Source: Malacoraja senta (Eukaryota). Taken from it: a DNA stretch of 63,812 nt. The position numbers and the translations under genes were made by a program. How positions within the stretch are numbered: position 1 is the stretch's first letter; each line of letters starts with the position of its first letter. Below, in pieces: positions 1-63,812 of this stretch. The notes under the pieces were generated by a model. That model had not been told where the DNA came from. It did no database searches and saw only the letters and a program-made list of their open reading frames with translations. The stretch lies in the NCBI GenBank assembly GCA_038087875.1, contig CM075981.1, positions 66,588,189 to 66,652,000 on the forward strand. The letters run 5' to 3'.

Positions 1-29
1 CACACACATGCCGACACACACACACACAC
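1..29. repeat. (CA)n microsatellite
   Basis: Interrupted CA run at the window start. Confidence 0.85.
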
Positions 30-107
30 TCAAGTTTCCTGCTTTGTTATAATTCTGTGAAGTTCTAATCAGAGGCTGTCTGGGTTTTGCATTCAGTCTA
101 AGGATCA

Positions 108-1643
108 TTGAGTCATGGAGTCATACAGAACGAAAACAAGCCTTTTGGCCCAACCTCCCTGTGCCGAGCAAGATGCTCCATCTACACTAGTCCCACCTCC
201 CCATATTTGGCCCACATCCCGCTAAATCTTTCCAAACCATATACCTGCCCAAATGTCTTTTAAATGTTGTTATAGTTTCTGCCTTAATTACCTCCTCTGA
301 CAGCTCGTTCCATATATCCACCACCTTCTATGTGAAAAAGTTGCCCCTCGGGTTCCTATTACATTTTTCCCCTCTCATGTCAAACCTACAGTATGTCCTC
401 TGGTCTCCTTGATTTCCCTTGAATTACTCTCTGCATTCTATTCCCCATCATGATCGCATCTGCCTCTGCAAGATTACCCTTCCACCTACTACAATCCAAG
501 GTATAAAGTCCTAATCTGCCTAACCTCTCCCTATAGCTCTGGCCCTCAAGTTCTGGCAACATCCTCATAAATCTTCTCTGCACTATTTTCAGCTTAATAA
601 CTTCCTTCCTATAAGCAGGGTGTCCTAAACTGAACTCAATAATCCAAATGTGGCCTTGCCAACATCTTGTACAACTGTACAATACACGCATAATATCCCA
701 ACATATACTCAATACCCTGAGTGATGAAGGCCAAGGAATCAAAAACCTTGACTACCCTATCTACCTGTGATGCCACTTACATATTTGCCTGCACTCCTAG
801 ATCCCTTTGCTCTACAACACTCCCAGGGTCCTGTCATTCACTGTGAAAGTCCTGCCCTGGTTTGACTTCCCAAAAAACAACACCTCGCACTTATCTGCAT
901 TAAACTCCATTAGCCATTCCTCATCCACTTGCCCAACTAATCAAGATCCTGCCATATTTTTTGATAACCATCTTCGTGATCTATGATTGCACCCACTTTC
1001 ATCTGCAAAGTTACTAATTATCTTGTACATTCTCAATCAAATCATTGATATAAACAACAAACAGCTATGGGCCCAGCACTGATCTCTGAGGGACACCACT
1101 AATTACATGCCTTCAGCCTGAAAACAACCTTCCGCCATCACCCTCCGCTTCCTTCCATGAAACCAATTCTCTATCCAGACAGCTAGCTCTCCATGGATCC
1201 CATGCAATCTCACCTTTCAGAGCAAACTATCATGCAGAACACATCAAATACCTCACTGGTCAATAGAGACAATGTCTACGGCTTTACCCTCATCAACCGT
1301 TTTGGTTACTTCTTCAAAAATTCAATCTGATTCATGACAGGATCTCCCATGTACAAAACCATGGTAATTATCCCTAATCAACCCCTGTCTATTCAAAAGC
1401 ATCTATATCTTATCCCTCAGAATACTCTCCAGTAACTTGTACACCTCAAATGTTAGGCTCACTTGGCTATAATCCCCAGGCTTATCCTTGCATCCCTTCT
1501 TAAATAGAGGCACAACATGAGCCACCCTCCAGTCTCTTGGCACCTCATCAAAGTCTAATGATGATTCATACATCTCAGCAAGGGCGCCTGCAATTACTTC
1601 TCTAGCTTCCCACAGTGTTGTGGGGTGTATCTGATCTGGGCTG
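108..1643 (-). mobile_element. CR1 (HER1-type) LINE, 5'-truncated, degenerate ORF2 reverse transcriptase
   Basis: Minus-strand translations PDQIHPTTLWEAREVIAGALA..VPRDWRVAHVVPLFKKGCKDKPGDY and VQRRFMRMLPELEGQSYRERLGRLGLYTL are CR1 ORF2 motifs; (TATGACTC)-type tail appears as GAGTCATGGAGTCATA near 111. Confidence 0.92.
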
Positions 1644-1877
1644 CAACACTGGAATGGAAGTGGAAACAATTGGGTCTTTGGATGAGTTAGGACAGGTCTG
1701 GTGGGCTGGTTGGCTTCTCTATGCATAGCACAGTTCTATGATTTGAGCAAATGATTCAGTCAGTTGTGTTAATTCCTCAGTTCCTCGTAGCACAACAATA
1801 ATGCAAGCAATGTCCATGCATAGAAAAGTAACACACATTGGAATTGTGTTTAAAGGATCCCAGGATAAACATCGTTC

Positions 1878-2020
1878 GGTACAGCACAGGAACAGACTTT
1901 TTGGCCCACAATATCTTCGACAAACATGATGCCAAGTTAAACTAATCTCCTCTCATCCATATACTTCCATTCCCAATAGATTCATGTACTTATCTAAAAG
2001 CCTCCTAAATGCCACTATTG
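1878..2020 (-). mobile_element. CR1 LINE 3' end fragment
   Basis: CAGCACAGGAACAGAC..GGCCCACA..AACATGATGCCAAG, the same 3' UTR as the copies at 12760 and 20090. Confidence 0.75.
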
Positions 2021-2199
2021 AAACAATTCTCAATTATTCTGAGGGCAAGTAAATTTATAACTTCTAAAATGTAACTTTCAGGAAATAAGACCCACTGACA
2101 GGACCAGAACGTTTGTCCTTGCCCCTCTTGCATCTCCAGAACATTTGGTCCCTGCCTGGCAACCACTCAGTGACCAACCGACTGAACCTAATCAAATGG

Positions 2200-2595
2200 C
2201 AACATAATCAAAGACATTTCCCACCCTGGTCATTCCTTCTTCTCCCTGCTCCCATTGGGCAGAAGATACAAAAGCTTGAAAGCACGCACCACCAGACTTA
2301 GGAAAAGCTTCTTCCCCTCTGTAATCAAGCTTCAGAATGGTCTTTCCATAAGCTACGGTACAGTCTGATTCTCCTCTAACTTATTGTGAACATTGGACCT
2401 CTGGAACTATTGCACTACAATGCTGAGAATTATATTCTGCATGCTGTGTCTTTTCCTTTGCTCTACCTATTGTACTTGAGTTTGGCTTGACTGTATTTAT
2501 GTAATGTATTATCTGATCTAATTGCATAGCAAACAAAACAAAGCTTTTCACTATACCTTGCTACATGTGATAATAATAAACCTAAACCTAAACCT
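2200..2595 (+). mobile_element. Rex1/Babar LINE 3' end
   Basis: Encodes HPGHSFFSLLPLGRRYKSLKARTTRLRKSFFPSVIKLQN (Rex1 ORF C-terminus); ends AATAATAAACCTAAACCTAAACCT. Confidence 0.85.
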
Positions 2596-2904
2596 CTGTG
2601 GCCCACAAGGCAGTGCAGTTTGATCATAATTTTCTGGCCAAGGGCTTCAACAGGAAGTGTCAAGATCACTTCAAAATAGTCCCAAGATTATTTTATGATA
2701 TCTGCACTTTAAAATGGTATAAATGCTTTTTCCTTATTTCAATTTCAAGGCTATTATGTCCTGGAACCAACAAATGACAGCCAAATGTAGTTAATTTTCA
2801 CAACCTAATTGTCTGTAAGGCATCATCTATATGATCGAGTTCTACATCGTGTAAGGAAGGGAGTAATGAGAAGCAACAACTACGTTTCTAGACCTAGTTA
2901 GGAA

Positions 2905-3300
2905 TTCATTCCTTGGAGTGTAGGAGATTAAACGGTGATCTCTAGAGTTGTATACGAGGGACATAGAAAGGGTTAACGCACATAGTCTTTTTTTGCAGGG
3001 CTGGGGAATCAAGAAGTTGAGAGCATAGGTTTCAGGTGAGAGGGGAAAAATGTAATATGAACTGGAGGGGCTACTTTTACACACAGGGGGTGATATGCAC
3101 ATGGAAAGAGTTGCCAGAGGAAGTGGTTGAGATAGATACAATAACAACATTTGAAAGACATTTGGACAGGTACATGGATAAGAAAGGTTTGGAAGGATCT
3201 AGGTTGAATGCAGGCAAATGAGACAAATTCAGATGAGGATCTTTGTCAACATGGATGAGTTGGTCTGAAGAGCCTGCATGACCGTATAACACTATGACTA
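2905..3300 (+). mobile_element. CR1 LINE 3' end
   Basis: ORF 3036-3221 FYTQGVICTWKELPEEVVEIDTITTFERHLDRYMD is the CR1 ORF2 C-terminus; tail CTATGACT. Confidence 0.88.
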
Positions 3301-3829
3301 CGGGATGGCTGATTCCAATATGATGAGACAGGGGCTGTAGCATGTTAGGAAGCATGTCTCCCTGATGGGATAGAGCACAATTTTCCTGAAAATCTCCAAC
3401 CACAGCAAAATGAAGAGGTTAGGAACACATAAAATTCAAAGATAATGCAAATAAAATTTCAAAAACCTGACGTAGATCCTGGCAAGTGGAAGAGGGAAGG
3501 CAGGTGTTTCTGTGGCTGTAGATGTGACTCTAGGATGGGATGTGGTGTCCCAGAGGCAGGGTGAGGGTAGTATCCGAATGGCCGCAGAAAATCCTAACTG
3601 GGGAAGATGAAGAACCAGTTGTGGTCCACAACAGTATAGGTAGAAAGAGGGAGCTCTGGAAGCAAATTTTAGGGAACCAGGAAAGAGGTTAAAAAATAGT
3701 AACTCTTCAGTTTGTCCAAGTGTCACATGCTAATAAACCTAATACTAGAAAGATAAAGCAAATCAATGCATTTCTAGAGAGCTGCTGTAATAGCTTTAGA
3801 TATCTGAGACTTTAGGGCTGTTTATGATT

Positions 3830-3960
3830 CAAAATGATGCCAGAATTAGGGGGGTATTAGCTAGAGGGGGAGGTTGGACAGACTTGGATTGTTTTCTCTG
3901 AAATGCTGGATGTTGCAGGGATAACTGATAGAAGTATATAACATTATGAGAGGTATAGAA
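3830..3960 (+). mobile_element. CR1 LINE internal fragment
   Basis: GAGGTTGGACAGACTTGGATTGTTTTCTCTG..CTGATAGAAGTATATAA matches the CR1 'RLDRLGLFSLE..DLIEVYK' region. Confidence 0.7.
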
Positions 3961-4400
3961 GATAGAATAATACAGCACAAGAACAGACCCTTCGGCCCAC
4001 AATGTCAATGCCGTACATAGTGTCAAGACTACTTGTATCTGCCTTCACATAATCCGTATCCCTCTGTTCCCTGCATATCGATATACCTATCAAAAAGACT
4101 CCTAAATGCCACTATCCTATCTGCCTCAACCACCACTGTTGGCAGCATGTTCCAAGTACGCACCAGTCTCTGTGAAAAAACTTGCCCTGCAGTTCTCCTT
4201 TAACCTTTGTCCTCTCACCTTAAAACTATGGCTTCTAATATTTGATTTTTCCATCCAGGGAAAAAGGTTCCGACTGTCTACCCTTTCTATGTACCTCTTT
4301 GTTTCAAATACTTCTATCAGGTCTCCCCGCAACCTCTAATGCTCCAGAGAAAACAATCAAAGTCTCTCCAACCTCTCCGTGTAGCTAATACACCTTAATT
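3961..4400 (-). mobile_element. CR1 LINE 3' end
   Basis: ORF 4126-4332 RGDLIEVFETKRYIERVDSRNLFP..RSHSFKVRGQRLKENCRASFFT. Confidence 0.88.
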
Positions 4401-4401
4401 C

Positions 4402-4478
4402 ATATATAGCAAAACAAAGTTCTTAACTGCACTTCAGTATATGTAACAAAAATAAACCTTAACCTAAACTTAAACCTA
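4402..4478 (+). mobile_element. Rex1-type 3' tail fragment
   Basis: ATAGCAAAACAAAG..AATAAACCTTAACCTAAACTTAAACC, similar to 2525-2595. Confidence 0.6.
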
Positions 4479-4559
4479 CAATGTAGAGAAATGTGATTTT
4501 ATTCTCTGAAATGGGAAAAATACTCCTGATCATGTTTTTTAATTGGTGAGAGACTGAGA

Positions 4560-5240
4560 ACTGTTCATATTCAAAGGGATGGAAATGTCCGTGTACACAA
4601 GTCACTGAAAGCCAATGTGAAAACCCATAAGGCAAATTATATATTGGCCATTATTGCTGGAGGGTTTGAGTACCGGGCAAAGATGTCTTACATTGGGTCT
4701 CAGTGAGATCACAACTAGTAAATTGTATATTATGTGCAGTTTTGTCCTCCTTATCTAAAAAAGAATATTAGGAAATTTCAACATAGATTCACCAGGCTGG
4801 TTCCTAGGATAGCAGGCCTGGCATATGAGCAGAGATGAAGTAGCTTAGTCCCCTGTACTTTAAAATTTAGAAGAATGAGATTTAATCTTATTGGAACATA
4901 CACAATTCTTCGACGGTTCAACAGGATAGATATGTGCAGGATGCTTCTCCTGGCTGGGGAGGTTAGAACCCAAATCAGAATAAAAGGCAGGCTACTTGGA
5001 ACTGAAATGAGTAGATATATCTTGACTCAAATGGTGGTGAATCTTTTTAATTTTCTACCCCAGTAATCTGTGGAGACTTGGTTATTGATTGAATTCAGTG
5101 AAATAAAAAATCTCTGGACAATATGAAAATCGAGGGATGTGGGGAAATGGAAGTAAGATGACATTGAAATTTAATTGATTGTTGGACATGCTCAAGGGGC
5201 CGAATAGCCTACCCCTATTCTTTCTGTTTCTGTTGCTATG
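4560..5240 (+). mobile_element. Degenerate CR1 LINE 3' portion
   Basis: ORF 4875-5066 MRFNLIGTYTILRRFNRIDM..EMSRYILTQMVVNLFNFLPQ is CR1 C-terminus-like; GGGGCCGAATAGCCTAC 3' UTR. Confidence 0.75.
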
Positions 5241-5973
5241 GTAACTAGAAAATGGTCACAGCATAGGAAGAGCTTGGGAAAGGGAATGTGCATAATGATA
5301 AAAATCAACACAAAAATATTGATTATTATATCAAGAAGAAGATTACGCTGAGGAATGTGGTCTCCTTAGAAATTAATAATACTGACATTACAAACAAAAA
5401 TCATGAAAAGTGGGCAAATTGAATAGGTACTGCATGAGTATCCGTAGCAAAGGAAAAGTCTACTATTTCACATATCACAAGGAAAGTTGAGTCAGATACA
5501 GAGTTCACTGGAATTAATTTGTGAAATGACAATAATAATAATAATGAAGAAATTTGCAGTGCCATAACGATAAAAAAAGCACTGGTTAATCCACACACAG
5601 AGCACACAGAGACCCAGTTTTCAGCACCAAACCTTGGGATTAATATAATGGAGCATATTTGCCAGAAAGATGCCTGGACTCCAAGGGTAAAATTATGAGG
5701 AAATCTATAACCAGTGGTATTCACTGGAGTTTAGGTTAAGGTTTATGTTTTATTCCAAGATAGATGAATGGAAAACCGATCAGACAAAGAGAGAGAAGGC
5801 ACCTCCGTTGGTTGGGGGACTGGAACCTGGGGACATGCAGTTAAAATGAAAGCCAGCCCTTGAAGGAGAATCCAAGAATCACAAACCGACTGTAGATTTT
5901 TGGAATCTTATCCACAAACTGCAAGTGACTCTAGGTCATTGTTGATTTTAAATTTGAGACTGATCAGTTTGGT

Positions 5974-6285
5974 TATAGAGTCATAGAGCTAAACAACATG
6001 GAAACAGGCTCTTCTGCCCAACTCATAAGGTGCCTTCCTGAGCTAGTCCCATTTACCTGCGTTTAGCCCATATCCCTCTAAGCCTTTCCTATTTATGTAC
6101 CTGCCCAAATGTCATTTAAACATTGTAATTACACTGATTTCTACCACTTTCTCTGTCAGCCCTTCACACAATTGCCCCATAGGTCCTTTAGTTTTAGAAT
6201 TCCCTATCTTAGAAAAAAGACCGTGATCTTTCACATTATCTATTTCCCCCTCTGTAAGGTCACCCTCATCCTCATTCCCTCCGGT
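5974..6285 (-). mobile_element. CR1 LINE 3' end
   Basis: ATAGAGTCATAGAG tail followed by the CR1 3' UTR (GGAAACAGGC..GCCCAACTC..TAGTCCCATTT). Confidence 0.8.
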
Positions 6286-7810
6286 GTTGAGGAGTTGAGA
6301 AAAGGTGGGTACGTGTATTAAGTGACAGATCACCTGTAATCGTATGGAATGGTGTAGCATCTATTCCCCCATCTATCTGTGACCTTGTTGACTGTGGGAG
6401 CAGGTTCAATGTATCTGTTCCCATGAGGTGACGGGGAAGGAAATAAAGAGTTCTGTCAGGTAAGTGGATCAGTAACCAACGATGACAGATTCAGAATTGT
6501 TGACACAAGATCCAGATGATTGAGGAGGAGCAATGTTTTTACTCAGGGAAGTTCTGGGAGAAGTGATTGAAACTTATCCCACAAATAATTTCAGAAAGGG
6601 TGGCAGCCAGTGTGCAGGGATATGGACAAATGGTAGGCAAGTTGATTGTAAGTGCCTGCTCCAAAGAGCCAGCACTGGCAGGACAGACTGACCCGTCTCC
6701 TTCCATGATGTTTGAAGATTTCATCACCCAGACCTTACTCTGTGGATGGCCAATGATGGTGGAGAGCCAACCTTGGACTTTCATCCTGGGACTGCAACGG
6801 TTGCAGGAAGAAACTCAAGAAGGCGAGAGTAGCAGCAGATGATTGAGGTTTGAGTGTCAACTAAACCGTTTTTTTGTGCGAAAGAGCAAGAGGCGATGTG
6901 CTGTCCCTGCTCTTGGGTTGAGATGGCTCAGTGTACAGTCCAACACCCATTCAATTTATAATCACACGTTTAAAAGTGTAATATTTCCCTGTGAAATATT
7001 GTATAAATACTCATGCAGTGAGTACCATCTCAATGGAAGTGTTAAAACAGGTCGCAGGCGCCTAGCATTTTTGATAAACAAAAAATCTTTTTGTACACAG
7101 TAATATCACACTGAAACCAATATGAAGAAGCAATTAATGTTTTCAAGAAATTTTAAAATGTCTGATCGTCTTTGCACCTTCTGCTCAGAAGTGGTGTAAA
7201 CATCACTACTTCGCCTCTCTTTCTGAATCAAATAAAGCTTGTCGGATAAATAGATACTTGGCTCTTCTTGGGTATTCTGTGGGGCACTGCTTTCATCCAT
7301 GACAGCTCTTTGAAGTGAAGGGTTTTTGAACACAGTCTGCATGAGTTCTTGGTTTCCATAAATTACGCATTCCTCTCTTGTCCCACTGATGTCTTGCTGT
7401 TCACCTTTGAAGGTGCTGGTTTAAGATATCCCTCACTCAACTTTGATAAAACCACGTCATCCATGTCCCACAACGCCTGGCCCTTTCTTTTTAGATTTCT
7501 ATATCTCGAGGATCACTACTAATTGGTTGGAAAGATCAAGACGAAAGATTCTACTTTTAGACATCCACAGCAAAGACATCATGCTCAGAAGCTGTGTGCG
7601 GAGACAGTATGAACAAGAAGATGTGCGAGGACCAGAAATAAAATCACAACCTTCTATCAAGAGTGGTATGGAGTGAAAGGTCAGGAAATGTTAGCAACAG
7701 TTATGACTAAACTTATGTGCTGGCCACAAACCAGATTTTTAGTGACCTGTTTTGTCTGGATTGCAAACTCTTCAAACTTTCCATGCATTCCCTAGAATTA
7801 AGATTTAATC

Positions 7811-7905
7811 TTGTGGAAGCTAGACACAAAATACTGGAGCAACGCAGCAGGTCAGGCAGCATCCTTGCAGAGAAGGAATAGGCAATGCTTTGGGGTCAAG
7901 ACTAT
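7811..7905 (-). mobile_element. Penelope-derived terminal fragment
   Basis: TAGACACAAAATACTGGAG..CAGGCAGCATC, shared with the 3' terminus of the Penelope element at 43.2-44.6 kb. Confidence 0.7.
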
Positions 7906-8147
7906 TGTGTGGATGTTGGTACGAACAAATCCAGAAAAAAAATCAGAGCAAAAAATAACACAGTGTTTTTTTAATTATTATATACTTTCAGCAATTACAT
8001 AAATGTATTGTAATGTGAGTGGGGATTGGGCATTTGGAGATAGTGAGGTCATGTGATCAAACCACTTGCTTGAGCAGAACTGACAACAATTGGACCACAA
8101 CTTCATTGCCTATTAACCCAATAAGTCCTAACCTGCTCTAGATGGTA

Positions 8148-8320
8148 GATAGACACAAAATGCTGGAGTAACTCGGGACAGGCAGCATCTCTGGAGAGGA
8201 GGAATAGGTGACATTTTGGGTCGAGATCCTTCTTCAGGTTGATCTGTCCCGCTGAGTTACTCCAGCATTTTGTGTCTATCTTCGGTTTAAACCAGCACCT
8301 GCAGTTCCTTCCTACACATT
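8148..8320. mobile_element. Short Penelope-derived fold-back element with 12-bp TSD
   Basis: Inverted arms GATAGACACAAAATGCTGGAGTAACTC / GAGTTACTCCAGCATTTTGTGTCTATC; flanked by CTCTAGATGGTA at 8136-8147 and 8321-8332. Confidence 0.85.
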
Positions 8321-8477
8321 CTCTAGATGGTAATGCTTACTTATGTTCTTATTGCTTGCCAAGTTTTGGAAACAGATCTCTCACATCGACTCATTTGAAT
8401 ACCATAGGCTCACCATTCACAATAATAGTGCCACAACTGGGGGAGAGAACAACAACTCTCTGAACAGGACCAATTCT

Positions 8478-9890
8478 CAGTAATGAAGGTTTCGTTTGTG
8501 CCAACTGATTGTTTGAGCAGCCCAGCAGAACACACGGCTGCTGATGAGACTTTACAATTGCTGTCTGCAGCCTTCCGGCGTGGCTGGCCGGACAAACAAC
8601 ACAACACCCCGCTCGCAATCCGCCCCTACTTCCTGGTTTGCGACGAACTAGTATTACAGGACGGAATTATAGTCAAGGGCCACAAGGCAGTGGACCCAGC
8701 AACCCTCCGGGACAAATACTTTGACGACATCCACAGGGGTCACCCCGGCGTGGAGGCAACCCTCCAAAGTGCGCAAAGCAAAGTTTTACTGGTCCAGAAT
8801 GACCATATACATACGAGAAAAAAAAGAAGTTTGCGCCGTCTGCAAAAGCCTGACGCCACATCAGCAAAAGCAGCCTTTACTGCTGCACCCAGTCCCTCCT
8901 CTCCCGTGGTCCACTTTAGCCACCGACATCTTCGAGTGGCATGGGACACACTATCTGGTTCTTGTTGACTCTTACTCGGGCTGGTTCGAAATTGATTTAC
9001 TTCAAACCACTACTTCTGAAGCAGTTATCGAGAAGTTGCAGTGTCACCTCTCCGTGCACGGCTCCCCTGCACGTATCCAGTCTGACAACGGAAGACAGTT
9101 CACCAGCCAAGCTTTTAAAGACTTTGCAAAACAATGGGACTTTCAACATATTAACAGCAGCCCTGAGTTCCCACAGTCCAACGGACTCGCCGATCGTGCT
9201 GTCCGGAGTGCAAAACAACTCATGGAGCAGTCATACCTTGCCAAATCAGACGTGTACCTAGACTTGCTCAACCTAAGGAATATTGCACGGGATCCCATAC
9301 TGGGTTCTCCAGCCCAATAACTGATGTCTCGTCAAACCCGTGCTCCTCTGCCTGTGTCCCAGCAGCTTTTACAGCCACAAGTAACATCTACAAGTAACAT
9401 CAGAAGCAACTACAATTCAAACGTGGCATGCAGAAACGCTTCTTCGACAAATCCAGCAAGCCACATAAACCTTTCGCACATGGACAAGTGGTCCATCTCC
9501 AGACAAACAAGGGCTATGCACGTCTGGGACACATCTACGGCCCCGCCAAAGAGCCGCGCTCTTATCTGATCGAAGCGGACGGAGTCATCTACAGCGGCAA
9601 CCGTCAACATGTCCTTCCAGTGAAGGAACCGCTTCCTGCGACTCCATATCCTGATGTCTCATGTTTTGTATACCCTCCCACGGTCGGTCCCGCGTCCCCA
9701 CTGCCACCTATCGTTTCCACCGCGGTCTAGCTTGCCTACCTCGTCACCCTCCCTGCCTGTCGAGTCGCCGGTCGTTTCCCCATTTCCCTCCCCGGTATCT
9801 TCTCCAGTGAAAGGAGGTGAGGCGGACTCGTACCGCACACGGGCCGGACGGGTTTGCAGGCCACCCGTTAGATATGGTGATTTTGTGTAA
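8478..9890 (+). pseudogene. Gypsy/Ty3 (K02A2.6-like) pol remnant: integrase, frameshifted
   Basis: HHCC finger (IHRGHPG..CAVC), core LATDIFEW..LVLVDSYSGWFE..IQSDNGRQF..PQSNGLADRAV (catalytic E reads D), C-terminal YRTRAGRVCRPPVRY; split over several frames with a stop at 9318-9320. Confidence 0.93.
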
Positions 9891-9965
9891 TTTTGTAAAT
9901 GTATTATTAACATTCCACCTATATCGCTTAGTCACCGATGCTTCTTTTGTTTCTACAAGGAAAGA

Positions 9966-10169
9966 TGTAGATTGGCTATTTCATACTAGCCAATTCTAGT
10001 GCTTGTTAGTAGTGACTCCACCTATTATGTGCTTTATATTATCAAGAGCTTGCCTACGCTAGTTAGTATGAGTAGCAGCTCGGAGATGTAATGTCTGCAG
10101 ATCCTTGCTGTTAGTAGATTTAATAAACATGTGTTGTATCTTAATGTGTGTTCGGGTCGGCTCATTACA
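9966..10169 (+). mobile_element. 3' LTR (204 bp) of the Gypsy element
   Basis: Begins TGTA directly after purine tract AAGGAAAGA (9957-9965), has AATAAA at 10122-10127 and ends TACA. Confidence 0.85.
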
Positions 10170-12319
10170 ATTATCCCCAATCATCCGAAACAATAAATAT
10201 AACTGTGCTGTTTATTGGGGGCCGGCGGTGGACTTTGGCCAGGCCAGAGCACCCAATGGTCACCACCAGCTGGGAGGCAGCGTGAATCCTCCTGCTCCCA
10301 GATTCTCAACGCCTCATCAGGTGGTGGAAATCACTCTTCTGAGCGGAATGGGAGCCTTTTTGTTTTACGTACATTGACTCAAAATTTAGAAGAGCAAAAA
10401 GTTAATTTTCAAGTTTGCTACTGGGGAAAGAACAAACAAGGGAAAACTTATTAAAGCAAACACAAACAACACTGAAAAAAATGTTATTGATCCGGCAAGG
10501 TCAAGCAGAAAATGAAATATCAAAATGAATTTGGCAGCAACTTAAGTCGAAGACTTGGCAATGTTTCCTTCTGACCAAAGGGGCATGTCAGCAGGCAATG
10601 GGACTTTGAAATACTTGGGAGATGTTAAGCCACCAGGAGATGAAAAATCATTTACTCTGCCACGTCACAATCAGAGGATAAAAGAATCAGGGATATAAAT
10701 ATGCAAGAAAATTGGAAATCAAAGAGAAAACACAAATAAATTAGGGTGTGCCCCTTGTGAGGCTCTGTTAGCGATGGCTAACACAACCTCAGTAACGTGG
10801 AAGATTAGACAGCAGCCTGGCAATTCAACCACTGTGCTCCTGTATTCCACCTTTTTGAATAAGCACCGCTGAATCCTTATCTGGTTCACGTTTTGTTTGA
10901 AGACGTACACTCCCCGCAGGAGCTGTGGGTTTCGTTTATATTTAAGGCAAATTGTTACAGTTGCTTTAAAGAGCTTACAGGACAGTGATGTTATTCAAGT
11001 GCAAGAACCAGAAAGGGAGGCTAATGTCAATGGCAGCTCCACCTGCCTGGATTGACAACGAACCTGATGCCAAATGAGGGTCAGAGAGAATACATTGCAG
11101 ATTCCTTTCACACTTTAGGGCCAAGGCTGCCTCAGGGTTCAGTGCCTGAGGCTGTTCGTTATATCACGGGGAGTTCAGGCAGCCAGACAGTTGCTAGGCT
11201 ACAGGAAAAGCAGAGAAGTCTCACACAAACCAGATCAGTTTTTGATTGGAATTAAAAAAACATTTTTTTTTCAATTGCATTCAATTAAGAATGTTAAGTT
11301 TGTCCGGAAGAATTACCTTCCACTGAGAATGTCTCATTAGGAAGTCCCCTTTTGATTGTTACTAATTAGCACCTTAAACTGTCACAGTGGGCAGCATCTC
11401 ATCAATGCTGCACAACACAGACTGAGATGTGTTGAGTTGCCCTTCTTAAATATGGTTTTCTTCTCCCTCGCCTGCTCCTCCCTTGGCTGATCAGCAGAGG
11501 ACAGAAATTTACAGTAATTGGCAAAAGAACCCAGAGCTGGATGAATTCAGACAGTGAGTTGTCTTGATCTATAATGCCTTGTGTTTTTGCTGCAGCCTCC
11601 GAATGATTATAGCTCCATTTGTGATTAGATGTTGCACAAGGGCTTGTCCCCTCTCCTGTGCTGACTTGGATGTCAATACTCAGAGGCATCAACCATCCAT
11701 GGACCCTAAATAAAGAGTTTGGCAGTGTGGATGTGAGGGTTGGGTTGGGTTGGGTCCAGTGCTGAGGAAGAGTAACTAGGGTGAAATTTAAGACTGACAA
11801 CAAGTGGCAAAATATGAAACGTAGGGTTGCCAAAGAAGAAGGCATGGTTTCATAACTGCAGTCAAACTAAGGATTTAAGGACTACTCAATACTTCTCACT
11901 GTTGCCGTTGCAGGCTGCTTGCCAGATGAGAAGGATAGGCAGGGCGAAGGCGTGGAGCCTCACAAGCCTGTGCCATCCTTCAATCCGACTGTGACCGATC
12001 TCGGTTTGACTTTGCTCCTGTTACTGTCAGCCTCGACTAGGTGAACATGGGCTCCAGGTTTTCTGTACCCTCTGGGTGAAGACGTACTCTTAGCATCAGT
12101 CTGCAACAACATTGCCCCTCTCCACCACAGAAACCAGTGAAGATACCTCAGGAAAAATGTCTTGCTCTGAGCGCAAGATGGGATCTATTGGACATTTCTC
12201 GAGTGCTTACACCAGGGCATGGAACCTGCTCTGGACTGTTAAATGCAGCATTTCTTTTAATCCCTAATCACCACTTGGCTTGCTAAGTCAATTTCGAGGT
12301 CAATTAAGATTCAAACACC

Positions 12320-12557
12320 TCACTAGGGGTTAAGTAAGGATGATAAGCTTCTTTCCTTAACAGCCATTACTGAACCAGATGGGTTTTACATCATTCTGCT
12401 ACTTACGAGGGCAGCATGAGCCAGCTTTTAATTCCCAATTTATTAAAAGATAGTAACTTCGCACAGCTGCTGAGGAGGGATTTGAACTCGTGTCTTCGGA
12501 CCATTTGTCCAGACTTTTGGATTGACTGGTCCAGTGAGCTAACCACTGGCCCACCTT
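12320..12557 (-). mobile_element. Old tRNA-derived SINE (second family)
   Basis: Minus strand starts GGTGGGCCAGTGGTTAGC (A-box-like) and has GAGTTCAAATCC (B box); core TGAACCAGATGG shared with 62950-63170. Confidence 0.6.
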
Positions 12558-12759
12558 ACCTCATTGACAGGGTGCACACTGACAGTCTGCTTCAATTTTG
12601 AATCGCCAGCAGAATTTCACAGGCTCCAAGCAAGCTGAAACCACTCAACAGGATGTCATTATGAATACAGAGCCCAAAGACGGTTTCTCAGTTCTGCCTT
12701 GGATTTAAGCAGTAGAACTGAACACTTCAGAGAAGACCGTTCCCAATTAATAGAACTTT

Positions 12760-13022
12760 GAAGATAGAACAGCACAGCTACAGGAACAGGCCTTTTGGCC
12801 CACAATGTCTGTGCCGAACATGATGCCAAGTTAAGCTAATCTCCTCTGGTCTGCACATGATCCATATCCCTGCACAGCCACCTGGCAATCTAAAAGCCTT
12901 TTAAATGCCCCTATTGTATCTGCCTCCACCACCACCTGTAGCAGCATGTTCCAGGCACCCACTATTCGCATGCCATGCACATCTCCTATAAATGTTGCCC
13001 CTCTCAGCCTAAACATGCCCTC
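12760..13022 (-). mobile_element. CR1 LINE 3' end
   Basis: ORF 12831-13016 VGAWNMLLQVVVEADTIGAFKRLLD. Confidence 0.85.
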
Positions 13023-13279
13023 CAGTGTAATGGTCCAGAGCGTCTCCCTATCACTTCACAAGATACTAGGAAATGGTCAGCGATCCAAATTAATTAAACG
13101 TTTTAATAAACAAAGAGCCAACAGAGAGGAAGGCAGCATTTCTCCAGTGTGTGCTTGCTATCACACAGGCAAACCAGTCCAGCCCAGTTCTGCCCACAGA
13201 AATCAGTGACTACATGCTATCATTCTTAAAGTAGTACACACCAAATATTATATCACATGTAATGTAGTTATAAGAGCCA

Positions 13280-13808
13280 GACAGAGGCTTGGAATCCTGA
13301 TGCGGGTAATTCATCTCCTAACTCCCTAGTCAACCATCTAGAAGATCTCATCAGAAATATGATCGAGTACTCTCCACGAACATGAATGAAGGTAGCTTCA
13401 ATAACTCTCAAGAAGCTCGACTACAGCATTTCGCTTGATCCACAAACATTCACCCACTGTACTGCAGATACACAGAAGCAGCAGTTTGTGCCATTGACAG
13501 GATACCCTGCAACAACGCATCAAGGCACCTTCCAAACCCACGACTTCTACCAACTAGAAGATCAAGGCAACAAAAGCTTTCCCTGCAACCCACACATCAT
13601 CCTGACACGGAAATATATATCGCCGTTCCTTTACTGTCACTGGGTAAAAATGCTGGCTCTCCCTCTTTGACAACATTGTGGTTCTACCCACACCTCATGG
13701 ACTGCCACGGTTCAAGAAGGCAGCTCACCACCAACTTCTCAAGACCAATTAAAGATGGGCAATTAATTGTTGGCTCACTCTGTGAAGCCCATATCCTTTG
13801 AATAAATA
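13280..13808 (+). mobile_element. Degenerate CR1/L2-group LINE 3' end
   Basis: GGTTCAAGAAGGCAGCTCACCACC..GATGGGCAAT 3' UTR; related decayed ends at ~17190-17250 and ~46880-47180. Confidence 0.6.
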
Positions 13809-15871
13809 TCTAAAAAATAATAGAGAAAATTGGAAATGAAATGCCCAACAGTGAAAATAGTTGTCTGTTCTCTATGTGCTTTATTTTGGCACAAAATCCA
13901 TGTGTTACTTGTGTCAATGGATTGAGCTTTCTGTCTTGGTGCTAGTTGTCAGGCGGGAAGGCGTCACTTCTTGGAGAATGGGGACTGTCCCAGGAAGATC
14001 ACTGAGGGAACTCTGGGGGTGGGGCATATGTGGAGATGTTGCAGGCTTTACCCTTGCAGGTCCTGCAAGAAATGCAACCACTAGCACCTGACCTTCAGTG
14101 ACAGAAGGGTACTTTAACAGGCTGTGATAGGACAACATCCATCCACCTTACTGGCCAGGGTGGACGGAGCGATCAAGGACCACGTGTGGAGGTGTGATAC
14201 CTTTGGATCTCTGGAAAGAAACCAATCAAAGGAAAGGCTTCATTTCATCAGGTCCCAGAGGCACAGATCCAATGTCAGGCTGGTCTGTTTCACTCACAAA
14301 GGATAGTCTGTGACAACTGATTTTTCCGAAATTTAGGAGATGGACATCTTGCACAACACTGCTTCCTCAATGATCAATTCCAAGTTCAAAGGCGTGTTTG
14401 TCTGACATTAAATTTGTGCTGATCACAGATGCTGGGTCACAGTTCATGGCAGGCACGACGTGAGGTGCTCCATGGACCAGCAGTTCACCCACCGGCCGAC
14501 ATTTCCTCACCTCACACAGCAATCGAACAGCAGAGGAGATAAGGGCCACAGGGTCACTGCCTCACTACAATGAACTGTTGGCTTCAAATGACACTTTTGG
14601 AGATTGGTGGCTTGCTTTGGAAGGACATTACATGTTGCCATGGAGTGAACTTAAAATATCACTGGTTGCCTTTGATCCAATCCTTGGCAGAGAGCCAAGC
14701 TGTGGGTGTTCCTTGTACAGATATACCTCATTTGGAATCAGGTACATTGTGTTCAGCTGTACTCTGACTCTGACCCGGTCTGCCTCTCTGCGCAGCTCAT
14801 TTCATCTGCTTTTCAATATCCCCTTCTGCGTGCACTATCCGTAGAGATGACATTTCCAACCCACATCACACGCAGCCCATGCCCTCTTGAATTGCTCATG
14901 TTGCCATCCATGGCAGCATCCTTGGCCATACCTTGCACTGTTCTGAGTGGTGCCTCGCACTTCACTACTTGAATTCCGCATTTCTGGCACTCGATAGCCG
15001 CACAGCTCAGCATCTCTCCACACACCCTTTTTCAGAGTTTGCTGTCTCAGGTAGAAACTGCTCCCTCGGGATGGAGTTTAAAAATGTATTCTGTAAATAA
15101 TCCGGTATGTGATGAGTAAGTCCTTCAAATTTACAAACTGCAGTCATCTTCTAACAGTCTGAGCCCCATTAAGAAAATATCAAAGGATTCTCTCTGGTCC
15201 TGATTTAAGTAAAGAATGGGCAATGATCAACTGTTGCAGTCCTGGGAGGGTTGCGGTGTGCTTGTAATGTATCTAACACATCTAATGTATCCTCCAGGCT
15301 CTCGTTTGACTGGTTTATGGAGTGGTATACTTCTCTCCCCCTTCTGACTAATGAGATAAAATCATATTTTCACTTTCATCTGTTCTGGTCTTTCTGCCGT
15401 AGTCAGCTCAATGTACAGCTTGATGATTCTTTCCATTCTTTAGACAAATTCCTGTCTAGAAATCCAATGGATTTGGACATCGCTGTTTGTTCCAGCCCTC
15501 CTACAGCTCCGCTTTATCACAGAGCACATCCATGCATGAGGTCGAAATTTCAGAGTTTCATTAACCAGCGTTTCCAACACTATGCCTCAGTACCTCTCGA
15601 AAGATACTGTAAACAGTCAGTGATTCCAATTAATCCAGTGCTGGATGAAACAAAAAAACTTATCCAGAGCGAGGAACATTTCTCTAGTCACGGACCCACC
15701 ACCACATGTGCAAGCTGGCTCAACTCAGTTCAATCAACAGGGAGCAGTAACAACAGTGGGATGTAATCCACACCGCTCATATGAACTCGCCAGTTCAACA
15801 ACAGCAGCAGAAATGTCCAGCATCTTATGGACCTGAGTGTCCCTCTGTCCACCGTTACAATCAAGCTGTGG

Positions 15872-17000
15872 GGTCATATGAGTTATGCAGACAGAAACAG
15901 GCCCTGCGGCCCAACTCATCCATGGCAACACAAGTTGCCCCACCTAACCTAGTCCCATTTGGCCTTTACCTCTATAAACCTTTCCTATCTATCTACCTGT
16001 ACAAATATCTTTTAAATGTTGTTATTGTACCTGTCTCAACCACTTCCTCTGGCAGCTTATTCCATAAACCCACCACCCTTTGTGAGAAAAAGTTGCCCCT
16101 CAGTTCCTCGTAAATCTTTCCCCTCTCACCTTAAACCTGTGCCCTCTCGGTTTTGATTCTCCTACCCTTGGAACAAGACTAAGCTCAATGATTCAATGCT
16201 TCTTTATTGTCATCTATGCACAGCACAATTAAATAATTTTGCACAACCCACAAATGTACGGTCGACATATTTATGGCGCCGTTTACAAAGAAAACGTCTA
16301 AAGTCCTGTTGGAAGCACCGGATCGCCACTGATCCAGGTAAGTCCGGATAAGCCCAAGGCTACTGCCGGCCCGCTCCGCACCAGACAGCCTCTGTGCCCC
16401 AGGGAGCACTTCCTGCATCCAGCCTTGAAGGCACTGGAGGCAATCCCCCGGTCCCTCCCCGACCAGCCCACTCCACGCATCCATCATCGTCAGCAGCTCC
16501 CTCCTCGACACTCCTGTCTTCGGGGCTTCTGAGCTTCCCCCTGTAGGCAGCAGCCCACTGGGACTCTGTTCTCGGCGGTCGCCGGGTCTGTACTCGTTAA
16601 CGGCTGGGCACCGGTTGATCGCGGCATCCGCTGGGTCCGCTCTTGTGCGAGTCCGCGGTGCCTCACGGGAACTTCCCTCCTGCGCAGCCACAGTGCCTCA
16701 CGGGTGTATTCATCCTATCTATTCCCTCATGACTTTTTACACCTCTACAATATCACCCCTCAGCATCCCGTGCTCCAAGGAATAAAATGCTAGCCTGCCA
16801 AAACTCCCCCATTTAATCAGGCCAATTCCTGGCCATATCCTCATAATTCTTCTCTGCACTCTTTCCAGCTTGCATACAGCAGGGTGACCAAAACTGAACA
16901 CAATACTCCAAGTGCTGCCTCACCAATGTCTTGTAAATTTGTAACACAACATCCCAACTTCTATACTTAATTCCCTGGCTCAAGGCCAGTGTGTCAAAAA
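15872..17000 (-). mobile_element. CR1 LINE 3' portion interrupted at ~16180-16703
   Basis: ORF 16813-17052 [31 protein letters not shown]; collinear 3' UTR at 15872-16179. Confidence 0.9.
16180..16703 (-). mobile_element. GC-rich non-coding retroposon with Rex1-like 3' end, nested in CR1
   Basis: CpG-rich block splitting the CR1; minus-strand end TGACAATAAAGAAGCATTGAATCATTGA. Confidence 0.7.
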
Positions 17001-17502
17001 CTTTCTTCTCCCGAGGAATGTAGTAGGGTAGCTGGGAGCCGTACCAGCCCAAGCTGATGACCCGGGACTACAATGTGTGCTAAAAGAAATAATTCAGCAT
17101 GGAGTAGACAGAACTAAGTGATTGCAATTACCAGAGTCCGTTCCCTAGCAGCACCATAAAAACACTGTTCCCAAAGCATTGCAGCAGATCAAGATGGCAG
17201 ATCACCATCACCTTCTCATGGGGTGATAAATGCTGGCTTGACCAGTACCTGTGAATATTACCTCCCTCCTCCCTTCACTGCTGACCCCAACTCTCTCTGG
17301 CCTCCACAGACACACCAACTGCTGTGGAGCTGATACTGCCCCGGCACTCAGGACAGACTGATCCCCCACACATCACAGTGCTGGACCTTCACAGTCCCGC
17401 TACACCCCTCTCCAGCAATCTAAAGCCATCATCGTTCACCTTCAATAATCTGACAGTCTCCCTTAATTACACATAGGCAGATGTGCCCAGATGGAGTATA
17501 TC

Positions 17503-17652
17503 ATAGTCATAGATTCACACAGCATGGAAACAGCCTTTTCAGCTCAACTCGTCCGTGCAGACCAAGGTGTCCCATCAAAGCTAGTCCCACCTGCCAGTGT
17601 TTGGCCCATATCCCACTAAACCTTTCCTATCCATGTCCCTGTCCAAATGTCT
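17503..17652 (-). mobile_element. CR1 LINE 3' end fragment
   Basis: AGTCATAGA..CAGCATGGAAACAGCC..CTAGTCCCACCTGCC. Confidence 0.75.
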
Positions 17653-20089
17653 ATGTGACCAATAGTTTGGAAGGTCTCAAGATCCTCTGAGCAAAAAGAC
17701 TAATTTTATGTGAAAACATGCCTCTGACCAGAAACTATAGACAAAAGAATCTTTGTCAGAGCAAATCAAAAGCAGAAGAATATATTTCTAACAGTCTACT
17801 TTAAATCACGGTTTAGAAACTGGATCCTATCTTGGTTTGTCATCAGTGAGACACACTCGAGAATAACAACTTCTATTCATGGAGATCTTTTAGATTGTTA
17901 CAAAGCACCTTTCACCCAAACAACTTTTAAAATGTGGTCATTATTGCAATATTCAAAATGTAGCAGCAACTTTATGCATAGCACTCACAACCAGTGTCAT
18001 TGAGTCTCTGTGACTCTATGACACTTTTGAAGTATAGTCAATGTTAGAAATATGGCACCCAATACAAGGGCAGCCAGCTTTCATAACCAGTAAATGGTTA
18101 ACGGACCAGGCTGCAATGGGGCCTGGAAGGCCATGCTCTGTAGTCATTGCCAGGAGGGTCCATGAATGAATTGCTCAAGGAACAATGTGAAGAAAAGCAA
18201 TTAAGTAATCAGTTGTCCTGGTGTGTGTGTTGGGATTGGATCTGTGGTTTGGGTTGTGGCGTAGAGGCAATCAGAAGTGGGAAGTGATTTGAGCGGGATG
18301 GGGGTGAATGGGGTGAGATAGGAATTGTTACCTTGTTGAAAGTGGAGTGTTAGGGGCCAGGGCCCAAAGTAGCTAGGGAAGTAAAGTACAAATAGGAGGC
18401 TTCTTTAAGCCACATAGTGGCAGGGTTCACCAAAACGTATAAAGTCATAAATTGTCTGTAGAATGTGTTACTCAATCACACATAATAGAGAATCCCCATC
18501 AAGAGTCCTCTATTTATTTAATGCACCAATGCGTGCTGGAAGGTCAAGTAAAAACAAGCATCACAATTTACATGCTTGTAAATTCAATACTTCTGTTCAA
18601 ATTTCTTCATGAAAACTGAGAGCATCTAGTAAATATACAGAGCTCGTCAAAACAATTCCTTGGCAGACCTGTTTCAGTGATGTTGAGTGTTGGTTAGACA
18701 TTGGCTGGTTTGTTGAGGATTATCACCCTACTATTCTTGAAAGGATCTAGGCATATATATGCCCATCCTGAATTTCCCTTGGAAATATAGTTGCCTTCTT
18801 TGGCCATGATGATATGTCCAGTAATGGGTACGCAGGTCTGGGAGTTAACTCCAAGGCTGGTTAAAACCCAACCAATGCCCATCAATGGTCTCTTCTTGGG
18901 TTTCCAAGGATACGTCACAGTGGCCATTTTGACATTCAGTCAATGTTAATCCAAAGTCTGACCTAAAACATGCCACAGATGGTACAAATAGGCATCGCTG
19001 ATTCATTCTCATTCAAGGGTCCATTCTATGGACGCATACACAGCCCTTTGCTGAAGCACAGGAGAGAGGGATCCTTCTATTTCCAATTAAATTTTCTCTG
19101 AGAGTCCTGACCTGCTGAAATATTCTTTCACACACTTTCTGCAGTGAACTGATCACTATTTATTCCTTTGGCATAGTCTCCCAGCTTGCATCCTCAACAA
19201 AGAAAATGAACATCAGACCGTAATGGCCTGGAGATGCATCCTCTCATCTGACATGATCACATCCAGCTTTGTCCTTCAACAAAGGCTGCCTACTACTGTG
19301 TGATGCTTCTGAAGAGCAGGGAACCACCCTAGACAATTTTTACCACCAATGAAGAAGACCCCAATAGGAAGGGTGAAATGACCAATAGTGATATTTTGTC
19401 CAAAATATTATAATGCTCCCAAATTCATTTTGGCTTTGGAATCATTTGACAAAATTTATTTCAAACAAGCCCTCACTATTATATTGATGGCAAGGAGAAA
19501 ATCGCAGAATTCTTCTGCTCTAAGAATGTGGTCATCTGCATTGTTGCCTTGATTCTCTGCTTGGATGTATAAAAAAGTTCTCAAAACCTTTGAGACTATC
19601 CTTCAGACAGGTCTTGTAAGCTCTCCTCCTAGCTCAGTGTCTGAGTCTGAGGTGGATGATCAAACCTGCAGGGTGTTTTTCTTTGCATCGTTTCCCTTTT
19701 CTTGTGGCACTCAGATTGAGGGAGTGGGATGAAATTTGGGGACATAGTAGGGTGCCGTGAGAGAGAGGGGATAAATCAATCTCATGTTATAAAATCCCAT
19801 TGAATGGGAGTATTCATCTGTTTAGTATTTTTAAACACATTAAATACGTTTGCCAGGGTAGGATACATTTATTGTTGATATCTGTTCAGAATTGTATGTA
19901 CATTTGCTGGAATTATATATATTCAAAATTGAAAACCACACCGCAGCTAATTTGTGCGCCATGTCTGACTGACTAAGTAAACTGTTTTTCAGTGAAGGAA
20001 CAAATATTGCCCAGGGCACAGGAAGTAACTACTTTTCTACTCAAAATATGTAATGAGATTCTTTATATTCAACTGGAAGTGCAAGTTTA

Positions 20090-20680
20090 ATACAAACATA
20101 AAACATTACAGCACATGAACAGCCCCTTCTGCCCACAATGTCTATGTTGAACATGATGCCAAGTTACCCTAATCTTCCTGCCTGCATGCGATCCACATCC
20201 CTTTATTCCCTGCATATCCAGGTGCCTATCCAAAATCCTCTTAAATGCCACTCTTAAATAGTTTCTATCTGCACCACCATCCCTGGCAGTGTGTTCTAGG
20301 CACCCACCAGTCTCAGTATAAAAAATTTGCCCGCACATCTCCTTTAAACAATGTCCCTCTTGCCTTAATGCTACGCTCTCTGGTCTTTGTCACTCCAAGA
20401 TGTCACCGGAGGGTGGCAACTCTTTGCTTGCTGGTTCCATAGGAGGATGTACTATCATCTGATTCATTCACCCAAGAGTAAAATCTCTTTTACCTTTTGT
20501 AATTGTGTTGGGCTTGATTGTATTCATGTGTGGTGTCATCTGATTTGACCGTATAGCTTGCAAACAAGAGCTTTTCACAGTACCTCGGTACACGTGACAA
20601 TAATAAACCTAAACTTGACATTTTTACTGTGGGAAAAAGGTTCTGATTGTCTACCTTATTTATGCCTCTCATAATTCCTC
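20090..20680 (-). mobile_element. CR1 LINE 3' end, interrupted at ~20390-20613
   Basis: ORF 20087-20338 AFKRILDRHLDMQGIKG; resumes TTGACATTTTTACTGTGGGAAAAAGGTTCTG (MRGINKVDNQNLFP). Confidence 0.82.
20390..20613 (+). mobile_element. Short non-autonomous Rex1-tailed element
   Basis: Starts TCCAAGATGTCACC; the 3' ~125 bp match 2460-2595 and end GTGACAATAATAAACCTAAAC; no ORF sequence. Confidence 0.7.
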
Positions 20681-21209
20681 ATCCAAGTTTTGACAGTGCA
20701 GCACTCCCTCAGCGTTGCTGCAATATATTTTGAAATTAGTTATTTGGACCCACTCCTTCTGACTCAGAGCTGAGAGTATTGTTGGCTAAACTACAGCTGA
20801 CAGTGCCTGGCTTGAATGAATATAACAAGGGAGCAAGTGCCAAGATCCTGTCAATCTGCACAGGATATGTGTTTTCGACCATAACTATGATCATTGCTCT
20901 TCACTTGTATTTTATCTTAATTTCATGGATTTAGCTGGAGCGTCTAAGAATAAAATGAAATATGGGGAAGGAGGTCAGAATATTGAGCACAGCAATGCAA
21001 CATGAAAAGTGATGAGTCAGTGCCATTAAGGTGCACAGCAGCTGGAGAGGGCCAACTTAATATCAAGAGTGAAATTACTAAGAAACATGAATAGCAAACT
21101 CCATTTAACACTCACTAATGCCTTATTGGTGCCCAAATAAACTAATCAGCATATTTTGGAAGCCAATCTAACTTAGTGTCCCCTGCAAGTAGCTGATTAA
21201 GTGAATCTC

Positions 21210-21432
21210 CTACACATGTGCATACATTCAGGCAATTACAGGTGCACACACGCACACACACACTTGAGGATATACACATTATTGCACACACAACTTCACA
21301 GATAAGCACACACATGGAGTCACACACATAAGCACACACATGGAGTCACACACATATGCATACATGCATATTCAATCGCATATTCTCACACACAAACACA
21401 CACACACACGCCACACACCCACACCCACACCC
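21210..21432. repeat. CA-rich simple repeat with 26-bp tandem duplication
   Basis: ATAAGCACACACATGGAGTCACACAC twice, plus CA runs. Confidence 0.8.
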
Positions 21433-22303
21433 AAATAGACTATCATTCAGTGCAATTAAGAAATTGGTTTCAGGAGCATAAATATTTGTTCATATTGTCT
21501 GTAGAGCATTGTGTCTGTTTATTAATGCATTTATCTAGAAACATCAATGCCTAGAAGTTAACATGAATGCTATTGCTGAAGCTCACGGTCTTAAAGTAGA
21601 ATATTGAAACTGTTCTCCTGAAAGTTTGATATTCTCACCAAAGGCACGTCAGTTTTGCTCTTTGCTTAAGGGAATAGCATGTGCAAAAGTTGTGTAAATT
21701 GACAAAATAGCAAACCTAAGCTATCAGAAGCTAAATCTTGGAGGGCTTGTGGAGATTCTGGTGCACAGTTTGAAGGCCAGCATACGTATGTTGGCTGATT
21801 CATTTTAAGGTCTTATGTTGCTTTTAAATCTCTACCCTTCTTCCATCTTCCAATTTGGTTCTTTGCACCTTCTGATCTCAACACAAGTTTAACAACTTTG
21901 ATCACAGACCGTTTTATTGTTCAGTAGGCACTGGTAATGGTTCCGCTGTTAACATTTACATCACCTTCATTATTTCTTTATTACTTCTTACTTCCAACCA
22001 TTGCTTTGCATCATTATCTTTTCTGGCATTTAATTCATCCCATCACAGAACCTTCCCTTATGCCTGCTATGCTTGCTTAAATTCTGTCAAATCTCTAATT
22101 TCAAGTCTGATGAAAATGTTAACTGAAAATATTAACTCTTGTAAAACTTTCCATTATTTTGTTTCAGCTGTCCAGCGTATGCATTGTTTTGCTTTTGATC
22201 TATTAAGGACATTGCTTTACATAAAGTGCAGTGACTCAGCTTGGTAACTTGTTAGCTGAATTAGTTCCTTTAATATTTAAAGATTCAGTGACTCTATATG
22301 GAA

Positions 22304-22438
22304 GGCACGATGGCACAGCGGTATAATTGTAAATTGACCCTAGTGTGTGTAGGGTAGTGTTAGTGTGTGGGGATCGCTGGTCGGCGCGGACTTGGTGGGC
22401 CACAGGACCTATTTCCGCACTGTATCTCTAAACTAAAC
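22304..22438 (+). mobile_element. HE1-type SINE with large internal deletion
   Basis: Head GGCACGATGGCACAGCGGTA joined directly to the tail AATTGTAAATTGACCCTAG..TGTATCTCTAAACTAAAC. Confidence 0.8.
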
Positions 22439-22558
22439 AGAACCAAATTTCTGAAGATGAGTTCAAAGTCCAGGCACTACCATAACTTATGTTTAGCTCT
22501 TGACTAAGTACAAATTTCAACCGTACTAGATCCAAGAATTTTCATCCCCAAATCCCTA

Positions 22559-22626
22559 ATGAAGCCTAGCAGGGGTACCTCAGTTCTCCTGCTGATGAAG
22601 CCTAGCAGGGGTACCTCAGTTCTCCT
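22559..22626. repeat. Tandem duplication, 36-bp period
   Basis: ATGAAGCCTAGCAGGGGTACCTCAGTTCTCCT occurs twice identically. Confidence 0.9.
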
Positions 22627-22934
22627 CACGTTGAAGATAGCAGACTGGCAAGACTATTTTTATTTATATTTGCATTCACGAAAGGTGTTCTGGGAGATAT
22701 GGTGTAATTTGACTGTTGGTTAGAATATTAAACAGAAATCTTGCCCGATCTCTTGGGAGAGAGTAACTGGGCAATAAATTGTGCTATAATAGGCAGCAGT
22801 ACATATGATTCATTGTGGACTAATGACTATTTCAGTCATGAACCTGCAAACCTCAGAAGCATCATTGACACAAATCCTTTTTATTTTTCCTGAAATCCCA
22901 CCAATTTCCTCATCCCTCCCAGATCTCACCACAA

Positions 22935-23127
22935 ATGGCTAATTAAACGTCAAGCCCACATGTCTTTGGGATGCACGGGGGGGGGGGGGGGGGGGGGGGG
23001 GGAGCACCAGGGGGAAACCCAAGTGGTTATAGGAGAAGGTGCAAACTCCCCTCAGAAGGCGCTTGGAAGCTAGGATTGAATTAGGGATCCTGGAGCTGTA
23101 AGACAGTGGTTCCGACAACTGTGCCAG
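22935..23127 (-). mobile_element. Degenerate V-type SINE with poly(G) run
   Basis: ATGTCTTTGGGATG..GAGCACCAGGGGGAAACCCA..TGCAAACTCC..ACTGTGCC, the reverse of the SINE body; G-run ~22977-23002. Confidence 0.65.
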
Positions 23128-24495
23128 AATGTGTCCTTGCCCTTCCTACCTGCACTGAACGCAGAATTACTCAAGCCTTCGTACAGGTGGGAGACCATCT
23201 ATGTGGCAATAGGAAGTTTTAAAGAGCCCAGCAAAGTGCAGGCTGGTTTCTCATCTCCCTTATTATGGGTTACAATGAAAACTTTAATATTTCTCATTTC
23301 ATTTGACAATAAAGCAAAATAATGAATTATAAATTTTATCTGCCAGAGATTCTTTATTGTTTTGTTTGCTCTTATGTGCTGCAGGAAAGGATCTGCTCAT
23401 CCAGTGGTCAAAGAGCTCCTCCCAGAGTCACTGTGTGGAGAGGTCCAATGGACACCACCAGCACAGTCATAGGGAGTGTGGAGATATCCATGGTCAAGCT
23501 TGAGCAGCAGTGGCTCACTCCTGCTCCTCCTTTTTTATGTTCTTCACAGAGAGACTCCACTATTGTGGACAGCCTTCACAAAGGCTTTCAACACTACCAG
23601 CCAAGCAGGATTAAAGAAGGCAAAATATTTTCTTTTTAAACCCCGAAGGATTAAAAATAAAATAAAGAGAATACTTCTCATATGTGACTGGCTTCAGAAG
23701 TTTATCACCAGCCTCTACCTGCTCCACTATACCATGCAACATCAGACCCAGATCCTTCACTAACCCAACCTCAGTGCAGACTGTGACTGTATTAGCACAG
23801 CAACACTGTTCTCAGCTGTTCTCACTGTGTTACTGCACCTCACCTCCAACAAGTTTCCCAGTGGATTGGCGCTAACCTATAGGACAAGAGGTAAATGGTT
23901 CAACCTCTGTCATCTCCATCCCAGAATGACGGTCATCCAAAATTTGGTCATTGAGTTAGAGCAGCTAGGTTACATCTTGTTCACTCATGTCTATTCTTTC
24001 ACTTCATAGAAAACAAATCTCCTACCAGATATGCACCTAATCCTAACAATCAAGGCCCTGGAAGACTATCCATTCTGCAGGAGCTGTTTCATGTTGATGT
24101 CAGTGACAAAATTCTCAGTGACAAAAGGCTAGCACAGCCTTTGGCTGACAGATGAAAGACTGTTCATAGTCCAAGACGTCAGACCTGATGTCAAGTTAAT
24201 GGGCCACATTGACACAGTGACTCTACCCTGAGTGCTATTACAACAGAAAGACAGAGAAAACAACTTAGGGATATTCCCAAAGTCTAATTGAGAAAATATA
24301 GCATCCATTCCCCACTCATAACGGCGCATTGAACCACTGTGGGACTGAGGCACCTCAAGTCTCTACCATGCACATTCAACAGAAAGAGCATGCAACCTTC
24401 TCCATAATCCACCCATCGTCAAGCACCTTGTGCCTCATCTGAGGGTTCAATATTGGCCTCATCAGCCACCTCAGAGCCTGGGTGGAATCAAGTCT

Positions 24496-24928
24496 GATAC
24501 AATGATACAATTTATTTGTTGTCATTTGAACCTAAGTTCAAACGAAATTTGGTTTCTGCAGCATACAAACAAGTAAAAAGAACCAAGACAACACAATTTA
24601 CACAAACATCCATCACAGTGAATTTCCTCCTCACTGTGATGGAAGGCAAAGTCTTGTCTCTCCCCTGCACTCCCCATTCTCCTCCCGATGTCAAAGTCAA
24701 AGCCCCCGGCGGGCGATGGTAAATAAGTCCCGCGGCCATTAAGGCCGCACCGGGTGATGCAAGGCCGCGCTCCGGGTCTTGATGTTGGAGCCCCCGGCGG
24801 GCGCTAACAAGTCCCGCGGCCATTTAATGCCGCGCCGGGCGATGTAAGGCCCCGCTCCAGGTCATCTTCAACCCTGCAACTCGGGCGGGAGAAGTTGCCG
24901 TTGCGGGAGCTCCGAAAAGCGTTCTCAC
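24496..24928 (-). mobile_element. GC-rich non-coding retroposon with internal ~90-bp duplication and Rex1-like 3' end
   Basis: Tail (ATTGTATC)2; hairpins TTTGAAC-CTAA-GTTCAAA and CCATCACAGTGA..TCACTGTGATGG; two copies of GCCCCCGGCGGGCG..GTCCCGCGGCCATT. Confidence 0.75.
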
Positions 24929-24929
24929 T

Positions 24930-25224
24930 GTGCACAGTAGCGCAACAATAGAGTTGCTGCCTTACAGTGCCAGAGACTTGGGCTTGATCCTGACTATGGG
25001 TGCTGTCTATACAGAGTTTGTACGTTCTCCTCGTGACCACATGGGTTTCCTCTGGGTTCTCTCCGGATTCCTCCCACATTCCAAATTCATGCAGGTTTTT
25101 ACATTCATTGGCTTCTGTAAATCATCCTTGGTGTGTAGGATAGAATTAGTGTATGGATGATCACTGGTCGGCATGGTCTCGGTGGGCTGAAGGGCCTGTT
25201 TTCACACTGTATCTTTAAACTAAA
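24930..25224 (+). mobile_element. HE1-type tRNA-derived SINE
   Basis: tRNA-like head, GAGTTTGTACGTTCTCC..TGGGTTTCC..CTCCCACATTCCAAA core, CR1-like tail GAAGGGCCTGTTT..TGTATC. Confidence 0.88.
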
Positions 25225-25717
25225 GTCATCCTCAATCCCGAGGAACTGTCTGAGAAGACTGATTGATTTTGTGCAATGGAAGTGGGCCAGTTTCAGGGAA
25301 GGGCGGGGAGGTTTATTTCCCATTGTGTTTTTAACTGCCTTTATTGCAACAGCAATTCACTCACTAATGTGAGGCTAGTGTTGCAGGTTTTCGGAATGGT
25401 GTTGAGCCAGCCATGGGTGCAGGCTATACTTTGATGTGCAACTAGAATAGTTTATCAAAACCTTTCAAATGTGAAGCCTGGATTATGTACCTAAGGATTA
25501 TATAAATTAAAACCTACATTGCGACCTGGTGTAACATAACTGTTTTGAGCAGGAATAGCAAGGCCTTGCTTGGAGTGGGAGTGGTGTATCCGGATGAAGT
25601 TCACCTCAACCATTTTTACCACAATATGAGCAGGAAAGGAGCAAGTTGTTTCTGCATAAAAATCACAAAATATTCTAAAAAGGATAATCATATATTAGCC
25701 AGTTTTGTTTCCTCAGC

Positions 25718-25895
25718 TAAAGACAAACTGCTGGAGAATCTCAGCGGGTCAAGCAGCATCCATGATGGCAAAGGGATTAGTCAACATTTTGGATCGAGAC
25801 CCTGCACCAAGAATGCTTCTCTTCGATGGTGCCCTGCCCACTGTTCCTCCAGCAGTCGTTTCTTGCTTTAGATTACAGCATCTGCAATCTCCTGA
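25718..25895. mobile_element. Older Penelope-derived fold-back element
   Basis: ACTGCTGGAGAA..CAGCATC / TTCCTCCAGCAGT inverted arms. Confidence 0.6.
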
Positions 25896-26041
25896 CTTTA
25901 TTTCTGAGCCATTTTCCAAGGACTGCGAGCAAACCACTTTATTGATTATCCATATAATTTTCCCAACTCCATTTCTTTCAGTATTTATCAATCTTAAAAA
26001 ATAAACTTGACTTCTGGTTTTAGTCTGAACAAAAAAGTCTA

Positions 26042-26299
26042 TGGGCCTGTCCCACTTACGCGACTTTTTCAACATGTTTAAAATTCAGCGGCAACCAGAA
26101 CAAGGTACGACTCTTTGGGCGACTACTCACGACCATACAGGCTTCACCCCGAGACATGTCTCCTCAGTCGCCCAAAGAGTCGTAGCGTCTTTCTGGTCGC
26201 CGATGGATTTTCAACATGTTGACATTTTTCGGCGACCTGCAACGACCTATGACGGGTGCCGGCATTCGCTGAAAAAGCCGCGTAAGTGGGACAGGCCCG
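26042..26299. mobile_element. PIF/Harbinger-like MITE
   Basis: TIR GGGCCTGTCCCACTTACGCG / CGCGTAAGTGGGACAGGCCC; internal inverted pair TACGACTCTTTGGGCGACT / AGTCGCCCAAAGAGTCGTA; TAA on the right flank, CTA on the left. Confidence 0.85.
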
Positions 26300-26335
26300 T
26301 AAGGCTGATGGTTTCCACTTGCTGGGCACTTGTTG

Positions 26336-26768
26336 GAAAGCAGACCAATTCCAAAAGACGTGGTCTACGTTTTTGGACCTATTACAAGCATGAGGTGCAA
26401 TAGTAATTTTAAAAATAAATAAATAAAGAATGGTATCAGGACCTGGTAATGGGAGGTAAAACAATAAAAACAGACTTGGTTGGTGGTTCCCTTTCTGCGA
26501 TTGTTCCTACTTTCTTTTTCTTTCTTTTCTAGGATCTACTTTCTTACTTTACTTCCTTCTCTAACTTCTTTTCTAAGGGGCTTTCTTTTCACAACACTCT
26601 CTTGCACCTCACGACTCTTGCGCACTTTCTTTACTTTTCTTACTTCTATCTTTCTCTTAAAGCTAAAAAAAATGAAGCGGTATAAAAAATGTATTAAGAT
26701 ATAAGTGTTGTGTATTACTGTAATTTACCGTACTTATAATAAAAATAATTAAAAAAAAAAAAAAAAAA
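26336..26768 (+). mobile_element. L1-clade LINE 3' end with poly(A)
   Basis: ORF2-end-like DQFQKTWSTFLDLLQA*, T-rich 3' UTR nearly identical to 35289-35545, AATAAA plus poly(A). Confidence 0.78.
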
Positions 26769-27187
26769 GTAGTAAACACTGCCCAATGCATCATCGGCTC
26801 TGACCTCCCTTCCATCGAGGGGATCCATCACAGTCGCTGCCTCAAAAAGGCTGGCAGTATCATCAAGGACCCGCACCATCCTGGCCACACACTCATCTCC
26901 CTACTACCTTCAGGTAGAAGGTACAGGAGCCTGAAGACTGCAACGACCAGGTTCAGGAATAGCTACTTCCCCACAGCCATCAGGCTATTAAACCTGGCTC
27001 GGACATAACACTGAACTTTATTAGCCAATACTGTTATTTGCACTATCAGTATATTGATTCATGTGTGTATATATTTATAGACTGCCTTGTAGTCAATGCC
27101 TACTATGTTCTGTTGTGCTGAAGCAAAGCAAGAATTTCATTGTCCTATCAGGGACACATGACAATAAACTCACTTGACTTGACTTGA
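26769..27187 (+). mobile_element. Rex1/Babar LINE 3' end
   Basis: VVNTAQCIIGSDLPSIEG..IIKDPHHPGHTLISLLPSGRRYRSLKTATTRFRNSYFPTAIRLLN; ends TGACAATAAAC(T)CACTTGACTTGACTTGA. Confidence 0.9.
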
Positions 27188-27354
27188 TGTCATGTTATGA
27201 CTAAGGTGGATGTTAGTGGAACAGGTAAGATGTGTGTCAGTGGGATAACTAAGTTGGTTGCTCGTGGAATAACATAGAACTAGAGTGATCCATGATAGGT
27301 GCAGACTCACTAGGCCGATGGCCTGTTTCCATGCTGTACCTTCCAATCAATTCA

Positions 27355-27917
27355 AACTGTACAAGTTATTATCAGATAGTTTGGAATATCGTGCACAATT
27401 CTGGTTGCCCAGCTACAGGAAGGACGACATTATGCTGGAAAGGGTGCAGAAACGATTTGTGAGGAAGTAACTAAGACTGGAGGACTTGAGTTACAAGGAC
27501 AGTCCAGATAGGCTGGCAGTAGTTTCTCTAGAGCATAGGAAGTTGAGGGGTGATCTTTTCTACACAACATCATGAGAGCCATAGATAAGGTGATGGCGAG
27601 AGTCTCTCTTCCAGGACAGAGGAATCTAAAACATAGGTTTAGGTTTAAGGTGAGAGGAAAAGATTTAAAAGGGATCTGAGGGACACTTTTTTGACATGGA
27701 GAGATGTGGGAGATATGAAATGAGCTGCCAGAGGAAGCTGTAGAGGCAGGCGCAATTACAATGTTTAAAAGACATTTGGGCAGATACAAGGGCTCAAAGG
27801 TTTAAAGGGATCTAGGCTAAACGCAGGCAAATGGGACTAGCTCGGATGGACATCTTGGTCAGCATAAACGAGTTGGGCCAAAGAGCTTCATTCCATACTG
27901 CATAACTTTATGACCCT
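27355..27917 (+). mobile_element. CR1 LINE 3' portion
   Basis: LEYRAQFWLPSYRKDDIMLERVQKRF followed by the CR1 C-terminus and 3' UTR. Confidence 0.9.
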
Positions 27918-29795
27918 GAGATAGATAATTATATTTGGACATGGACTCCAAAGATCCTCCAATGCAATGCATGTCTCAATGAAGAACTATGCCAAGAACG
28001 GTCAATTTCCTCTTCACAAAGTTGCAGACAATCCCGGGAAAAAACTATATAGTTATGCCATGCAGTGTTACCTTCAGTAATAGCTAATCAATATTCTCAC
28101 CTCTTCCTCAACTGTTCTCCACACCAGATTCCAATAAAAAACATATGTCTAGAAAGCTGCAACAACTAAGATGAACTCTTCCTGTCAAGGACCATTTTAC
28201 ATCATTAAAAGTATTTTTATTTTTATTCCCTTTACAGAATTTATATTTCTCCATAATGGGGTGAAATGTGTTGATGCTGAACGATTTTTTTTTTACTGAC
28301 GGATGAAATATAGCAGCTGAGAAGTGCAGGTGTTTTTTCTTTATCTGCTGAGCTGAGGTTGCCAGGAAATGCATACGTACTTAGGAACATGATGTCATTT
28401 TCATGACATCTTGAAAAGTGCAGCATAAAATTAGATGTTGTCATCCCACAGAAAGAAACCTTGTACAACAGAACAGGTCATTTTGAAATCCTACACAAAA
28501 TAATTCCCTTTGAATGGAAAAATAGATATCTATTTAATACCAAGCCTTGTTATTAAAGTCAGATAACTATATTTCCATTCAAAGGGAATGGAATCCTTCT
28601 CTCTGCTCTATCCTTCAAGCAATCTCCATACATCTTCTGTGCTCATGCTCTCTCTCCCTCTGCACCACTTTGCTCTCTCTTCAGCGCCCTTCTTTCTCAC
28701 TTCATTCTTTCTCTCCTTTATTGCTTCTTTCCTATTTTGCCCATCTCTCTTCCCTTCCTATTCAATCTAACTTTCACAATTCTCTCTCTCTCTCTTCTCA
28801 CTATTTCTTTATTCTTTATAAAGGCATGCTCAATTGGGACAGATTGGGTGATTGACTTGGCCACTCAAGAATTGACCATGTTTTAGCTTGGAAAGACTCC
28901 TTTGTTGCTTTAGCAGTATGTTTGGGATCATTGTCTTGCTGTAGAATGAACTGCCGGCCAATGAGTTTTGAGGCATTTGTTTGAACTTGAGCAGATAGGA
29001 TGTGTCTATACACTTCAGAATTCATTATGCTACTACCATCAGCAGTTGTATCATCAATGAAGATAAGTGAGCCAGTACCTTCAGCAGCCATACATGCCCA
29101 TGCCATAACACCCCCACCACCATGTTTCACAGATGAGGTGGTACGCTTTGGATCTTGGGCAGTTCCTTCTCTGCTCCAAACTTTGCTCTTGCCATCACTC
29201 TGATATAATCTTCGTCTCATCTGTCCACAAGACCTTTTTCCAGAACTGTGGTTGCTCTTTTAAGTACTTCTTGGCAAACTGTAACCTGGCCATCCTATAT
29301 TTGTGGCTAACCAGTGGTTTGCACTAAAGATCTTAGAGCGGAGCAAGATGGTTCACTCTGCGAAAAAGCCATAGTAGCTGATGGGTAATCTTCAACGACA
29401 TTCCCGTAACCGACTTCTGTCATGGCGGCACCATCTACAAGCAGAGCGTACAGCTCCACTATAATTTCTGGGTTCTTCGTAAATGCAGCAGTTCCACACT
29501 TTAATTATTTTTTAAAAATGTATAAGCGCTCTAACAATAGTTTAAAAAACTGAGTTATTAAAACTATCGGAATTACTTTGGAGGCACCTCTGCGATTCAT
29601 CTCCTGTGCATTACACTCCCCTGGGGTTACATTACTCTGGGGTTTTAGACTGAGCTAATCTTGCAGAGGGTTGACGGATTTTCCTTGCTAAAGGATTACC
29701 TGCGACCCTAACAAAACCTCAAATCCTCTGTATGCTGGATCAGACATAACTCAGAGCAGTTCTTCGATCTTCACGATGATGTACCTTAATGTCAA

Positions 29796-29958
29796 GGATA
29801 GACACGAAAAGCTGGAATAACTCAGCGGGTCAGAAGAAAGGTCTCGACCCGAATGGTCGCCTGTTCCTTTTCTCCAGAGATGCTGTCTGACCAGCTGAGT
29901 TGCTCCAACTTTTTGTGTCTATCTTCGGTTTAAACCAGCATCTGCAGTTCCTTCCTAC
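29796..29958. mobile_element. Short Penelope-derived fold-back element with 13-bp TSD
   Basis: ACCTTAATGTCAA at 29783-29795 and 29959-29971; inverted GATAGACAC..CTCAGC arms. Confidence 0.85.
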
Positions 29959-30359
29959 ACCTTAATGTCAATACGTTTCTGAATTTATTGAGTACAAAGT
30001 TATCTATTCCCATTTTTTGTATCAAAGCTTCTCAGCGTGTGATACCATATTGCAGACAATTTTGCCAAATTTCAGGCTACCATCGTGTTGTGAACGTATG
30101 ACTGTACTCTATACCTGTCCGATCCATGTACCTGACCAAATGTTTCTTCAAAGTTACGATAGTTACGAAATGCAAAAAAGGTTGCCGACCCCTGGACTAA
30201 ACCAAATCCTTGATCCTATCCTGCCAGCCTTTGTGTTCATTGATATTTCATTCACAATATTAGGATTTCGTAGAGGGAGAGAGAGAGAGATAGGTTGAAT
30301 GAATGAATGAAAGAAAGAAAAAGGTTGCTCAACAAATAATTAGAGATCACAAGAAAGAA

Positions 30360-30507
30360 ACAAGAGAATATATATATGTGTGTTATATATTTATGTACGT
30401 ATATGTCACACATATATATATATATGCATCATATATATATAATGAATATATATGTGTTTATATATATAAGAAACTAGAAAAATATATTTGTGTGTTATAC
30501 AATTATA
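30360..30507. repeat. (TA)-rich low-complexity repeat
   Basis: Degenerate TA runs leading into the gap. Confidence 0.8.
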
Positions 30508-30656
30508 NNNNNNNNNNNNNNNNNNNNNNNNNNNNNNNNNNNNNNNNNNNNNNNNNNNNNNNNNNNNNNNNNNNNNNNNNNNNNNNNNNNNNNNNNNNNN
30601 NNNNNNNNNNNNNNNNNNNNNNNNNNNNNNNNNNNNNNNNNNNNNNNNNNNNNNNN
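30508..30656. other. Assembly gap
   Basis: Run of N. Confidence 0.99.
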
Positions 30657-31972
30657 CAGTTGTGAACAATGGGATTAGATGAATTACAGAGTGCAAGTTT
30701 AATACAAAAATCAATTCAAGCACAGGACATGCACCATTTAAAAAGAAAAAATTGAAAAACATTTAAAACATTAAAAAACACGCAAACTGTTCCCCCGCAA
30801 TGCTGATTACACTGCGAGAGGCATAACTGGTCGGGTCGGGATTACTGAAATGGCGGAAGTTAAGCTCCGTTGCGTACTACACGTCAGTCCATTGGATTTT
30901 GCAGGAGTGGACCACCTTGCTCTGCTCTAAGATCTTTGGTTTGCACCTTGGAGTGTAGCCTCTGTATTTCTGTTCATGAAGTCTTCTGCGGACAGTGGTC
31001 ATTGACAAATTCACACCTGACTCCTGAAGAGTGTTTCTGATCTGTCGGATGGTTGTTTGGGGATTTTTCTTTGTTATAGAGATAATTCTTCTGTCATGAG
31101 CTGTGGAGGTCTTCCTTGGCCTGCCAGTCCCTTTGCGATTAGTAAGCTCACCAGTGCTCTCTTTCTTCTTAATGATGTTCCAAACTGTTGATTTTGGTAA
31201 GTCCGAGGTTTGGCTGATGTCTCTTAACAGTTTTATTCTAGTTTCTCAGTCTCATAATGGCTTCTTTGACTTTCATTGGCTCAACTTTGGTCCTCATGTT
31301 GATAAACAGCAATAAACGTTTCCAAATGTGATGGAAAGACTGGATGAAAGACTAGGTGCTGAGAGCTCTCTTATACCTGCATCAAGGAGGCATTTAAACA
31401 CACCTGAGCAATTACAAACACCTGTGAAGCCATGAGTCCCAAACATTATGGTGCCCTGAAATGGGGAGACTATGTATAAACACAGCTGTAATTTCTACAT
31501 GATGAAACCAAAATGTATAAAAATACCCTTTAATAAAATCTGACAATGTGCACTTTAACTACATGTGATTTTTTCTATTACAAATCTCAAATTGTGGAGT
31601 ACAGAGGCAAATAAATAAATGATGGGTCTTTGTCCCAAACATTATGGAGGGCACTGTAAGTCTGAAATAGGCTTGTTCTCATCTGCCCAAGAGAATAGGC
31701 ACTTCATATCTTTAATATTTAATTTAATATTTCCTTTAATATGTCGCCTGAAAGGCGGTGCCTTCAAATGCGTAATACAAACCAAAAAGGTACATTAACA
31801 TGGCTGAGAATGTCTTGGGTATCTGGAAAGTTTTGCTACACCGGTATTGCATGGGTGTTTGATTTGACGGCCTATCATGTGTCGAGGTGATTGTACACAG
31901 GCCCCCCGTTGTGCCATGCTCTGTACAAAATGTCTCAGGCAATTAATGCAATGGGTGTTTTTTCCCATGTCA

Positions 31973-32263
31973 GGGTGGCACTGTGGCGCAGCAGTAGAGT
32001 TGCGGCCTTACACACTTACAGAGACCCGGGTTCGATACTTACTACGGATACTGTCTGTACGGAGTTTGTACGTTCTCCCCATGACCACGTTGGTTTTCTT
32101 CAAGCTCTTTTGTTTCCTTCCATACCCCAAAGATGTTTGTTTCCTCCCATACCCCAGGTTTGTAGGTCGCTAGTGTGTGTAGCATAGTGTTAATGTTCGG
32201 GGATTTGCTGATGGGCCAAAGGGCTTCTTTCCACGCTGTATCGCTTAACTAAACTAAACTAAA
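31973..32263 (+). mobile_element. HE1-type SINE
   Basis: GGTGGCACTGTGGCGCAGCAGTAGAG head, GGTTCGATAC B box, (AACTA)n tail. Confidence 0.9.
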
Positions 32264-33292
32264 TACTGCAGGAATGGTAGTGTGAGGTGCAGAGGAGGGT
32301 GTTAGTTAGTGGGGGCAGGGCATGGTTGGGCTGGGGAGAATTATTTGATCTTCAAGGGTAAGATCACCACAGCACAAAGGGGTAATTTGGATTACAATTG
32401 GTTGAGCTTTTGGTGGTGTGGGCCAGGGTCAAAATTGCGGCATGCTGGGAGAATGGCGAGCGCCATCGGTGAAGGAGAGGGGCATAGGAGGGAAGAATTT
32501 GACTCAAAGTGCCCCACCTGAAGAGTATTCACAGCACTGGACTACACAACTGGATTCTGTGATTAATCTGCTGATCCATGGTTTTCCTTAAAAAAGAATG
32601 TCAAAGAAGCTGAAATGCGTAGCACACATATAGCAAGACAGAATTTCTGGACCTTTGAATCTGACGTCTGAAGAGGGATGTAATATATCGGATGGCATAA
32701 TTGAAGTTGCAAAGGAAAAATGTGTGGAGCAGTGACCGTGGTGGGTTTGAACAAGGAGACGCGGAAGGGAGTGACCGGAAAATGAAAGGTTAGCACACTG
32801 AGGAGAAAGGATTGTTCATCACTTGAGGTGGTTTGCATTGTTACCCAAGAGGCTAATCATAGCCTCCCAGTCTCTGAATGTAAGACATTAGCCACTGTGC
32901 GTCAGTGGCCGCAGCGTTTTAGGGGATTATTTAAGGTTTGTCCTGTCACACAGCTTTCCCTGTTCCTCGTGGCCGAGGGCCAAAAGCATTATTTTTTTAT
33001 CTATACGTTCCAAATTTAATTTAGAGTCTGCTGAGATTTTAAACAAAACATTCTCCTTTTGTGCCTATTACAAAACTGTGTTTGACATCAAACAGTCTGA
33101 TCATAGTCACTTGACATTATGTATGTTAGTAAGGCTACCAAAAAAGTTGTTTTCCTTATGATTTACTGGTGGTGGTTATGAAAGAGCTAACCTTTAACTG
33201 GGGGAAGAGGTTGCATGTTGAGCCTCTTGCGACTATGGTTACGACATTCATCTAATGGGCAGTGGCAATCTCTCAACCAGTGCTCAGCCACT

Positions 33293-33357
33293 TCCTTCTT
33301 TCCTTCGCTCCATAGATGCTGCTGCACCCGCTGAGTTTCTCCAGCATTTTTGTGTAC
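33293..33357 (+). mobile_element. Very short Penelope-derived insertion with 10-bp TSD
   Basis: CTCAGCCACT at 33283-33292 and 33358-33367 around AGATGCTGC..GCTGAGTTTCTCCAGCA. Confidence 0.8.
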
Positions 33358-33679
33358 CTCAGCCACTCATGAGTTGTGACATTAAATCAGTCTGAGGCAC
33401 ACTTCATCAGATCCACTGGGCGTGTGTACTGCCGTTGGGTTTCCAAACAATTACAAAAAAGACCGCGCTTTGGCAGAGTTGTAAGGATGTAATTGCTTGC
33501 TGAGTCAGCCGTCTTCACGTGGCCTTCAGGTCATTATGTGTGCAAATGCATCATCTTTTCAGGCACTTATTCACTCATCCTAGGAAGATGGCAATTTAGA
33601 TCTCATGTTCTTGTCACTAAGGCCTCAGCCATTGGTCACCACACTTCTGGCCTTTCGAGAAGGAACAGCCTGGCTATCC

Positions 33680-33895
33680 AAAAACAAAGTGCTGGAGGAA
33701 CTCAGCAGGTCAGGAAGGGAGGGAAATCCATAGTTGACATTTCGTATCTAATCTTCATTCATCAGATTGACTTCAGAAGGTTCCTGATCTGAAGTGTCAT
33801 TTGTCTATTACCCTCCACAGATGCTCGCTGGCCTCTTGAATTCCTCCAGCATTTGTTCTTTGCTCAAGAGTCCAATAGTACAGTCACTGGTATCT
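33680..33895. mobile_element. Older Penelope-derived fold-back element
   Basis: TGCTGGAGGAACTCAG / GAATTCCTCCAGCA inverted arms. Confidence 0.65.
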
Positions 33896-34582
33896 CAACC
33901 TGGCTATCCAATATTGTTTGGGAACTGGAAGGTGGCAGGATTAAGCATGACCCATTCTGATGTAAGTTCAATGACCTAAAACGTAACTCCATTTCCCTCC
34001 CCACAAATGCCTCTTCTGAGTGTTTCCAGCTTTTTACCGTTTTCATTTAAGCTGTGCAGCATTTGCAGTTTGTTTTTTGGATTGTCCGTTGTTCAGACCT
34101 GTCAAAGGTCATTGGAGCAAGATGGTCATATCGTCCCTAAAGTGGCTCAGCTGATCCCAGCATAGATTTTTAAGGCAGGATCCTAATCAAAGAGATGGAG
34201 GGAATTCAACAAGCTACAATTTATGTTTAACTGAGTGCTTCCAGATTGATGCAAGAGTCGCTCTCATTTCACTCTGCAGATTTTAGCTGACTGCTCATTT
34301 CAGCTGAATCTGCTCTTGACCAGAGAAGCAAAGAAAGCTTACGCTAAATGGTCTCATTTGGGAGTTCATCGATATAGTAAAGTTAATTTTGGTTGTAAAC
34401 AATACGAGTTGCTTGAAGGCTGCGTTGTCAAAAAAAACACACGGTACATTTTACTAACTGCTCACAGGGCTGCAACAAAATTCATAGGAGATTCCAGAGA
34501 AGCAGCTGTAAGGAGTCCTTGAAGAAAGAGGACAATTCATGCCTCGTGTATTTGGCTGCACTCTCAATACAAATGTGTGTTT

Positions 34583-34877
34583 GGTGGCACAATAGCACGG
34601 TGGTAGATTTGCTGCCTTTCAGCGCCAGAGACCGGGTTCGAACCTGAGTACAAGTGCTGTCTGTCCGGAGTTTGTGCATTCTCTCTGTGACCACGTGGGT
34701 TTTCTCCGGGTGCTCCAGTTTTCTCCCACATTCCAAAGACGTCCAGCTTTGTAGGTTAATTGTCTTTGGTAAAAATTGTAAATTATCCCTGGCGTGTAAG
34801 GAATCGGTGGATGGCGTGGACTCGGTGGGCTGAAGGGCCTGTTTCTACATTGTATCTCTAAACTAAACTAAACTAAA
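34583..34877 (+). mobile_element. HE1-type SINE
   Basis: GGTTCGAACC B box, V-type core, (CTAAA)n tail. Confidence 0.9.
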
Positions 34878-35282
34878 TTGACTCCCAATGGTTATTAGGG
34901 CTCCACATATCACACAATTAGAGATTGGCTAGTCTTCTTAACTGGGATTGTGAGCAAGGCAACCTGATTTTTCTTTAAAAATAATATTGTGCCTTTTCAT
35001 GAAATATCTTCCACCCATGGAAATTACACTAAATCCTAATTACTGGAACTACATTATTTTGTTCTGAATATTGATTTGAATCGGCTATTCAAATCATAAA
35101 CATCCTGAAATCTCAACATATGAAATAAACTAATTAGCACTTGCATTGCCTCTAGCTGTACTCGAATTGACCGTATAAAGAAATGCATTGCCTCATTAAA
35201 CCACTCACCCTCCACTACACTCAATTAATTTTACCTCATTCTTGACCCAATTATTTTTTAATGATCTTATAAATGGAATAAA

Positions 35283-35556
35283 TATAGAGCGATTGTTCCT
35301 ACTTTCTTTTTCTTTCTTTTCTAGGGTCTACTTTCTTACTTTACTTCCTTCTCTAACTTCTTTTCTAAGGGGCTTTCTTTTCCCAACACTCTCTTGCACT
35401 TCACGACTCTTGCGCACTTTCTTTACTTTCCTTACTTCTATCTCTTTCTTAAAGCTCAAAAAAATGAAGCGGTACAAAAAATGTATTAAGATATATGTGT
35501 TGTGTATTACTGTAATTTACCGTACTTCTAATAAAATAAATTAAATTAAAAATAAA
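35283..35556 (+). mobile_element. L1-clade 3' UTR insertion with 14-bp TSD
   Basis: Near-identical to 26498-26750; A-rich tail; ATAAATGGAATAAA at 35269-35282 and 35557-35570. Confidence 0.85.
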
Positions 35557-36224
35557 ATAAATGGAATAAACTAAGAAGACCTGAGAGGTTTGTAATGCAA
35601 GGCCAGTTCCTGGTGCCACACAGAAGTCTTTGTACCCTGAGAACTTTCAGGGCTAGTCTAAATTGTGAGATCCCCTAGATCAGTGTATTGTGTCTCTAAA
35701 CCCTTGGTTAGTCTCGCTGGGTGTTGATGCATTGATGGATTCTCTAACTGTAGCTGGACAAAGATGGCAATGAGATGTAGCACCAGGAAGTGCGAGGTGA
35801 TTTAATTTATAAACTTAGCTTAGGGTGTTTTACTGCTTAAACGGCACAATATAAATCCAGGTTATTTTTGGGTACTAGCACTAATTGCACAAACGCAGTG
35901 ATCGTTGTTACATCTGATATTGAGTTGCACTGGAATATCAGACAGAGGTGCAACGAGTGGTCTATCCATGGGCACGAGTTTTACCTCCTGAAGATGTCCT
36001 CTGCTGTACCAGGAAAAATAAGTACATCCACACCTCATGAAAGTGAGGTATAATAGTGTGCAGCAAGATCAACAGTGGGCAGTGATTTCAGCCGGGACAA
36101 GAAGAGCACCAAATTCAGCGGTTTGATTAAAACTATGGTGAGAAGACTTGTGAGTAAGTGGTAGGTTGAGACAGGCATGAACTAATCTCACCAGTGCTTG
36201 GATTGTCTGAGCAGTGAATGGAAC

Positions 36225-36425
36225 AGTGTATGAAGGAACTGCAGATGCTGGTTTAAACCAAAGAAAAATGCTGGAGTAACTCAACAGGACAGGCAACATC
36301 TCGAGAGAGAAGGAATGGGTGACGTTTCGAGTCGACACCTTTCTTCAGGTCCAGAAACGTCACCCATTCCTTCTCTCCAGAGATGCTTGCTGTCTCGCTG
36401 AGTTACTCCAGCATTTTGTATCTAT
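36225..36425. mobile_element. Short Penelope-derived fold-back element with 13-bp TSD and hammerhead-like core
   Basis: CAGTGA(A/G)TGGAAC at 36212-36224 and 36426-36438; long inverted arms; minus strand 36321-36348 reads CTGAAGA-AAGGTGTCGACTC-GAAACGTC. Confidence 0.85.
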
Positions 36426-36499
36426 CAGTGAGTGGAACTGATGAAGTCTTGGAACCTGGCACAGCCGCTTCAAGACAGGCGGGACAGGAGTAGAGAAGG

Positions 36500-38500
36500 A
36501 TAAGAGGGAGAGGGTTGGTTTTGTGTGGAGTGGATAGGTGGGGATGTGTGCTGGTGGGTGCAAGGTGTGTGAGAGGGGTTAGGGCGAGTGCGTGGGGTGA
36601 AGGATGTTTGTGGGAGGGGCTTTGGGGTGGGAGGGAGTGGGAGGGATGGGGTGGGTATGATGGGAGATGGGGGTTGGGTGTGAATGCATGTTGGTGGGGG
36701 AGGGTGTGCGGAGTGTGTATTTATGTGTGGGGGAGCTGGGACGGGTGTGTATGTATGGAGAGGGCTTGAATGGGGGGGGGTGGACGAAGGAGGGGATGTG
36801 GGGTGGATGTGTGGGAAGAGTGGATGTAGGTGGGGAAGGGGATATGTGTGAGGGGGAGGGGATGTTGGCGTGGGGGTGGTGAGGAGGGAGGGAATGGGGA
36901 CAGGGGAGGCAGGGTTGGGGAATAGGGTTTGTGTGGGTGGTGGGGGAGGGACTGTGGTGTGGTGGTGTGAGATGGGGGTGGAGGAGGTAGGGATAGAGGG
37001 GATGTGTGGTGAGGTATTGGAATGGAGGGCGTGTGGGAGGTGGGGCAGGGGGTTGTATGATGGTGGGAGGTTGGGACGGAGGAGGGGGGGACAGAGATGG
37101 TGTGTGATGAGGTATGGGGAATGGTGTGTAGGTGGTGGGGAAGAGTGTGGGGATGGGTGATGGAGCAGCGGTGGTGTAAGCAAGGAATGGGTGAGGGTTG
37201 GGATGGAGATAGGAATGCTTGAGGGTTGAGGGAAGGGTTTGTGATGGGAGGGGAGAGTGTGGGGATGGGTGGGGGAGCAAGGGTGGGATATGTTTGGGGT
37301 TGAGATAATGTGTGGGAGAGATGGGATAGGGAGGGATAGAATGGAAAATGGAGGGAAGAATTAGGAAGAGCTGGTTGGGAGAGGACGGGGATCGATGTGG
37401 GAATGGGAGAGGAGTTGGATGCTGGCAGGGAAAGGTGAAGGTGGGTGGAGGGATTTATGTGTGTCCTTCAAGGGTGTGTGAGTGGGGAGGGAGCTGTTTT
37501 AATCGGGGATGGGGTTGCATGTGGGGTGGTGCGTGAACCGGTTGGGAGAGAGCAGTGTGGGTGGAGATCTGTGGGTCAGGGTGGGAGGCGTGTGGGTGGG
37601 GAGTGTGTGAGTGGGCCAGGGGTGGTGGAGAAAGCGGTGTGGGTGGGGAGCATATGGGGGTGGTTTAACTATGGTAAGTAAGGTAGTGTTGTTCAGGGGT
37701 GTGTGGTGGGAGGAAGCTTGTACATGGGGTGGGGAGTGTGTTTGAGGGTGGGGTTTGGGGACTGGTGGGGTGGGGACTTGGGGAAGATGTGGGGAGGGGA
37801 GTGTGATGGGTGGGGATTGAGTTGTGAGTGTTTGTAGGGTGGTGGGTTGGGTTTGCGTGGGTCTGAGTGGTGAGTAAGGTATTGGGTACGGCTGTGGGTT
37901 TGGAGGGTTGGGTGCATGTGTTAGTACGGAGGTTAGTAGGTGGGGTATGGGTGTGTGGGATGGGCGTGTGTGATGGGTGTGTATGGGATAGGTGGGGTAT
38001 GGGTGTGTGGGATGGGTGTGTGTGGGGTATGGGTGGGGTATGGGTGTGTGGGATGGGCGTGTGTGATGGGCATGTGTGGGGTAGGTGGGGTATGGGTGTG
38101 TGGGTAGACAAGAGTGCTGGAGAAACTCAGCGGGTGCAGCAGCATCTATGGTGCGAAGGAAATAGGCAACATTTTGGGCCGAAACCCTTCTGTGGGATGG
38201 GCGTGTGTGATGGGCGTGTGTGGGGTAGGTGGGGTATGGGTGGGGTATGGGTGTGTGGGATCGACTTGTGTGGGGTAGGTGGGGTATGGGATGGGTGTGT
38301 GTGGGGTAGGTGGGGTATGGGTGTGTGGGATCGGCGTGTGTGGGGTGGCGTGTTGGCAGGGGGTTGGGTATTGTGGGAGCGAGTGTAGTGTGAGGGTCTG
38401 ATCTGCGTGTGGGGTTGGAGTGGGCTGCGGGTGGGTGTACGGTTGTGGATGATGTGTACGTGTGCATGGATGAGTGTGAGGTTGTGCTGGGGTTGGGAAG
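36500..38500. repeat. 2-kb G/T-rich low-complexity tract with GGTGGGGTATGGGTGTGTGGGAT minisatellite
   Basis: Plus strand almost lacks C; repeated units at ~37935-38350, interrupted by a Penelope piece at ~38104-38190. Confidence 0.9.
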
Positions 38501-39300
38501 TGGGTAAAAGTTAAACCATCTCTGTTAAAGGATTTCAAATATTATCACTGATAATTCTTTATTTGTACGCATTAACACACATTAACAGTTAAAGTTAAAA
38601 CCCGATCATGCAGGAAGGATCGTTGCCACTGGAAAAAGAACGTGAACGCATTTCTCTGAAAGCCATTTTTATGAAAGATAGCTCATTCATCTTCTTTTGG
38701 AACCAACAACGTGATTTCTGCACTGAATTCCGATTGACAGTTGCTTCAGATTCATTGATAAATCTAATTGACAAAAATATATATTCCTCCTTCTCTTGTT
38801 TATTTCCTCTTTTATCTCCTAATCCTGTCACGCCTCTCCCTCTCCTTCCTCCCCCATTCTTGTTTCTTCTTTCCTTCACACTCCACAATTTACCCGTTCC
38901 TCTCATTCCTCCCTCTGCTCAGGGATGGCAGAGAGCTGCAGGAGGGGGTGATGCTGCCTCAGGTCCTGGGTTCAAACCTCACCTTGGGTTCCCTCCATAT
39001 GGAGTTTGCACATTCCCCCTGTAATCAAATGATTTTCCCCAGCTGCTCGGCTTTCCTCCCACATCCTGGCAGATTAATTGGCTGCAATAAACTACTGTAG
39101 GCATATGGCAGTGGTATCAGAAGGGATTGGTGAGTGTGAGGGAGTGGATCACACCGTGGGGGAGAGAATAATGGGAATGCTCTGAGAGATGCATGAATTC
39201 AATGGGTTGAATATCCTCTTCCAATGTGGCAAGGATTTTTTTCCCCTTCTTTTTGTCTACTCTCTCTCTCTCTCTCTCTCTTAGAATGTCAGTTATAATT

Positions 39301-39615
39301 AGGTGGCACAGTGGTGCAGCGGTGGAGTTGCTGCCATACAGCGCTTGCAGCACCGGAGACCCGTGTTCGATCCCGACTACGGGTGCTGTCTGTATGGAGT
39401 TTGTACGTTCTCCCCGTGACCATGTTTTCTCCGAGATCTTCACTTTCCTCCCACACCCAAAGACGTGCAGGTTTGTAGGTTAATTGGCTTGGAATAATTG
39501 TAGATTGTCCATAGTGTGTGTAGGATAGTGTTAATATGCAGGGATTGCTGGTCTGCACGGACTTGGTGGGCCGAAGGGCCTGTTTCCACGCTGTATCTCT
39601 AAATTAAACTAAACT
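39301..39615 (+). mobile_element. HE1-type SINE
   Basis: GGTGGCACAGTGGTGCAGCGG head, GTTCGATCC B box, CR1-type tail. Confidence 0.92.
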
Positions 39616-41264
39616 CCACAGTGGGAAGTGGGTGAGTTCTAAAGGAGGAGAAAATGTTCTTTATGAAACTTTGCTTGAATTGACAGAATCTGGTCCTGAA
39701 ATGCTTAATTTTTTGTGCAGGGGTGTCAGTCTTCGTTATCACAAGCTCACACAGAAAAAACAGTTCATCACACCAGTAGTTAATCTCAAGGATTTAAGCT
39801 CCAATGGACCTTCCAGCCAAGAGCAGGAGGAATCTTGTTATATTAATGGGAGATTTGTAATAACCATTACATCAATGTTTGACTGCACATGATACAGCGT
39901 GAAGCACAAAGTGCTGATTCAGTAACCATCCATCAACACTTCAGGGTGGAGAGTATCCACCAACACCAATATCCCTGGGATTAGAACTACTTCCGAATGA
40001 GTACAGAACCTCAGTTCACTCCTGTATTTTGCAAATACTGCATTATAAAGTATCACTGAACCTCTGCCAGGTTTCTGCCTGTCCTCCGAACACTACTTAC
40101 TCCCTCGCAGTTCCTACTGCAAGATATTGCCCTATACTAATTAAGTTGGCACATTTCCAAAGATGGAAAATTATTCCTCGAACAGGCCAGCCTATTAACC
40201 ACGCTCGGCAAAGGTCTTGACAGATATTGAATGTTAATCCGATCCTGCCTTGGTGCCTTTCCCTAACACATTGCTTCAGTTTCCATCCCCTTGCTCATTT
40301 TCCATCACTTGTATGGACAGCAATCTGTAGACTTTTTTTTTATGGTAACAGCAGCCTGATTTGCTTATTATTTTTAAATGAAGTATGGGAGCAACAATGT
40401 ACAAACATTAAAATCTGCTTTTTTCAAATCTCACCAAAACGCAGTAATTACTTGTCACTTACAAATTTCTGCAATTAATTGCATTGCTGCATGCAAGTCT
40501 CTGTTGGAATGTGAGATTTGTTGCGAGAACAGGATGAAATCTCAGTGGAGCAGGGCAATACAAAGTAGTAACTATACTCTCTCTGCCAGCTTTTATATTA
40601 ACACATTATAAAGTGGCCGATCGCACTGCTGCTACAGGGCTTCACTTTTAAAGCTCAGGTCGTTTTGCTCACCCCCTCTGCCCCTCGCATGCACCTTTCA
40701 CGCATGCCTCAGCAGCAAAAGTCAAAATCTATCCTAGCCATCCATCATGGCTTTTGCATGAATTAGGCAACTGTGTTTTGCACCATTCACTGCCCAGTGC
40801 TGTAATGCTGGGAGTAACAGAGAGCCCAACTAATTTAACAGCTGATACCTGAAGAAATAAGTTACAGCAATTTAGAGTCTGAGAAGTCTGAAGTTGGTGG
40901 TGCCAGAGACACACATGGTGCATTTGGCCCTTTAACTCAGCCTCTGTGCTAATCTCCACAGATGCTGCCCAACCTGAATTATCATCCATTTTCTGATTCA
41001 ACTTTGAACTCCAGCTACCGCAGTGTCTATTTTGCTACCACAGTTCACTCTGTGCTTCAAGAAAACAAACCATAGGAAATGTGACTACTCCAGGTATAGC
41101 AGTTTAAGGATTTCCTGGCCACAATACAGCTCTGTGCTGAGGTAATTGCACTGTTCAATTTACAAAATATCAGAAGATGATTTCAAATTCAGTTGGCAGG
41201 ACTTAATTCTGCAGCCAACTATTGTAATAGTCCTTCCCCTTCTGCCAAACAAGTGGTCCTGCTG

Positions 41265-41402
41265 TCATTGTATTCTTCTTTCTGGGAACTTACTGTGTAC
41301 AAATTGGCTGCCTACATTAAAGCAATGACTCCATTTCATTGGTTTTAAAGTACTTTGGGTCATTCTGAGGTCGGGGAAGATGCTACAGAATTCAAGTTCT
41401 TT
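41265..41402 (+). mobile_element. Deu-domain SINE 3' remnant (SacSINE1/AmnSINE1-like)
   Basis: CTGTGTACAAATTGGCTGCC..TTCATTGG..AAAGTACTTTGGG..CTGAGGTCG resembles the recalled Deu-SINE consensus; a related minus-strand remnant lies at ~17870-18090. Confidence 0.55.
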
Positions 41403-41775
41403 TATTTCTAAAATGGATTTAGTAATTTTCAGTTTTTCTAGTGTTTAGAATGTGTTGCTGTAGATCAGCGAACACTTTGTTCTGCAAACAGTGAGGCAGA
41501 TGGTCTGTGACTACATTGCCAATGAGGATTCCTTTGCAGTACACCCACACAGTTTGAGAGGCTGCTTTCTCCTCTGTTTCACTTGTCAGAGGAAAGGAAA
41601 AATCAGGCGGGCGTTAAAACGGGCTGCTGACTCGCCACAGCCCATTGCCGAAGCCCCGTATCGGCCCTTTTTGGTTAGTGCAAACTCAGAATTATGGTAG
41701 GGTGAGGATAAAGGCAGGAGGAAAAGGCAGCATTTTCTAAATAGAAACATCATTGGAAAACTGACCTGGCATCTG

Positions 41776-42184
41776 NNNNNNNNNNNNNNNNNNNNNNNNN
41801 NNNNNNNNNNNNNNNNNNNNNNNNNNNNNNNNNNNNNNNNNNNNNNNNNNNNNNNNNNNNNNNNNNNNNNNNNNNNNNNNNNNNNNNNNNNNNNNNNNNN
41901 NNNNNNNNNNNNNNNNNNNNNNNNNNNNNNNNNNNNNNNNNNNNNNNNNNNNNNNNNNNNNNNNNNNNNNNNNNNNNNNNNNNNNNNNNNNNNNNNNNNN
42001 NNNNNNNNNNNNNNNNNNNNNNNNNNNNNNNNNNNNNNNNNNNNNNNNNNNNNNNNNNNNNNNNNNNNNNNNNNNNNNNNNNNNNNNNNNNNNNNNNNNN
42101 NNNNNNNNNNNNNNNNNNNNNNNNNNNNNNNNNNNNNNNNNNNNNNNNNNNNNNNNNNNNNNNNNNNNNNNNNNNNNNNNNNNN
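41776..42184. other. Assembly gap
   Basis: Run of N. Confidence 0.99.
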
Positions 42185-42591
42185 AGTGTCTGGTGTATGT
42201 ATGGGATGGGAAACAGATGGGGGGAGGGGGATTATCTTCTGCCTTTTATTTGTTACACGTGGTGTGGCAGCTGTTAGTCTGAACTACATACTCATGCATC
42301 ATGAACAATGGCTGTTCAGCCCATTGCTGCCTTGCCTTTGATGATAATCTATTAATTAGCAAGATTCCTGCCATGCCTTATCGAAGCCCTTTGTCTCAAA
42401 ATGGCTGCACATGGCAGATTTAATGGGAGTTTGCAGGCCTTTGAATTATCTTGGTTCAATTATAAATACAGAACTTTATTTTGATTTATCTCACCTTTAA
42501 AAATAAACCCAGCTCCATGAGTCTGCAAAATGTCTCAATTATTTATATCACGGAACTGACTAATAATGACTGATAAAGTTGGTACAGACAT

Positions 42592-43176
42592 GGCATGTAA
42601 CCGAGTGCTGTTACATGTAACTGGGTGCTGCCACATGTAATCAGGTTCCATCATGTGTGACCAGGTGCATTCATATGTAATTGGGTACCACAACATGTAA
42701 TCAGGTGCTTTCACATGTAATGAGGCACCTCGCGTGTAATCAGGCATTGTTACGTGACTTGGCTCTGCCACATGTAATTGGGTGTTGTCACATGTAATCA
42801 AATCCTGTTATGCGTAATCATGCTCTGCTATATGTAAGCATGTGCTGTCACATGTAATCAGTCACTGGTTCATGTAATCATATGCCATCATATGTAAGTC
42901 AGATGCCATTGCATGTAATCAGGCACTGCCATGTGTAATAAGGCACTTTAACATGTAATCAGGCACTGTCATATGTAATCAATTGTGCCACATGTACTGT
43001 AATTGTGCCATCACATTTAATCAATTCCATCACATGTAATTGGGTGCCACCACATGTAATCAAACATCCTCACATATAATCAGACAATGTTAAATGATCT
43101 GGCGCAGTCACATGTAATCAACCACTTTTACATGTCATGTAACAGTGTCACATGTAATCAGGCATTGCCACATGTC
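42592..43176. repeat. 20-bp minisatellite, ~29 diverged units (consensus about CACATGTAATCAGGCACTGT)
   Basis: CATGTAAT recurs at a 20-bp period. Confidence 0.92.
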
Positions 43177-43229
43177 CGGCACTAGCATACCTTGTCCCGC
43201 AGTAGTCCACTCAGTCCTGCACTTGTATA

Positions 43230-44552
43230 CTCAGACCTACAGTGGGGACTGCATTGGGGACTACCTCCTGCACCCATGCAGAACTCATGGAATTCATTAA
43301 CTTCACTACCAATTTGCATCCTGCTCTCAAATTCACTTGGACTATCTCCGACACATTCTTGATCTCACCGTCTCCATTACAGGAAATAGACTATCGACGG
43401 ACATCTATTATACACTTACTGACTCCCACAGCTCTCTAGACTACACTTCTTCCCACCCTACCTCCTGCAAAGACTCTATCCCCTACTTGCAATTTTCTGG
43501 CTCTGCCACATCTGCGCCCAAGATGAGGTGTTCCATACCAGAAAATCCGAGATGCCCTCATACTCTAGGGGATGGGGGGTTCCCCACTTTTATCATAGAT
43601 GAGACCCTCACACGTATCACTCAGTACCCCATAGATCCGCTCTTGTTCCCCCTCCTCCCAATCGCAACAGGGACAGAGTCCCCCTAGTCCGCACCTTTTA
43701 TCCCATCAGCCATCGCATACAGCACATAATACTTTGACAATTTTGCCCCCTCCAACGGGATCCCACCACGAACTGCTACTTCCCATCTCCACCCTTTCCA
43801 TTTTCCACAGAAACTGCACAACTCCCTGGTTCACTCATCCCTTCCCACCCAAACTACCCCCTCCCCAGGTACTTTTGCCTGCAACCGCAGGAGATGCAAC
43901 ACCTGTCTCTATACCTCCTCCCTCGACAGTCCTTTGAGGTGATGCAGAGGTTCACTTACACCTCCTCCAACCTCTTCTACTGTATTTGTTGTTCTCGGTA
44001 TGGACCCCTATATATCAGCGAGACCAAGCGCAGACTGGGCGATCATTTTGCTGTACATCTACACTCAGTCTGCCTTGACCTACGTGATCTCCCAGTTGCA
44101 AAACATTTTAATTCCCCATCTTATTCCTATATTGATCTTACTCTCCTGGACCTCTTCCACTGTCAGAGTGAGGCCAAGCGCAAATTGGAGGAACAGCAGC
44201 TCATATTTTGCTTGGGCAGCTTACAATCCGGTATGATTATTGATATCTCCAACTTCAAGTAACCCTTGCATTCCCTCTCACACCATCCCTACCCTAGTCG
44301 TCTTGCTAGTTTCACTGTTTGTATCCCTTTGTTATCACTGCGTCCACAGCCAACAATGGACCATTGTGGGCTCCACCTTTCCTGAGTCATCGGTGCCCCC
44401 TCTGAATTGTTCTGTGCCTCTTCATACCTCTAGTTTCCCTCTCCTTTGACTCTCAGTCTGAAGAAGGGTCGCGACCTGAAACCTCACCTTTTCCTTTTCT
44501 CCAGAGAGGCTGCCTGACCCGCTGCGTTACTTCAGCATTTAATGTCTACCTG
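43230..44552 (+). mobile_element. Penelope-like element, 5'-truncated: RT C-terminus + GIY-YIG endonuclease + terminal repeat
   Basis: FINFTTNLHPALKFTW, LDLTVSITGNRLSTDIY..DSHSSLDYTSSHP..CKDSIPY (RT thumb); YCICCSRYGPLYISETKRRLGDHF..VAKHFN..RKLEEQQLIFCLGSLQ (GIY-YIG); frameshifted. Confidence 0.93.
44458..44485 (+). ncRNA. Minimal type I hammerhead ribozyme-like motif (decayed) in the Penelope terminal repeat
   Basis: CTGAAGA-A-GGGTCGCGACCT-GAAA-CCTC: CUGANGA / stem II / GAAA / UH order. Confidence 0.65.
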
Positions 44553-45499
44553 CGTTGGTACATGTTACCAGGGACTAGTTTATGTTATCTGACACTCATA
44601 CATGACATCCTATGCTGGGCATACCTGATGTAGCACTGGAAGAAGAAATCCTACGCTGGTTTATGCAGTCAGCCACAGATTTCGAGAAGCAGAGTAATAT
44701 TAATATATAATATCATCAGTAATAAAAGTTGATAAAGTGATTCTATCTGCACCGTTCGGAAACCATATATTTTAAACAAAAGCCTATTTTTCTCTTTGGA
44801 AACGAATGAGTTTGCAGCATTCCCTCATTGAGAGTAGACAGCTCGAGCTGCACTTGCTTTCTTAATTGATTAAGTCCACGGTTGGCAGAATACAGTTTTT
44901 ATCAGTAAACATTAATAACTGTCAATTTCAGCTCCCACTCACAGATCGACAAAAAAAAAAATTCCATTGTTAATAATCTATTCTCATTAATAAAACAATC
45001 AGGGGATAAACCTTTCAAAATGGAGCAGGTGGTCTGTGAAGCTAATATTTGTATCTTTCAATTGTTTTGTACTTATAATGCAACTGCTTAATGAACACAA
45101 TGACTCAAAGCAGGAAAGATTCAGATTATTGATTTATGCCTATTTAATTCTTATATTTTGACAGGTGATCACATAATGTTTTTAATGGAACATTGTCATT
45201 GATAAATTGCCTGTTCACACTCTCCTAATTCTATACAATGCTGAAAAATCAAATCAATAAAACAATGAAACAAATGCCTGAAAATAAGCATTGATTTTTA
45301 TTTGTCAAAATTATTACAAAATAAAAATCAAATTCTGCCTGGCCTAATTATATCCTACCTGAAATATAGTGCACCAATGCTGTACGGCAAGTTGCATTTA
45401 ATCAGTGACAAATTGACCTTTTTAGATATATGATATCTCTAAGCTGAGATGTAAGAATGAAGCATTTCAATGAGTTGCCTCATTGATTCATTGGAAGAT

Positions 45500-45792
45500 G
45501 GGAAGATACAGCGTGGAAACAGGCCCTTCGGCCCACCGAGTCCATGCCAACCATTAATCACCTGTTCACACTAGATCCATGTTATCCCACTTTTGCATCA
45601 ACTCTTTACACACCAGGGGCAATTTACAGAGACCAATCAACCTGCAAACCTGCACGTCTTTGCGATGTGGGAGGAAACTGGAACACTTCAAGTAAAACAA
45701 CATGCAAACTCTGACAACATCTGAGGTCAAGATCGAACCTGGATCTCTAACATTGTGAAGTAGCAGTTCTACCAGTTGTGCCACTGTGCCAC
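45500..45792 (-). mobile_element. HE1-type SINE
   Basis: GATACAGCGTGGAAACAGGCCCTTCGGCCCAC tail; GATCGAACC B box reversed. Confidence 0.88.
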
Positions 45793-45889
45793 GCACACAG
45801 TGGCACAGCTGGTATTCACACACCAAGTTTGAAGTGTTTGCAGTGGCACAGATAAGTCCTGGTTTGTTAATTCCGTATATCAAAGAGAT

Positions 45890-46355
45890 GTAGATACAAG
45901 GAACTGCAGTTGCTGGTTTTTAAAAAAAAGCACAAAGTGCTTGAGTAACTCTGTGGGTCCGGCAGCATCTCTGAGAACATGGATAGGTCATGTTTCAGAT
46001 CGGGACCCTTCTTCAGACTGATAGTAGTGTCACTTGCCTGGCTTTGTTCAACCACCACCTCTCTTCCAGCTTCCTCCCCCCACTACAATCAGTCTGAAGA
46101 AGGGTCCTGACCCAAAATGGCACCTATCCATGTTGTCCAGAGATGCTGCCTGGCCCACTTTGTGCCTTTTCTTATAACAGTTTTGTTTTAAGAAAGTAGC
46201 AGACACATTATATAGTTCTGCCATGTGTAAAACCAACCAAACCAAGCAGTAATATTTGGATAGACACAAAATCCTGGAGTAACCCAACGGGTCAGGGCGC
46301 ATCTATGGAGAAAATGGATAGATGATGTTTCAGGTTTCACCCTCCTTCAGACAAT
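45890..46355. mobile_element. Penelope terminal-repeat fragments (inverted pair plus a further copy)
   Basis: CCCTTCTTCAGACTG at ~46007 and CAGTCTGAAGAAGGG at ~46090; a further TAGACACAAAATCCTGGAGTAAC copy from 46260. Confidence 0.8.
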
Positions 46356-47272
46356 AATATCTGGAAATCTTTATTCCAGATAGAGTGAATGTAGAACAGA
46401 TTTGGTAAGAATATTTATCTTGTCACCTGGCATCGGAAGCAGCCCCTGCCATTATTATGCCAATCTCAAATCCTCCATTATCCTGTTGATTCAAATAGGA
46501 TTCAAGCCAGAGAGGCTCCGTGCATGGATGAGCACTTTGCTATTCACTTGGAATGTGCACAAGACTGCAGCCAACCACTTCGACTCTGGTTGTGTGCACC
46601 GTAACACCGCTTTTACAATATCCAACATAGCCAATGACTGGGACTTGTCACAAGGTCCAAAACTCCCCGTGATTTAGTATGGTGCGATTGATAAATACTG
46701 CAGTCAATTTACACAGCAACTGGATTACTGACCGGTTAATCTGCTTTATGACTGGATGTTTCCAGGGAAGCATCTAAGGCAAGACTGCAGGAGTACTACC
46801 CATTCCCCTCTGTCCAATGCTATGGCATCTTTAAATTAGTGGAAGGGGTGCTCTTCCCAACATGGTGTCTCTTGGCAATTGAACACTCCCCCAGAGCTGA
46901 GCTGGGGGAATATTCAAACAGAGAACTCCAACAGCACCTGCCAAGCCTACAAGCCAGTGAGGACAAGGACAACAGTGCATGGTGCATGGGAACATTCAGA
47001 TCCTCTGTAAGTCACACACCATCTGTCTTGGAAATACTGTCTATCATCCAATGGATCTATCTCTTAGTACTCCCAACTCAACAGCATTATGAGAGCACCT
47101 TCAAGAAGTATCACACATCATCTCGAGGATAATTATGGTTAGGCAATAAATTGTGACCTGACCAGCAATCTCCAGATCCCATAGTCAAACTTTATTCTAG
47201 ATTTTTGCTGCTTTGCATAACAATAAGATCAATGCCATAGTATTTCAGTACTCAACACCAAGATAAGCTTTA

Positions 47273-47562
47273 TTTAGTTTAGAGATACAGCATGGAAACA
47301 GGCTCATTGGCCCACTGAGTCCACACCGACCAACAATCGGCTAGTTCTATCCTACACATTAGGGACGATTTACAGAAGCCAATTAACCTACAAACCTGCA
47401 CGACCTGTGGAAAATGGGAGGAAACTGGAGCACCCAGAGAAAACCTACGCGGTCACAGGGAGATTGTACAAATTCCATCCAGACAGCATCCGTCGTCAGG
47501 ATCGAACACGAGTTTCTGGCACCATAGGGCAGCAACTCTACCGTTGCACCACCATGCTGCCC
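47273..47562 (-). mobile_element. HE1-type SINE
   Basis: Full head (GGGCAGCATGGTGGTGCAACGGTAGAG), GTTCGATCC B box, tail TGTATCTCTAAACTAAA. Confidence 0.92.
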
Positions 47563-47566
47563 TATT

Positions 47567-47723
47567 GCACGAACGCAGTCCCCCACTACCACAAAATTTG
47601 CAGTCACGTATCCCGCATTTGAGGACATCACCGGTGTCAGCACACCCGCGGGGTGCAATGGGATAACCTCGTCCCGGGAGAATCGCCTTCTTGATCACGG
47701 TCTCCCCACTGCCAGGTAAGTAT
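47567..47723 (-). pseudogene. RNU1: U1 snRNA copy lacking its last ~9 nt (probable retrocopy)
   Basis: Minus strand ATACTTACCTGGCAG.., loop I GATCAAGAAG, loop II ATTGCAC, Sm site AATTTTGTG, GTAGTGGGGGACTGCGTTCGTGC. Confidence 0.95.
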
Positions 47724-50700
47724 CTTTACCCTTACTATTAAATCCCTCCCAAACCTCAACAAAGCAGTCCCTGCAACGGTTCGATATCCACTCTCCTTGA
47801 ACTCAGGATAATACACTGGTTCACTGCTTCTTGCTTCCACCATTCATATGTCAGTCATTACATGTGTATTTTAGCAATTTTGTCCCCTTTCAAAACATCA
47901 GACCATGCGTCCCAATGCTGTCTCTCCCTCCCTCCTGCTTAGTGATATCGCTATTGTTCATTAAATACTGGATATTCCTTTATGTAAATAGAAATACTAA
48001 AAGGTAGAGGCACGAAATTAAGGGTTAATAGCATCTTGCTTTTTTTTAATTTTCCTTTACTCTGGAGATCTGGAGGATAACTATCACAGTTAGTGGAGGG
48101 TACAGGTGGGCAGGAAATCACTCCTCATCACCCTCCATGACGATAATCCTGACTAATGTTGGCAGAGAACAAATGTTGTCTGGGAGACTGGAGAGGAATC
48201 TCTAACCTTCCTGTACAGCTGCAGGTTATTCACATCCACCTGATAGGTATTCAGTTGCACATCTCGTCCGACAGGTCGCCAACAAGCACCATATGATCAT
48301 GATGCTTGCTTGAAATGTAACCCCCCCCCCCCCCTCCAGAGTGAGACACAGTGGCTCAGGTTAAGAGCATTTTCCTCTCTTTATTTCTAATCACTAGGAT
48401 ATGGAGGCAGGGGTGGGGAAAGCAGAAGGGATAAAGACTCCGTCCCTGACAAGCCTCCATAATCCTGACTCAAGGAGCTCAAGCCATCTCAGGGTGGAGT
48501 CCCTCTATCGTTGAGGGAGCAGCCTTTAGGCTTTGCCTTCCACCTTGTCTGAGCACAGTTGGTGTGAGTGAGCTGAATGCGCGGACGATGACGTGCACAA
48601 ACAGACACCCACTGCAGTGAAGCAATCAATGTCTTTCACCAGCCTGTCAGCTCCTCGCGTGGACTGGTTATGGACACACGGAGCAGAGCACCAGAAACAC
48701 AAGTCTTCACAGAACCATTTCATTAGTATCAATTATGCTCCATACACTGTTGATAAGCTGACACATTAGACCACGAACCTCTCAACAGTACAGATAATCA
48801 GATGTAGTTCTTTTCCCCATTGTTCATTCGACCATTCACACAACCAGGCATCAACTTATAAGTAAATCAGTACCAGGCCACTCATCGGGAATCAACATCT
48901 TTGTTTCCTTGCTGCCTTCACCTCTCAGATTGTTTAATATTTCTTTGTGAGCAGCAGTCCTGATGCTGCCTCCAGTAGCGTGGTTATTGATAGCTGAGTT
49001 CTTCAATCGCCCTCAGGTTAATGGCCGTCTCTGTTGATATTAATGAGAGGGTGTGGGACAGGATAGGTAGTCATTAACCCAAGGTTGATGATGCTGGCAT
49101 CAAATCTATTGTCTCATCATCCTTAATAACTCTCTCTGAAAGAGAGCATTCTCAATTTGAATTTGAAGGTATCCCAAAAGCCAACAGAAATGAACATAGA
49201 TAATATTTATATTAATAATTCATTCTTGGTTCCTGTTTAAAGGTGGTTGATGTGAAGTTAAAATAGTTGTTATGTAGTGTTTTTTAATATCTCAAGGCCA
49301 TTGAGAAAATAAAACAGGTGGGAGGAGAGGAGCAAAAGAAATGCTGAAGGTCCATTTCTTCACCCTTGAATGGTGAGGGATGGGAGATTAGGTTTTGTAA
49401 AGAGAACAAGCAGATAATGGGAAGAGTTGGAGTGGGTGGGGGTGGATAATGGGGAGAGCTGTCAGAGGTCTGGCTAAAGACTGCATCACCATTAGAGCAC
49501 AAGAGGGAGAGAAAAGGATGAACAATAGACTCAATTCACTAATAAAAGAGGTCATAAGTTGCCATTGGAAAAGAGCAGGCAGCCACAACAGATGTAAGAA
49601 ATGTGAAGTCAGCTCTGAGGAATAGAGCTCAGCCCAATGTAGACAGAATAGACAGCCCAATGTAGAAATATTGGCCTGCACTTAAGTTATTGCAAACCAA
49701 AACAGAAGACCTGATCACACAGAAGGTTGCTGCACCATCCATTCACTTTGCAAGTAGTGCTTAAAACCAGCTCTGATGCTTTGCCAAGTTATTATGGATT
49801 TGCAGGAAATGGCTTACTGCAATTCAAAACAGTTCAGAGGCAGTATGAGTCCAAACAGAATTCTCTACAAGTGGTCAGTTTCAGAAGAGCTCTCAGTGGC
49901 GTGTCCCTTGTTAAGATCACCTGTTTAGAAATTCCATAATAGTCAACGTGGTGTTATGCAGGCCCAACCATGTGGGTCAGGAATTGCTTTGAATGTTAGA
50001 TATTACTGAAAATTACACTTATTTCAGTGTCTGAAATTTTGACCTGCAATTATTTGTAGTGGTTTGGGTGCAGGGTAAGGAGATGACCAGCATTGGTGGA
50101 AGGGCTGGGGTTGAGAGCAGGGGGGGTGCGGGTTATTAAAGAAGATCATAAGGTCAGGAGTGCAGGCAATAATTTGGGTTGGTGGATTCTGTGTATGTCC
50201 AATGCCTTGGGAAGTTGGGGCTTGGGGTGAAGCGAAGAATGGGGAGTGGCCCAATAAAGAGCTGCTGGGAGAGTGGAAACGTCCAAAGGTGGTTATTCTC
50301 GGACAATACGAGTACGGTTTTACTCAAAAACAGCATTGCACTATCCTGTGACCTGTGCATCAGGGCACAGTGGTGACTCATTCAGGGGAGTGCTCAGGTT
50401 AATTTCCAAAAGTGATGCAAAATGGATTGCATTGCATTTCCAGACGTGAATAGTGAATTTCAGTTGTATATAAAGCTCATGCAATGTGGTCATTTTGGAG
50501 CATTACTGTCCTGGAAACGAGGGTCTTTGAGCATTTCAGGTCAGCAACACTGGACTTGGGACACTTGGCCTGCACCCCTCCACAACCCCACCCCCCCCTC
50601 CCCTCCCCTCGCAGGGAGAGCTCTATAAAGTCAACCGCATAAGAATTGCTGTATTTAGATTCATTTAGCAGGCTATGGTTAAGTTGCAGATGGTGCAATA

Positions 50701-51021
50701 ACAGAGAAATTTACAGGGCGATTAATTACACCATTGCATCTGGGATGGACTAACAGAATACTTTGATGGAACAGTATATTGCATGTGATCTGAAACTAAA
50801 ACTAACACAGCATTGAATCTTTCCTTCTTGCAGTTTAGACCCATCAATGCTGAGGGAGAGGTAATGTATTACTGAGTAAAAAGAGCTTGAGAAGCAACCT
50901 GCAGCTGTTAATATTCCCTTTCACCAGCTGCCCTTCTCTTCCTGAGTAGCCGAGTTCATGGGTTTAGGAGGTGCTGTTGGAGTAGCTTCAGTGAATATGC
51001 AGTGCATTTTGTGAATAGTAC

Positions 51022-51578
51022 AGTCATAGAGTTATACACCATGAAAAACAGGCCCTTCGGCCCAACATGTCCCAACTACACTTGTCCCACTTGCCTGTAT
51101 TTGGCCCATATCCTATCCATGTTCCTGTCTACTTGTTTCTTAAACGTTGCAATAGTCCCTGCCTCAACTACCTCCTCTGGCATACACCCATCACCCTTTG
51201 TGTGGAAAAGATACCCGTCAGATTCCTATTAAATCTTTTCCCCTTCACCTTAAATCTATGTCTTCTGGTTCTCAATTCCCATACTCTGGGCATGTGTCTA
51301 CCCGATCTTTTCCACTCATGATTTTATACACCTCTATAAGATCACCCCTCATCCTCCTGTGCTCCAAGGAATAGAGACCCAGCCTGCTCAACCTCTCCCT
51401 ATAATTCAGACCCTCAAGTCCTGGCAACATCCTCACAAATCTTCTCTGTACCCTTTCTAGCTAGACAACATCTTTCCTGTAACATGGTGCCCAAAACTGA
51501 ACACAATATTCTAAATGCGGCCTCACCAACGCCTTGCTGTATATAACTGCAACATGACCTCCCAACTTCTATGCCCGG
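51022..51578 (-). mobile_element. CR1 LINE 3' portion flanked by ~117-bp direct repeats
   Basis: AGTCATAGAG tail and CR1 body; 50906-51021 is repeated at 51579-51697. Confidence 0.9.
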
Positions 51579-51884
51579 TGTTAATATTTCCCTTTCACCA
51601 GCTGCCTTTCGCATTCTGAGTAGCCAAAATCATGGGTTTAGGAGGTGGTGTTGCAGTAGCCTCAGTGAATAGTTGCAGTGCATATTGTGAATAGTACGTG
51701 GTGCATTGACATATGCCGGTGCTGGGAAATTAAATATTTAAGGTGGTCGATTGGGTGTCAAACAAATGGTGTGTTTGTGCTAGAAGTGTGAAGTTCCCTG
51801 TGAATCGGAGCTATGCTCCTGCAGAAGGGGACGTAATCTACCATGCCCTAACTTGTAAAGGAAAGTCTTCAGGCTGTCGGGAGA

Positions 51885-51990
51885 AGATCTGATGAAGACC
51901 TGAAGGGTTAATTCTATTTCTCTCTCCACAAATGCTGCCTGACCTGCTGAGTTTCCAGTATTTTCTGATACATTTCAGATTTCCAGCCAC
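51885..51990 (+). mobile_element. Older Penelope terminal fragment
   Basis: TCTGATGAAGACCTGAA..ATGCTGCCTGACCTGCTGAGTTTCCAG. Confidence 0.6.
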
Positions 51991-52453
51991 TATACATTTT
52001 TTTTAAAACATTTTCTATTCAGTGTTTCACCTGCTCTTGTAATTGCATGGTGCAAATGTTATTTTCCGCTTATCAGCCATGCCTGAATGTTGTCCAGATC
52101 GTGGCTGCTTCATTTACTGAGGAGCTGTGATTCGAATTGAAGATTTTGCAATCATGAAAGGACATCTCTTGCAACCTTTTGATGTAAGTAAGGTTATTGA
52201 TGAAGCAGCTGAAGCTGAATGGACCCAAAGAACTCCCGCATTGATATTCTGGAAATTAGATGATAGTTCATTGGCAGCCACGATCATCTTCTATTGTGAG
52301 TTTGAGTGTTTTCCCTTGAAACACATTCACCCGTTTTATCAGAGCACCTTGATGCCACACTCAGTCAAGTGCAGCCTTGACATAGAGTGCAATCACCCAG
52401 GAATTCTGTCCCTACCAAGGCTAACACAAGGTGTGGAGACAAATGGTCCTGGT

Positions 52454-52598
52454 CAGTGGCGGACTGGGTCTAAAAATATTGGTTGCCAGGAGACAAAGGG
52501 GGCCCACTTCATCAGGGGCCCACTTGATATAGGGGGCCCACTTCATCAGGGGCCCACTTGCCATCGGGCAAGCTGACACCCTGGCCAGTCCGCCACTG
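52454..52598. mobile_element. hAT-type MITE, 145 bp
   Basis: Perfect 14-bp TIR CAGTGGCGGACTGG; 8-bp TSD GTCCTGGT (52446-52453, 52599-52606); four internal GGGGCCCACTT repeats. Confidence 0.93.
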
Positions 52599-52741
52599 GT
52601 CCTGGTGAAACCCAAAATGGGCAAGTTATTGTTGAGTAAGTGCGACTTCATAGCATTGTTCACAACATCCCCAAGACTGCTGTTGATTGAGAGAAGATTG
52701 GCTGTAAATATCCAGAGGATAGACACAAAGTGCTGGAGTAA

Positions 52742-52944
52742 AGGGCCTGTCCCACTTGGCCGTCATTTGCGCGTAATTTACACAACATCATTTACGCGTC
52801 ACGACGCACGTGATGCGGGCATGGTGCGCGATAACATAGGCAGTGATGCGCAGCCGCGCGCGACGTCGCAGGACTTTGTGATGTACAAAATCTTTGCACA
52901 CCATCTGCGTGACGCGCAAATGACGGCCAAGTGGGACAGGCCGT
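52742..52944. mobile_element. PIF/Harbinger-like MITE nested in a Penelope fragment (52718-53015)
   Basis: 33-bp TIR AGGGCCTGTCCCACTTGGCCGTCATTTGCGCGT (1 mismatch); TAA TSD at 52739-52741 and 52945-52947. Confidence 0.93.
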
Positions 52945-53180
52945 TAACTAAGTGGCTCAGGCAGCATCTCTGGAGAAAAAAAGATGGATGACATTTCAGG
53001 TTGGAACCCTTCTTTAACCAGGTTTGATTAATCCAACTTATGAACAAGACATTCCTGGGCAACTTTCCACATTGCCTGAGTTATAACTGCATAGGAACCG
53101 CATGGCTGCGGGCACAGCCAGTTCAAGAGCACAGGTCCTCAGAACTAAAGCTGAAATGTTGTCTGGTTCCATAACGGTAT

Positions 53181-53506
53181 AGGCGGCACAGTGGCGCAGC
53201 GGTAGAGTTGCTGCCTTACAGCAAAAGCAGCGCCGGAGACCTGGGTTCGATCACGACTACGGGCGCTGTCTGTACGGAGTTTGTACGTTCTCCCCATGAC
53301 CTGCGTGGGTTTTCTCCGAGATCTTCGGTTTCCTCCCACACTCCAAAGACGTACAGGTTTGTAGGTTGATTGACTTGGTATAAACGTAAATTGTCCCTAG
53401 TGGGTGTAGGATAGTGTTGATCCACGATAGTAGGGATTGTCGGTCGGCACAGACCCGGTGGGCCGAAGGGCCTGTTTCTGCGCTGTATCTCTGAACTAAA
53501 CTAAAC
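53181..53506 (+). mobile_element. HE1-type SINE (young, CpG-rich)
   Basis: GGCGGCACAGTGGCGCAGCGGTAGAG head, GGTTCGATC B box, (AACTA)n tail. Confidence 0.93.
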
Positions 53507-54084
53507 TTTTGGTTTATCTCAGCCTTTTCCTCAATTCACATAGAGTGAATTGAATTGCTTATAGAATGGCTTCTGTGATGGTGGAAACATGAGGAGGTGC
53601 TCTATTAAATGAAAGTGGTCTCCTATGTATGGTAGTAGTGATGGTAAACAATAGTAAAGCTTGGATCAATTGACTGGTTTAAGATAATTGCGTGGTCCAC
53701 TCGATCAGGGATTGAACCTGGTTACATGAAACACTAGTTATTATTGGTGTCTGTCATTTCCACCTCAGCAGGAGTAGAGGAAGATTAATAAACTCTGCTT
53801 GGAAACAAGCGATCAGTTGGATATTTTCTCCTCATCCCACTTTCCTTTCTTCCTCCCCCCCCCTCCCCCTCTATCTCGCAGGCCAACCCAAGGGTGGAAT
53901 CTGGATCCACAATTGCCTGAATTGCCCAGATTGTGAAGTCACCAGCCTACCTCTGAAACCCTCTCTTATTGCACACCAAAAATCTCCCCCCACGGTTTGT
54001 AACACAAAAGCCAAAACCCTGACATTTCTCCCACCAGCCTCACTCCTCTAACTGAAAGCTGAGAAGTTAATGTGGTGGTCAATT

Positions 54085-54308
54085 AATGTGTGGAATTCTT
54101 TACCACAGAAGGCTGTGGAGGCCGTCAATGGATATTTTTAAGGTAGAGACAGATAGATTCTTGATAAGTACGGGTCTCAAAGTTATGGGGAGAAGGTAGG
54201 AGAATGAGATAGGAGGGAGATAGATCAGCCATGATTGAATGGCAGAGTAGACTTGATGGGCCAAATGGCCAAATTCTGCTCCTATCACATGACCTTATGA
54301 CGACCTTA
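54085..54308 (+). mobile_element. CR1 LINE 3' end
   Basis: GTGGAATTCTTTACCACAGAAGGCTGTGGAGGCC..; tail TGACCTTATGACGACCTTA. Confidence 0.88.
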
Positions 54309-55275
54309 ATTGCAGTATCCTCTGGCTGTGATCATTAACCCAGCACAGCTCAGGAGACAGAGTGTTTGTATTTTGGTGTATAAACTTAAGAGCCTTTGCT
54401 GTGCAAGTCATCAACGGCAGATTTTTGACCATAAAATACAATCACGTCTAAATCTGTGGATGATAAAAAACTATACGCGAGGCTGTGACCTTTTTGTAGA
54501 AGACAAAGGTCACCCTGGAAGTTGATTGAAAGTTCTGTTTGTAGAAAATTGACTGAATATTCCAATAGGGTATTCTAAATTTGGAACAGATTGCTGCTTT
54601 GTTCAAACTGTTGGTTGGGAGCTGGTGTGTGTCACTTATTTGGTCATGATGATCAGCAGAGGTCTTTAATGAGTCTTTTAAATACAATCAACGTTTCTGA
54701 CCATCTATCTTTATTAAATAAACACATCATCCATCTATCGCACTGGGATATGATGCGCATACAGAATTAGAGTCAGGGTTGCATCTGGCTGACTCCAATA
54801 TATGCAGAAAGCAGCCACAAATTAAAGAGAGTGCCAGTTAATTGAGAATTGTTAAACCTTAAATGTATAGCTTTAAGAAAAAAAGAGAAGAGTTTGATTT
54901 CAAAATTCTGTTTCCTTCAGCATTGTGCGATCAGAAATCAATTTTTTCCAAAATGAAATACAATAATGCCCTTTTCCAGGTCATTTCATATCTTTCCAGA
55001 GGTATAACCTGGAATGTGCATGACTGAATCACCATTGAGCTCCCAATGTGATTTCCTCGTCATTGCATCTGGCACCTTATTGTTTTTCCAAGGTCCTCCT
55101 GAAACTTTGCCGTGGGAAGGCTATATTTTGGCACACCTGAGGCAGCCATATTTCATTACACAGCACTGGACTGAAACCCTTGTAAGGAAACCCTCACAAC
55201 TGGAGTACTTTGTTCTCCTTGCCTAAAGGTGTGTGTGATATTGAGGGAATATTCACCAGGCTGATGGATGTGTCA

Positions 55276-55835
55276 AAGGTCATGTGATAGGAGTCGTTTT
55301 AGGCCATGTCATAAGGTCATAAGTGAAAGGAGCAGAATTAGGCCATTCGGCCCATCAAGTCTACTCCGCCAATAAATCATGGCTGATCTATCTCTCACCC
55401 CTAATCCCATTCTCCTGCCTTCTCCTCATAACCCCTGATACCCGTACTAATAAAGAATCTACCTATCTCTAACTTAAAAATATCCAGTGACTTAGCCTCC
55501 ACAGCCTTCTGTCGCTAATAATTCCACAGATTCACCACCCTCTGACTTAAGAAATTCCTCCTCATCTCCTTCCTAAAGGAACATCCTTCAATTCTGAGGC
55601 TATGACCTCTGGTCCTAGACTCTCCCACTAGTGGTAGCATCCTCTCCACACCCACTCGATCCAAGCCTTTCACTCTTCGGTAAGTTTCAATGAGGTTCCC
55701 CCTCATCCTTCAAAACTCCAGTGAGTACAGGCCCAGTGCTGTCAAACCATCATCATATGTTAACCCACACATTCCTGGGATTATTCTTGTAAACCTCCTC
55801 TGGACCCTCTCCAGAGCCAGTGTATCCTTCCTCAC
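55276..55835 (-). mobile_element. CR1 LINE 3' portion
   Basis: ORFs ALERVQRRFTRIIPGM..LGLYSLEF and MRGNLIETY..TRGHSLRIEG..FLSQRVVNLWN. Confidence 0.93.
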
Positions 55836-55952
55836 GAATTTGTGATACAAGGAGAAACTGAATATGCTGAGTTTCAATTCTTTATAGTTTAAGTGAGGGG
55901 GTACCTGACTGGGACCAAACATTTTAAAGAGCTTGTCTGAGTAGACATGGGG

Positions 55953-56130
55953 AAACATAGAAACATAGAAAATAGGTGCAGGAGTAGGCCATTCGGCCCT
56001 TCGAGCCTGCACCGCCATTCAATATGATCATGGCTGATCATCCAACTCAGTATCCTGTACCTGCCTTCTCTCCATACCCCCTGATCCCTTTAGCCACAAG
56101 GGCCACATTTAACTCCCTCTTAAATATAGC
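55953..56130 (-). mobile_element. CR1 LINE 3' end (TTTCTATG tail), nested in an older plus-strand CR1 (~55850-56460)
   Basis: GAAACATAGAAACATAGAAAATAGGTGCAGGAGTAGGCCATTCGGCCC. Confidence 0.85.
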
Positions 56131-56729
56131 CTGGGGTTTTCCTGGATGAGGAGACAAGAACTAGAGTCCCAGAGACAAAATAAGTTGTTGATCATTTAGG
56201 GCTAAAATATGAAGACATTTCTTCATGCCGAGACCAGTGAATCTTCAAAATTCTCTCCCAGAGAGAGGTGTGGGGACTTGGCCATTAATTAAACTCAATA
56301 TAAAGATGGATAGATTTTTGGATATTAAAGGAATCAGGGGAAATGGGAACACAATGGGAAAATGATGTTTGAGGAAGACCATCTGCCATGATCTTATTAA
56401 AATGCACTGTGGGCTTGAGGAGCAAAATGATCCACTCCTGAACCTAGTTCTTACATTCTCAAGTTCGGTTCCCTGCTCCCTACCCCATTCTGCAAGGAAC
56501 TATTCCCCATCCTCCATTCAAAGACTCAGGGCCCTCTCCTATACTCTGCACCCACCCCTCCTGCAACTCAAAGACCTCTCCAATCCTCCCCACCACTCCC
56601 TGAAGTTCCTCAGATCTTGAGGTTCCCAGTGGCTCCCTAATTCTCTACCTCTGCCACACTCCATCCCGAGGTCTACAACGGAAACTCTGATCTGCACCAT
56701 ACCTGACCACTTAACTTATTGCTGAACTT

Positions 56730-57605
56730 CATGGAGTCATATAGCTCAAAAACAGGACCTTCCCATCAGGTCCATCAAGCATCCATCTACACTATTTATC
56801 ACCACGTGGTCCATAACCTTTATACCTTGGCAATTTATGTGCTTTTCTTGGTACTTCGTAAATGTTGTGTGCAACTGCCTCCATCCCTCATTCTGGCAAT
56901 ACGATTCAGATTCCAGCCACACTCTTAGTTCAAAATTGTTCAACCTCAGTCCCGTCTAAACCTTTTACCCATTACCCAATGCCCTTGCCCTCTGCTTTAA
57001 GATGCCTCTGCAATGGGCAAGTGCCGGGCTTGCACCTTGCCTATAATTTTGTATACCTCAACCAAGTCATCCCTCAGCCTCCTCCGCTCCAAGGCAACAA
57101 ACCAGACCTCTCCAGCTTCTCCTCGTAATTGAAACATTCTATCCCAGGCAACAGCTTGGTGCATCCTCTGTGCACCCTCTCCAGTGCAAGCATGTCCTTC
57201 CTGTAGTATGGTGACTAAGCATATAATATTCCAGCTGTGGTCTCACCAATGCTTTATAAAGTTGAACCATAACCTACCTTCTCTGATATTCTAGGCCATG
57301 GAGGACAACGATTCCATATGCCTTCCTAAACACCTTATTTATCCGTGCTGCTACTTTCGTGGATCCTAATACACCAACGACCTTCTGTTCCTCAATACTC
57401 CCCAGACTATTATTATTTATTGTCCGTCCTGCTTTTATTAGCGCATAATGCCACATGGTTAAATTCCATCTGTCACTGCTAGTCCACCTTAACAATTGAG
57501 AAATATTATCCTGTAAGCCATGACTACCCTCCTCACGTCACCAGCACCACCAATTTTTATGTCATCAGTGAATTTACTCATCTTACCTCCTACATTCTAC
57601 ATCTG
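56730..57605 (-). mobile_element. Degenerate CR1 LINE 3' portion
   Basis: GAGTCATA tail; collinear decayed ORF2 (LGSIEEQKVVGV..KVFRKAYG). Confidence 0.75.
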
Positions 57606-58254
57606 AAGCTAATCAGTCAAGAAAATCCCTTGCAGCTCCAACCACCACCATTGCCTCAAGCAGTCTGTCGCATCCCACCTCCACTCAAGCTCTGAACACA
57701 TCTTTGAGAACCATATTCAATTGAGTTTGCAGGCAGCTGAAATTGTAACTCAAGTGATTGTTGATGGCTCATTGCATTCGCACAGTAGGTGGGTGCATAA
57801 GCAGCGTTTTTAATAGTTTTGATGACCAGAGAGATACTGCAACTGGTCCAGTCCAGTAAGATGTCCAAAGACACTTCGCTGGAGGAAATTCAGGCACAAC
57901 GCTGACATCACCTTTGTTATGTGTCTTTAAGTACGGACATGTGTCCATTCATTGCGTGGTCCAATTGGGATGGAAGGTCATGCAATGTGTCAATTTATAG
58001 ATGTTAAAGAATGAATGTCAGAGATTTGGGAGCTGGAAAAGCTTCTTTATGCAGGACACTGAGAAGGTATGGAATTTACAGCAATGATTAGTGGTTGCAG
58101 CAGTAATGAAGATCGGAGAGGTGCTGAGATGGGGGAAAAAAGGACACAGGTTAATAACAGGATAGATTGTTAATTGAGATGGAGAGTAAACTCTGCATGA
58201 CCTGGTTGGGCTGACTGGCCCGATTCTGTGAAGCAATGTCCATAACTAAAAAGG

Positions 58255-58832
58255 TGTAGATGGTTTATGCATGCAACCAATCACATAGCTACCTCACCAC
58301 TACTAACCCCGCCTTAAGTATCATTTATAATAACGCCTGCTTCTCCTTCTGCGCAGTACAGTAGCAGACTGGAGTCAGAGACTACTCGTGTATTGTTTAA
58401 CTCTGTATACTTATTAAAGACTATTATAATGTCACACGTGTGTAATGACTATTTACATGGTGTCAGACAGTGACTACTCGCGTCTCCTGTTTATCGTTTT
58501 TTATTTCTTTTGCTAAGTTTTTAATTTCATTTTGACAATGGCTTCCTCTTGCCGAAAGCCTGCTCAGCTCGTCTTCAATTCGGACATCGCGGAGCGCTGG
58601 GCTACTTTCGAACTGGACTACCGCTTCTGACACCATGTAAATAGTCATTACACACGTGTGACATTATAATAGTCTTTAATAAGTATACAGAGTTAAACAA
58701 TACATGAGTAGTCACTGACTCCAGTCTGCTACTGTACTGCGCAGAAGGAGAAGTTATTATAAATGATACTTAAGGCAGGGTTAGTAGTGGTGAGGTAGCT
58801 ATGTGATTGGTTGCATGCATAAACCATCTACA
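58255..58832. mobile_element. Gypsy-derived element with two inverted LTRs (58255-58457; 58636-58832), two inverted PBSs and a gag 5' stub
   Basis: TGTA..TACA LTR, PBS TGGTGTCAGA (58458-58467), gag start MASSCRKPAQLVFNSDIAERWATFELDYRF* (58538-58630), CTTCTGACACCA (58624-58635), inverted LTR; TSD AAAGG at 58250-58254 and 58833-58837. Confidence 0.92.
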
Positions 58833-60037
58833 AAAGGCAATTAGGAAGAATTCCTGGCCTCTGATTAGAGCACGGATTTAACAAGAACAACTTTAAGGTT
58901 ACACCAGCAGAATTTAAACCCCACCCACTCTGCAGTTTCTCTGCTAACATCGTTTGAAGTTGGGAACCTGAAACACAATTACACTGCCCACACATAATGA
59001 ATGGACAGGATGGTACCACAGACTTGTTTAATTAGGTCTGACTGGAGGAGAGCTAAACTAGAGTTTAGAGAAAGGACGTTTTGCAGGGTTGTGACATCGA
59101 CAGTCAAAGTGAAAAGGATCTCACATACAGAATGGACAAAGAACAGTGCTTTTGTGTTTATATACCACCCTGCACAATCTCGATACCCTACAGCTTCCAA
59201 TATGCAAACCATGCATAGAAGCCAACTACATGACTTGGAACAACTTGAATGTCTGGAAAGATCATGGCCTTTTCTCCTTTGCAATTACCTCTCCTCTACC
59301 ACAAGTGGACTGGAACCTAAAATCTGTTCTCCGTACACTCCATAATGGTGGAGCAGATGTCAGCACCTGTTAACTATTTGGCCTCGTGTATGATGCGTTT
59401 CCCACCTTTTGTTTAGCTCATGCCCAGCAGCACCTTAGAGAGAGGGGAGGTGCTTTTTTCCCCCGGAATTGTGCTCTGCTTTGAGATGATAGATGGCGCC
59501 TTGTTTTGAGGCCTTGCGTGTACATCTGGTACTCTTTTTCATATGTAAATCTCACATGAAAGCCACTTCACATATTGGTAGTTAACTAGTCACTTCCGTA
59601 TACAGTTCACTCTAGTGCAGTTAATGTTATTCTGGCATCAGCTGCACTCTTGATGACGGACGGTACCAATGCAGAGGCCCCTCATCTCGACCTAACCAAG
59701 AAATTGTAGAGTGACCCATGTCCTTTGCTTTTAACTCAAGATAAGGCAACGTACAAGCCCGGCAGTAGATCAGCAAGTGTATGTGCCCGAGAGGGTCTCT
59801 ACAACAATGATGTGCGGTTGTTTCCGTCTGCCTGTTTGAGTTTTCAGTGCTCTGTTTCACTGCAGAGGTTCAGTGCGATACGAGAGGGACATTTGTCTGC
59901 ATGGTGAATGGGCTCGCCTCTCACCAGGGTGGGCCCATATGTCGCACTGGTAAGTGAGGGGCAGGAGGTGGTCACACAAACTGAAACCACGTCCTCCCCT
60001 TCCCTGAATCTTTGCTCACTTTTAGGCTCGCCTTTTA

Positions 60038-60178
60038 ATAGAGTCATAGAATTGTACAGCACCGAATTAGACCCCCTTCGGTCCACCCAATACACGCCGA
60101 CTGTATTGCATGTCTGTGCTAATCCCATTTGTCTGCATTAGGTCCATGTTTCTCTATTCCTTTCCTGTCCAGGTATAT
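60038..60178 (-). mobile_element. CR1 LINE 3' end fragment
   Basis: ATAGAGTCATAGA tail and CCCTTCGGTCCAC. Confidence 0.75.
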
Positions 60179-60569
60179 GGGCTCCCCGAGTTACAGAAGA
60201 CTGGGTTTATGGTAATCCGACTTTACGCATACTTTTTTCAAGACAGCAAATTCATTTACTGAAATGCAAACCTCTTCAGGAGTTTAGGTAGCACCTAGTT
60301 AATTCAGGACAAACCGTCTTTAAAAAAAAAAAAAAAACTATTTAGATGTAACTTTCCTGCAGTAATCAAACAGATTATCTTTAAAAACATAGCTGCCGTT
60401 TCTCAGTGGGAGGCCACAAGAGGAATTCTTTGGAAACTGAAAAGACAAATCTCTTTTATTGACACGAAAAATATTTTATCGAGCAACATAATATCCATTA
60501 ATACTATAAGGCCGTCAAAGCATTAGATGTTGGACATTATGATCCCGTACCATTGTAACTATACAGGAA

Positions 60570-61050
60570 GTCATAGTCAGAGTCATACAACCTGGAAACA
60601 GGCTCGGCCCAACCCATCCATGCCAACCAATATGCCCCATCTTAACTAGTCCCATTTGCCCGCATTTGACCAATATCCCTCTAAACATTTCCTATCCTAT
60701 AGCTACCCAAGTGACTTTTAAATGATGTTATAGTACCCGCCTCAACTACCTTCTCTGACAACTCGCTCCATAAACCCATCACCCTCTGAGTGAAAATATT
60801 GCCCCTCAAATTCGTATTACATCTTGCCCCTCTCATCTTAAGCATATGTCTTCTTATTTTTGAGTCCCCTACCCTCAGTAAAAGACTGCATTCACCCTAT
60901 CAATTCCCCTCATGATTTTACAGTTATAACATCACCCCTCAGCCTCCTGTGCTCCAAGGAATAAAATCATAGCCTGCCCAACCATTCTCGATAGCTCAGC
61001 CCCTCAAGTCCTGGCAACATTCTCATAAATCTTCTCTGCACTATTTCCAT
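60570..61050 (-). mobile_element. CR1 LINE 3' portion
   Basis: Collinear with 108-590. Confidence 0.88.
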
Positions 61051-62093
61051 GTTCATATTAATCGACCTTCACTGAAATTGCTTTCTTCTGACCTACGGAA
61101 AAATCAGTTAGCGGACATTTCTCAAGAATGAAACACTTAAGCAGGCTGCAGGCAGCCTGTATATGTTCAAACACAAGTAGTGGATTGGGACAATGCCAGG
61201 TTTGTACTTGAAGACCTAAAGATTGTGGAAGAGACCAAAAACCAAGGATGGGAAAAAGTTCTGCAGTCATTTTCAAGGGCACAGCTGGATTAGTAGATCC
61301 CAGAAACAAGAACCTAAACTTCAATTGGATGAAAGGAGAAACATTTACAAGGAATGAAAGGTTCAATAACCATGGACAATGAAGATGAACAGTAAGAACG
61401 AGAGAGGAGCAGGGGAAACAAAACAGTGACAGCTAACATGGAGCAAATTAAAATATTCTTTCCTTTTGAGTAATTCACCAAATTAAAGATCATTAGATGG
61501 TCTGTTCTCCTTTGAAGTGTGAGGCAGAGGCATGCAGCCAATTTCCCTGTAACTTAACAGAGAAATATTAAAGCACCAATGGGAATTGGAGAATAAATAT
61601 GCCTGTTCCCTACTGTCTTGTGCAATGCTGACTTCTTCACAGCTGGATCGAGGAAATAGGTTCAAAGATTACTGAGAAAAGCTTCTGGGTTTATTAATAA
61701 ATTAACCAGATTGAAAGCTGGAGTGTTTCTTAAAATAATTATATCCTTTGCGCTTCTTTAAAATGCTTGGATCCTGTTAGAGCAGGGTGGAAATTTTCTT
61801 CTGCAGAGTATTTTTAAGGCTGGAAATGCAAGTGGATATTGAAAAGGAAATACAAATTAAAAATGAATGAATGAAAGAAAGCTTTTTAAAAGTATCCTCA
61901 ATCAAATTTCTGTTTAGAAAGTTGAAATGGATTATGTTATTATATGGGGAATTGAGATGGGCAGAGTCAGACATTGAATCTGGTCTGTATTGTAGGGTCA
62001 AGGCTTGCATTGATAACATTTACATAGCTTATCTACCTGAGCCATGTAGAGACAAGACACTGCTTATGCTTGAATCTGGTGAAAGAAACAAAC

Positions 62094-62490
62094 TGTAGGA
62101 AGGGACTGCAGATGCTGGTTTAAACCAAAGATAGACACAAAAAGCTGGAGTAACTCAGCGGGACAGGCATCATCTCTGGAGAGAACGAATGGGTGACATT
62201 TCGGGTCGAGACCCTTCTTCAGACTGGTTAGGGATAAGGGAAACAAGAGATATAGATGGTGATGTAGAGAGATAAAGAAAAATAAATAAAGGAAATGCAA
62301 AACAGTAACGATGATAAAAGAACCAGGCCATTGTTAGCTGTTTGTAGGGTGAAAACGAGAAGCTGAGAACTCAGTAGGTCAGGCAGCATCTCTGGACAGT
62401 CAACATTTTGGGTCTGAATTTTTCATCTGGAGTCTTCCCTCCACAGATGTTGCCTGACTGCTATGTTCCCCCAGCAGTTTGTTTTTTGCT
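62094..62490 (-). mobile_element. Penelope 3' terminal fragment with hammerhead-like core, adjoining an older Penelope fold-back piece
   Basis: Minus strand 62195-62222 reads CTGAAGA-A-GGGT-CTCG-ACCC-GAAATGTC. Confidence 0.82.
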
Positions 62491-62949
62491 TATCTGTGTC
62501 AATATCAGAGGGTATAAGGCATCCATCATCTTCTAGTTAGCAGGTGCCTTCTACTAGGTTTCTATGACAACGATAATGCTCATTCTTCCTCCTCAAAGTT
62601 GATGGTGTGTATAAAGATTGGCTTATGGAGTTATGGTCCCATGGGACTCTGGTCAGTGGGAGGTTGTGAGTCAGAGGGCTGGCTGCTGTTGCGCAGTCTC
62701 CTAGGTTAGTCTGGTGTCCTCTATCATCTCTTAAATGAGACCTAGAATCCCACCTTTCTCCCATTAACCCATTTCCCAGCACCCCAACTATCCAAGTTGC
62801 CCATTCTGGAATTTAACACTTGATTTAGGTATGTACTATTTTCTAAGCCAGCAAATGCTTTATTCTTTCACAGATGAGAATGATGCTGGAAGGGCTGACA
62901 CTTATTGCTCATCCATTTACAGTATGTCCTTGAACTGACTGTAGAGAGT

Positions 62950-63170
62950 TCAAGTCAACCATGCTATTGGAGTCACATAGACACCAGACTAGGGCACGAC
63001 AGCAACTTTTCTCTCCTGAAGGACATTAATGAACCAGATGGCTTTCGCATCAGTCCAGTAATTGAAGGGTCACCATGACTGATGGCAACATTTTTACTGC
63101 AGATATATTTAATTGATGAGCTGAATGGAAATTCACTGACTCATGGGGATTTAGACATGTTTAGGCTGGA
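62950..63170 (-). mobile_element. Old SINE remnant (same family as 12320-12557)
   Basis: GTCAACCA..GGAGTCACAT..CCAGAC..AAGGACATTAATGAACCAGATGG. Confidence 0.55.
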
Positions 63171-63812
63171 CTATGACACCCTATCCTCAATCCACTTGAC
63201 CATTAATTCCTTGGCTAATGTCAGAATTATGACATTGTAGCACAGTCATGGCAGCTTGATATTTACAGGACTCGGAAGGCTTTCCACGGCTCTGTCTTCT
63301 CTGCCAATAAGCGTTGAACGCATAATCTAGGCCTGTACGTCAATGCGCTGGGAGGTTACCTGTCAGCGGCCACCCAACCGTTACAAATGGCAAAGAAACT
63401 CTTCACTGCTCCCTCGTCTATTTGTGCGATTTTATTGCTTAAAGATTGGCTGCTGTACTTACATTCAGAGTTACTGCAATCTCTTTGGATATATGCTCAT
63501 TGTTAAAAAATACATTGGAGGATTTAAGATTTCAGTGCTGCTCTAGAAACAATGCATGATGATGGAGAGAGACCGGCATAATCGGGCCTAATCAAAGCAG
63601 TTTCTAGTGGCAACAGATGCTCATGAGCCATGCTCATTATTCCCCTGTCCTCTTCCCTAAAGTCCTCCCAATGTCAAGTGAGTTGCCTAATTTGGTCAGA
63701 TTTATTCCAGTAAGTATAATCGCAAAAAAACATCCTCTTTCAATCTCCAGGCCCCAAAACAATGAGACAACCTCACTTGTTCACATCCCCAATATTTTAA
63801 AATTAACGAAGA

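What the first reader, a model, noticed from the sequence alone, without database searches (positions are those of the whole stretch)
47268..47728. U1 snRNA-HE1 SINE chimera: candidate U1-headed retroposon
Seen: on the minus strand, U1 starts at its exact first nucleotide (ATACTTACCTGG) and runs 157 nt. It lacks the terminal TCCCCTG strand of stem-loop IV and, after ~4 nt (AATA), continues into a complete same-sense HE1 SINE. The missing U1 end is not found after the SINE tail. CTTTA lies on both sides of the whole unit (47268-47272, 47724-47728), a possible short TSD but weak evidence. Established: snRNA-LINE chimeras arise by template switching or RNA ligation (U6-L1), and U1-derived SINEs (SINEU) are known from crocodilians. 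Inference: this is one CR1-mediated chimeric retrocopy, or a U1-headed SINE subfamily in chondrichthyans. On the plus strand it supplies a perfect 5' splice site (CAGGTAAGTAT).
Basis: partly seen in the sequence, partly recalled or inferred. Interest (0 to 1): 0.7.

Follow-up and report, generated by a model that had tools for sequence, protein, structure and literature searches.

The report
Dead U1 copy fused to SINE
A decayed copy of the spliceosomal U1 RNA sits head-to-tail on a complete skate SINE, most likely because a reverse transcriptase jumped from the SINE RNA onto a U1 RNA; it looks like an old, single, non-functional fossil of a kind already described in mammals, platypus and lizard, with no sign of a U1-headed SINE family.

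Summary
On the minus strand, Rfam finds U1 at 47723-47563 (94 bits, gathering 69.5). U1 starts at its nucleotide 1, runs 157 nt and lacks the 3' strand of stem-loop IV. After 2-4 unassigned bases it continues into a same-sense, 5'-complete tRNA-derived SINE (47562-47273) with a (CTAAA)n-type tail. TAAAG does lie on both sides, but the 3' copy sits in register with the SINE's tail repeat, so it is weak evidence for a target-site duplication.

Best reading (about 0.65): one old chimeric retrocopy. The SINE's partner LINE copied the SINE RNA to its 5' end, then switched template to U1 snRNA.

Four skate species carry U1 against the right flank. Three of them also show the SINE tail against the left flank. 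No empty or half-filled site was seen.

No U1-headed SINE family is supported. Few U1-like contigs exist, and the closest U1 paralogue does not continue into a SINE. The SINE's internal promoter would also start transcription downstream of U1.

U6-SINE chimeras made by stringent LINEs (platypus Mon-1, AnolisSINE2) and human U1/U2-Alu chimeras are already published. This is a new member of a known kind. The scan earlier noted U1-headed Tx1 LINEs in this genome; those are a different structure.

The parts
47724..47728 (-). TAAAG directly upstream of U1 nucleotide 1; possible 5' copy of a short target-site duplication or priming microhomology
   Evidence: Read from the sequence. It resembles the SINE tail unit TAAAC.
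47567..47723 (-). U1 snRNA-derived pseudogene, nucleotides 1 to about 155-157; 5' end exact, 3' strand of stem-loop IV missing
   Evidence: Rfam RF00003, 94 bits against 69.5 gathering. Broken pairs and changed invariant positions mark it as dead.
47563..47566 (-). AATA: 2-4 nt assignable neither to U1 nor firmly to the SINE. Either non-templated addition or the 5' leader of the SINE transcript.
   Evidence: Three other SINE copies also have 'ta' before the GG head. Paralogue joints reach 47562-47564.
47273..47562 (-). Complete tRNA-derived SINE (HE1-like): A-box-like and B-box motifs, conserved body, start of the tail
   Evidence: Alignment with six window copies. 83-85% identity to a crude consensus. 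Head-to-tail SINE-SINE joints 47562->47273 in four species mark its ends.
47268..47280 (-).
   Evidence: The loose-end consensus at 47273 shows that other copies continue with TTTAG repeats on the plus strand.
47713..47723 (+). CAGGTAAGTAT, consensus 5' splice-site sequence formed by the reverse complement of the U1 5' end
   Evidence: Read from the sequence. No RNA run was available to test use.

Best explanation
This is one ancient chimeric retrocopy. Inferred steps: the LINE that mobilises this SINE family recognised the SINE RNA's 3' tail, primed at a nicked target that resembles the tail repeat (TAAAG), and copied the SINE RNA to its very 5' end. There it added, or copied from a short transcript leader, 2-4 bases. 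It then switched template onto a U1 snRNA, landing inside the 3' strand of stem-loop IV. It copied U1 to its capped 5' end, and the cDNA was joined to the chromosome. Shown: the result is U1(1-157)-filler-SINE-tail in one orientation. The copy has decayed since, predates the split of at least four skate species, and shows no feature of a working gene. U1 genes use an external promoter, and the SINE's internal pol III promoter would start transcription downstream of U1. The chimera could therefore not copy its own U1 head.
For: 1. Architecture shown directly: same sense, U1 starting exactly at nucleotide 1, SINE starting at the family's first bases, only 2-4 bases between.
2. No U1 remainder follows the SINE tail or occurs elsewhere in the window.
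3. All four skate species laid have U1 with the right flank; A, E and I also have the SINE tail with the left flank. No intermediate state was seen.
4. Decay of the two halves is of the same order: U1 has 7 of 67 near-invariant positions changed (my count), and the SINE is 15-17% from a crude consensus.
5. Chance adjacency is unlikely. The window has about 6 complete SINE heads in 63 kb. My arithmetic gives about 5e-4 for a same-sense head within 10 nt of a given point.
6. Precedent exists. U6 chimeras with Mon-1 and AnolisSINE2, made by stringent L2-type LINEs, have TSDs of only 1-9 bp. Human U1/U2-Alu chimeras are cited. A fungal LINE makes such chimeras too (abstract).
7. Stringent LINEs cannot take up a bare snRNA, so a LINE or SINE 3' part is expected behind such a retrocopy.
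8. SINE-to-SINE head-to-tail joints occur in all four species. They fit end-of-template jumps, though insertion into existing tails would also explain them.
Against: Only one locus was seen. The TSD is 5 bp and overlaps the tail repeat, so it does not prove that the two parts entered together. No empty or half-filled orthologue was available, so a two-step history is not excluded. The switch landed inside U1, not at its 3' end, and U1 is otherwise 5'-complete, whereas most platypus U6-L2 chimeras are 5'-truncated. A weak PSE-like ACCGT lies at about -57, where a U1 gene promoter element would sit (recognised from memory). The partner LINE was not found in the window. In the relatives no contig crosses the junction itself.
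Confidence: 0.65

Rival explanations
1. Two independent events. In one version a 3'-truncated U1 retropseudogene (tailless type), or a decayed DNA-level U1 gene copy, was already there, and a SINE later inserted at or just inside its 3' end, deleting the last 9 nt. In the other version the U1 copy landed right in front of an existing SINE.
For: 3'-truncated tailless snRNA retropseudogenes are a known class. This SINE is dense, with 7 copies in 63 kb. The TSD does not discriminate. AATA before the SINE and AAATA within the tail could be read as a tiny TSD of the SINE alone. A weak PSE-like motif lies at about -57.
Against: It needs a same-sense, full-length SINE head within a few bases of the U1 end, about 5e-4 per U1 locus from the window's SINE density. 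No U1 remainder or 3'-box-like motif follows the tail, and no octamer lies around -220 (motifs judged by eye from memory). No species shows an intermediate.
Confidence: 0.25
2. It is a member or relic of a U1-headed composite retroposon family in skates (SINEU-like), that is, a chimera that went on to amplify.
For: SINEU families with U1/U2 heads exist in crocodilians and grew by repeated 5' addition of snRNA sequence. Unchecked scan notes report U1-headed Tx1 LINEs in this same genome. Copies more than about 20% diverged from this one would not have been laid, and human-like contigs are dropped silently.
Against: At 47632 only 5-14 contigs per genome show the paralogues' base. At 47651 only the locus and one paralogue are present. 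Where the contig is long enough to tell (862 nt, run X21), the paralogue's match stops at the U1 end and does not run on into SINE sequence. No other U1 fragment lies next to the six other SINE heads in the window. The SINE's A/B boxes would start transcription downstream of U1, so the head would not be inherited (inference from established pol III biology).
Confidence: 0.05
3. It is an assembly or chimeric-read artefact that joins a U1 sequence to a SINE.
For: SINE heads are repeat boundaries where assemblies can misjoin.
Against: A Logan contig of the same species covers 47533-48500 without a difference, spanning the U1 end, the filler and 30 nt of SINE. Relatives have U1 and the SINE tail against the same unique flanks.
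Confidence: 0.02

Closest known systems
U6-SINE chimeras made by stringent LINEs: U6-Mon-1 (platypus, L2) and U6-AnolisSINE2 (lizard), Doucet et al. 2015, PMC4476161
   Same: A spliceosomal snRNA copy is fused in sense to the 5' side of a tRNA-type SINE that carries its LINE's tail. Both are explained by template switching, and TSDs are small or hard to see.
   Different: Here the snRNA is U1 (pol II, capped), not U6. U1 is 5'-complete and 3'-truncated, whereas most platypus U6 parts are 5'-truncated. The host is a cartilaginous fish, the SINE is HE1-like, and only one locus was seen.
Human snRNA-L1/Alu chimeric retrogenes (Buzdin 2002/2003, Garcia-Perez 2007, as cited in PMC4494074; U6/L1 by RNA ligation, PMC6789731)
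   Same: The layout is snRNA at the 5' end and a retroelement 3' part behind it, in the same orientation. One U1 and two U2 copies combined with Alu fragments were reported.
   Different: Those are made by relaxed, poly(A)-dependent L1 and have 7-15+ bp TSDs. The skate unit ends in a pentanucleotide repeat tail. RtcB-type ligation does not explain the 2-4 extra bases or a triphosphate SINE 5' end (inference).
SINEU families of crocodilians (Kojima 2015, PMC4494074)
   Same: U1-derived sequence lies at the 5' end of a short retroposon. Template switching is proposed for adding snRNA heads.
   Different: SINEU families are multicopy with shared junctions, lack a tRNA-type promoter, target Mariner-N4_AMi and are moved by Tx1-Mar. 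None of this is seen here.
Tailless (3'-truncated) snRNA retropseudogenes (Schmitz 2004; PMC5322556)
   Same: The U1 copy is 5'-complete and 3'-truncated without an A tail.
   Different: Those are flanked directly by 8-35 nt TSDs and are tied to therian L1. Here the truncation point abuts a SINE, and no TSD surrounds U1 alone.
U1-headed Tx1 LINEs noted earlier in this skate genome (scan notes s1-140168, s1-140444, unchecked by me)
   Same: Same genome, with U1-derived sequence at the 5' end of a retroelement.
   Different: Those carry only the first 50-56 nt of U1 on a Tx1 LINE and recur in several copies. Here 157 nt of U1 sit on a SINE with a different tail.

Membership tests
U1 spliceosomal RNA (Rfam RF00003) | Covariance-model score at or above the gathering threshold | tested here: met
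   94 bits against 69.5, E 3e-22.
U1 spliceosomal RNA (Rfam RF00003) | Intact four stem-loops and a working gene context (PSE, 3' box) | tested here: not met
   The 3' strand of stem-loop IV is absent and about 6 other pairs are non-canonical. No convincing PSE, octamer or 3' box was seen by eye. It is U1-derived, not a U1 gene.
HE1 / V-SINE (tRNA-derived SINE of sharks and rays) | tRNA-derived head with A and B boxes | tested here: inconclusive
   B-box-like GTTCGATCC and an A-box-like motif are readable. ARAGORN and Rfam call no tRNA.
HE1 / V-SINE (tRNA-derived SINE of sharks and rays) | Sequence match to the published HE1 consensus and V domain; 3' tail shared with the HER1 LINE | not testable with these tools
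   No reference sequence was on hand, and Ogiwara 2002 is not held. The literature pairs HE1 with HER1. No LINE RT was found in the window. The name HE1 rests on recollection.
HE1 / V-SINE (tRNA-derived SINE of sharks and rays) | Highly repeated, dispersed copies with defined ends | tested here: met
   There are 7 copies in the window. About 70,000 contigs per run were laid in four skates, with ends at 47562 and 47273.
Template-switch chimeric retrocopy (snRNA + retroelement 3' part) | Two RNA-derived parts fused in the same sense, snRNA on the 5' side, retroelement part carrying the tail that primes reverse transcription | tested here: met
Template-switch chimeric retrocopy (snRNA + retroelement 3' part) | One TSD around the whole unit | tested here: inconclusive
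   TAAAG lies on both sides, but the 3' copy is in register with the tail repeat, and another copy's tail also ends in TAAAG. TSDs of 1-9 bp are usual for such LINEs.
Template-switch chimeric retrocopy (snRNA + retroelement 3' part) | Both parts arrive together: no orthologue with only one part | tested here: inconclusive
   All four skate species have U1 at the right flank. Three (A, E, I) show the SINE tail at the left flank, and in B the left-flank contig stops at 47206. The species are only about 4-5% diverged, far younger than the insertion.
SINEU-like snRNA-headed SINE family | Many copies sharing the same head-body junction | tested here: not met
   Few U1-like contigs were found. The nearest paralogue (862-nt contig, X21) stops matching at the U1 end. 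Caveat: copies under 80% alike and human-like contigs are not seen.
SINEU-like snRNA-headed SINE family | Tx1-Mar partner and Mariner-N4 target preference | tested here: not met
   The tail is the (CTAAA)n tail of the local tRNA-SINE family, and the flanks are single-copy.

The most novel reading that the evidence does not exclude
The locus is a surviving member of an old, low-copy U1-headed composite retroposon lineage in batoids: a chimera that was transcribed from outside and amplified. That would put snRNA-headed SINEs outside crocodilians, built on a tRNA-SINE body.
Probability: 0.05. Interest if true: 0.6.

Novelty: new member of a known kind. Interest (0 to 1): 0.3.

Why it matters
If the single-event reading is right, the partner LINE of the elasmobranch HE1-type SINE can jump from the end of a SINE template onto an abundant nuclear RNA. 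That is the step long proposed for how SINEs acquire new heads. So far it has been documented for L1, L2, RTE and a fungal LINE, with only an inconclusive CR1-type case in turkey. As a single dead locus it changes little on its own. Its value is as a seed for a genome-wide census of snRNA-SINE/LINE junctions in cartilaginous fishes. The antisense U1 also places a consensus 5' splice site on the plus strand. That could matter only if a plus-strand gene is transcribed through it, which was not testable.

Tried and rejected
1. Empty-site test. Contigs of four skate organisms were laid on 46500-48500. No run on record was RNA, so junction reads in RNA could not be sought.

2. Family test through proteins. 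Two ORFs spanning the junction (81 aa and 91 aa, minus strand) were sent to the word-based protein search, hoping that gene callers had called such ORFs on skate contigs. There were no candidates. This says nothing either way.

3. Partner LINE. Pfam on 20 ORFs, including those upstream of SINE-tail-like fragments at 22328-22437, 27274-27341 and 60585-60630, found no reverse transcriptase, only LTR-type integrase at 8.5-9.3 kb.

4. U1 as a working or DNA-level gene. No octamer around -220 and no 3'-box-like motif after the tail. Only a weak ACCGT at about -57, and a 7-nt indel polymorphism among species lies inside that motif. Judged insufficient.

5. tRNA call for the SINE head: none by ARAGORN or Rfam.

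6. Other small-RNA fragments at the 5' ends of the other SINE copies: none.

7. RNA ligation as in U6/L1 was considered less likely, because of the extra bases and the triphosphate 5' end of a pol III transcript (inference).

8. Ogiwara 2002 (V-SINE paper) could not be read.

However, read laying silently omits human-like contigs, so U1 contig counts are lower bounds. The N runs (30508-30656, 41776-42184) were left untouched.
Full report
**What is there.** The minus strand of 47268-47728 was read, and the whole window was scanned against Rfam. The only family above its gathering score in 63.8 kb is U1 (RF00003), on the minus strand at 47723-47563. It scores 94 bits against a threshold of 69.5, E 3e-22. 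The hit is unchanged in a permissive rescan. The copy begins at U1 nucleotide 1, and the first 13 bases match the consensus. The five model positions forming the 3' strand of stem-loop IV are missing. By my count on the alignment, about six further pairs are non-canonical and 7 of 67 near-invariant consensus positions are changed. This is a dead U1 copy, not a gene.

**The SINE.** From 47562 down to 47273 the sequence aligns end to end with six other copies of one SINE family in the window, at 24932, 31973, 34602, 39306, 53182 and 45789-45504. Pairwise identity is 61-75%. The unit is 83-85% identical to a crude majority consensus, with 37 transitions and 11 transversions, which is in the range of the other copies. 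The unit's SINE begins with the same GGG as the consensus head, so it is 5'-complete. It has a B-box-like GTTCGATCC and an A-box-like motif, although ARAGORN and Rfam call no tRNA. The tail is a CTAAA-type pentanucleotide repeat.

- I call the element HE1-like from recollection and from the literature, which pairs HE1 of sharks and rays with the HER1 LINE. No reference sequence was available to test membership.
- No LINE reverse transcriptase lies in the window, so 'CR1-mediated' remains untested.

**The junction and the direct repeat.** AATA (47566-47563) lies between U1 and the SINE. Three other copies also have 'ta' immediately before the head, and paralogue joints reach 47562-47564. So 2-4 bases are unassigned. 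TAAAG is indeed present at 47728-47724 and 47272-47268. The 3' copy, however, occupies the position where other copies continue the tail repeat. Another copy (24932-25224) also ends its tail in TAAAG. The other copies show no clear TSDs. The repeat is therefore compatible with a short TSD or with priming microhomology, but it proves nothing. The missing U1 end is neither after the tail nor elsewhere in the window.

**Other genomes.** Runs of several coded organisms hold parts of 46900-48100. Earlier scan notes identify the genome as a skate. Contigs of four organisms were laid on 46500-48500 at 80% likeness.

| Organism (run) | Right side: U1 and unique flank | Left side: unique flank and SINE tail |
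|---|---|---|
| A, same species (X2) | 47533-48500, 0 differences; spans the U1 end, the filler and 30 nt of SINE | 46500-47295, 0 differences |
| B (X3) | contig from 47610 | contig stops at 47206, so the tail is not seen |
| E (X11) | contig from 47567 | contig runs into the tail, to 47286 |
| I (X21) | contig from 47685 | contig runs into the tail, to 47298 |

- The X2 contigs may come from the sample that was assembled.
- The flanks of B, E and I differ from the window by about 4-5%.
- All four species carry U1 at the orthologous place, and A, E and I also show the SINE tail there.
- The unit is much older than their split, and the test for an empty or half-filled site stays undecided.
- No RNA run was on record.

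**Family or one-off.** The SINE part attracts about 70,000 contigs per run. The U1 part attracts very few. At 47632, 5-14 contigs per genome carry the paralogues' base. At 47651 only the locus and one paralogue are present. That paralogue is about 81-83% alike over the whole U1 part, near single-copy, and seen in all four organisms. In X21 it lies inside an 862-nt contig, and the match stops at 47566, the U1 end, rather than running on into SINE sequence. No other small-RNA fragment sits at the head of the six other SINE copies.

- Two caveats apply.
- There is also a mechanistic argument. U1 genes depend on external promoter elements, and the SINE's internal pol III boxes would start transcription at the SINE's own first bases. 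A U1-SINE chimera would therefore not pass on its head (established knowledge, and discussed for SINEU).
- I put the family reading at about 0.05.

**Mechanism.** The architecture has five features:

- the two parts lie in the same sense;
- the snRNA is complete at its 5' end;
- the retroelement part is complete to its own 5' end;
- a few extra bases lie at the joint;
- no U1 remainder follows the tail.

This is what a reverse transcriptase produces when it runs off the end of one RNA and continues on another. The literature fits this reading. Human L1 makes snRNA-L1 and snRNA-Alu chimeras, including one U1 and two U2 cases with Alu fragments. Doucet et al. 2015 showed that stringent L2-type LINEs make U6 chimeras with L2 and with the SINEs Mon-1 (platypus) and AnolisSINE2 (lizard). 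Those chimeras have TSDs of only 1-9 bp. The same authors noted that stringent LINEs cannot take up a bare snRNA, and their CR1-type case in turkey was inconclusive. A fungal LINE does the same (abstract).

From the window's density of complete SINE heads (about 6 in 63 kb), a same-sense head within 10 nt of a given point is expected about 5e-4 of the time. Coincidence is therefore the weaker explanation per locus. Head-to-tail SINE-SINE joints (47562->47273) in all four species fit frequent end-of-template jumps, though insertion into existing tails would also explain them. The extra bases may be non-templated additions or a short 5' leader of the source SINE transcript. RNA ligation as in U6/L1 (PMC6789731) explains them less well.

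**Against, and rivals.** The evidence rests on one locus and an uninformative TSD, with no intermediate or empty orthologue. The acceptor point lies inside U1 rather than at its end. A weak ACCGT sits near -57, where a U1 promoter element would lie. There is no octamer near -220 and no 3'-box-like motif (motifs recalled from memory), and a 7-nt indel among species lies inside that motif. A two-step history remains possible, at about 0.25. It would be either a tailless 3'-truncated U1 retropseudogene or an old U1 gene copy, plus a neighbouring SINE insertion with a small deletion. An assembly artefact is unlikely, at about 0.02.

**Comparison and novelty.** The unit works like the published snRNA-SINE template-switch chimeras, and I file it as a new member of that kind. 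It is U1 rather than U6, in a cartilaginous fish, on an HE1-like SINE. It is not a SINEU. SINEU families are multicopy, are moved by Tx1-Mar and target a Mariner. The scan earlier noted U1-headed Tx1 LINEs and a U2 retrocopy in this genome. These show that snRNA sequences do get caught up with retroelements in skates, but they are different structures, and I did not check them.

**Splice site and scores.** The plus-strand consensus 5' splice site at 47713-47723 is automatic for any antisense U1, and its use could not be tested. Interest is 0.3. It is a tidy fossil and a useful seed for a census, but not surprising to a specialist.

**Housekeeping.** The N runs at 30508-30656 and 41776-42184 were left alone.

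Noticed in passing
window 36400-38550: About 2 kb of G-rich, strongly strand-skewed sequence (GC 0.55, GC skew 0.72), made of degenerate GGGT/GTGTG minisatellites with periods of 13, 26, 50 and 98. It could form G-quadruplexes on the plus strand.
   Followed up: partly
window 8483-9320 (+): ORFs with an integrase core (rve, E 9e-12) and a weak integrase zinc-binding domain. This is a fragment of an LTR retroelement.
   Followed up: partly
window 47562/47273, seen in contigs of four skate organisms: Several paralogous SINE copies are joined head-to-tail, with the SINE 5' end directly preceded by another SINE's tail and 0-4 nt or more between. Either end-to-end template jumps or a preference for inserting into tail repeats would explain this.
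   Followed up: no
window 47576-47723, as matched by contigs in runs X2, X3, X11, X21: A near single-copy U1-like paralogue, about 81-83% alike to this pseudogene over the whole U1 length, is present in all four organisms. High-depth (multicopy) U1 contigs match only the 3' half and the extreme 5' end. Its nature (variant gene or older pseudogene) is unknown.
   Followed up: no
window 47769: Relatives B and E carry a 7-nt tandem duplication (TTGCAGG on the minus strand) that is absent in A and I. It lies about 45 nt upstream of the U1 start, so the upstream flank is evolving freely.
   Followed up: no
window 30358-30463: An AT-rich palindromic stretch gives weak two-strand hits to several miRNA families, far below gathering (E 0.03-0.5). 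It lies next to the N run at 30508-30656 and is probably low complexity.
   Followed up: no
window 24932-25224, 31973-32258, 34602-34872, 39306-39613, 53182-53505 (+), 45504-45789 (-): Six further old copies of the same SINE family, five on the plus strand, with no clear TSDs. Shorter tail-only fragments lie at 22328-22437, 27274-27341, 5973-6020 and 60585-60630.
   Followed up: partly

What the first reader, a model, noticed from the sequence alone, without database searches (positions are those of the whole stretch)
58250..58837. Integrated LTR element with INVERTED LTRs: a 578-bp fold-back Gypsy derivative with a clean 5-bp TSD
Seen: AAAGG | LTR (203 bp, TGTA..TACA) | PBS TGGTGTCAGA | leader | ~30 codons of gag | inverted PBS CTTCTGACACCA | inverted LTR (197 bp) | AAAGG. 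By my count the arms differ by 3 substitutions and one 6-bp indel. Established: LTR retrotransposons have direct LTRs; integrase joins TG..CA ends and makes 4-6-bp TSDs; TGGTGTCAGAAG is complementary to the 3' end of tRNA-Leu(CAA). Inference: the direct TSD on both outer U3 ends means integrase inserted this palindromic molecule as one unit, rather than it arising by later rearrangement. It looks like a MITE but is built from retrotransposon parts. With an LTR promoter and PBS facing inward from each side, it could be a one-off cDNA or a member of an undescribed non-autonomous inverted-LTR family. Any read-through transcript would fold into ~200 bp of dsRNA against its own family.
Basis: partly seen in the sequence, partly recalled or inferred. 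Interest (0 to 1): 0.85.

Follow-up and report, generated by a model that had tools for sequence, protein, structure and literature searches.

The report
Fold-back Gypsy LTR insertion, dead on arrival
A 578-bp piece of a skate Gypsy-type retrotransposon was inserted with its two long terminal repeats facing each other, most likely a reverse-transcription accident that the element's integrase still pasted into the chromosome; it is a clean fossil of a rare error, not a new kind of mobile element.

Summary
Two LTR copies (203 and 197 bp, TGTA..TACA) lie inverted at 58255-58457 and 58636-58832. They differ by 3 substitutions and one 6-bp indel. Each is followed inward by TGGTGTCAGA, which is complementary to the tRNA-Leu(CAA) 3' end, and AAAGG flanks both sides.

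Evidence that it was inserted:
- A related species (about 3.9% flank divergence) has a contig that joins 58248 directly to 58832. That is an empty site with one AAAGG.
- Contigs from two samples of the window's own species join both flanks to U3 ends.

The LTR, leader and gag belong to a high-copy family. In that family the U5 end also meets host DNA. A relative in Leucoraja erinacea has direct LTRs, a PPT, a 5-bp TSD and gag-RT-RH-IN, so the clade is Ty3/Gypsy.

The inner junction lies in CCGC (58621-58624). Family gag runs on past it. T58625 matches the tRNA, not the left-arm PBS.

My reading is a one-off aberrant cDNA, made when plus-strand strong-stop DNA was misused, then integrated through two U3 ends. 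No sign of an amplified fold-back family was found. The inner junction itself has no read-level confirmation.

The scan noted similar inverted-LTR or tRNA-Leu fusion fossils elsewhere in this genome. Those notes are unchecked.

The parts
58250..58254 (.). Left copy of the 5-bp target-site duplication, AAAGG
   Evidence: The empty site in the relative has a single copy (joint 58248->58832, 6 ambiguous letters).
58255..58457 (+). Left LTR, 203 bp, TGTAG...TTTACA, oriented U3-R-U5 inward
   Evidence: It is homologous in layout to the direct LTRs of the L008 Gypsy element. X20 and X21 contigs run from the left flank into its first 27 nt (records 8 and 16).
58458..58467 (+). Primer-binding site TGGTGTCAGA, 10 nt complementary to the tRNA-Leu(CAA) 3' end. 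Position 11 is C, the genomic type.
   Evidence: The same LTR-end/PBS motif is conserved in related elements L001, L005, L007, L008 and L009.
58468..58537 (+). Untranslated leader
   Evidence: Aligns with the leader of the transcript contig L001. Family contigs cover it.
58538..58624 (+). First 29 codons of gag (MASSCRKP...FELDYR)
   Evidence: phmmer hits P0001-P0006 are gag N-termini. In X20, X21, X1, X3 and X6 the family contigs continue past 58624 with CACTACATG....
58621..58625 (.). Fold-back junction. CCGC is the gag end and matches 3 of 4 positions of the tRNA-type PBS complement (CCAC). T58625 is an orphan that matches the tRNA but neither gag nor the genomic PBS.
58626..58635 (-). Inverted PBS, TGGTGTCAGA on the minus strand. 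With T58625 and C58624 it reads TGGTGTCAGAAG, the tRNA type.
58636..58832 (-). Right LTR, 197 bp, inverted. It carries a 6-bp deletion relative to the left arm and to L008.
   Evidence: X20 and X21 contigs run from its last 27 nt into the right flank (records 15 and 23).
58833..58837 (.). Right copy of the target-site duplication, AAAGG

Best explanation
This is a single, non-mobile, dead-on-arrival insertion of an aberrant cDNA from a high-copy, tRNA-Leu-primed Ty3/Gypsy family of skates.

Proposed pathway (inferred):
1. A plus-strand strong-stop DNA (U3-R-U5 plus a partial copy of the tRNA primer's 3' end) was joined in the wrong polarity to plus-sense gag sequence, 87 nt into the ORF. The join was a template switch or mis-priming at the 4-nt near-match CCGC/CCAC.
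2. Synthesis ran back through leader, PBS, U5 and R, and ended by run-off at a U3 5' terminus.
3. After second-strand synthesis the product was a linear palindromic duplex with a U3 end at both tips.
4. The element's integrase used those two TG..CA ends for an ordinary concerted integration, which made the 5-bp AAAGG duplication.

Shown: the structure, the insertion, the TSD, the family identity of every part, and the junction position.
Inferred: the order of reverse-transcription steps, and that one molecule rather than two was integrated.

Without a PPT, a 3' R or pol it cannot copy itself. Its only plausible activity is as a hairpin or convergent-promoter locus.
For: - Empty orthologous site with one AAAGG in a relative. 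X1 record 2 is a 457-nt contig that skips 583 nt.
- Both flanks are joined to U3 starts in contigs from two samples of the same species (records 8, 15, 16, 23). Both outer ends are therefore U3 ends whatever lies inside.
- In the family, the U3 start and the U5 end each meet variable host sequence. Loose ends at 58254 and 58457 have agreement of about 0.5. The U5 end also continues into PBS and leader. The family is therefore an ordinary direct-LTR family.
- The relative L008 has direct LTRs, a PPT, a 5-bp TSD (4 of 5 letters preserved) and gag-RVT_1-RT_RNaseH_2-Integrase_H2C2-rve. L009 also has direct LTRs (98% identical), a PPT, and RT_RNaseH then Integrase_H2C2 after gag.
- The junction is not at an LTR tip, so integrase did not make it. 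It sits inside the 18-nt tRNA-templated part of a strong-stop DNA. Position 11 is A as in tRNA-Leu(CAA), against C in the left arm and in family contigs.
- Arm differences are private to one arm or the other. The 6-bp deletion is in the right arm relative to L008, and 58379 and 58388 are private to the left arm relative to family contigs. This fits arms that were identical at insertion.
- Arm divergence (1.5%) is below flank divergence to the species with the empty site (3.9%).
- No junction-bridging contig in X20, X21, X3 or X6.
- Ty1 integrase inserts unrelated linear DNA with TG..CA tips and makes 5-bp TSDs (PMC2939329).
Against: - The inner junction (58624/58625) rests on the assembly alone. 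No Logan contig bridges it, and the k-mer index could not test it. Logan contigs are expected to drop single-copy paths between high-copy repeats, so this is no refutation.
- The tRNA-type signature is a single nucleotide. Some family copies themselves carry CTTCTGACACCA (X20 record 3, X21 record 10), so a variant parent could explain it.
- The tRNA sequence used is human, not skate.
- Microhomology of 1 exact nucleotide (3 of 4 imperfect) fits host end-joining as well as template switching.
- Absence of a family was judged from contigs and about 160 kb of relatives' DNA, not from a whole-genome search.
Confidence: 0.6

Rival explanations
1. Two-donor integration. Two separate incomplete cDNA fragments each had a free U3 end: one was LTR-PBS-leader-gag broken at nt 87 of the ORF, the other was LTR plus 11-12 nt of PBS. 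One intasome captured both and inserted them in concert into the same target, and host end-joining then ligated the two inner ends.
For: It gives the same final structure, including the TSD. A junction with 1 nt of exact microhomology is typical of NHEJ/MMEJ. Concerted integration of two separate one-ended donors is standard in in-vitro integrase assays (my knowledge, not tested here).
Against: It needs two independent breaks plus chromosomal break repair without loss of any LTR sequence. It does not explain why one break lies inside the tRNA-templated PBS with the tRNA-type base. It also needs a free duplex U3 end on both fragments, which itself requires completed second-strand transfer on both.
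Confidence: 0.2
2. It is a member of a non-autonomous, MITE-like family with inverted LTRs that is mobilised as DNA or by an unknown route.
For: It has a compact size, perfect TG..CA tips and a TSD. The outer 35-40 nt of U3 are conserved even in a more distant species (X22) and in L008, so they could be an integrase recognition site.
Against: No contig bridges the junction in the same species or in two relatives, while hundreds of contigs from normal family copies end exactly at 58624 or start at 58626-58627. The element has no PPT and no 3' R, so canonical retrotransposition is impossible. Retroviral-type integrases do not excise. There is no copy in the window or in L004, L008 or L009.
Confidence: 0.07
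3. It arose by post-integration rearrangement of a normal element or of two neighbouring insertions, or it is an assembly fold-back artefact.
For: The inner junction lacks independent read support.
Against: The right boundary is the exact U3 tip next to the duplicated AAAGG, and the relative's empty site is exact to the base. A normal element would end there with its U5 tip. Both flank-to-U3 junctions occur in independent contig sets from two samples. The assembly junction is a novel join at near-microhomology, not a collapse inside a shared repeat.
Confidence: 0.05
4. It is a DNA transposon with long terminal inverted repeats (for example Ginger-like, TGTNR tips), or a DIRS-type element with inverted repeats.
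For: It has TGTAG tips, arms of about 200 bp, and inverted terminal repeats.
Against: The arms are LTRs of a family whose U5 end also abuts host DNA and whose relatives have direct LTRs, PBS, PPT and gag-pol. Each arm is followed by a tRNA-Leu PBS. DIRS elements have non-identical inverted repeats, an internal complementary region and a tyrosine recombinase (PMC7192593). Here there is a 5-bp TSD and no internal complementary region.
Confidence: 0.02

Closest known systems
Canonical Ty3/Gypsy LTR retrotransposon insertion (for example the related element at L008:9437-15322 in Leucoraja erinacea)
   Same: It has the same kind of LTR (TGTAGAT... start, ...ATTTACA end, about 200 bp), the same tRNA-Leu PBS, the same gag N-terminus, and a 5-bp TSD made by a DDE integrase.
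   Different: The second LTR is inverted and is a second 5' LTR-plus-PBS unit. There is no PPT, no pol and no 3' R. Both chromosomal junctions use U3 tips instead of one U3 and one U5.
[quoted passage not shown]
   Same: An aberrant reverse-transcription product is integrated as one unit and is recognisable by a single TSD around the whole complex.
   Different: Those are large three-LTR tandem complexes in direct orientation. This one is a 578-bp inverted fold-back.
Autointegration products: deletion and inversion circles of Ty1, retroviruses and Arabidopsis SISYPHUS (PMC7197481)
   Same: They are dead-end by-products of LTR-element replication in which LTRs can end up inverted relative to internal sequence.
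   Different: Autointegration joins LTR tips to internal sites and yields circles that are not inserted into the chromosome. Here the inner junction is not at an LTR tip, and the product is chromosomal with a host TSD.
TRIM / SMART non-autonomous LTR elements
   Same: It has a sub-kilobase size, short LTRs, a PBS and no coding capacity.
   Different: TRIMs have direct LTRs and a PPT and are amplified families. This one has inverted LTRs and no PPT, and appears unique.
DIRS-order retrotransposons
   Same: It is a retroelement with inverted terminal repeats.
   Different: DIRS elements use a tyrosine recombinase, carry an internal complementary region, and have non-identical repeats (PMC7192593). 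By general knowledge they make no TSD. Here a TSD, a PBS and a DDE-integrase family context are present.

Membership tests
Ty3/Gypsy (Metaviridae) LTR retrotransposon, as a derivative | pol domain order PR-RT-RH-IN with Gypsy-type RT/RNase H and an H2C2 integrase | tested here: inconclusive
   The element has no pol. A related element with homologous LTR ends, the same PBS and a related gag N-terminus (62% identical to P0001, the closest database gag to the window's) has RVT_1, RT_RNaseH_2, Integrase_H2C2 and rve in that order (L008). L009 has the same order. No full-length copy of this exact family was available.
Ty3/Gypsy (Metaviridae) LTR retrotransposon, as a derivative | LTRs with TG..CA tips, a tRNA-complementary PBS next to the 5' LTR, and a 4-6-bp TSD | tested here: met
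Ty3/Gypsy (Metaviridae) LTR retrotransposon, as a derivative | Direct orientation of the two LTRs, and a PPT before the 3' LTR | tested here: not met
   The LTRs are inverted, and the inner side of the right LTR is a PBS, not a purine tract. This makes it an aberrant derivative, not a functional member.
TRIM / non-autonomous LTR retrotransposon family | Direct LTRs, PBS plus PPT, and multiple dispersed copies | tested here: not met
   Inverted LTRs and no PPT. No second copy of the junction in contigs of four runs or in the loci held. A whole-genome search was not possible.
MITE / TIR DNA transposon (including Ginger) | TIRs that are transposase substrates, not derived from LTRs; a family of copies; a TSD length typical of the superfamily | tested here: not met
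   The arms are LTRs of a retrotransposon family whose U5 ends abut host DNA elsewhere. Relatives have direct LTRs.
DIRS order | Inverted non-identical terminal repeats, an internal complementary region and a tyrosine recombinase (PMC7192593); no TSD (general knowledge) | tested here: not met
   A 5-bp TSD is verified by the empty site. The arms are 98% identical. The interior is PBS-leader-gag, with no repeat of the LTR tips.

The most novel reading that the evidence does not exclude
The insertion may be one example of a recurrent pathway in skate genomes. In that pathway, plus-strand strong-stop DNAs of tRNA-Leu-primed Gypsy elements often mis-prime on plus-sense templates. The resulting palindromic cDNAs are integrated through two U3 ends. 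The hairpin or convergent-promoter loci left behind then feed small-RNA silencing of the parent family. Unchecked notes from this scan describe several similar fossils in the same genome: s1-175031, s1-170640, s1-187591, s1-140358.
Probability: 0.15. Interest if true: 0.7.

Novelty: new variant of a known kind. Interest (0 to 1): 0.45.

Why it matters
The locus is a natural, sequence-resolved record of two things usually seen only in vitro or in virus-like-particle DNA. One is a wrong-polarity use of plus-strand strong-stop DNA. The other is a concerted integration that used two U3 ends.

The orthologous empty site makes the case unusually clean. If such fossils are common in this genome, as unchecked notes suggest, they could be counted to measure the error spectrum of reverse transcription in vivo. 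They would also give ready-made hairpin loci against the parent family.

On its own the insertion is a single dead element with no demonstrated function.

Tried and rejected
- **Read-level confirmation of the inner junction.** Laying four runs on 58565-58685 showed contigs ending at 58624 or starting at 58624-58627. None bridged the junction. A 60-nt junction-only query had too few indexed words. An 84-nt query found only the same species, holding 4 of 6 words. Neither confirms nor refutes.
- **RNA families and tRNAs.** No Rfam match in 56000-61000 and no tRNA gene in the window.
- **Other copies in the window.** There are none.
- **Pfam on gag homologues.** No hits. Classification had to come from neighbouring pol in L008 and L009.
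- **L004 (Amblyraja radiata, 117 kb).** It has only a diverged, truncated relative: gag, then an aspartyl protease below the Pfam cut-off, then an unrelated zf-RVT ORF.
- **Literature.** Full-text searches for integrated inverted-LTR elements with a TSD found only DIRS, yeast rearrangement and vector papers. I found no description of this structure, but subscription journals are not covered.
- **Autointegration.** Rejected because the inner junction is not at an LTR tip.
- **Hairpin half-site integration.** Rejected because it would not make a TSD.

Full report
**1. What is there**

The window is vertebrate DNA. Its SINE families recur in the Amblyraja radiata locus L004, so it comes from a skate.

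At 58255-58832 there is a 578-bp inverted-repeat unit:
- The left LTR is 58255-58457 (203 bp, TGTAG...TTTACA).
- The right LTR is 58636-58832 (197 bp), and is its reverse complement.
- Each LTR is followed inward by TGGTGTCAGA.
- Between the two PBS copies lie a 70-nt leader, an ATG at 58538 and 29 gag codons.
- AAAGG stands directly outside both LTR tips.
- As RNA the unit folds into a near-perfect hairpin (-398 kcal/mol, z = -40).

**2. It is a real insertion with a real target duplication**

I laid Logan contigs of four runs on 57600-59500.
- Two runs from two samples of the window's own species (X20, X21) have single-copy contigs. These run from the left flank 27 nt into the left LTR, and from the last 27 nt of the right LTR into the right flank.
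- Both chromosomal junctions are therefore flank-to-U3-start, whatever the interior is.
- Run X1 comes from a related species. Its flanks differ from the window at 42 of 1084 aligned letters, or 3.9%.
- X1 has a 457-nt contig that joins 58248 to 58832 and skips 583 nt, with six letters fitting either side. This is the empty site with one copy of AAAGG.
- A later rearrangement of a normal element cannot explain this, because a normal element would meet the right flank with its U5 tip.
- X20 and X21 may include the sample the assembly was built from, so they are not fully independent of it. The X1 empty site is independent.

**3. Every part belongs to an ordinary, high-copy direct-LTR family of the Ty3/Gypsy clade**

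Family behaviour in the contigs:
- Over the element the summed contig depth is in the thousands, against about 25 in the flanks of X20. This is not a copy number, but the family is clearly repeated many times.
- Loose ends before 58254 and behind 58457 are heterogeneous (agreement about 0.5). In other copies, then, both the U3 start and the U5 end abut different host sequences.
- Other contigs run from U5 into PBS and leader.

The gag fragment:
- The 30-aa ORF was searched against 1.84 billion proteins. It found six gag N-termini, the best 86% identical over 28 aa.
- Their loci show the conserved motif ...ATTTACA | TGGTGTCAG(A) ahead of a diverged leader.

The related elements:
- L008 (Leucoraja erinacea) has direct LTRs with the same TGTAGAT... 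start and ...ATTTACA end, a purine tract before the 3' LTR, and a 5-bp TSD of which 4 of 5 letters are preserved.
- Its ORFs hit RVT_1, RT_RNaseH_2, Integrase_H2C2 and rve in that order.
- L009 has 98%-identical direct LTRs, the PBS TGGTGTCAGAAG, and RT_RNaseH followed by Integrase_H2C2.
- 'Gypsy derivative' is therefore supported through relatives. I had no pol from this exact family.

The PBS was compared with the human tRNA-Leu-CAA-2-1 sequence printed in PMC10359600, which ends ...CCCACTTCTGACACCA. The skate tRNA itself was not available.

**4. The inner junction**

A second lay on 58565-58685 gave the following.
- In five runs from the window's species and two relatives (X20, X21, X1, X3, X6), family gag contigs match the window through C58624 and then continue CACTACATG... 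(agreement 0.92-1.0). This agrees with the HY(M/I).IAHRN seen in the protein hits.
- Family contigs in the inverted sense match from T58626. They are preceded by ...GTCACTG, the complement of the left-arm leader.
- The join therefore lies at 58624/58625, not at an LTR tip, so integrase did not make it.
- T58625 fits neither gag (C) nor the genomic-type PBS complement (G). It does fit the tRNA.
- Read on the minus strand, the right arm carries TGGTGTCAGAAG-CGG. The tRNA complement is TGGTGTCAGAAG-TGG, and the left arm is TGGTGTCAGA-CAG.
- The gag end CCGC thus matches the tRNA-type PBS complement CCAC in 3 of 4 places. The mismatch would be a G-T wobble.

Caveat: some family copies themselves carry CTTCTGACACCA (X20 record 3, X21 record 10). 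The tRNA-type base could therefore come from a variant parent.

**5. Most likely mechanism (inference)**

The right arm has exactly the content of a plus-strand strong-stop DNA: U3-R-U5 plus a partial copy of the tRNA primer. The rest is what is obtained by copying plus-sense gag-leader-PBS-U5-R backwards and finishing on a U3 5' end.

I propose these steps:
1. A strong-stop DNA 3' end and a gag sequence were joined in the wrong polarity at the CCGC/CCAC near-match. This happened by mis-priming or template jumping.
2. Synthesis ran to the 5' end of the template and, through R homology, to the U3 end of a plus-strand DNA.
3. A second strand was made, giving a linear palindromic duplex with two U3 tips.
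4. Integrase accepted these tips. Ty1 integrase needs little more than TG..CA tips to insert foreign DNA with 5-bp TSDs (PMC2939329).

The sequence does not exclude the main rival, in which two separate U3-ended fragments are integrated together and the inner ends are joined by host repair. I rate it lower. It needs more independent events, and it does not explain a break inside the tRNA-templated PBS.

**6. Age and fate**

- Against the L008 LTR, the 6-bp gap is a deletion in the right arm.
- 58379 and 58388 are private to the left arm when compared with family contigs.
- The 58319 difference is a CpG-to-TpG change in the right arm.
- Private changes on both arms fit arms that were identical at insertion.
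- Arm divergence of 1.5% against 3.9% flank divergence places the insertion after the split from the species with the empty site. That agrees with the empty site.
- With no PPT, no 3' R and no pol, the unit cannot retrotranspose.

**7. One-off or family**

- No contig bridging 58624/58625 was listed for the same species or for two relatives.
- There are no further copies in the window or in about 160 kb of relatives' DNA.
- Logan contigs drop rare paths, so this argues only against an amplified family. It does not show that the junction is absent from the reads.
- The junction itself therefore rests on the assembly.
- This scan's earlier notes are unchecked AI readings that I could not test. 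They list further inverted-LTR-with-TSD and tRNA-Leu-fusion fossils in the same genome. They are leads for a recurrent pathway, not support.

**8. Comparison with known systems and novelty**

- It works like a normal Gypsy integration but with two U3 ends. It is not a functional member, because orientation and PPT fail.
- It is not a TRIM, MITE, Ginger or DIRS element (see the membership table; DIRS features from PMC7192593).
- The nearest described phenomenon is integration of template-switch 'complex' elements with a single TSD (PMC1950507). Those are direct and large.
- Autointegration inversion circles (PMC7197481) are not chromosomal and join at LTR tips.
- Full-text searches found no description of an integrated inverted-LTR fold-back with a TSD. 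The library does not cover much of the older retrovirology literature.

I rate it a new variant of a known kind. It is a well-documented curiosity of moderate interest, and it would matter more if a census shows it to be recurrent.

Noticed in passing
window 8483-9320 (+): Two overlapping ORFs hit Integrase_H2C2 (weak, E 0.0018) and rve (E 8.6e-12). They look like a decayed integrase of another LTR element, unrelated to the fold-back's LTR.
   Followed up: partly
window 36700-38400: A strongly G-rich, GT/GGG-rich minisatellite-like block. GC skew is 0.48 over 36001-40000, and there are many overlapping 11-28-nt periodic repeats.
   Followed up: no
window 42580-43175: A tandem array with a 20-nt period built on the CATGTAATCAGG motif, about 25-30 units at 60-70% identity.
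   Followed up: no
window 36265-36430, 62094-62229, 8154-8316, 29829-29959, 44454-44554, 46087-46351: A dispersed repeat of about 85-130 nt (AAAATGCTGGAGTAACTCAGCGGG...) occurs in both orientations, once as a tight inverted pair (36265-36328 / 36354-36417). The same repeat occurs in the Amblyraja radiata locus L004.
   Followed up: no
L004 (Amblyraja radiata GCA_010909765.2, CM021370.1), gene at 10001-107225: The protein annotated as tyrosine-protein kinase Fyn (P0005) ends in 70 residues that are the N-terminus of a Gypsy gag at L004:106998-107222. This is either a gene-model artefact or an exonised transposon fragment.
   Followed up: partly
window 58255-58296 and 58791-58832: The outermost 40 nt or so of U3 are the only part of the element found in the more distant organism F (X22), where they meet many different flanks. 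The L008 LTR starts similarly. This may be a conserved integrase recognition end.
   Followed up: partly
window 58373-58391 vs 58465-58483: A 19-nt segment inside the LTR (AGTCAGAGACTACTCGTGT) is repeated at 84% identity immediately after the PBS. Its significance is unknown; it could pair with U5/R in the genomic RNA.
   Followed up: no
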